This document shows, piece after piece, positions 1-39,925 of a stretch of 39,925 bases of DNA; the first letter of the stretch is position 1; every line of letters starts with the position of its first letter. This stretch comes from Octopus bimaculoides. Lineage: Eukaryota. A program made the position numbers and the translations under genes. Under the pieces are notes generated by a model. It did no database searches. It was not told the origin of the DNA and worked only from the letters and a program-made list of their open reading frames with translations. Where the stretch lies: contig NC_068981.1 in the NCBI RefSeq assembly GCF_001194135.2, positions 126,310,676 to 126,350,600 of the forward strand, written 5' to 3'.

Positions 1-41
<41 letters not shown>

Positions 42-48
42 CACACAC
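1..48. repeat. (AC)n microsatellite
   Basis: Near-pure AC dinucleotide run. Confidence 0.98.
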
Positions 49-765
49 TGTATAATGAGATCCATCGGAAGGGTAACCCAAAGGCCTAAAAAATAAGAAC
101 CCACTGTAGGGTAGAAGCCATAGCCACTCATAATAAGAAAAAGTACTGGTGGAATGTCCCAGTGAAAACCTCAATAAAATATAAACATAAAAGACTTGAT
201 ATAGTGATTTGGGACAGAGAAGAGAAACTGTGTACAGTTGTGGAAATCAGCTGCCCAGCAGATGTTAACATAAAGCTAAAACTCGGCGTAAAAGAAAATA
301 CCTATACTGAATTATTGAGAAATATACAGTTACTCTACCCAGATTTCAAGTTTAGGTATATACCTATTATTATTGAGGAACACATAAACTAAGTATCAAT
401 CTTGAGAAATTAGACTTCTCAAAGCCAGAAAGAAGGAAGCCGATTTGAAGATTTCATATCCAAGCCATCACTGGAACTGTAAAAATCTGTAAAACTTTCC
501 AGAAGTTTATCATTTAAGTATAAATGAGCATGTCTAGACATGCAACTATATGCATGAGGATACATACATAAAACAAAACATACAAATCTGCATACATACA
601 TACATACATACATACATACATACATACATACATACATACATACAAACGAACAAACAAACAAACATACAAACAAACATACAAAAATACCCAGTTGATATTG
701 TTGAAATTCCAATGACGATCGCACCATCAGCGCTGGATACTACATATCTCTGTTGGAGAAGCATG
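49..765 (+). mobile_element. 5'-truncated RLE-type non-LTR retrotransposon (R4/Dong-like), C-terminus plus 3' UTR
   Basis: Decayed frame reads YWWNVPVKT..KHKRLDIVIWDREEKLCTVVEISCPADVN..K..KENTY (PD-(D/E)xK-type restriction-like endonuclease). After a frameshift it continues NLEKLDFSKPERRK..IQAITGTVKICKTFQKFII*. The UTR contains (TACA)n. Confidence 0.85.
588..680. repeat. (TACA)n/(AAAC)n compound microsatellite
   Basis: Direct tetranucleotide runs. Confidence 0.95.
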
Positions 766-789
766 AAGCATTGAAGCATAAACACCGTG

Positions 790-1175
790 GTAAGTTGAGC
801 CTTGGTGTCTTTTTTTTTGCAGGGCAATGCGTCAGCACACAACACATGAAACTCTACGGAAAATATGCGACTTTGGCTCCGAATTGATAAACCATCCACC
901 TTACTCTTCTGACTTGGGCGTCTCCGACTACCATTTCTTTCCACAACTGAAGAAAGGAACAAAATTTCACTCCGATTCGGAAGTGATTGCTGTTACAGAG
1001 GTCAGGCTGGAGATCCAATCTTCCGAGTTCTTTTTATAGGGCTTAGAAAAACTGAAAGACCGCTGCAATAAGTGTGTGAACCTGAGAGGGGAATATGTTC
1101 AATAAAATCATAATTAACTGATCCTCTTGTATTTTATTTTACCCAAAGTCAGGAACTTTTCAGCCCTTCCCCGTA
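790..1175 (+). mobile_element. Tc1/mariner (mariner-type) transposon, 3' part with right TIR
   Basis: Motifs LQGNASAH (HDNA-x-x-H), HPPYSSDLGVSDYHFF (YSPDLAP-x-D) and GLEKLKDRCNKCVNLRGEYVQ*. The TIR ends ..aggaacttttcagcccttccccg at 1173 followed by TA. Frameshifted. Confidence 0.9.
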
Positions 1176-1996
1176 GTCTGAGAAGGAAGTATTGAGGATC
1201 TTTTAAAGATCTGTGATTAAGATACACAGTGATGATGAGAGGACAAATAGTGGATAGATTGGCTGGGTTTGGCTGGAAGTAGTGCTCAGTTTTGCTGAAT
1301 GAGAGTGCAGGGACCATTGTAGTAATTAATTGTTGCTAAATTAGGCATAAAGGCAATAATTTTAAGGGGAAGAATTAGTTGATTACATCGGCTCAAAGAC
1401 TGAGGAGAGAGTGCATCTTGTTTGTTTCCTGTCCAAGTTTGATTTACGCGTTCACCACCACAACCTTTTCTAACTTTATGTAAATATAATTTTACGTAAG
1501 ATTTGTTTTACAATTCGTTATTTTATAAATTGTATTCGCATCTAGATTTTCCTTCCATTTAACGGAACCATACAGACTAAGTTCTTTTTTATCAAGAGAA
1601 AAACCTCCCGTGGATTTAGTCAACACTACAGTTGTGTATATGTTGCCGACAAGTTTCAACAATTTTAATCATTCCCAATATTTTAAGATATTAATACTAA
1701 TTCTATTATTGTGTTTTTATGGTCACACGTTGCTAAGGGCGGTAACTTTATTTCGAAAAATATAAGAAAGATAATTCTGCATGTTTCGTTAAAGATGTTA
1801 TTCAAATTTCATTGCATTACAGGTATTCATTGAGAACGGTTACACTGACTTTTGATAACAAAGTCATTGACCTAGAATAATTTGGAATAGATAATTACAT
1901 TTACTGAACTTTATTTAGTAAAGAAAAAGGAATAAATATTAGAATTTTAGGAAATTTGATGGTTGGCATGATATTATTTTACAAAGAGCATATAGT

Positions 1997-2154
1997 GATT
2001 TCAAATTTTGGCACAGCAACTTCGGGAAGGGTGTAAATCGATTACACCGACCTCAGTGTGCAACTGTTGCTCATTTTATCGATCCCGAAGGGGTGGAAGG
2101 CAAAGTCGACCTCGACGGAATTTGAACTCAGAATGTTACGACGGACGAAATACC
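1997..2154 (-). mobile_element. tRNA-derived SINE family 1, partial
   Basis: Reverse-complement match to the copies at 3015 and 4620. Confidence 0.85.
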
Positions 2155-2260
2155 ACTTTTCTAAGAACAAATATTAACATATTTTATAAACTGTATCTGT
2201 TCAGATTATAATAAAGATGAATTGCACTGAAAATACTGATTAGTAATGAACGATATATAT

Positions 2261-2459
2261 TTCTTTATTGTCCATAGGGGGCTAAACATAGAGGGGGCAA
2301 ACAAGGACAGTCAAAGGGATTAAGTCGATTACATCGACCCCAGTGCGTAACTGGTACTTATTTCATCGACACCGAAAGGATGAAAGGCAAAGTCGACCTC
2401 GGCGGAATTTGAACACAGAAGTTAACGACTGACGAAATACCGCTAAGCATTTCGCCCAG
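2261..2459 (-). mobile_element. tRNA-derived SINE family 1, variant tail
   Basis: gtcgattacatcgaccccagtgcgtaactggtactta..gaaaggatgaaaggcaaagtcgacctcggcggaatttgaac shared with the other copies. Confidence 0.9.
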
Positions 2460-2645
2460 AGTCCGGAGTGACCCACAGTTAAATGAATCTCGTTACTGAA
2501 AAAATCTTACAGCTAAATAATGTATAAAGATCACCATTTTAGAAAAGAACGGAGAAAAAAACAAACAAACAAAAAAAAAGGAAATCAAGAACACGTAGAG
2601 AAGTACGCAAATTATGAATTTTATATAGCTTTATATTACACTATG

Positions 2646-2683
2646 TCATAATATAATATAATATAATATAATATAATATAATA
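2646..2683. repeat. (ATAAT)n pentanucleotide repeat
   Basis: About 7 direct units. Confidence 0.9.
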
Positions 2684-3014
2684 CTAAACAAATCAAAAAC
2701 GTTTGAACGATGGTTAAGCTTTGTTAACAGGTAACGTCAAAAAGCTAGCTAAAAATATTGATGCGATTAGTAAAAAAAAAAATCAATATTCATCATTGAA
2801 TGCTTTTAGCTTTCCGGCATCTGACCTGATCCGTGAAGAATATACTTCACTGTGACTTGCCAATGTCGAGATGAGAGAATCATTAACAAAATGTACTAAA
2901 ATATACACTGGTTGTGGTAAAAACCTATAATTATTATAAAAATGAATTCCTGAAAGAGGTCGTTCACAGTGAACAACAATAATTAAGCTAATGTTAATAT
3001 ATTTGGTGCAAGGT

Positions 3015-3233
3015 AAGGCGACGAACAGGCAGAATCGTTAGCACGCCGGAAAAAATGCTTAGCGGTATTTCGACCGTCTTTACGTTCTGAGTTGAAATTT
3101 CGCTGAGGTCGACTTTGTCTTTCATCCATTCGAAGACGATAAAATATGTACCAGTTGAGCATTGGGGTTGATTTAATCGACGTCGCCCCTCCCAACAAAA
3201 CTGCTGCCCTTGTGCCAAAATTTGAAACCAATA
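3015..3233 (+). mobile_element. tRNA-derived SINE family 1, near full length
   Basis: Pol III A-box-like GGCAGAATCGTTAGC and B-box-like GAGTTGAAATTTC. The central ctttcatcc..cgataaaata.gtaccag block resembles the MetaSINE central domain as I recall it. Confidence 0.9.
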
Positions 3234-3764
3234 TATTTGATGCAAAGTAATAATTATATTGTGAAGAAAAAAAAAAGATTAGTTACTTATATTAGTCTAT
3301 TGTGTATTTTAACAAGACAACTTCAGAATATTTTGGTATTATGATCCCATCACCGTAATTGCTGAAATTATAACGAGATAATGACTAAGTAAATGCCCAA
3401 GAATGCATACTCGCTGGCATAAAAACTAGAATAGTTCAGAGAAGAAATTATTCAGAGACTTATACAAGCTAAACTATTCTTCTTTATGTGGATGGAGTCT
3501 CAGAGAAATAAACTCTATAAATGATCATAGTTTTTTACACCATTCAGTGGAATCATCGTATATTTAGCTAGAAATTCTTCTGTCGTTACTGTGGCAAGTA
3601 TGGCGAGATATATTTTGTCATATGCTTTAGTAACCGTGCTCACGTCTTCTATAGATGTGTGATCAAGCACACCGAGCAAGTAGATATATGACCAAAGACG
3701 TCCCTATAATGACCATCCTGTCTTCGTTGGCATAATATACTTGAAACAACTTAATACAAAATGT

Positions 3765-3885
3765 CCTTATTTTTCAAGGCCGATAAAATAAGTACCAGTG
3801 AAACACTGGGGTCGATATAATCGACTGGTCCCTTCCCCCAAAATTTCCGGCCTTGTGCCTATAGTATAAAGGATTATTATTATTC
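3765..3885 (+). mobile_element. SINE family 1, 3' half with (ATT)n tail
   Basis: cgataaaataagtaccagtgaaacactggggtcgat..ggccttgtgcctatagtataaaggattattatt. Confidence 0.85.
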
Positions 3886-4164
3886 TTTTAGAAGGGTAGT
3901 GCTCACAAGCTTTTAAAGGGCATTCGAGACTTAAAGGTGAAGGAGGGGGAGGTAGCCTAAAATTATGACCTGACCCAAATACTTTCTGCTGAGTGTACTT
4001 CACTAAAGGCATTCAAAAGTCAGGTTCTGGTGTTATACTGGGTGATGGATTAAGTTTACAGTTGCTCGATCTACGAAAAATAACAGCCAAATAATAATAA
4101 TAATAATAATAATAAATAATAATAATAAATGTGTTGGTCTTTTGGCTTGCGTTAGGGTTTATTT

Positions 4165-4330
4165 TGTAAGGGAGGTAACTTGTTGAAAAATATAAGAAAG
4201 ACAACTCTGTAATTTATCGCTGACGGCGAAAGTAAAATTTCTTTTATTGAGAATTTCTGTGAAAGAAATTACATTGCCTTTTGTTGATAAGTCATACAGA
4301 TGGAAAAAACTTAGAACTGGTAATACAAGA
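4165..4330 (-). mobile_element. Unclassified decayed repeat, possibly a Penelope-like C-terminal relic
   Basis: About 45 bp (gg.ggtaactt..gaaaaatataagaaaga.aa.tctg) is shared with 1737-1780. The minus-strand peptide EILNKRN weakly recalls Penelope GIY-YIG ends. Confidence 0.3.
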
Positions 4331-4619
4331 GACGAATGTAACAAATAAAAAAAAAAAAAGAGAAAGAAATTAAATTCAAAAGAAACTAGTGATATTTTGC
4401 GATGTTCTCGAATGGAATCCCTACTCAAAGTAACAAATTCACTTTCTTCGCGGCACATGAACGTAACTCAATGTACAAATTCTAAAAGTCCTCTTTGGTT
4501 TTATAAGCAAAGTTTCGTGAAGATGACGGAAGCTCTAAATAGCTATATTGGCGAACTATATGGAAATTAGACAAGATGAATCAAACTGAGACTGAGCTTT
4601 ATAGAAAGACTAATTAAAT

Positions 4620-4833
4620 AGGCAACGAGCTGGCAGAATTGTTAGCACATCGGACAAAATGCTTAACGGTATTTTGTCCGTCTTCAGGTTCTGAGTTCAA
4701 AATCCACCGAAGTCGACTTTGCCTTTCATCCTTTCAAGGTCGATAAAATAAGTACCAGTTGAGCACTGGGATCGATGTAATCGACTTACCCCGTTCCCCG
4801 AACTTGCTGGCTATGTGCCAAATTTGAAATCAA
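4620..4833 (+). mobile_element. tRNA-derived SINE family 1, full length
   Basis: A box TGGCAGAATTGTTAGC, B box GAGTTCAAAATCC and the conserved central block. Confidence 0.92.
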
Positions 4834-4994
4834 CAGAGAGAGAGAGAGAGAGAAGAATCTCTGAATTTATTGTGTTGCTAACGCTCCTGCTTTATTACAA
4901 TTTTTAAACATTTTATATTACTTTATATTATGTAGTTATGTAATATATTATATTACATTATATAATGCTTCATAAAAAATATATCGCTCTATGT

Positions 4995-5185
4995 CTTTAT
5001 CATTTAGCTCCAAGTCATCTCTGATCAAGTTGACCTATGTTGAAGACATTCTTGCCCATGATCACCTCATCTATTTCCAGATAATGTATGCAGGTTAATG
5101 TATTCAATGCGCACTCTATTTGTTATTGTGGTTGAGATTTAAATTGATTTTAGCTGCTTTTTCTAGCAGTCTAGCAGGTCAGAAT
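4995..5185. mobile_element. Short interspersed repeat family 3, decayed
   Basis: Similar to 21555-21770; other pieces near 3640-3725, 4045-4085 and 12440-12490. Confidence 0.55.
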
Positions 5186-5553
5186 ACCACGAAAAGGATC
5201 ATTCATTAATTTGTGTTGAATTTTATTGTTATGTTATGTTATATGAATTTCATGTGTCTGAAGCTCATATAGTCTGGTTGTTTTTGATAGGGAATAAAGA
5301 GGGAGTGCATAGAGAGAACATTTTATAGAAAAGATAAAAGACGTTGTTGTTGAGACTCAAGACTAACCTAATTCAGAAAACTTATTATGACGATATTGTC
5401 TTTTTAGTTGTATAGAAAAGAAGGAAACAGTATAGACAAATATGAAAGTTACGTTATTAACGTGTCTTAAGAGAGTTCTGATCTTAAGAGAGGTTCATGA
5501 CCGTCGTCGTCGTTCTTCTTCTTCTTCTTTGTGGTCGTGGTCGTTGTGGTTAT

Positions 5554-6284
5554 TTAAGAAGTCTCTTCGACAATTTTGTTTAGGTCTTCCACTGTTGCTT
5601 GAATGGTTAACTCTATTCCATATCCCCAGTAGTTAACTCTTTGGGTTCTTGTGGCCTTCAGTATCTTGGCCTCCTCATTCATGTCATACATTATGGCTGT
5701 CATCAGCCATGCTTCTTTCAGCTCTGGGGGCACTCTGCCAACTTGCACCCTAGCCACACGTTTGCCACAGTACGATGGCAAAAGTACCCATTCTTCAGAT
5801 ATTATTGCCTCCGTGGAGTGCTTAATTGCTTCCTCTTCTTAGGAAGCAACAGCGTACTTTCTCCCTCTTGTTATAAGTATGGTTAGACATTTAATATTTT
5901 AAAACTTTTTTCAATAACCTCTATTGTCGCTATTTCTATTGTTCTATCACCGTTTTTTCATTACGTTGGTTGTTAGTTCTACAGGCGGCGTTAATTTCAG
6001 TGTATTTTTGTCTCTTTCCAGTAACTTTTTGCATTCCTTCATATTTCGAGGGTCAACCTTTATTTCTCGTACCTACAGCGTTTCCACATCTAATCCTCTT
6101 CTAGTTACAGCCGCATAACTGTGGCCACCTGCTGGCGTTTTCTCCATTTTTCCACAATGAGGAAAAAACAACAATTCAAAATAACACTAGCAACAATTTG
6201 AACAGTAACAATCAATCAAACAAATATTTGACTTACGTCTAACATGACAAAAAAAAAAAACAACAACTCAAACTGCATGTGACA
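5554..6284 (-). mobile_element. ORF1/Gag-like retroelement copy B: 5' UTR plus N-terminal ORF relic, 3'-truncated
   Basis: ATG at 6147. Reads MEKTPAGGHSYAAVTRRGL..REIK..LKLTPP..TRGRKY..EWVLLPSYCGKRVARVQVGRVPPELKEAWL..YWGYG with stops and frameshifts. Homologous to copy A. Confidence 0.8.
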
Positions 6285-6312
6285 CAAACCTCCGCCAAGG
6301 CAACACCAACGT

Positions 6313-8160
6313 CCCGATTTCTTTTATTTGGCACCAGGCTTCTATAAAGAAGGGACAACACAAAAACAGACAAAATATAACGGAGTACATAAAAACACAT
6401 ATCAAATGAATTATGGATATGTGTATTGCACCATTGTTCTCAGGTTTTTCTTTTTTGGTGTCACTCTCCTTCTCTCCTCACNNNNNNNNNNNNNNNNNNN
6501 NNNNNNNNNNNNNNNNNNNNNNNNNNNNNNNNNNNNNNNNNNNNNNNNNNNNNNNNNNNNNNNNNNNNNNNNNNNNNNNNNNNNNNNNNNNNNNNNNNNN
6601 NNNNNNNNNNNNNNNNNNNNNNNNNNNNNNNNNNNNNNNNNNNNNNNNNNNNNNNNNNNNNNNNNNNNNNNNNNNNNNNNNNNNNNNNNNNNNNNNNNNN
6701 NNNNNNNNNNNNNNNNNNNNNNNNNNNNNNNNNNNNNNNNNNNNNNNNNNNNNNNNNNNNNNNNNNNNNNNNNNNNNNNNNNNNNNNNNTTCTATAAAGA
6801 AGGGACAACACAAAAACAGACAAAATATAACGGAGTACATAAAAACACATATCAAATGAATTATGGATATGTGTATTGCACCATTGTTCTCAGGTTTTTC
6901 TTTTTTGGTGTCACTCTCCTTCTCTCCTCACCAATCCCCTCCTCTGCTGCTGGCATTTCTATCTCTGTCTGTCCCTCATTCTGTGTTGCTATCATCTCTC
7001 TTTATTTTCCTTTATCTTCTATGCTCTTTCTTCCTTGTTAGTTGATGGTCTCTGCGTTCGTTGCTCACTTACTTTTGTTGACCTTTCATTTTTTCTCTTC
7101 TCATTCGTATTCTTTTGTTTTTTACTCTGTGTCTCCTCTCCACTTGGCTTTCTTTTCTTCTTAGGACTTTTTGGTGGTGAGTCTGTATTACTTTTCTTCC
7201 TTTTTACCGCTGTGTACTGGTCTTCCATTTTTTTCCCTCCTCTACAGTTGCACCCTCTTCTTCCTGATATTCCTTCTCCGTCTCCTCCTCTTCGTGTTTC
7301 TGGGGACACTTAGCTTTCATGTGTCCCCTTACTCCACATAGAAAGCATACAGGCGGTCTTCCTTTCACAACAATTCTCAACCTCGTCTCGTCTGGCAGTA
7401 CCAGTTCTTCCGCAATCTTGTGGAGGTTTGGCAAGCTTATATGAACCCATACCTCCAACAGTTCACCTCCATAGTTCTCGTCATTTTCAATATTTGGGTG
7501 TCCTCTTCTGTATTATAGAGGATGGCTGCCACCAGCCACGCCTCATCAATTTCTGGGGGCACTCTACCTATTCTTATTCTGGCCGCACGTTTGCCACAGT
7601 AAGTCGGTAGTAGCGCCCACTCAGCCGATCTCAACGGTACAGTGGAGTACTTTCTCGCTTCTTCCTCACTCACGAAGCACACCTCCACTGTGTCTATGCC
7701 GTACTTCTTTCCTCTGGTGTAGTACGTCGTTGAATCCTTAACCCCTCTCAAACACTCCTCAACCGCCTCCACTGCTACTATTTCAACTTTTTTCGTTGCA
7801 ATATTCAGCGCTCTATATACTATGATTCTTCTCTCTGTTCTTTCTATGACTTCCTTAGGAGGCGTCAACCTCAGTCTGTTTCCCTCCTTTCTTGAAGTCT
7901 GTTTCTTCCAATTTAATTTCTCTAAATTGCAGTATATCTGCTGTTAGACCTTTACCAGTCACCGCAACGTAACTGCCCGCTTGTACTGGTTTACCTTCCA
8001 TAACAATATTATTTACAACTTCACCCATAAATGGGGAAGAAAAACAAAAATTCAGATAACAAAAATCCAACAATTCAGCAGTATAACAGTTTAACAATAA
8101 CAGTACTCATATGGAGCGTACACGAATCAAACTCAACTGACTCAAATACAACACTAACAA
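6313..8160 (-). mobile_element. ORF1-only (Gag-like, CCHC) non-LTR-like retroelement copy A, with 12-bp flanking direct repeat
   Basis: caacaccaacgt occurs at both 6301-6312 and 8161-8172. It has a T/G-rich 5' UTR, an ORF relic, and AATAAA (minus strand, 6328-6323) about 10 nt before the repeat. No RT or endonuclease sequence is present. Confidence 0.8.
6861..8028 (-). pseudogene. Frameshifted ORF1p-like nucleic-acid-binding protein (putative RRM-like region, CX2CX4HX4C knuckle, K/E-rich tail)
   Basis: Joins tracked ORFs 7855-8097, 7437-7868, 7204-7458 and 7019-7309 with a terminal frame ending ..KKKNLRTMVQYTYP*. The knuckle is CFLCGVRGHMKAKC. The RRM-like assignment is inference from L1/Tx1 ORF1 architecture. 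Confidence 0.8.
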
Positions 8161-8501
8161 CAACACCAACGTTCTCTCAACGATTAGCCAGAGATGATTT
8201 TTAAAATGAGAATATCTGAAATAAAGTCGACGGCTCTCACAAACGAGAATAAGAAAAATGAACCCGACCGCGCTCAAAAATTAAGTAAAAAAAAAAAAAA
8301 AACGGAAAAATAATCCCGAATCCTTGTCCGGTATCGGATCGATTCCAAAATATAATCGGTTCGTGCCAGTCACGAGGCCAAACATCCCTGAAAGTTTCAT
8401 CCCAATCCATCCAGTGGTTCTTGAGATATCTTGTCGACGGACAAACAAACAAACAAACACGATTGAAAACAATACCTCCACCTTTGCTAAGGCGGAGGTA
8501 A

Positions 8502-8633
8502 TAATAATAATCCTTTCTACTATTGGCACAAGCTCTGAGATATTTATTTTTAGGGGAGGGGCTAGTCGATTTCATCAACCACAATACGTGATTGGTACTT
8601 ATTTTATCGATCCTGAAAGAATGAAAGACAAAG
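8502..8633 (-). mobile_element. SINE family 1, 3' half
   Basis: (AAT)n tail, then ggcacaag..ggtacttattttatcgatcctgaaagaatgaaag. Confidence 0.8.
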
Positions 8634-8809
8634 AGATACATTTACGTTATACACTTTATAGGGAAATATTTTATTTAAGTAGAGACTGGGATGGAATTTA
8701 GAGGTGTGCTTGGAAAGCTGATTGAATTACTGGCCAAAAACCACAGCCAGTCTACAGTAATACTGACTTTGTCTTGAACTTAAAACATTTCCACATTTTT
8801 ATGCATCTG

Positions 8810-8925
8810 TCTGTTCGTGTAGGTGTATATCTATGTGTGTATGTATCCATGTGCGAATGTGTATGCGCGTGCGCATGTATGTGTGTGTATGTGTGAGTGT
8901 ATGTGTGCGTGCATAAGTGCACATG
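8810..8925. repeat. Imperfect (GT)n/(GTAT)n microsatellite
   Basis: Direct inspection. Confidence 0.85.
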
Positions 8926-9789
8926 TATAGTCGTGCGAGTTTTAGTCGCATTCCTATCCACCATAGAAATATTACGTGTCTCTCCTTTGTACAGTTTATT
9001 TCATATAGATAACAGTTTAACAGTATCGCAATAATTTTTAAAAAAAAAGAAAAAGGCTCAAACCCCCCCACAAGAAAAAGAATAAAAACCAAAGAAAAAG
9101 AATAAAACCAAAGAAAAAAAGCAGAACAACAAAACCAAAGGAAAAAACAAAAAAAAAAAATGCAAACAAAACCCGCGTGTAATTTTTTTAGTTCTCACAC
9201 TTGCGCACTTTCTTACTCTGTGTTTTATTTTGCTTTATTTTCCTACGGGACCCACTTAGTTGGCATTTGTAAATTAGAAAAAAGAAAGCATTTATTCACC
9301 AAATAGAGATTATCCTGTATTTCTATTTTGGTTAATCATTCTTGTCTGCCTCTAACAAGATCATATATCTTCTAAAAAAGGAAAAAAGAAAGAAGAAAAA
9401 GAAAAGAAATTAAATTGTCTTAATCTTATTTTNNNNNNNNNNNNNNNNNNNNNNNNNNNNNNNNNNNNNNNNNNNNNNNNNNNNNNNNNNNNNNNNNNNN
9501 NNNNNNNNNNNNNNNNNNNNNNNNNNNNNNNNNNNNNNNNNNNNNNNNNNNNNNNNNNNNNNNNNNNNNNNNNNNNNNNNNNNNNNNNNNNNNNNNNNNN
9601 NNNNNNNNNNNNNNNNNNNNNNNNNNNNNNNNNNNNNNNNNNNNNNNNNNNNNNNNNNNNNNNNNNNNNNNNNNNNNNNNNNNNNNNNNNNNNNNNNNNN
9701 NNNNNNNNNNNNNNNNNNNTCTAATGTTATTTTTCTAATTCTAAAATTTATAAATTCATTTTTTACATCTGGTTCTGGGGAAAATAAAA

Positions 9790-10135
9790 ATTTAAAATAA
9801 CCAAGAGGAACCAAGCAATGCTTCTGTTTCTTGCATAGTGTTAGATGAATTTCCTACAAGAAGGATGTACGCTTTTTTGTATTCTTTCTTTCTGTTGTTT
9901 CTACTATTACTCGAAGTTTACTGCTCCTCTAATGAGCAAGTACATGACCTTTTCCTCCAAGCCCATCTGGTGCATGCACATTTCCTCCTCGACACTCTGC
10001 TCTATCATTACTCTTACTGCGTCTCGCACCAAACCTAACTCTAACCGTTCATTGTTTCCTAGAACTGCATCCTTCTGAGATTCCATGCCAACCCACATGT
10101 TTCCGGTGGGCGTCATCAACTTCATCAGTCTCATC
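9790..10135 (+). mobile_element. Decayed CR1/L2-group LINE, 3' end of ORF2
   Basis: ..FCCFYYYS..RTKPNSNRSLFPRTASF*DSMPTHMFP matches the C-terminal SFFPRT-x-x-LWN-x-LP motif of CR1/L2/Crack-type ORF2. Confidence 0.6.
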
Positions 10136-10335
10136 AATCTCATTAATCTCAATTGCACATCATCCTTATCAACTTCCTCAGTCTCATCAATCTCATAAAT
10201 CTGAACTGAACGTCGTCATCTTCAACTTTATCAGTCACATCAATCCCAACTGAGCGTCATCCTCATCAACTTCATCAATCTCAACTGAACCTCATCCTCA
10301 TGAACTGCAATCTCAACTATCATCCTCATTGATCT
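10112..10335. repeat. Degenerate tandem repeat built from 9-nt tcatcaatc-like modules
   Basis: About 5 units of decreasing length (roughly 55 to 28 bp). Confidence 0.75.
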
Positions 10336-10374
10336 TTTACAGATCTTGAGTTGTCCTTCTTCCTCTGACTAGAT

Positions 10375-10435
10375 CAGTGGTTCCCAACCTGTGGTCCACG
10401 GACCCGTGGTGGTCCGTGAACTAAATTCAAAATTT

Positions 10436-10466
<31 letters not shown>

Positions 10467-10544
10467 GCATATGCATAAGGATATGCATATTAAAAAGGCG
10501 GCAGTGGGAAAACGCATTAAAAGTGTAAAGGTTGAGAACGACTG
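10375..10544. mobile_element. hAT (Charlie-type) MITE, 170 bp
   Basis: TIRs cagtggttcccaacct / aggttgagaacgactg match at 14 of 16 positions. Perfect 8-bp TSD gactagat at 10367-10374 and 10545-10552. Confidence 0.92.
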
Positions 10545-10589
10545 GACTAGATCATGACAAATGTACAAGAGTTAGTTAGTAACATGTAG

Positions 10590-10740
10590 CATCAGAAGAT
10601 AGAAATTTTCCCTGTGGTTGACTTTGCCTTTCGTCATATTAAAGTCGATAAAATAAAGTACCAGTCAAGTACTGGGGTCGATGTAATCGACTTAGCCCCA
10701 CTCGTTAAAATTACGACCCTTGTGACAAAATTTTAAGCCA
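10590..10740 (+). mobile_element. SINE family 1, partial
   Basis: gactttgcctttcgtc..gtcgataaaataaagtaccag..ggggtcgatgtaatcgac. Confidence 0.85.
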
Positions 10741-11126
10741 CGTGAATGTAGAAGTTTGGAGAAACAGGAAAACGGTACCGGTGACTCAAGGTGGGAATAT
10801 GGTGAGTCGGTATTCCTAGAACTGGCAATATCTGAGAAAAATGGTCGGACTTCAGTGTCTTATAAAAAAATTCAGTGGGAAAGGCATAGCCACTTCTTTG
10901 TCTAGAGGTAATATTTATTCGCACTTAAACGTGGATGTTCTGTTAGAACAAACTATACGGCAGTTGATACCTTGAGAGAAACTCTTATACTGGCTTTTGG
11001 TGCAAAATGACCTCTTGTTTATATTGCTAGTGGGGAGATAAATACCTGTCATCTCACGCGGCGAGACCACCAGGTCACGTGGTTTTGACCTTCCTTGGTC
11101 TCTCGGAAAATAAAAGAGCATTACAT

Positions 11127-11562
11127 CTAATTAAAATATAAAGACATTGTGAATGAATTAGAATATGGAATCACTGTATCTAATCAAAATATAAGGCCGT
11201 TGTGCTTTATCAAAATGTAGAACCATTATACCTAATCAAACCATAGGACGAACGTAGTTGTATAAAACACTGAACCTTTGTGTGTTATCAAATTATGGAA
11301 CCATTCTATTCAACAATTTCTAATATAAGCAGAAGGACTACAATTTTGAAAGGAGAGTATTAGTCGGTTCTACAGCGTCCATTATTTGACTGGTATTTTA
11401 TCGATCTCGAAAGGGAAAGAGGTAAAGTTGATTGCAGCAGGATTTGAACTTAGAACGTATAGTGTTTTTTCAGACACTCTAATGATCCTGCCACATCGCC
11501 ATCCTCCAATTATAATCATCAAAATATTGAATCAATGTGCCTAATCAAAATATAAGCTGTTG
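11127..11562. repeat. Degenerate ~26-bp minisatellite (ctaatcaaaatata.a.cc.ttgtg) split by a SINE
   Basis: About 7 units at 11127-11315 and 2 more at 11515-11562. Confidence 0.6.
11325..11505 (-). mobile_element. SINE family 1, decayed
   Basis: actggtattttatcgatctcgaaaggg..ggatttgaacttagaacg..aatgatcctgcca. Confidence 0.7.
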
Positions 11563-11683
11563 TGAAGATAACAGAGCTAAACAGTAAATCCTCGATAGAC
11601 TGAGACTGCGACTTATCTTTGTTAATCAATTAATGGCATTTCACTTCAGTTATATTGATAATATTAGTAGAAAGGCATGGACA

Positions 11684-12097
11684 TCAGTGGTCAAGAAGCT
11701 CGCTTTGCAATCACATGGTTTCGGTTTCAATCACACTGCACGGCACCTTGGGCGGGCAAGCGTTTTCTACTATAGCTCTGGATCAACCAATGCCTTGTGA
11801 GTGAATTTGGATGATAGAAGCTGTATGAAAGCCCGTTGTATGTATGTATGTATGTATGTATGTATGTGTACGTGCATACGTGTGTATGTGTGTGTGTGTT
11901 CGTCCCCATCACCGCTTGGCAACTGGTATTGGTTTATTTACGTTCCCTTACGTTCGGTAAAAAGAGACTGATAGAATGAGTACCACACTTGAAAAAAAAA
12001 ATACATACTGGAATAGATGTCTTCCCATAAACCCTTCAAAGCGGTGCCCCGGTGTAGCCGCGGTCCAATGACTGAACCAAGTAAAAGGGTAAAAAGT
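11684..12097 (+). mobile_element. tRNA-derived SINE family 2 (CORE-like) with internal microsatellite
   Basis: tRNA-like head, then ggcaccttgggc..aag..tcttctactatagc (CORE-like), (TATG)n linker and tail ending aatgactgaaccaagtaaaagggtaaaaag. Confidence 0.85.
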
Positions 12098-12654
12098 AAT
12101 CACATCACTTCAATTCAGACTTTTGTCACCAATGCAATGCATCCGTACTTTGACAAAAGGAATCAATATTTTCAGTAACTTTGTTATAAAATGCAAAGTG
12201 CAAAGCAAAAAGTAAACAACTCCCGGGTAAATAGAGACTTTACTTTAGTTTCAATTTCTGACGGAAGCTATTCTACTTCATTTACATCCCTAGGGCCCTG
12301 GGGAAAGATAAGAACAGCCGTAAAATTCAATTCCTAACTTCCTTGAACCAGATTGTATTGTTAAAAGAGACCAAACTTTCATATGGTGATAACTGATTTC
12401 TATAGCAGTCGTAACAACGATAGCATCAACGACAGAACAAGGGAGCTTTTATGTGGTCTCTCGACCCGCTAGAGATAGTTGACAAATCTGTTGTTTGGCT
12501 TTAACTTTGGGCAAGTCAAGCGATAACGCTTAGAGGCTCTCGTTGGCTCCTCCAGTTATTATTAAACGGGGACTGGTAACAAACATAATGAAGTAAATCC
12601 CCAAATTTATTAATTTATTAACATTAATCTCGTAATGAAGATAAAAGGATTTTG

Positions 12655-12812
12655 TCCATCCACCTTTTCCAACCACAATTCCTGAGGGTCGTCGGGGTAA
12701 TGTCCTCAGGCATCTCCTCAATAAAGTTCTCTCAGAAGCAACCGCCATTACATTTTCCAGATGGATTCCCAAGCGTGACCAACCGAGACAATAGATATTA
12801 TCCAACCATATC
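12655..12812 (-). mobile_element. RTE-clade LINE, 3' terminus
   Basis: Reverse complement aligns with 24890-25050 (tggtcacgct..ggaatcca..gaggag.tgcctgagga); (GGAT)-type tail. Confidence 0.75.
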
Positions 12813-13364
12813 GCTCATAGTCTACTCTTATTTATTTAATGATGATTTTTGTCAAGAAAGGAAAGGATGGTAACTCCCAAAACCAAAATGATATAAAATG
12901 GAGTGGAAACACACAGTGGAAAGTGAGTCTGATGTCTGGCAAGTACGGTAAAAATTCCAGACACGTTTCGGCCTTATTTAAATCAGTCTAACTCGATGAT
13001 TTTTAACCGTTTTATTATCAAGGACTTCTTTTATTTAAATGAATGTTTCAGCGGAGCTCAGGCAGTTGAAAGTTATGTTTAATCAAGAAGCTGGTTTAAG
13101 TAATTAATAACGAACCCGTTTTCTCAGTTCCATCATTCTATTGAAGAAATATGCAATTAAATAAATAGTAGTGTAAAAATAATAAAAATCTAACTTGCTT
13201 AATGAGATAGCTGATACTGCTTTGTTAATACTATGTTTGAATTTCGGGTTCAATGACAAACACTTGTAACGGTTAGTCATTATAAATATGATCTAAATAT
13301 ATTAAACTATTCCTAAAGATTTGGAAATGACTCTAAAGTTTTATTTTTATCAGCCTTATCGTGA

Positions 13365-13457
13365 TTAATCATACATTTTACACTGCAGCGTCTTGGAAGT
13401 TTGAACTTAGCTCACAAATTTCTAGGAATTAGCGGATCACAAGTTGGGAACAACTGG
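13365..13457. mobile_element. Decayed hAT-type MITE right end (second copy at 14432-14495)
   Basis: acattttacactgcag..tcttggaa is shared by both copies. This copy ends in gttgggaacaactg, similar to the 10375 TIR. Left ends not found. Confidence 0.45.
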
Positions 13458-13621
13458 GCCTTCAAGTACTTATTAGATCCAAGATGACTGAAAGAATAAG
13501 GATTTTGAGTAAAAGACATTCACAAATTAAGCAAATTAGAATAAGAGTGGAGGAAATTTGCCAGAGATTCCCTTCACATGAAGTACTGTCTGTTTCCCTG
13601 AGAAGCATTCAGTTATTCGAC

Positions 13622-13875
13622 TCCTTAAATTAGCGAGTACGTGGCCGAGTATTCCCCAGTCATATGCACACTCTTAACACAGTTCCTAAGCCGAATTTGT
13701 GCATCACATTACGTGCAAGGCTGGACGATTGTATTACAGGGACAGTCCATCCGGATTCTCACTTTCACTCACAAGGTTTGGGTCGATACGAGGTTACAGT
13801 AAAGACACTTATCTAAGATGCCATGATGTGGATCGAATCTGAGACCACATGGTTGCGAAGCGAGTTCATTAGCCA
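13622..13875 (-). mobile_element. SINE family 2 variant (different tail)
   Basis: Reverse complement gives a tRNA-like head and ggcatcttagataagtgtcttt..ccttgtgagtg. The tail is similar to 18655-18745. Confidence 0.65.
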
Positions 13876-14862
13876 CCTAAACCACATCTGCGCCCACATT
13901 TAGTAGGGGGTAGGAGGAAGAGGTTAAAGTATTTAATGTAATGAACCACCCCACCCCCAGCTTCGTTTTAATAATTGGTATTGTATCTTTAGTGAATAAT
14001 AAAAAGAAACATTTGCTTTAGTTATAATTTTCAAGAAAAACAAGGGAGGCAACTCCGAAATTAAAATTAATTAAAAATTAAATGGCGCCATGCAGCAGAA
14101 GTGGACTTGAATTTACTGTTAATGATTAATAAAATAGAACTGAACTTCGTATTACTTATGCAGTCAAAACATAACCTTCAGTAAACAACGATTTGTTGAT
14201 GAGGATTTCATATGATTGCTTTGAATAGACAAATTATTTTTCCAGTTTCATGTTGATCTTCAGACAATGAAACAAGTAATTTTATATTGCTATAAACAAG
14301 TAACTTTATATTTCTATTTCTGCTTTCATAAAGCAGTCGTACTGATATTTATTTACATGAAATTTACGAGGAATGTCATATTAAAAAAAAAAGTATGTAA
14401 CATTGCATAGCGTCATTTTAAAACCAATTATAATTACACATTTTACACTGCAGTCTCTTGGAATTTGGAGACTCCCATTGGTGAGTCACTGGACCTATTC
14501 AGTACCATCTTAAAGCATGGATACACTGGGCTGTTACTCAGAGCCCCCACGGGTTCAGAGACCCAATTCTAATTCATGTATCCTATAGATTACTGTCCAT
14601 AAATATTATTACAGGACTCGGTGCGTTGATTTATCCGAGGGCTCACAATGTCGCTAAGGCAGCCCTGGTCCCATTAGTGCTTACTGGATAATCAAGGTGA
14701 CTGAAAAAATACATATTTTGAATAAAAAGCATTCACAGACTGGGCTGGCTAAATAACAGATTAGAAATGGGACAATTAACGGTGGTGCTGGGAATTTATG
14801 TGCGGCAAGAATTTTGTTGTGTTTTTAGAAACAAGTCTTTTAGTATTAGAAATGGAGAAAGA

Positions 14863-14932
14863 AAAACAAACAAACAAACAAACAAACAAACAAACAAACA
14901 AACAAACAAACAAACAAACAGAAAAACAAACA
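14863..14932. repeat. (AAAC)n microsatellite
   Basis: Direct inspection. Confidence 0.95.
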
Positions 14933-15106
14933 AGCAGACGACCTCCCATAAAGCAGCAACAAAAAATCCAAATGTATTGTGTTAGTCTCTCACAGTAGAC
15001 AAATCCGATTGGTATCGACATAGTAAATCTATTTCGGCACTCTGTTTATCTGTCATGGGGATATATTTCTTTTTTGTCTTCTGCCTTTCTACCATCGACA
15101 CTCACG

Positions 15107-15310
15107 ATGGCTACGAGGATAACGCCGTTTTAAGACCGCTTTCCGGCGAAGGTGACGTGGAAGCTTGGATAAAAATATGAAGCTCGTGACGAAGTTGGAG
15201 GATTCAAGGGAAGTCCGCTGAATCTGTATCAAGAAATTGATTTAGCGGATCAACTTCGAGAAGATTGAAGAGCAACTGAAGGATGCGTATCTGGAAGGAG
15301 AATACTAATT
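15107..15310 (+). pseudogene. Possible LTR-retrotransposon (Ty3/Gypsy-like) gag N-terminus relic
   Basis: Frameshifted MAT..F(S)GEGDVEAWIK..KLVTKL..LYQEIDLADQ..EKIEEQLKDAY resembles Gypsy-type Gag starts from recall. Confidence 0.4.
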
Positions 15311-15432
15311 CTAGGGAATAACGTGTTACTTATGTCTTTAGAACCATCCCGAACAGTTTTAATGAAGTAACAGAGAGAAAATGCCCAAGGAGGCCAACTA
15401 TATACCAGAAATAGCAAAATGAGTACGGATCT

Positions 15433-16160
15433 TCCTTAAAAATTATTTCCGGCCACGAGAATTTTAAAGGAAAATTTGGTTGATATGTCGGCATTATAAA
15501 ATCGAAACTGCTGAAGCATCATCCTGAGGCTGTAACTGAGGGAGAAAATGTAACGATTCTTTGAGACTTTCCAGTACATACAGACTGGACCATCAAAGCT
15601 AATAAACCAGATATTTTTGTGAAAAACCAAAAGAATAAAATTTATTTATTGATTGACACGAGCATACTTTATGATCATGACGTTTCGGCAAAAGAATTTG
15701 ATAAGTTCAGAAAATATAAAGATCTGCTGATTGAAATCGAAAAAATGTGGCATCTCAAGACCATTACAATATCAATGATTGTAGTAGCACTTGGAATGAT
15801 CAAAAAGGGAACTGAAAATTATTTGAGGATGATCTCTGGATTACCATCCATGCTGGAAGTGCAAAAAATTGTCTTAACTGATACGTCACACGTATTGAGA
15901 AGAGCATTATCAGTGTGAATTTTCTTCTCCCCTCTTATTTTTTTGCTTTCTTTTTCTTTTCATATTTTCTTTTTTCCTTCTTTCTTCTGCCTTTCTTCCC
16001 TTTTTTTCTATCACATGACTTGGTAAACGAACAACCTGGTGTGTTTATTTTAATGGCCCCCACCAATGTATACAGTGAGTTTCTTTGCCCTAGGTGTTGG
16101 GAAGAAACTCGGTAAGAAATGGAAACAAAACTGAAAGAAGAAGATAATAATAGTAATAAT
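15433..16160 (+). mobile_element. R4/Dong-clade LINE 3' end (RLE domain, 3' UTR, (TAA)n tail)
   Basis: KHHPEAVTEGENVTIL*DFPVHTD..IKANKPDIFVKN..LLIDTSI..KEFDKFRKYKDLLIEIEKMWHLKT..VVALGMIKK..VQKIVLTDTSHVLRRALSV*. Confidence 0.9.
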
Positions 16161-16468
16161 GGTTTCAATTTTTGGCACAGGGCCAGCGGTGTTTGAGGAG
16201 AGCGAGGAGCCTATTATATCGACCCAAGTACTTGACTCGTACTTCTTTTATCGACCCCGTCCCGAAAGGAGGAAAGGCAAAGTCGACTTCAGCATAATTT
16301 GAATTCAGAAGCTAAGGACGGATGACCCAAGTACTTGACTCGTACTTCTTTTATCGACCCCGTCCCCAAAGGAGGAAAGGCAAAGTCGACTTCAGCAGAA
16401 TTTGAATTCAGAAGCTAAGGACGGATGAAATGCTGTTAAGAATTTGGTCCGGTGTGCAAACGATTCTT
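16160..16468 (-). mobile_element. SINE family 1 with an internal 103-bp tandem duplication
   Basis: 16221-16323 is repeated at 16324-16426 with 2 mismatches. Confidence 0.88.
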
Positions 16469-16859
16469 ACATAGGTACAAGGCAAGGAGGCGGGTAGTCA
16501 CTTAAATAAAGCATAGTTCATGACTAATGTTTTCTTTTTATTGAACCCGGAAGGATGTTGATGATGATGATGATGATGATGCGTTATAATGAAGAGGAAA
16601 AGATTATACTGATGAGGTTAGCACTTCGTACGCATTCCCCAATTGTCGAAAGTCCAGTAATAATTATCTCCAGGTTTTGATATCTGGTTAGTCAACCACC
16701 TGCATTTGGGGGTTGTCGGAAATACAGTCTTCACTGTTAAATACTAAACAGATGTTTTCACACGAGATACTCAGTCGGCTATGGTGATTAGTCACTAGAA
16801 GAAAAGGAAGGAAGCAAGCAAGAAAAGAAAACTTAAGTTGAAGCTTAAAAGTGAAGACT

Positions 16860-17185
16860 AAGAAACAAGACAAGAAAAGGAAGAAGAGTAGGAAAAAAAA
16901 ATAATAAGATGAAGAAGAATGAGACTAGGGCAGTGATGAAGACGATGACGGCGACGACGACGATGATGGTGGTGGTGGTGGTGGTGGTGAGGATGAGGAT
17001 GGGGGGGATGAGGAAGGGGAGGATGAGGATGGTGAGGATGATGATGATGGGGATGACGATGAGGATGATGATGACGATGGTGGTGATGACGATGGGATGA
17101 TGATGATGATGATGATGGAATCGTGCACGTCTGCTTGAGGAGAACGAGCGTTTTAACATGTGCAAAGAGGTTATTATTATTATTA

Positions 17186-17217
<32 letters not shown>

Positions 17218-17235
17218 GTTATTATTATTGTTATT

Positions 17236-17273
<38 letters not shown>

Positions 17274-17320
17274 CATTATTATTATTATTATTATTATTAT
17301 TGTTATTATTATTGTTATTA

Positions 17321-17386
<66 letters not shown>

Positions 17387-17414
17387 TTGTTATTATTATT
17401 ATTATTATTATCAT

Positions 17415-17445
<31 letters not shown>

Positions 17446-17545
17446 GGTGATACTGGTGATGGTGATGGTGGTGGTGGTGGTGGTGGTAGTGGTAGTAATG
17501 GCACTAGTAGTAGTAGTAGTAGCAGCAGCAGCAGCAGCAGAAGTG
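16860..17545. repeat. Compound trinucleotide array: GAA-rich, (GAT/GGT)n, (ATT)n, (AGT)n, (GGT)n, (AGC)n
   Basis: Direct inspection; explains the poly-I/L/Y ORFs. Confidence 0.97.
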
Positions 17546-17689
17546 AACGTCTGCTGGTGAGAAAGAAACTTGTGATGTGAAAGTAGGGAGAAAGATAAAC
17601 AGAAAAAGATGTTAATAAAACAATGTTCAAAGAAACAGCAAAATGTTATAGAAGCTAAGTATATAGCTGTACAGGATTCGTATGTACAC

Positions 17690-17909
17690 GTATATGTGTG
17701 TGTCTGTGTTTACTTGTGCGCGCGCGCACGAGTGTGTGTGTGTGTGAGTGTGTGTGTGTGAGTGTGTGTGTGTGTGTGAGTGTGTGCTTGCGCACCTGTA
17801 TATGTGTATATGTATGTATGCAAACACATACACATATGCATGTACTGTATGTATCTATGAGTGTATGTTAAGATACCCGCCTGTCTGTCTGTCTGTCTGT
17901 CTGTCTATT

Positions 17910-17952
<43 letters not shown>

Positions 17953-18168
17953 GTATAAATATATGTATAAATAAAAGACTATATACATGCATTCATATGT
18001 GTATACGACACTACATCCCCCCACACACATATTTATACATACACATGCATACATACATATAGCCATCCATCCATCCATCCATCCATCCATACTTACATAC
18101 ATACATACATACATACACAAACGTATATATATACATATGCAGAGAGAGAAAGAGAGAAAGAGAAAGCG

Positions 18169-18215
<47 letters not shown>
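17690..18215. repeat. Microsatellite cluster (GT, CTGT, AT, ATCC, ACAT, AG)
   Basis: Direct inspection. Confidence 0.95.
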
Positions 18216-18218
<3 letters not shown>

Positions 18219-18814
18219 ACAAGGAGTTTTCATCAATTTACGTAAAGTCATAGCTATTACTATGAGTGCTCAGTTTGGTTTACCACTAAAACACCGGCTT
18301 GCACTGAAACTGAAGGTGTAGTGTTGAAACTGCCTATCGAAGGTGGTTAGAAGTGATTTCTCCTTGAACGGTTGGATATAGATGAGAGAAAAAACGAGAA
18401 GGCAAAACATTTGGCATCACTCGAAAGAAGCATTTAATTTAGACAGAGAAATGAAGCATTTAATTTAGATAGACAATATTTTCTATCGTAGGCATGTCTA
18501 AATTGTTAGGCAGTTTTCTTTGCTATCTTCGATCCAATCGCTTGACATTTTGCTACAACCTGAAACCGAGCCAAATCTCGTGGGTGAATAAGAGTAGGCG
18601 GCAACTGTAGAAACCCGTCGAATTTTGGATTGCACCTGTAATTCAAGTGTACAATTTTGCATCCCTTGAGTCACAATGATTGCACTTGAGAATTACGTTA
18701 AGGATACAGCTGTGTATGGAGTACTCAGTCATTTTGGCGATTAATTCGATGAGTAAGTCGTCAAGTTGAACGAACAGGACGATCATACGTCGAAGTCAAT
18801 GAAATAATCCATAA

Positions 18815-18876
18815 TGTGTGCGTGTGTGTGTGTGTGTGTGTATACATACGCACACACATACACATGCTAATAAATG

Positions 18877-18931
<55 letters not shown>

Positions 18932-18998
18932 TTTCTACTGCTTAGAAAATCGGGTAAATACTCTTTAGAAGACGGGAAAAATGGTCAGCTAATATATG

Positions 18999-19057
<59 letters not shown>

Positions 19058-19080
19058 GTGTCCTGTGTTTGTGTGGAGGG

Positions 19081-19138
<58 letters not shown>
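18815..19138. repeat. Microsatellite cluster (GT, AT, ACAT, AG)
   Basis: Direct inspection. Confidence 0.95.
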
Positions 19139-19140
<2 letters not shown>

Positions 19141-19907
19141 GCTTTAATTCTGCTTTCCTTAAATTGAATAGCTCTACAAAACTGATGGTGCTTGCGTTGT
19201 TGAAAGGGAAGTTATTTCCCACCTGTAATAGCTGACAAGTTTATAAACGTGTATGCGGTGTCACTCTACAACTAAACTGTAGTTGATCAACATGATTATC
19301 TAAGAAATTTCGCCAGCGTGAAGGAGAAAAAGAACTTTTTGGATATGGATTTATTTTTTCTTTCTTTCAGTACAGTGACTGTCGGCTATGTGTACACGGA
19401 AGAAATTGTAGCACTCATCCACTTGGCAAATTCCCTTGAATGTTAATTGGGCAATATGCTCAGTGCTTAAATTGTTATTGCTGCCCCAGTAAGCAATATC
19501 TAGAAGTCAATTAACAGCGTAACTTATCTTCGTTGTTACTGTGTACCACCAAAGTCAGCACATGCCAGCTGTATTACCCAGCAAACTTTGATCCTTATGA
19601 TGGGTAGGAAAGTAGTCATTTGTATTGAGAGAGAAGTGTGTAATAAAGTCAGAATGTATCTATACTATCTATGTGTTTCCTTGTGGAGAAGAGTACGTGC
19701 AACAGTTAACTTTTAACGATTTTAAATCATTCTGCTTTGGATGTTTTAAATGAATTCTGTAGGTAATTTGGATGAATACAGCTAGTATTTATTTTATTAG
19801 CGCAGATCAAAGCACTGAATAACGGAGCTGAATATTGTAATATATTTTTAGTCCAGTGCTTCACCATTTCCGTTTCTCCACCACCTTTGATAACATAATA
19901 ATATAAT

Positions 19908-20125
19908 AATAGTTTCAAATTTTGAAACAAAGAAAGCAATTTCGGGGGAGGGGTAAGTCAATTACATCGACCCCTAGGCTCAACTGGTACTTATTTTATC
20001 AACCTCAAAAAGATGAAAGGCAAAAGTCGGCCTCGGCGGAATTTGAACTCAGAACGAACAGACAGACGAAATGCTGCTAAGAATTTTGCCCGGCGTGCTA
20101 ACGATTTTCCCAGCTTGCCGCGTTC
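19908..20125 (-). mobile_element. SINE family 1, full length
   Basis: Reverse complement has head gcggcaagctgggaaaatcgttagcacgccgggc, B box, central block and (ATT) tail. Confidence 0.9.
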
Positions 20126-21554
20126 ACTCAATGATATAATAATGATAGCTTAAAATCTAAGCTATAATAATTATTGCATATGTTGAGAAGTGCATATATT
20201 TCAAGAAGGGCAATCGATAATGTATCCTGGACAGACCCGTTTTTTCTGTAAAACAACTTATAGCTCATATAACCATTTCTCTATAAATTTGAGTCGTTTA
20301 TATTTGTGTAAAACGTTAAATGTAGGAATAAAGAGAATAGAGTTCAGACAAGATTAGATAAGTTGCTCAGTAAATACATAGCCTATTCAACTAAATATTC
20401 AATTTACTCAATCCGCTCATTCAAAGAGTAGAAATATATTGTTGATGACATAAGAGTGACGCGAATATGAGCTCGTTCTTCTTAAAGCAGAGAGGAAGAT
20501 AAAAAGGTAAACTATTCTAGTTTTATGCGAGATACATCTACGTATACGTTTGCTGGTTGAGTGCACCTCCGTGTATAAGATGCCCATTATAGATTGTAAA
20601 TATATATCTCGCATATTTCAAAAGAAATATCATGGAGCGCAACTGGTTTGCTCTACGATATTTAACTTTCGCTGATTCTACCTCTTAATTAAAAGAAATC
20701 CGTGATAAAGTATAACTTATCGCTCCTCATATCGTACGTAATACACAGTGGACAAATACATGGCTAACTTTCAGAGTTAAATTAAAATAGTCGCATCAGT
20801 ATAACTTAAGGGGAAGATATTTTCTATCATATGTAAATTTACACCACTAGAACCATTGAGGGACCAAATAAATGCAATGTCTGGTGTTTGCCAATTAGAA
20901 TCACCAAAATGAAATACATAAATATGAATTTGCTGGACCCCCTCCCTACAAAACAAGAAGCGTTAATGACTTGATACAACCTTATCTCTGATTTGATATC
21001 ACTTCACACCGTGTTTACCGCTCACACTCATTCAAATTACGCAAAAAAGAAAGTGAAATTCTATAGGTAATTTGGATACAGGCCCAGCTAGTCAGAACTA
21101 TAAAAAACACATTATTCCACGACTAATAATTATATTGTTACTGATTTTATTGTTGCAGTTGTTGTTAGTGTTGAACGTGTTAATACTTTCCCATTTCTTG
21201 AAAGCGCAAGTGATGAAGTAGCAGTCGATAATTTTATAGGTGAAATCGAGAAGATACAGGTGTTCAAGTGAAAAAAATAGGTAAGAAGGTATGAAGAAAG
21301 GCAGGTAGGTTAGACTCAGGTATCTAAGATTTCAATAGCAAAATATTTGCGATGACAACAACGGTAAACTTAGCCCAAATATCAATGTAAGCCGTAAGCA
21401 TTCGCAGCCTGTGTGAGTTGTGGCGCTCTTTACTCTACAAGTATGCTGTCATAGAATAAGCACGTAGTTTAATCTTGAATCTATATTAACTAAAGGTTCA
21501 TTTATACTACCTCTGCTGGTTACTGACTAATTGTTTGTCGTTACAGATTGCTTT

Positions 21555-21770
21555 TGTTGTTGTTTAGACCTAAATAGACTCTAGCAAGCAGATCTATGAT
21601 CAAAGGCATTCCAGCCATGACCATCCGATTTTTTAAAGACGGAGTATGCTCTGACTAAATTATCTAATGTATCCTTTCTTTTTTAATCAAGACAGCTGGG
21701 CGGGATATAAGGAAGATTTGGCAGCTATTTATAGCATTTCTAGCACGTTGAGCAGCACTTTGAGGATCCA
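21555..21770. mobile_element. Short interspersed repeat family 3
   Basis: gatctatgatcaaaggcattccagccatgaccatcc..gatttggcagctattt..agca; partial copies elsewhere in the window. Confidence 0.65.
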
Positions 21771-21964
21771 TTGTTAACTCGTATTGTCACTGCTGTGAGA
21801 ATTAATGACACTGCAAAGACATTGAAAAACAAAAAACAAAAAACAAAAAAATGATTTGTCAACATTTACTTATTCCTGGAAATAAACTGTCTACACTAAG
21901 GATAAAATGTGAACGAAATACCGAAATATCAGTTCTCAATTAAATTACAAAGTATTTCTAGACA

Positions 21965-22310
21965 TAGTTTCGGGTTCATCTCCATTGCACGAAACCTTGG
22001 GCAGTGTCTTCTACGATAGCCCCGGGCCCATTAATGCCTTGTCAGTGAATTAAGCAAAAAAAAAAAAAAAANNNNNNNNNNAAAAAAAAAAAAAAAAAGC
22101 TGTGTATGTATGTATGTATGTATGTATGTATGTATGTATGGGTTTGTCCCCAACCACTTTACTTCCTTGTAACATAGCTGTTTGGCAAAAGAGGCCAATA
22201 AAATAAATATCAAACTTAAAAATAAGTATTGGGGTCGATTTGTTCGACTAAATCTATCAGGACAGTGCCCTAGTATGGCCACAGTCTAATAACTCATAAA
22301 TAATAGAAAA
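21965..22310 (+). mobile_element. SINE family 2 (CORE-like), 5'-truncated
   Basis: accttgggcagtgtcttctacgatagc, poly-A/gap/(TATG)n linker and the family tail. Confidence 0.8.
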
Positions 22311-24034
22311 ATAAAAAAATAAAACCAAGACAAAAGCAACACGCGATTACAAAATTCCCAAAATATTGAGTTTTGAATCATTACCACATTGTATCGATTT
22401 TATGATAACTTTTATGATTGGTTTCTCTTTGATCACATGTGTTTAGCTAAGAAGGCCTTGGCTTATTTTCCAATGTCATTATTTTTAATTGTCGAGTCAA
22501 TGAAATAATTTTCACGTTAAAGCTATAAACTTCTGTAGTCGGTAGCTTTGCGTTGATTATGCTTCGCTGTCCAGAGTAGACCTCATGGATACCGAAAACC
22601 AGGCTCACTCTCTACATACAGTAAAATTTATATAAGTTTTGTTTAATGGAAATTTTATGAATTTTCTCCCGTTTTTAGTGAGAATAATTTTCATTAATAC
22701 TAATGAATTTTGTTCTCATTTCAGTTGCCTAAAAATTATTTTCGATCCACCATTTCATGTGTGGTAGCTTGCGCTTGACTGAACGTTCTTCACAGAAAAT
22801 CGTACTTGAGATATTTTCAATATTATTAAAAGCTCTATGTATGTACCATATTATGTTATTTTCGGGCACAGTCGGAATCTGTAGCATACTAAATCTGTCA
22901 TGTTTATTTATATTCAGCACAGTGAAAATTACGAAAATTTAAAAAAAGAAATGGAAAACTATGTTTTTATATACAAGTGAAAAACATTGGAAATTTATTA
23001 ACATATGTCTTCTCTCTCATTTTACAACCTCCTGTGACAACAAGTAACGACTAACATATTTGACCGCCTTTCTGTCACTGTCATTTGAATCATTGTGCTG
23101 TCCTTTCTTTCGAGCTGATCAATGTTAGGTTCTGTTTTGGTTAGTCACCGTTTAATTTTTTTCGTATTCTAAAACAATTTCGATGCATTCTTTCCGATAA
23201 ATAAAATTTATATAAAGAAAAACACCCGCAAGATGTGCCATTTCGGAAGCATTCTATTTTTGATATCCACACAAACTTGGTGTGAAAACGCGTAGACAAT
23301 GAATAAACTAAGAATATGTGTTTATACAGGTCGTCTATTTTTGAGTCACAGTAAATTGTTTTCTGAGTTGTTTCGCTGTTTCGCTTTTGGTTGTGTTTCA
23401 GTATTATTTGGCAGCATCACTTCTTCAAACGTTATCTCTGCTGTCATAACGAAGGCTGTAAAAAAAAAACTATTGCTATTTAAAAGTTGAAGTTTTAAGA
23501 CAGCTGTTTTAATCTCTGATGTCAGTGTGCTCCAAAGAGAGTCTAATATTTGTTTAAAAAGTTATCTTTTGGTGGTCTTTTCTGTCGTTAATGATAAATT
23601 TACTCCCCAGTAAACACGGTGTTACCAGTATACAAATAACATCATGATTAATTATATTTTGTTTTAATGTGGACAATGGTGAACTTTGGATTTTACTGAA
23701 ACTATTGTCCGCCTATTCTGTCCAATATTCCTTAAGTCCGTTATAAAATTAGAAATAGAACAAATCAATTTTATTTCATGTAAACAATAAGAATAAACAT
23801 CTTATTATTCCACGCATCCTTTCCTCCTCCGTCACGCCTCCCAAAACAAGTTGCAGGTTGATTACTGACTGTACTGGTGGAGACGGCAATATATTTTTCG
23901 AATGTACCCTTCTGACTAAGATCCTAATTAATTCACACGTCGGATGATACAGTATGGCTGTTCTTTCAAACAGTCATACTGTATCATACTCCATCACACA
24001 CACACTCACGCGCGCGCATGTATGTGCTTGTGTA

Positions 24035-24035
<1 letters not shown>

Positions 24036-24080
<45 letters not shown>
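24036..24080. repeat. (AT)n microsatellite
   Basis: Direct inspection. Confidence 0.95.
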
Positions 24081-24083
<3 letters not shown>

Positions 24084-24104
24084 CATATTGCAGCTTTTGG
24101 TGGT

Positions 24105-25052
24105 CGTATTCGCGCCAGGCACCAAGCTGTGGCAGGGATGTATATCGTCGCCTCTCCTTTTCATAATCTTTATGAACTGGATTGATATACGCAGCCACTG
24201 TGGAAGTAGTATTACAGTTAGTGGGTGTAGGATCACTCGGCTGATATTTGTAGAGGACATGGAGCTTCTTGACTCATCAGAAGGTGATAACCAGCATGCG
24301 CTAAATGGGTTCGCAGCCGAGTGCGGCAAGATAGGGAAGAGAATTAGTGTTGCGAAGACTGAGACATGGGTCCTCTCAAGAAAGTCTTCCAAATGCAGTT
24401 CGCAAGTTATTGGACCATCACTGAGACAAGTGGAGAAGTTTTAGTATCTCGGAACCTTATTTACGAGTGATGAGAAGCAGGAGGTTAGATAAGATGCTAG
24501 AATTGCAAGTGCTGACACAGTAATACGCCATCTCCAGCATTCGATCCTCAGAAGAGGAGAGGTCGGCAAAAAAGCCGAACTCGCTATTTTTATTGGTGTT
24601 CGTGCTTATCCTCAAATATGGTGATGAATGTTGGGTAATGACCAAAAGAGTACGAGCTCGAATATAAGTACCTGAAATGGGGTTCCTTCGAAAGATCTCT
24701 GGATTAACGTTATTCAACAGGGTGCGTAGTTCAGAAATCAGAGAGTCTACCCCGGTTGAGCCGCTAATTCTCCGCATTGAGCTCTGTACTACGGACATGT
24801 GATTAAAATATCACAGGAAAGAATCGCGTAACGGATTCGTTAAGCCGAGTTAACAGGAAGGAAACCTAGGGGTAGACCAAGATCGAAGTGGTTGTATAAT
24901 ATTCAGAGTCTCACTTGGTCACGCTTAGGAATCCAACTGAAAAGTCTAATGACAGTTGTTTCTGATAGGACCCTATGGAGGAGGTGCCTGAGGATTCTAA
25001 CCCCAACGGTTCTCCTAAGAATAGTGAGCGGAGGAGATTGGATGGGTGGATG
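24105..25052 (+). mobile_element. RTE-clade LINE, RT C-half to 3' end
   Basis: QGCISSPLLFIIFM (QG-x-x-LSPLLF), LIFVEDMELL (FADD), VEKF*YLG, YGDECWVMTKR, EMGFLRKISG and GRKPRGRPRSKWL; ggatgggtggatg tail. Confidence 0.92.
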
Positions 25053-28000
25053 TAGAATGTGTTAGCAGTGTTAGCACCATTATATTTAAGGAGACAGGAC
25101 ATAGTATTTTCTTAAAGCAGGAGGTGGGAAGTGATACTGGGTGGAAGGTAGATTGTTTGGGTAATGCAATATCAAATGGTTGATATTCGGACTTGGATAA
25201 AGACAAATGAACGGAGATTAGTTCTGTGCACTTGAGAATATTTGTGGAGGTAAATGACAAGAAATTATCTTTGGAATTAATGAATTTGATGAAAGGTTTT
25301 GCTACTGTCTATGGTGACGAGCTTGATTTAAGTTTATTAAGACCAAAACTCGTATGATTATAACATAAAAGAGTGTCAGATTCTTTGGGGCTCATACTGG
25401 GGTCACTGATATATTCATGGCCTCCTAATGCTCATAATTTTGGATAATTAATCGGTCACTGATTTGATTAGATAATCTAGATTTATTGCGGAGGAATCAC
25501 AAACTGACGTTTTCCTGTTTTGCAATAGGAAGAATGTTTAAAAAATGACGTTTGACGTGACTAATTCAAATGACAAACAGGAAGGTGGAGGCTTTCAGAA
25601 CATTTATCTATATACAAAGTAAACAATATTTTTAAAAGTGTCTAAACGGAAACAAAATGGAAAGAATGAATATAGATAATGTAATACGAATGGCTTTGCT
25701 ATTAGATTGATTGTCTCTCTTATCGGCTAAATTACCGCTTGGAGCATAAGTATTAATCTTGAAGTGTTAGGCAATGGTGATCAGTGCATAAGATACGATC
25801 ATGGCAAATGTTCCATTTCGTATTCAGTAATCTATTGCCGTTGGTACTTGAAAATATATCGAAGCTTGTAGAATTTAGATACAGGATAGTAACGAGGATC
25901 TATTTTAAAATGTTGATATGTCTGAAAGACTGTCAAAATGGGAACAATTTAATTGCTTTAGCAGAAGGTTAATCAAAAGAAATCAAAGTCTATGCACAAA
26001 AATTTACTAAGTGTATCTTAACTTCACCTGAAAATCTGAATTTTTCCCAATCCTACGGTGCTTTCATTCTTTCTTCTTTAATCTTGTAGCGGATATTACA
26101 AATTGTTTTTAACTTTCAAAGAATCATTTCGCAGTGTAACATCATCTTTTTTCATCAAATTTTGATTAAATATTAATTACTAATTTTCCAGTGTCCATTA
26201 TAGCAAAAATGTTCTATTTACTCTTGTAAAAGATTTTGATCCGAGATAACCTTCATGGGCCATAAACAATTAGTCTCCTTCATCTTCTACCCAAATTCTT
26301 GAACATGTAAACAATTTAAAAGATTCATGCTGAAAGTAAGGCTTGGAAGCTTGTCAAATCACCAAAATCTTTAGTGTTTTCTGTAATAAAATAGTCACAG
26401 AGACAATTTTGGTGAATGAAGGCTTTCGACTCCATCGAACAAGAAATATTATACTGAAGATACTAGCAGAACTTGTCATTGTTTTAAAATCACTGCTGTA
26501 CTAAAATAATTGTATTTCAAATGACTTCCAAAAATACCGAGACTACAAGTGTTATATTCAAATAAGTAGATTGTAACATATTTACAACTTGTAAACACCA
26601 CAGGAAATATCAAATAAATTGTGTTACAGGAAAATAATCGTACGCGTGGCGTATTTTTGTACGCCACACCAAGAAAAATATGTAAATCACTTCACACCCG
26701 CTTACTTGATACAGGGATTCATTATTAGCCTGAAAGAAAATCTTTTCACCTAACTGCACCAGGTAAATTTTAGGTTTGTGTATTTTAGCAGCATGTTCAA
26801 TCAAGTGAGATATTTTGATAAAGAAATATCAGTTGGTTGTCTCATGCCGTGCAAAGAGGTAGAAGTGCTTAGTAGGCATAGCATCAATGTGAGGTTGAAA
26901 ATATAAGTCAGCAACGTACTAGCAAGCCTTTCTAAACATTGTACAGAGTCAGTTCAAACCTGTGGGATGTTATTAACAGTTGTGGATCTGGAAGCTACTC
27001 AATGTTAATAGCATCAACATACGTATATGTGTATTTAGGCATCATTCATATTTTAAATTAGATGAATAGCACTCAATTCGGCTCGATAAGATTCTTTAGT
27101 TCACATTCAAATAGCTATAAACTGTGAGATACTGAATTTTGTGAATGATGTCATGCCTTAGAATAAGGTTATATTTTGCTGTTTGGACAGATGGTGATAT
27201 GAATTTAATATTTCACACCAGCTTGACATAAACAACATCTATTATCGCAACGTGGTAGTTTTGCTGTATACTTATCTCAGTTTTTTCGTTTAGTAGATAA
27301 ATGTCTGAGATTTCTTTATATTTATTTATATTTAAAAAACAAAATCAATTGTATATTAAAAACAAATCATTATTTTTGAGACTAGTTACTGTCGTCTGGC
27401 AGAGATAAGATCATAATTCGTCTTTATTTTATTTCACTTTGTTTTTACATTTCTGATGCCCTTGAAAAAGTATGTATGTTACACGCTTTCATTTCTTCTC
27501 ACGTCTTGTGTTGATGTAAGTGATCAATATGAGAATGTTATGAATATTCCAAGCACCCATTTCATTTTACTTCAATATATTGAGCTTCTGTTATCAAGAA
27601 GAAAAAATAGAAAAATATATATTGAAGTCTTCCGTTGTATAAGATGACAAAATTGTTTTCTTGTGTTTTGAACATTATGAGGTCTATGTAAATAAGTATG
27701 TATATNNNNNNNNNNNNNNNNNNNNNNNNNNNNNNNNNNNNNNNNNNNNNNNNNNNNNNNNNNNNNNNNNNNNNNNNNNNNNNNNNNNNNNNNNNNNNNN
27801 NNNNNNNNNNNNNNNNNNNNNNNNNNNNNNNNNNNNNNNNNNNNNNNNNNNNNNNNNNNNNNNNNNNNNNNNNNNNNNNNNNNNNNNNNNNNNNNNNNNN
27901 NNNNNNNNNNNNNNNNNNNNNNNNNNNNNNNNNNNNNNNNNNNNNNNNNNNNNNNNNNNNNNNNNNNNNNNNNNNNNNNNNNNNATATATATATACATAC

Positions 28001-28534
28001 ACGCATTTTGTACATAGTTATGAATGGATATGCCTCTTTAGTAGACTCAACGGATGAATCTCTAAAATGGTTTACACGTTCCACTGACTATTTATATTTG
28101 TAAGATCCCAATTAGTTTTGTTTTGCAGTTTCTTTTAGATAATTATTTGATTAATGAACATTTTTACTCTAACAGTTTCATTTTCTTGAGTTGAATCAAC
28201 GATTAAGATTGTGAATGAAAATCTATAACGTTAGTAGTGAAGCTGAAGTTTCTGTATTAGTTCTGGGTAAATGTGTTTGTTCGTAACTTTATATGACATT
28301 TCCGCATGTTTGTATGACAGATTATCTTCAAGATAATCGCCACAAAAGCATTTGACGTATGGCTTCTGTCACAGAACGATGTACTTGCATTTTTAGTTAT
28401 TTTCATTGAAATATTTCTGCAAGATTCTTTTTCTAATTAAAAGGTGTCCGTACAATCCATGTTTCTGGCTGCCTTTTACATATATCTTTAAGCAATAGAC
28501 GTTCAAACAGCCAAGTAGTATTTAATTACGTCAC

Positions 28535-28615
28535 TTTACGTTCATATTCAGAATGTCACCAAAGCCAACTTTATCTTTCCTCCCTCTGGGGTCAACAAAA
28601 TTAGTATCAGTAATG
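28535..28615 (+). mobile_element. SINE family 1 central-block remnant
   Basis: caactttatctttcctccctctggggtcaacaaaattagtatcag. Confidence 0.55.
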
Positions 28616-28897
28616 AACTGAAAGTTGTCCTTAATCAACTATTTCCTCAGCCAAGATTTTAGGCTGTGCTAGAAATCAATATTTCCGGTGAATAAACATT
28701 GTATATAGTTTCACGATATTTTTGTGTATCAGCGGAAAGTTCAGATAGTTAATACTTTGCTGACAGAATAACAGAGTAATCACTATTATAATCTGGGAGA
28801 CGAGGTCAATTTCCTTTATAACAACGTGCTATATTTTTTCATAAGGCAATGTTAGCAAAGCCAATTGTTGAATTTTTCTCTATTTGTGTTTCAATGT

Positions 28898-29119
28898 TGT
28901 TGTGTCGACGCCCCCAGGCGAAGAAGTAGGATCTCCCAAGACATATAAATAGAGGTAATCTGGCCGTGGTAGGTGTGTTGAGTAGCAGTCGAGTAGCAGT
29001 TGTGTAGCGGTTGAGTAGAGATCATCCGAAGGTGCTAGATAGCAGTAGCGTTGAGCCGTAACAGTAGCGACGAGGATTTCGTAGCTCACACAGTCACTGG
29101 TAGTATTTGAGACATAACA
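28898..29119 (+). mobile_element. Solo LTR, 222 bp
   Basis: TG...CA ends with inverted termini tgttgtgtc/gacataaca (8 of 9). Perfect 5-bp TSD aatgt at 28893-28897 and 29120-29124. TATAAATA at 28944-28951. Confidence 0.88.
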
Positions 29120-29350
29120 AATGTATTAGGAGAAAATAATTTATATTATTCACAGCGAGTAGTTAGGAATATGCAACGCTTTAATTTGTAAATGTCTAAG
29201 CTCATGTAACAACCCGCGGATGTTTTGGATCTACCATTGAATTGAAGCTACGTGTTATGGCTAGAGTGCATAACCTTCTCCCTACTCATAACAGTTTTTA
29301 TCTTGGCGGTATAGTGCCTGAGACTGAGAAAAAAATAGACGTTTTGCATC

Positions 29351-29561
29351 TCACACTTTAGCATTCAGGTTACTCTGTCAAATGCAATGCTTATTTATTT
29401 ACATTGTTTTGAATTAATCATGCATTATCTCATCGCTTTGAGATTTCGATGATGTGATTGTGTATTTTTAAAATGACGTGATGCCAGATCTGGCTTGTTT
29501 AAACATAAAACAAGTAGAATATCTGGACCAGCTATGGTTGGTTCAAACGCTAAAGGATTAA
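29351..29561. mobile_element. piggyBac-type (TTAA) MITE, decayed
   Basis: Ends ..ctttagcattc and aacgctaaaggattaa are imperfect inverted repeats. The right end finishes in TTAA; the left TTAA is decayed. Confidence 0.6.
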
Positions 29562-30683
29562 TTTGCATTCTGTCGATTTTTCTAGTTCACTTTTGATAAT
29601 TAGAGCATATATTGGCACACTGCCAGGTGTTTGCCAGGGGAAGGTGTAATCCATTGTTACAATCCAACAGTAATTGATTGGTAATTTTATTATNNNNNNN
29701 NNNNNNNNNNNNNNNNNNNNNNNNNNNNNNNNNNNNNNNNNNNNNNNNNNNNNNNNNNNNNNNNNNNNNNNNNNNNNNNNNNNNNNNNNNNNNNNNNNNN
29801 NNNNNNNNNNNNNNNNNNNNNNNNNNNNNNNNNNNNNNNNNNNNNNNNNNNNNNNNNNNNNNNNNNNNNNNNNNNNNNNNNNNNNNNNNNNNNNNNNNNN
29901 NNNNNNNNNNNNNNNNNNNNNNNNNNNNNNNNNNNNNNNNNNNNNNNNNNNNNNNNNNNNNNNNNNNNNNNNNNNNNNNNNNNNNNNNNNNNNNNNNNNN
30001 NNNNNNNNNNNNNNNNNNNNNNNNNNNNNNNNNNNNNNNNNNNNNNNNNNNNNNNNNNNNNNNNNNNNNNNNNNNNNNNNNNNNNNNNNNNNNNNNNNNN
30101 NNNNNNNNNNNNNNNNNNNNNNNNNNNNNNNNNNNNNNNNNNNNNNNNNNNNNNNNNNNNNNNNNNNNNNNNNNNNNNNNNNNNNNNNNNNNNNNNNNNN
30201 NNNNNNNNNNNNNNNNNNNNNNNNNNNNNNNNNNNNNNNNNNNNNNNNNNNNNNNNNNNNNNNNNNNNNNNNNNNNNNNNNNNNNNNNNNNNNNNNNNNN
30301 NNNNNNNNNNNNNNNNNNNNNNNNNNNNNNNNNNNNNNNNNNNNNNNNNNNNNNNNNNNNNNNNNNNNNNNNNNNNNNNNNNNNNNNNNNNNNNNNNNNN
30401 NNNNNNNNNNNNNNNNNNNNNNNNNNNNNNNNNNNNNNNNNNNNNNNNNNNNNNNNNNNNNNNNNNNNNNNNNNNNNNNNNNNNNNNNNNNNNNNNNNNN
30501 NNNNNNNNNNNNNNNNNNNNNNNNNNNNNNNNNNNNNNNNNNNNNNNNNNNNNNNNNNNNNNNNNNNNNNNNNNNNNNNNNNNNNNNNNNNNNNNNNNNN
30601 NNNNNNNNNNNNNNNNNNNNNNNNNNNNNNNNNNNNNNNNNNNNNNNNNNNNNNNNNNNNNNNNNNNNNNNNNNNNNNNNNNN

Positions 30684-30716
30684 CCACCACCAACAACAAC
30701 AACAACAACAACAACA

Positions 30717-30756
<40 letters not shown>

Positions 30757-30772
30757 GCCACAGCTGCTGCTG
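30684..30772. repeat. (CAA)n(CTA)n(CTG)n compound repeat
   Basis: Direct inspection, starting at the gap edge. Confidence 0.95.
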
Positions 30773-30920
30773 CGTTCATTGGAATGTTTATTTGAGTGTA
30801 AATTCATATTTAGTTTTTTAAATAATCACTACTAATTAAATGTGACTTTGTCTCACACACAAACATATAACATCACACAGAACGCGCACATATACACACA
30901 GACACACATAAATGTATGTA

Positions 30921-31320
30921 TTCTTTTACGCTTTTACTTGTTTCAGTCATTTGACTTCGGCCAAGCTGGAGCACCACCTTTAGTCGAGCAAATCGACCCT
31001 AGAGCTTATTCTTTGTAAGCCTAGTACTTATTCTATCATTCGCTTTTGCCGAACCGCTAAGTTACGGGGAGGTAAACACACTAGCATCAGTTGGCAAGCG
31101 ATGTTGGGGTGGGGGACAAACCAAACACAGAAACACAAACATATATATATATATATACGGCGGGCTTCTTCCAGTTTCCGTCTACCAAATCCACTCACAA
31201 GGCTTTGGTCGGCCCGAGGTTATAGTAGAAGACACTTGGCCAAGGTACCACACAGTGAGACTGAACCCAGGACCATGTGGTTGGTAAGCACGCTACTTAC
31301 CACACGGCCACTCCTGCGCC
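30921..31320 (-). mobile_element. SINE family 2 (CORE-like), full length
   Basis: Reverse complement gives head ggcgcaggagtggccgtgtggtaag, then ggtaccttggccaagtgtcttctactataacc, (TA)n linker and full tail. Confidence 0.9.
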
Positions 31321-31321
31321 A

Positions 31322-31437
31322 ATGTGTGTGTGTGTGCGCGCGCGCGCAGTATATATATATATATATATATATGTATATAAGTATGCGCGTATGTGTATAT
31401 ACGTGTGTGTGTGCATGTGTATACATGTATGCGTGTT

Positions 31438-31468
<31 letters not shown>

Positions 31469-31543
31469 ATAAGCATGTGTATGCATGTATATATATATGT
31501 ATGTACATTTATATATGTACACAGACGCTTATTCTTGAATATG

Positions 31544-31620
<77 letters not shown>

Positions 31621-31670
31621 GTATGTATGTATGTATGGATGCATGTATGCATGCATGCGTGTGCGCGTGT
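31322..31670. repeat. (AT)n/(GT)n/(ATGT)n compound microsatellite
   Basis: Direct inspection. Confidence 0.95.
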
Positions 31671-32076
31671 TTGCTGAAGCAGTCGAAACAGTCGAAATAC
31701 ATTCTAAGATAGTCATTAAATCATAAAGCGACAGCGTCATTATTAAATCTATCATAGACTACTGTCCTTACTTCTAATGGAAATAAATATACAACTAGTT
31801 GTGTGTCTCCGCTTGTATATACACACACGCGTATAAGTATGTAAGTGTAAGCCTGTACGTATGTATAACCTCATATAAGTAATCGGTTGGTATGCAAAGT
31901 ATTTTTTAATGTTGAGAAATATATTCCAAACGAGATGTATACTTTTATCTTCAAGTCATTGGCCCACATTAAGCACCATAATAGATTTCAACACACACAT
32001 AGGCATAACACATACATGCATGCAGACATAAGCTCCTTCATACTTAAACCCTCTTTACACGTTTATAAATGCCTTT

Positions 32077-32352
32077 ATGTATGTATGTATGTATGTCTCT
32101 TCTATTTTTTTAATTATTATAAATCTTCCACTGAGGAGGGAGCCGGTTTCCAACAAAGATACATCTTTGGGATGTAGTTAACACAGACAAATTCACATTT
32201 GGAACTTGAGAAAAGTCTTGCATATTTTACTGTTTCACTCACAGATTGCGCTTGTAATGTACGAATTAGTCGGTCGATTTCTCTTTCTGAAAATCCCAGT
32301 TTATCCAGATTCTCCTTTAAGCATTTACTAACAAAACCTAGTGTTCCAATTA
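32077..32352 (-). mobile_element. R4-type RLE LINE extreme 3' end with (ACAT)n tail
   Basis: VIGTLGFVSKCLKENLDKLGFSEREIDRLIRTLQAQSVSETVK aligns with the C-terminus at about 355-525. Confidence 0.85.
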
Positions 32353-34045
32353 CACTGGGCAATAAAAAAAATTTTTGTCATGCTATTTAAACTTTTTCAG
32401 CTGATTTAGAATAATTTTAGAGTGCCGAATCCGAATCTGACATCGGTTTTCAGACAGCATGTGTAGTTTTTTAGTTATTCACAGCATCAGATTTTCCAAT
32501 CAATTGATAGTATTGATAAAGTGGTAGGCTATTTGCTTTCGATTTTCATTCATATACTCATCACTGAAACAAAAATAAGTGCTGATAGAGGGAAATGTAG
32601 GCTACCTGTTAAATTGCCACACAAGATGAGAATTTATTTTACTTTGTTATCGCTGTTATTATAGTAAAGTTCTCCTCACAGTAGGCTATTGATATTAGGT
32701 TATAGTAAGACTCTCAGACTCCCTTTTCTTGATAACTGCTAGTGCTGTTACAACAAAGTACATCAAATAAGAGAGTCAGGTTATATGAAAAGTAGTTTAG
32801 TAGTAAGTTTAGTTATTTATTAAAGTGATCAATGTTTGAAATTTAGAGATGGAAAAAATTGTTTCGTGATAGCCATAGCTTCAGTTCATTCTGTAATAAT
32901 TTCAATGATTTCTTTTGAGAAATATATTTTGATGTTTTACAGTTGATTAATTTTGTATTTTAGTTTGCTGATAGACATCATTGAGTGTTAGTTTAGGTTA
33001 TTACTATATGTATTTATGATGAGCAGAAAAGTTTTTTGTTAAATCACCCAGACAGCTTTTGTTACGTGTGTGGAAAATTTACACCAAAACATCAGAGAAA
33101 TAAGCTTACAAAGAAATTTTTAAATGCTTACAAGCTTTACTTTGGGTGCAAAGTTTGGGACCAAGATAAACTGTGAGCGCCTCAGGTTTGTTGCAAAAAC
33201 TGCTACATAGTACTAACCCAATGGCTGAATGGTAAACGGATAAGTATGCCATTTGCAGTACCAATGATATGGCATCAACCAACAAGCCAGTATACCGATT
33301 GTTATTTCTGTTTAACTAACATCACAGGTTTCTCTAAGAAGAACAAATTCAAGATTGTTTATCCAGATTACCCTTCAGTTTTGAAACCAGTTGCTCATAC
33401 TGTTGAAAATATTCCAATTCCAGAACCTCCTTCATCTTTTGACAAAGATAGTTTAAGTGAAGAAAGTACTGCATCTACTTCAATTGAAGGCGTGCCGAGT
33501 GATACAGCAGATCACTGTGATGAACTAAGATCTTCAAAAAAAGTGCCTCATTTATTAAGTTATCTTGAGTTAAATGATTTAGTTAGAGACTTGGGTTTAA
33601 CAAAATAAAAATCAGAACTACTGGGCTCCAGGTTGAAACAATGGAATCTTTTACACGATGATGTAAAATGCTCGTATTTTCGAAAACGGTATACAGAATT
33701 GCATGAATTTTTTTATGGAGAAAGACGGTATTTGTTTTTGTTGTGATGCTGAAGGACCCCTACATGAGATGGGGTACGGCCATAATCCTGAAGAATGGAG
33801 NNNNNNNNNNNNNNNNNNNNNNNNNNNNNNNNNNNNNNNNNNNNNNNNNNNNNNNNNNNNNNNNNNNNNNNNNNNNNNNNNNNNNNNNNNNNNNNNNNNN
33901 NNNNNNNNNNNNNNNNNNNNNNNNNNNNNNTCCAGCAAAGCAAGCCTAAAAGCTGTTTTGCTGCATAATGGCAATCAAACGCCTTCAATACCACTAGCAC
34001 ATGCTGTAGGATTAAAGGAAACTTATGAATCAATGGATAAAACTT
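32353..34045 (+). mobile_element. Chapaev3-like (CACTA/Mirage/Chapaev) DNA transposon, left end plus transposase N-half
   Basis: Starts tta|CACTGGGCAA. The ORF relic from 33016 reads NHPDSFCYVCG..AYKLYFG..DQDKL*APQVCC..C..W..PFAVPMIW.QP..DCYFC..ELNDLVRDLGL.K..SELLGSRLKQWNLL..EEW..SSKASLKAVLLHNGN..KETYE. Family assignment is from recalled Chapaev3 motifs. Confidence 0.75.
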
Positions 34046-34817
34046 TGCACTTTTTCAAGTTTCTGGGTCTTTTTTTTTTTGTATGCTGAGTGCTTTCCAT
34101 CCAGGTCTTCCCTGAGGTAAGAGAGCCCAGCTGTTTCGGCGCTGTATAGGAGATCATCAGGAAGAGAGTGTTTCTTGAGGAGTTCACTGCCAACTCGTAC
34201 AATGTTGCTCACTTCAGTTTTCAGGACTGCATTAATATATTTATTTTTGATGCTGTTGTTTAGCAGGTGCTGCCTGAGTGATACCATACGGCATTCAAAG
34301 GCCGTCTACACTGATCTCAGGGCTCTACCACCTTCATTTCTTGTTAGGTAAAGCCTGTCAACACCACTGTTTCTGTGGAAGTTCCCAGTTGTTGTCAGGA
34401 TTTTACGGGTTTTGATATCTATGGTGTGGATTTCCTCTACAGACCAATCAAGTATCCCAAATGTTGGGATCAACACTAGTACTGCAAATGCATTGTGGGA
34501 TATTGTTTTGTTGTAAGAGGAGAGTTCCGATTGCCATATTTTCCTAAGTCTGGTGTAATACTCTCGGGTCACTTTATCTTTATTCACAGTACCTTCATAT
34601 GATACATTTTCGTCTGTGCCCAGGCATTTGTAACATTCAATGTGTGGAATGGGAGAGACAGAAAGACCGTTGATGTTCAGGTTTCTTTTGGCCAAATTCC
34701 ATGCCTATATCAGCTGAAAATGTTATTAATTCCAGTTGTTTTTTGGGATTATTAACACTTTTAGCATAAATCTTCAGGTCGTCTACAAAGAAATTACGAG
34801 GTACATTGATATTTCTG

Positions 34818-34818
<1 letters not shown>
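34046..34818 (-). mobile_element. R4/Dong-clade LINE RT and post-RT fragment
   Basis: FFVDDLKIYA, YKCLG, RKIWQSELSSYNK..FGILDW..IDIKTRKILT and VDRLYLTRNEGGRAL. Confidence 0.9.
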
Positions 34819-34856
<38 letters not shown>

Positions 34857-35423
34857 TGTAATATTTTAAATCATCTATACAGGTCTCATACATGCATTCA
34901 TACAAGCGTAAACACACGCACATGCATACTTCGCACATAGGTGTATATATATATATATATATATNNNNNNNNNNNNNNNNNNNNNNNNNNNNNNNNNNNN
35001 NNNNNNNNNNNNNNNNNNNNNNNNNNNNNNNNNNNNNNNNNNNNNNNNNNNNNNNNNNNNNNNNNNNNNNNNNNNNNNNNNNNNNNNNNNNNNNNNNNNN
35101 NNNNNNNNNNNNNNNNNNNNNNNNNNNNNNNNNNNNNNNNNNNNNNNNNNNNNNNNNNNNNNNNNNNNNNNNNNNNNNNNNNNNNNNNNNNNNNNNNNNN
35201 NNNNNNNNNNNNNNNNNNNNNNNNNNNNNNNNNNNNNNNNNNNNNNNNNNNNNNNNNNNNNNNNNNNNNNNNNNNNNNNNNNNNNNNNNNNNNNNNNNNN
35301 NNNNNNNNNNNNNNNNNNNNNNNNNNNNNNNNNNNNNNNNNNNNNNNNNNNNNNNNNNNNNNNNNNNTATGTATATATGTATGTATATATATATGTATGT
35401 ATATATGTGTATATATGTATGTG

Positions 35424-35464
<41 letters not shown>

Positions 35465-35467
<3 letters not shown>

Positions 35468-36125
35468 GGTACAGGACGTCACTAACTGTGTAAACAACAT
35501 GGAGTACGAAAACAAACGAATTAAATACGCAAACGAGAGAAATAAATGGACGACAGGACAAGTAACACAGAGAACGACCCTTCATCAGTTGTCGGCAGTC
35601 TATCTACTCTTCATTTCGAGCATTCAACGACAATATGAGTCTTCGAAGACAGTTGCTCCTATAAATTCGAAAATAAAATTTGGGATTTATGGAGGGTCAA
35701 AGTTGGGAACAAAAACAGGATAGCGGAGACATACAAGGAAACCAAACGAAAACAAACATCGTTGTTTCCTCTCGTTGTTGGACCACAACGAGAGGAAAAT
35801 AGTGAACGTTGGGAGAAATATTTTCTCCGAAAAGAGAAAAGATAGAAGAGAGAGAGAAAGAAAACGCCCAGTCCTTAGAACGTCGTGCAGGAAAAAAAAG
35901 ATGGTCACGTGAGGTAAAGAAAGATGAACGATGATCACGTGTGAGCAACGAGAGAGAGGAAAAGAGAAAGAAGGGAGAGAGAGAGGGAGAGAGACAGATA
36001 GAAAACGGTGAAGAGGAGAAAAAGGGAATTAGAGAAGGATAGGGGAAGAAAACAGTATAGAGTACAGTTGCATCAAAAATGTTGCCCTTCAACCAATCTA
36101 TATTCTTTTTTGATTCTCTAAAAAG
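35465..36125. mobile_element. Unclassified interspersed-repeat-like segment, possibly Penelope-like terminal repeat
   Basis: Distinct composition between microsatellites, a 14-bp perfect hairpin, a minus-strand CTGATGAAGGG motif and a purine-rich tract. Classification is recall only. Confidence 0.35.
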
Positions 36126-36625
36126 CAACCACATGATATGAAACTGACACACCTAAATAGACACACCTGTTTACCAAGTTCTTCATGTATGAANNNNNNN
36201 NNNNNNNNNNNNNNNNNNNNNNNNNNNNNNNNNNNNNNNNNNNNNNNNNNNNNNNNNNNNNNNNNNNNNNNNNNNNNNNNNNNNNNNNNNNNNNNNNNNN
36301 NNNNNNNNNNNNNNNNNNNNNNNNNNNNNNNNNNNNNNNNNNNNNNNNNNNNNNNNNNNNNNNNNNNNNNNNNNNNNNNNNNNNNNNNNNNNNNNNNNNN
36401 NNNNNNNNNNNNNNNNNNNNNATGTATATATATGTATATATACACATACATATATTTATGTGTATGTATGCGTGTGTGTGTATTTGTGCGTGTGTATGTC
36501 TGTATTTATGTATACATACATCTCTCTCTCTCGCTTCCTTTCTCTCAATTACCACATCTGGACAATCAAGCGTACATTTTTTCTATGTGAAACTACAAGT
36601 AACGCAGACCTAAATCCTCAACTAT

Positions 36626-36687
<62 letters not shown>

Positions 36688-37597
36688 AAAACATGTTAGT
36701 CTACAACTATTTAAAATTATAATAAATATAAAATAGAAAAAACCATATAAAAAGATAACGAAAGAGTATTTCCTCTTTTGCGTTGGTTTCCATATTTCCC
36801 CGAGAGTTGACTAATACATATTGTCATTGCATAAGTCTCCTTGTTGGTATTTTTTCATGTCTTAACAGGGTTAGAAATAAGATGCCAAAACGTTGAGAAA
36901 AATATATCTGTAATCAAACACCAACATATATATCTTGTAACTTGCTTAGTCTTTTCTTTTTTGAGTAAGTCTAGAAGAATGTCTTGCCTTTTGCAATAAA
37001 ATTTTAAAAATATAAAAAAGTTACAATTTATTCTTTTAATTTTGTTATTTGCTAATACTAAAACTATTCTTTGCTAGCAGTTAAAATGCAAAAAGAAGAT
37101 GTATTTATGTATTTATTTATTAGAATAACACAGACTGGATTCTACTGCATATTTTGAACAATAAAATGTTCATCAACAGTTGCTGACTCATGGCATAAAA
37201 CTTAGCAAAATATATTATTATTTTTTATTTCTTCCACTAGGCCAATTTCTTTCTCTCATTTATTTTATTATTATACATTGTTGAAGAATTATTATTTTCT
37301 ACTCTAGGCACAAGGCCCGAAATTTTTGGGGAGGTGCAGTCGATTAGATCAACAGCAAATTATAAGCTCCTGGTCAGAAGATCTCAGAAAGCAATTTAAA
37401 TTTCAAGTCTAATTCGCTTTCCTTACATTGTCAATATTTTTGAGAGAGGTATGAACATCACTGAGTTTTAGTTCCAACAAAGAGTTCACAATTAGCGGTT
37501 ACAATCATAAAGTAAGATATGGCACTTTATTTGCAAGTAGTTGAAGCTTTCGCACTGATGCATGAATAGCACGTCACTAGATCTGATTGTGAGAGAT

Positions 37598-37605
37598 AGC
37601 TATAT

Positions 37606-37672
<67 letters not shown>

Positions 37673-37758
37673 GAGAGAGAGAGAAAGAGAGAGAAAGAAA
37701 GAAAGAGGAAAGAGAGAGAGAGAGTGAGAAAGAGAGAGAAAAGGAGATAAGGAGAGAC
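37598..37758. repeat. (GATA)n(GA)n polypurine tract
   Basis: Direct inspection. Confidence 0.95.
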
Positions 37759-38349
37759 GAATCGATTTTCGGACCGATTGCTAAAGATACCATTAGAATG
37801 AGGTTAGCCATCTAGAGACCGCATCTGCATGAAAAGCAATAGTCAAGTTAGTGCTAACATTCTTAATGTAGTCAGAATCAAATGCCTAATTAGAAATACT
37901 TATGCGGCGAGGAAAAGACAGCATTAGTTCAAATCTGTAACAAATATTAAATTCTTTTCCCCCACTCTCTCTCTCTCCTCTCACACAAATACACAAACGC
38001 ATACACGCACACATATCTATATGTGCGTACCTATGTTTGCATTTGTATGCGTGAGTGCACGCGTCTACACTCGTAAGCTCGATGTTTGTCTGTTTGTCTT
38101 AAAACAACGTCACCATCCTTCAATGGCTATTCACCAAATTCCGTAGGACGATTAAGGTACAACTTACAATAATACATGGACAAAGAAAAAAAATTCCTAT
38201 GTTGAGGCTCCATGAGGTAAAATAGAGATGAGCCAAGAAAAAAGAAGAGATAAAGAAAATTGTTAATGGTAGAATAGGAGAGTAGGAGTGTAGGAGAGTA
38301 GGAGTGTTAGGGTGAATTGCAGAAGCGTTATCAGTTTTGCCTTAAGAAG

Positions 38350-38535
38350 TCTCTCTCACACACATACACAAACTCACACACACACATACACACACACATG
38401 CATACACACACACGCACGCACACATTCACACATACAAACTCATCTCTCATATTACATACATGTACGCACACACACACATATATGTATATATACATTGTGT
38501 GTTTGTGTGTGTGTGTGTATGTGTGTGTGTGTGTG
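38350..38535. repeat. Imperfect (CA)n then (GT)n microsatellites
   Basis: Direct inspection. Confidence 0.9.
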
Positions 38536-38686
38536 TGACTGTGTGTTAAAAAGCTTACTTCTCAGTTACATGGTTCCACGTTCAGTCGCACTGCATGGTA
38601 CCTTAGGCAAGCGTAATCTTCTATAGCCCCGGGCCGACCAAAGCCTTGTGAGTGGATTTTGTAAACAGAAAGTGAAAGAAGCCCGT

Positions 38687-38749
<63 letters not shown>

Positions 38750-38970
38750 GTGTGTCTTTGTGTTTGTGTGTGGCCCCTGCTACCGCCTGACAACCGGTGT
38801 TGGTGTGTTTACGTCTCCATAACTTAGCAGTTCGGCAAAAGATTCCGTTAGAATAAGTACCAGGCTAAAAAAATAAGCATTGGGTCCGATTCATTCGACT
38901 AAAAAGTTCTCCAAAGCAGTGCCCAGCATGGCCGAAGTCAAATGACTGAAACATGTAAAAGATTAAAAAG
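38535..38970 (+). mobile_element. SINE family 2 (CORE-like) with (TATC)n linker
   Basis: Head, ggtaccttaggcaagcgtaatcttctatagc..aagcccgt, (TATC)n and tail ending aatgactgaaacatgtaaaagattaaaaag. Confidence 0.9.
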
Positions 38971-38988
38971 ATATATGCGCATTCATAA

Positions 38989-39038
<50 letters not shown>

Positions 39039-39056
39039 NNNNNNNNNNATTCATAA

Positions 39057-39095
<39 letters not shown>

Positions 39096-39102
<7 letters not shown>

Positions 39103-39312
39103 TTGCTGAAAAGTTTCTGGCTCTGAGTAAGAGAAAATACAGGAGGATCAGTTAATTATGATTTTATTCAACATATTCCCCTCTTAGATTCACGCACTTA
39201 TTACAGAGGTCCTTCAGTTTTTCTAAAGCCTGTAAAAGAATTCGGAAAGTTGGGCCGCCAGCCAGGCCTTTCGCGACACCCTTAAAGCCAGGAACTTTTC
39301 AGCACCTCCTCG
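39096..39312. mobile_element. Mariner-derived MITE, 217 bp
   Basis: About 29-bp TIRs: cgaggggttgctgaaaagtttctggctct / aaagccaggaacttttcagcacctcctcg. 39096-39260 is the reverse complement of the mariner end at about 1005-1173. Confidence 0.9.
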
Positions 39313-39743
39313 CATATAGTGAGGTGTTTTCATTATGACAGCTTTCTGATATATTATTTGTATGTATTCTTACTAATACGGGTGGAGTATTTTAAGTAAA
39401 CATGATTTTATAACAGTATATGCAAATTTAAATGTGAAACAATGGAAGAATGAATTATTTTCTATCTTCCATGGTATCTGAAACCGCGTACAAATTTCTT
39501 GAAGATATAATTCTTAAATGAAGAATTTAAGTTTCAAATAGCTTCTGCAAAACATTCAGAGTCAAGATGACCCTTAGAGTATGATGCAGACTGAAAGAAT
39601 TTATTGGAAGAGGTTACGGTCTCGCATTCTGAAAGCAAGATGAAAAGTTTTTTGCTATTCAACATTCAATTCTCTGTAACTTTGACATAATCAGTAAGGA
39701 GTGTGACAGAAGATTACTGTAGCAAACCACAATAAAAAGGGGT

Positions 39744-39780
<37 letters not shown>

Positions 39781-39925
39781 TCTAGAGTTTACATCAGCCG
39801 TGTACAACCAAATACTGGTCTACTAGGAAAATTTAGTACCCGTCCATGGCTGATAAAGATCTTGTCCAGTGTGGATTGCCAGGTCCTGTATGAATTGTAT
39901 ATAAACGTTCTTCTCTCTTTCTCTC

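What the first reader, a model, noticed from the sequence alone, without database searches (positions are those of the whole stretch)
5554..8501. Two divergent ORF1-only retroelements inserted about 25-30 bp apart at the 3' subterminal repeat of one Helentron: candidate transposon-targeting system
Seen, reading the minus strand: Helentron-like 5' end (8501), then its body, then acgttggtgttg, copy A, acgttggtgttg again, then ccttggcggaggttt (the 3' subterminal IR), and immediately the 5' UTR of copy B. Both copies are in the same orientation with intact-looking 5' UTRs, yet share only 37 of 59 residues in their best block (hand count), so they look like independent insertions. Established: Tx1-clade non-LTR elements are sequence-specific and the founding Xenopus Tx1/Tx2 elements insert into other transposons. 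HAL1 and HeT-A show that ORF1/Gag-only elements exist. Inference: a non-autonomous ORF1-only family that targets this Helentron end, perhaps using it as a safe multi-copy landing site. I do not know of a description of this in cephalopods.
Basis: partly seen in the sequence, partly recalled or inferred. Interest (0 to 1): 0.85.

Follow-up and report, generated by a model that had tools for sequence, protein, structure and literature searches.

The report
Octopus retroelement pair beside a Helentron remnant
Two decayed "ORF1-only" retroelement copies do sit head to tail at the end of a small Helentron-like transposon in an octopus genome, but related loci suggest these elements pile up next to each other rather than target the Helentron.

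Summary
The anatomy is largely confirmed. On the minus strand, a SINE tail is followed by a ~380-bp Helentron-like non-autonomous element (HINE). Copy A is inserted into it with a perfect 12-bp target-site duplication (TSD). The 3' subterminal repeat follows, then copy B. Three uninterrupted HINE relatives carry the 12-mer once, so it is host sequence and a true TSD. The N gap is flanked by an exact 142-bp duplicate and is probably a scaffolding artefact.

A and B are decayed, divergent members of a large octopod family. Autonomous relatives (ORF1 + APE/RT/zf-RVT, closest solved structure human L1 ORF2p) share the last ~50 nt, ending AATAAAGAAATC. ORF1-only units recur in four other loci.

Helentron targeting is not supported:
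- The two other copies of B's subfamily are not next to a HINE.
- The other HINE copies are empty at that site.
- Divergent family members lie head to tail, 0-30 nt apart, in five of nine loci without a HINE. Two of those junctions have their own TSDs at the neighbour's 5' end.

The best reading is an array-forming L1/Tx1-like lineage, with the HINE incidental. Flanks of copy A's own subfamily could not be sampled, so a subfamily-specific preference is not excluded.

The parts
8500..8640 (-). 5'-truncated octopus SINE ending in an (ATT)4 tail (8511-8500). It lies directly upstream of the HINE 5' end.
   Evidence: Aligns with eight other SINE copies in the window. The same GGATTATTATTATT tail is seen in the copy at 3772-3870.
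8161..8499 (-). Helentron-like non-autonomous element (HINE), 5' part. It contains the palindromic 5' subTIR TACCTCCGCCTTAGCAAAGGTGGAGGTA (8500-8473), a core conserved across animals (GGATGGATTGGGATGAAACTTTCAGG), a T-run, and the body up to the first copy of the 12-mer (8172-8161).
   Evidence: 54 metagenome loci share the core; L009, L030 and L048 share the 5' end; 82% identity to octopus relatives H2 and H3.
6313..8160 (-). Copy A, an ORF1-only non-LTR element of ~1.4 kb once the gap artefact is collapsed. Features: 5' UTR 8160-8002; ATG 8001; CCHC knuckle 7347-7306; lysine-rich region; short 3' UTR ending AATAAAAGAAATCGGG (6328-6313). It has at least 3 frameshifts or stops and lacks the C-terminal domain of its relatives.
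   Evidence: (zf-CCHC E=9e-4). One search shows the 3' ~50 nt align with autonomous LINEs.
6482..6931 (.). Assembly artefact inside copy A: a 308-N gap (6482-6789) plus a 142-bp exact repeat (6790-6931) of 6340-6481.
   Evidence: (family D19).
8161..8172 (-). 5' copy of the target-site duplication ACGTTGGTGTTG.
   Evidence: Present once in the empty HINE relatives.
6301..6312 (-). 3' copy of the target-site duplication ACGTTGGTGTTG.
6282..6300 (-). HINE 3' subTIR CCTTGGCGGAGGT (6300-6288) plus the first bases of the HINE tail, TTGTGT (6287-6282).
   Evidence: (L023, L025). The tail consensus in relatives is TTTG[T/C][G/A]CTCTCTGAGTG.TCTTGTT.
5560..6281 (-). Copy B, the 5' UTR plus the N-terminal ~60% of an ORF1 from a different subfamily. 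Features: conserved 5' motif TTTGAGT 6272-6266; ATG 6147. It has in-frame stops and internal deletions, and is 3'-truncated at about 5560. The 5' boundary is uncertain within 6281-6247.
   Evidence: (closest P0098 at 78% and P0011).
5490..5545 (-). Trinucleotide microsatellite (ACC/ACG/AAG/GAC runs) that replaces the missing 3' part of copy B.
   Evidence: No further ORF1 or HINE-tail sequence lies downstream.

Best explanation
The region is a nest of four transposable elements in an octopus genome. A small Helentron-type non-autonomous element (HINE) lies after a SINE tail.

Copy B is an old, now truncated ORF1-only derivative of an octopod L1/Tx1-like LINE lineage. It abuts the HINE's 3' end. 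Whether B landed in the HINE tail or the HINE landed in B's T-rich leader is unresolved.

Copy A is a second ORF1-only element from a different subfamily. It later inserted by target-primed reverse transcription, about 20-50 bp upstream of B's 5' end. That position happens to lie inside the HINE, so 12 bp of HINE sequence were duplicated.

Both copies are non-autonomous. They encode only a Gag-like, CCHC-knuckle ORF1 protein. They are presumably copied in trans by autonomous relatives (ORF1 + APE-RT-zfRVT ORF2, ~5.3 kb) that recognise the shared, non-poly(A) 3' end (..GTGGGTAATAAAGAAATC).

The close, same-strand spacing reflects a habit of the whole lineage. New copies, even of very divergent subfamilies, insert within about 0-30 nt of the 5' end of a resident copy. 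This builds head-to-tail arrays. The Helentron is incidental.

Shown: the anatomy, the TSD, the empty sites, the ORF1-only structure, the shared 3' end, the autonomous relatives and the recurrent arrays.

Inferred: trans-mobilisation, the order B before A, and homing to the neighbour's 5' end.
For: TSD and empty sites.

Family size and host: 381 representative clusters at E<=1e-3, all those named coming from Octopus bimaculoides, O. sinensis or O. vulgaris.

ORF1-only units ending in the conserved terminus: A; C1 in L055; the L056 copy; L058 #1; L061.

Autonomous units: L058, L059, L060 and L063 have Exo_endo_phos, RVT_1 and zf-RVT. The RT's best solved relative is human L1 ORF2p at 9e-40, against R2 at 3e-24. 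The 3' ~50 nt align between ORF1-only and full-length elements.

Arrays:
- L058 has five same-strand units that are 57-86% identical in nucleotides (42-93% in ORF1 amino acids), so they are separate insertions.
- L058 #1 is flanked by an exact 16-nt repeat, GGATGTGATATAATGA, found only at 2479 and 4186. The 3' copy touches #2's 5' UTR.
- L058 #2 is flanked by ATAGACA(A)CTG just before #3.
- L055 C1->C2 are 12-22 nt apart.
- L059 has three units.
- L061 has three ORF1-only units.

Copies of B's subfamily that are not at a HINE: C2 and D.

Precedent for tandem TEs arising by repeated insertion with a TSD in the junction: PMC5932611.
Against: - Only nine octopod loci (about 190 kb) could be read. 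They were reached through annotated or called proteins, so the sampling is small and possibly biased.
- No second copy of A's own subfamily was available with flanks, so a subfamily-specific preference for the HINE site remains possible. Tx1-clade families are known to differ in target and to target DNA transposons (PMC4494074).
- The three TSD-bounded cases show no common nick-site sequence and variable distances to the neighbour's 5' end, so no recognition mechanism can be named.
- Some junctions without TSDs (L059, L058 #3/#4/#5) could come from template jumping or unequal exchange instead.
- B's 3' junction is lost, so how B arrived cannot be reconstructed.
Confidence: 0.6

Rival explanations
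1. One or both ORF1-only subfamilies are Tx1-like, sequence-specific elements whose endonuclease recognises the 3' subterminal region of this HINE family. A and B would then be two independent hits on the same multi-copy 'safe' target, with adjacent target sites (ACGTTGGTGTTG | CCTTGGCGGAGGT..).
For: - Both copies lie within about 30 bp at the same HINE end and on the same strand.
- The lineage is L1/Tx1-like.
- Tx1-clade families that target DNA transposons, and tandem insertions sandwiching a TSD, are documented (PMC4494074).
- A's own subfamily could not be sampled elsewhere.
Against: - C2 (L055) and D (L057), of B's subfamily, have no HINE sequence upstream. Their flanks score no better than shuffles against HINE 3' ends.
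- H1, H2 and H3 are empty at the 12-mer site.
- A and B use different positions, unlike strict site-specific elements.
- Arrays in L055, L058, L059 and L061 form without a HINE.
Confidence: 0.15
2. Chance juxtaposition in a repeat-dense region. A, B, the HINE and the SINE simply accumulated at one spot with no targeting of any kind.
For: - The window is rich in SINEs, microsatellites and other repeats.
- HINEs prefer T-rich sites, and B's leader is T-rich (PMC4067079).
Against: - Apart from A and B, the 40-kb window holds no other family copy. At densities of about one copy per 20-40 kb, a same-strand neighbour within about 30 bp is expected in fewer than 1 in 1000 copies.
- Yet such a neighbour is seen in 5 of 9 loci.
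Confidence: 0.08
3. One event rather than two. A and B would arise from a tandem duplication, or from reverse-transcriptase template jumping that copied two RNAs into one insertion.
For: - End-to-end arrays with 0-5 nt spacers exist in L059 and L058.
- Near-identical units in L059 could come from unequal exchange.
Against: - A alone is bracketed by a perfect 12-bp duplication of host sequence, and 13+ bp of HINE separate it from B.
- A and B are only about 38% identical in protein.
Confidence: 0.03

Closest known systems
HAL1 ('half-L1') elements of mammals: ORF1-only, non-autonomous L1 derivatives
   Same: These elements have a 5' UTR, an ORF1 and a 3' end shared with an autonomous LINE, but no ORF2. 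This is seen in A, C1, the L056 copy, L058 #1 and L061. Mobilisation in trans is presumed.
   Different: - The ORF1 has a CCHC knuckle and an extra C-terminal domain rather than the coiled-coil/RRM/CTD type.
- The 3' end is a conserved ~50-nt sequence ending AATAAAGAAATC, with no poly(A) tail.
- The family is octopod-specific and very diversified (381 clusters at 50% identity).
Tx1-clade target-specific LINEs (Tx1L in the piggyBac-type Tx1D; Tx1-Mar and SINEU-3 in Mariner-N4_AMi; PMC4494074)
   Same: - The autonomous relatives have APE + RT + zf-RVT in ORF2 and a CCHC-type ORF1.
- One copy sits inside a DNA transposon, with a TSD between the tandem copies.
   Different: - No fixed target sequence was found.
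- Other copies are not in the HINE.
- Clade membership (Tx1 versus L1 proper) was not tested phylogenetically.
Tandem TE dimers formed by double insertion (Drosophila R1, hobo, P and many non-LTR elements; McGurk & Barbash 2018, PMC5932611)
   Same: Head-to-tail copies arise from separate insertions, with a target duplication lying in the junction.
   Different: - Here the partners are very divergent subfamilies.
- The junction duplications differ from array to array.
- Arrays reach at least five units at internal chromosomal sites.
Self-clustering LINEs: Zepp and ZeppL (L1-clade) nested clusters in green algae (PMC3446292); HeT-A/TART/TAHRE telomeric head-to-tail arrays
   Same: These are LINE lineages whose new copies accumulate next to or within resident copies, in one orientation.
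   Different: - The octopus arrays are not terminal (for example at 71 of 110 Mb).
- Individual units have TSDs, so these are internal insertions rather than end additions.
- One cluster per chromosome has not been shown.
Helentron non-autonomous elements (HINE/DINE-1; Thomas et al. 2014, PMC4067079)
   Same: The host has a palindromic subTIR about 2 nt from a T-flanked 5' end, a complementary 3' subTIR, a short hairpin and a T-rich 3' terminus in relatives, and an internal T-run or microsatellite.
   Different: - The tail after the 3' subTIR is about 28-35 nt in octopus relatives, against the 38-60 nt reported.
- No Rep/Hel/APE partner was examined.
- The window copy's tail is disrupted.

Membership tests
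Helentron non-autonomous element (HINE), for the host | 12-15 bp, often palindromic subTIR 2-4 nt from the 5' terminus, with its complement near the 3' end | tested here: met
   TACCTCCGCC..GGTGGAGGTA at 8500-8473, directly after T's. The 3' CCTTGGCGGAGGT at 6300-6288 is the complement of ACCTCCGCCAAGG. The same ends occur in H1, H2 and H3 and in distant animal relatives. Definition taken from PMC4067079.
Helentron non-autonomous element (HINE), for the host | Short hairpin and T-rich terminus downstream of the 3' subTIR | tested here: inconclusive
   Present in H2 (CACTC-TCT-GAGTG..TTGTTATT), in H3, and in L023 (GCGCTC..GAGTGC TTTTCTAG). In the window copy only TTGTGT is clearly retained before copy B.
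Helentron non-autonomous element (HINE), for the host | Insertion into TT or T-rich DNA without a TSD; an autonomous Rep/helicase/endonuclease partner | not tested
   The 5' flanks end in ..ATT or ..TTATT in all four octopus copies. No empty site for the HINE itself and no Rep/Hel gene were looked for.
Non-LTR (TPRT) retrotransposon, for copy A | Variable-length TSD, no terminal repeats, and a 3' end shared with an RT-encoding LINE | tested here: met
   A has a 12-bp TSD that is single-copy in empty paralogues. L058 #1 has a 15-16-bp TSD. The 3' ~50 nt align with full-length APE/RT elements.
L1/Tx1 superfamily | ORF2 with an N-terminal APE, an RT and a C-terminal zinc-binding domain; RT closest to L1-type | tested here: met
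   In autonomous relatives: PF03372 at 3.6e-15, PF00078 at 2.3e-31, PF13966 at 2e-8. Human L1 ORF2p scores 9e-40, against R2 at 3e-24. The window copies themselves have no ORF2.
Tx1 clade specifically | Phylogenetic placement of the RT with Tx1, Keno, Kibi and relatives | not testable with these tools
Type I ORF1p (RRM + CCHC) | An RRM fold followed by CCHC knuckle(s) | tested here: inconclusive
   The CCHC is present (PF00098 at 8.7e-4 in A and 1.6e-4 in P0018). The N-terminal domain has no Pfam or PDB sequence match. The AlphaFold model had pLDDT 39 and was unusable.
Target-specific LINE (criterion of PMC4494074: the same sequence in >20% of a family's flanks) | This HINE end recurring in the flanks of other copies | tested here: not met
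   In B's subfamily, 1 of 3 5' flanks is HINE (B yes; C2 and D no). There are none in the L056, L058, L059 or L061 junctions. For A's subfamily n=1, so it is not testable.
ORF1-only (HAL1-like) non-autonomous LINE | An ORF1 stop followed by a short 3' UTR and the family's 3' terminus, with no RT between them | tested here: met
   Seen in A, L056 10582->10843, L058 #1 4056->4186 and L061. L055 C1 also fits, but a 333-N gap lies upstream of its stop.

The most novel reading that the evidence does not exclude
An octopod L1/Tx1-like LINE lineage, together with its ORF1-only riders, homes to the 5' ends of resident relatives. Integration would occur with ordinary TSDs within about 0-30 nt of a neighbour's 5' terminus, whatever the local sequence. 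Arrays of mixed subfamilies would then grow upstream at internal chromosomal sites. This implies tethering to something at the resident copy's promoter or 5' UTR rather than endonuclease sequence specificity.
Probability: 0.35. Interest if true: 0.6.

Novelty: new member of a known kind. Interest (0 to 1): 0.38.

Why it matters
As first proposed (a retroelement family using a Helentron end as a landing pad), this would have been a cephalopod counterpart of Tx1L/Tx1D. The evidence does not support that.

Three things remain useful:
- It gives a first description of a large, octopod-specific ORF1-only family with a defined, non-poly(A) 3' recognition end, together with its autonomous partner type.
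- It indicates that this lineage builds head-to-tail arrays of divergent members. If the 5'-end homing holds genome-wide, it would be a tractable case of LINE self-targeting. It would also be a route from dispersed TEs to tandem arrays in a genome famous for repeat expansion.
- It shows that the HINE core is conserved across distant animals.

Tried and rejected
- Translating the HINE and searching for protein homologues found nothing.
- A viral-contig DNA scan for the HINE core found nothing.
- Structure prediction of the ORF1 N-terminal domain gave pLDDT 39, so no fold search was run.
- A PDB sequence search with ORF1 found only CCHC knuckles.
- The second and third word-indexed protein searches added little. 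Four exact-protein look-ups failed or gave no junction.
- I considered that the 40 nt after the subTIR might be pure HINE tail rather than B's leader. Similarity of A's first 45 nt to it is at chance level, but the TTTGAGT motif is shared with C2 and D. The HINE tail also contains TGAGT. This is left unresolved within 6281-6247.
- I considered that the L055 spacer TTGAGCGGCAG and the L057 flank TTGAGCCGACAGG might be degenerate subTIRs, or that the family's 5' end derives from the HINE tail. Both were rejected because local alignment scores equal the shuffle means.
- I looked for the missing HINE tail downstream of copy B and found nothing above chance.
- A literature search for the subTIR sequence returned only primer coincidences.
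Full report
**1. What is in the window**

Read on the minus strand, the region contains the following, in order:
- a 5'-truncated SINE that ends in (ATT)4 at 8511-8500; the SINE was identified by alignment with eight other copies in the window;
- ACCTCCGCC at 8499, inside the self-palindrome TACCTCCGCCTTAGCAAAGGTGGAGGTA (8500-8473);
- about 330 bp of non-coding body;
- ACGTTGGTGTTG (8172-8161);
- copy A (8160-6313);
- ACGTTGGTGTTG again (6312-6301);
- CCTTGGCGGAGGT (6300-6288);
- copy B, down to about 5560, followed by a trinucleotide microsatellite.

The 12-mer occurs exactly twice in 39.9 kb. The subTIR motif occurs once.

**2. The gap**

The N run at 6482-6789 is bracketed by an exact 142-bp duplicate: 6340-6481 equals 6790-6931. 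This is the signature of two contig ends that overlap but were joined with an estimated gap. Removing 450 bp makes copy A continuous at ~1.4 kb.

A real 450-bp tandem duplication cannot be strictly excluded. It would not change the order of parts or the TSD.

**3. The host is a Helentron-type non-autonomous element, and the 12-mer belongs to it**

The conserved core GGAYGGATTNNGATGAAAYTTTCAGG retrieved 54 contigs from animal-containing metagenomes.
- Some show the same 5' end: T-run + ACCTCCGCCAAGGAGGTAATGTTTTC (L009, L030, L048).
- Some show the same 3' end: GCTTGGCGGAGGTCTGCGCTCTCCGAGTGCTTTTCTAGTT (L023); GCCTTGGCGGAGGTTTGCGC (L025).
- That 3' end is a subTIR followed by a hairpin and a CTAG-type terminus.

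These features match the published definition of HINEs/Helentrons (PMC4067079).

Three uninterrupted octopus relatives were found in fetched genome loci: H1 and H2 in L057 (O. bimaculoides) and H3 in L060 (O. sinensis). They align end to end with the window host once copy A is removed (80% mean column identity). They read ..GAGAGAAC[A/G]TTGGTG[T/C]TG CCTTGGC[A/G]GAGG.. with a single 12-mer region.

ACGTTGGTGTTG is host sequence duplicated on insertion of copy A, not the retroelement's own terminus.

**4. What copies A and B are**

Copy A carries:
- a 160-nt 5' UTR;
- an ORF broken by at least three frameshifts or stops;
- a CCHC knuckle (PF00098, E=9e-4);
- a lysine-rich stretch;
- a short 3' UTR ending AATAAAAGAAATCGGG, with no poly(A).

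Its closest relatives are Octopus bimaculoides proteins at 73-80% identity. Several of these continue with a further ~75-residue C-terminal domain that A lacks.

Copy B has a 5' UTR and roughly the first 60% of the ORF. It has in-frame stops and internal deletions, and no 3' end. A and B are 38% identical in protein overall, and 40 of 65 in the best block.

A profile search of 1.84 billion representative proteins gave 381 hits at E<=1e-3. Every named hit comes from O. bimaculoides, O. sinensis or O. vulgaris, and many more come from unnamed sequencing-run assemblies.

**5. ORF1-only structure and autonomous partners**

Genome loci fetched around family proteins show complete units. Each consists of a 5' UTR, ORF1, a 130-330-nt 3' UTR and a conserved terminus, with no ORF2:
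- L055 C1 (..GTGCCTAATAAAGAAAACG);
- L056 (..TAACAAAGAAATCG);
- L058 #1 (..GGGTAATAAAGAAATAG);
- three units in L061.

Full-length relatives of ~5.3 kb occur in L058, L059, L060 and L063.
- Their ORF1 is homologous to A and B.
- Their ORF2 has Exo_endo_phos, RVT_1 and zf-RVT.
- The RT's best solved relative is human L1 ORF2p (9e-40), ahead of R2 (3e-24).
- The last ~50 nt (TTGT..TGTCCC.TCT..GGCCCCTTGTGGGTAATAAAGAAATC) align between ORF1-only and full-length elements.

Whether the lineage is Tx1 or L1 proper could not be tested.

**6. Is the Helentron end a target?**

The available evidence says no.
- The two other copies of B's subfamily are not beside a HINE. C2 (L055) follows another retroelement copy, and D (L057) follows unrelated DNA.
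- Apparent resemblances of those flanks to the subTIR score no better than dinucleotide shuffles.
- H1, H2 and H3 are unoccupied at the 12-mer site. H3 has an unrelated ~650-bp insertion elsewhere.
- A and B use different positions, unlike strict site-specific LINEs.
- By the working criterion used for Tx1 families (the same sequence in >20% of flanks; PMC4494074), B's subfamily scores 1 of 3. The wider family scores 0 of the other junctions read.
- No second copy of A's own subfamily was retrievable with flanks. This is the main gap in the test.

**7. A better explanation for the adjacency**

Head-to-tail contact between family members recurs without any HINE.
- L058 has five same-strand units, one ORF1-only and four full-length. 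They are only 57-86% identical in nucleotides, so they are separate insertions of different subfamilies.
- Unit #1 of L058 is bracketed by an exact 16-nt repeat, GGATGTGATATAATGA, present only at 2479 and 4186. The downstream copy touches unit #2's 5' UTR.
- Unit #2 is bracketed by ATAGACA(A)CTG just ahead of unit #3.
- L055 has C1's 3' end 12-22 nt before C2's 5' end.
- L059 has three units with 0-5-nt spacers.
- L061 has three ORF1-only units of different subfamilies.

Altogether, five of nine octopod loci show copies 0-30 nt apart on the same strand. The other copies seen are few, about one per 20-40 kb. On that density, chance predicts such a neighbour for fewer than 1 in 1000 copies.

Copy A fits this pattern. 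It is a TSD-bounded insertion about 20-50 bp upstream of the 5' end of an older, more decayed relative.

Tandem TEs produced by repeated insertion, with a TSD in the junction, are documented in Drosophila (PMC5932611). LINE self-clustering is known for Zepp (PMC3446292). The kind of phenomenon is therefore known. What attracts new copies to a neighbour's 5' end here is not, because the three TSDs share no motif.

**8. What stays open**

- B's exact 5' boundary lies somewhere in 6281-6247. Both the HINE tail and the retroelement leader contain T(T/C)TGAGT.
- It is unclear whether B entered the HINE tail or the HINE entered B's T-rich leader. No tail remnant lies downstream of B.
- It is unclear whether A's subfamily has a preference of its own.
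- The sample is small, and it was reached through called proteins, so it may be biased.

**9. Verdict**

The 'transposon-targeting system' part is not supported.

The finding is best filed as a new member of known kinds: a HAL1-like ORF1-only LINE derivative, and a tandem double insertion. It carries a moderately interesting lead, namely array formation by homing to resident 5' ends.

Noticed in passing
L055:8474-10397 (O. bimaculoides CM046615.1): This is a circularly permuted retroelement. The 3' half (starting at ..IMYNMKEV) runs through to the 3' end, then a 12-22-nt spacer, then the 5' UTR and 5' half, which stops at ..EAWLMTA. That is exactly where the first piece begins. The flanks are unrelated on both sides. 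It looks like one unit length cut out of a tandem array or a circle and reinserted.
   Followed up: partly
L057:2733-3448: Two copies of the host HINE family lie tail to tail, with their 3' tails overlapping within about 50 bp. H1 lacks the 3' hairpin that H2 and H3 have.
   Followed up: partly
L001-L054 (metagenome contigs): The 26-nt HINE core GGAYGGATTNNGATGAAAYTTTCAGG, and in some contigs the same subTIRs, occur in 54 contigs from invertebrate- or fish-associated metagenomes. The element core is therefore conserved across distant animals.
   Followed up: partly
window 2020-2460, 3016-3215, 3772-3870, 4620-4820, 8500-8640, 10638-10725, 11395-11458, 16192-16470, 19940-20125: There are at least nine copies or fragments of one octopus SINE, on both strands, several ending in ATT-type tails. 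One abuts the HINE 5' end. In L056 a 5'-truncated copy abuts a retroelement's 3' end.
   Followed up: partly
window 16915-17500: A long GAT/GGT/GAC trinucleotide-rich stretch has strong GC skew (0.53 over 17001-18000). It may be a coding-like low-complexity repeat or a microsatellite array.
   Followed up: no
window 22072-22081 and 39039-39048: Two 10-N gaps. The first is flanked by a 16-bp exact end overlap, and the second has its right flank repeated 58 bp to the left. These look like small scaffolding artefacts of the same kind as the one at 6482-6789.
   Followed up: partly
window 31129-31311 / 38535-38717; 1032-1164 / 39105-39237; 12694-12830 / 24867-25003: Long inverted-repeat pairs of 133-183 nt, 76-87% complementary, lie kilobases apart. 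They are presumably copies of further, unidentified repeat families in opposite orientation.
   Followed up: no
L060:17173-17820: The O. sinensis HINE copy H3 carries an unrelated ~650-bp insertion at about position 150 of the element. This differs from the site used by copy A.
   Followed up: no
L062:2380-2560: Downstream of a family-like ORF1 fragment there is a Ty3/gypsy-type RT motif (..YLDDILIKS..) in a sequencing-run contig. The relation between the two was not examined.
   Followed up: no
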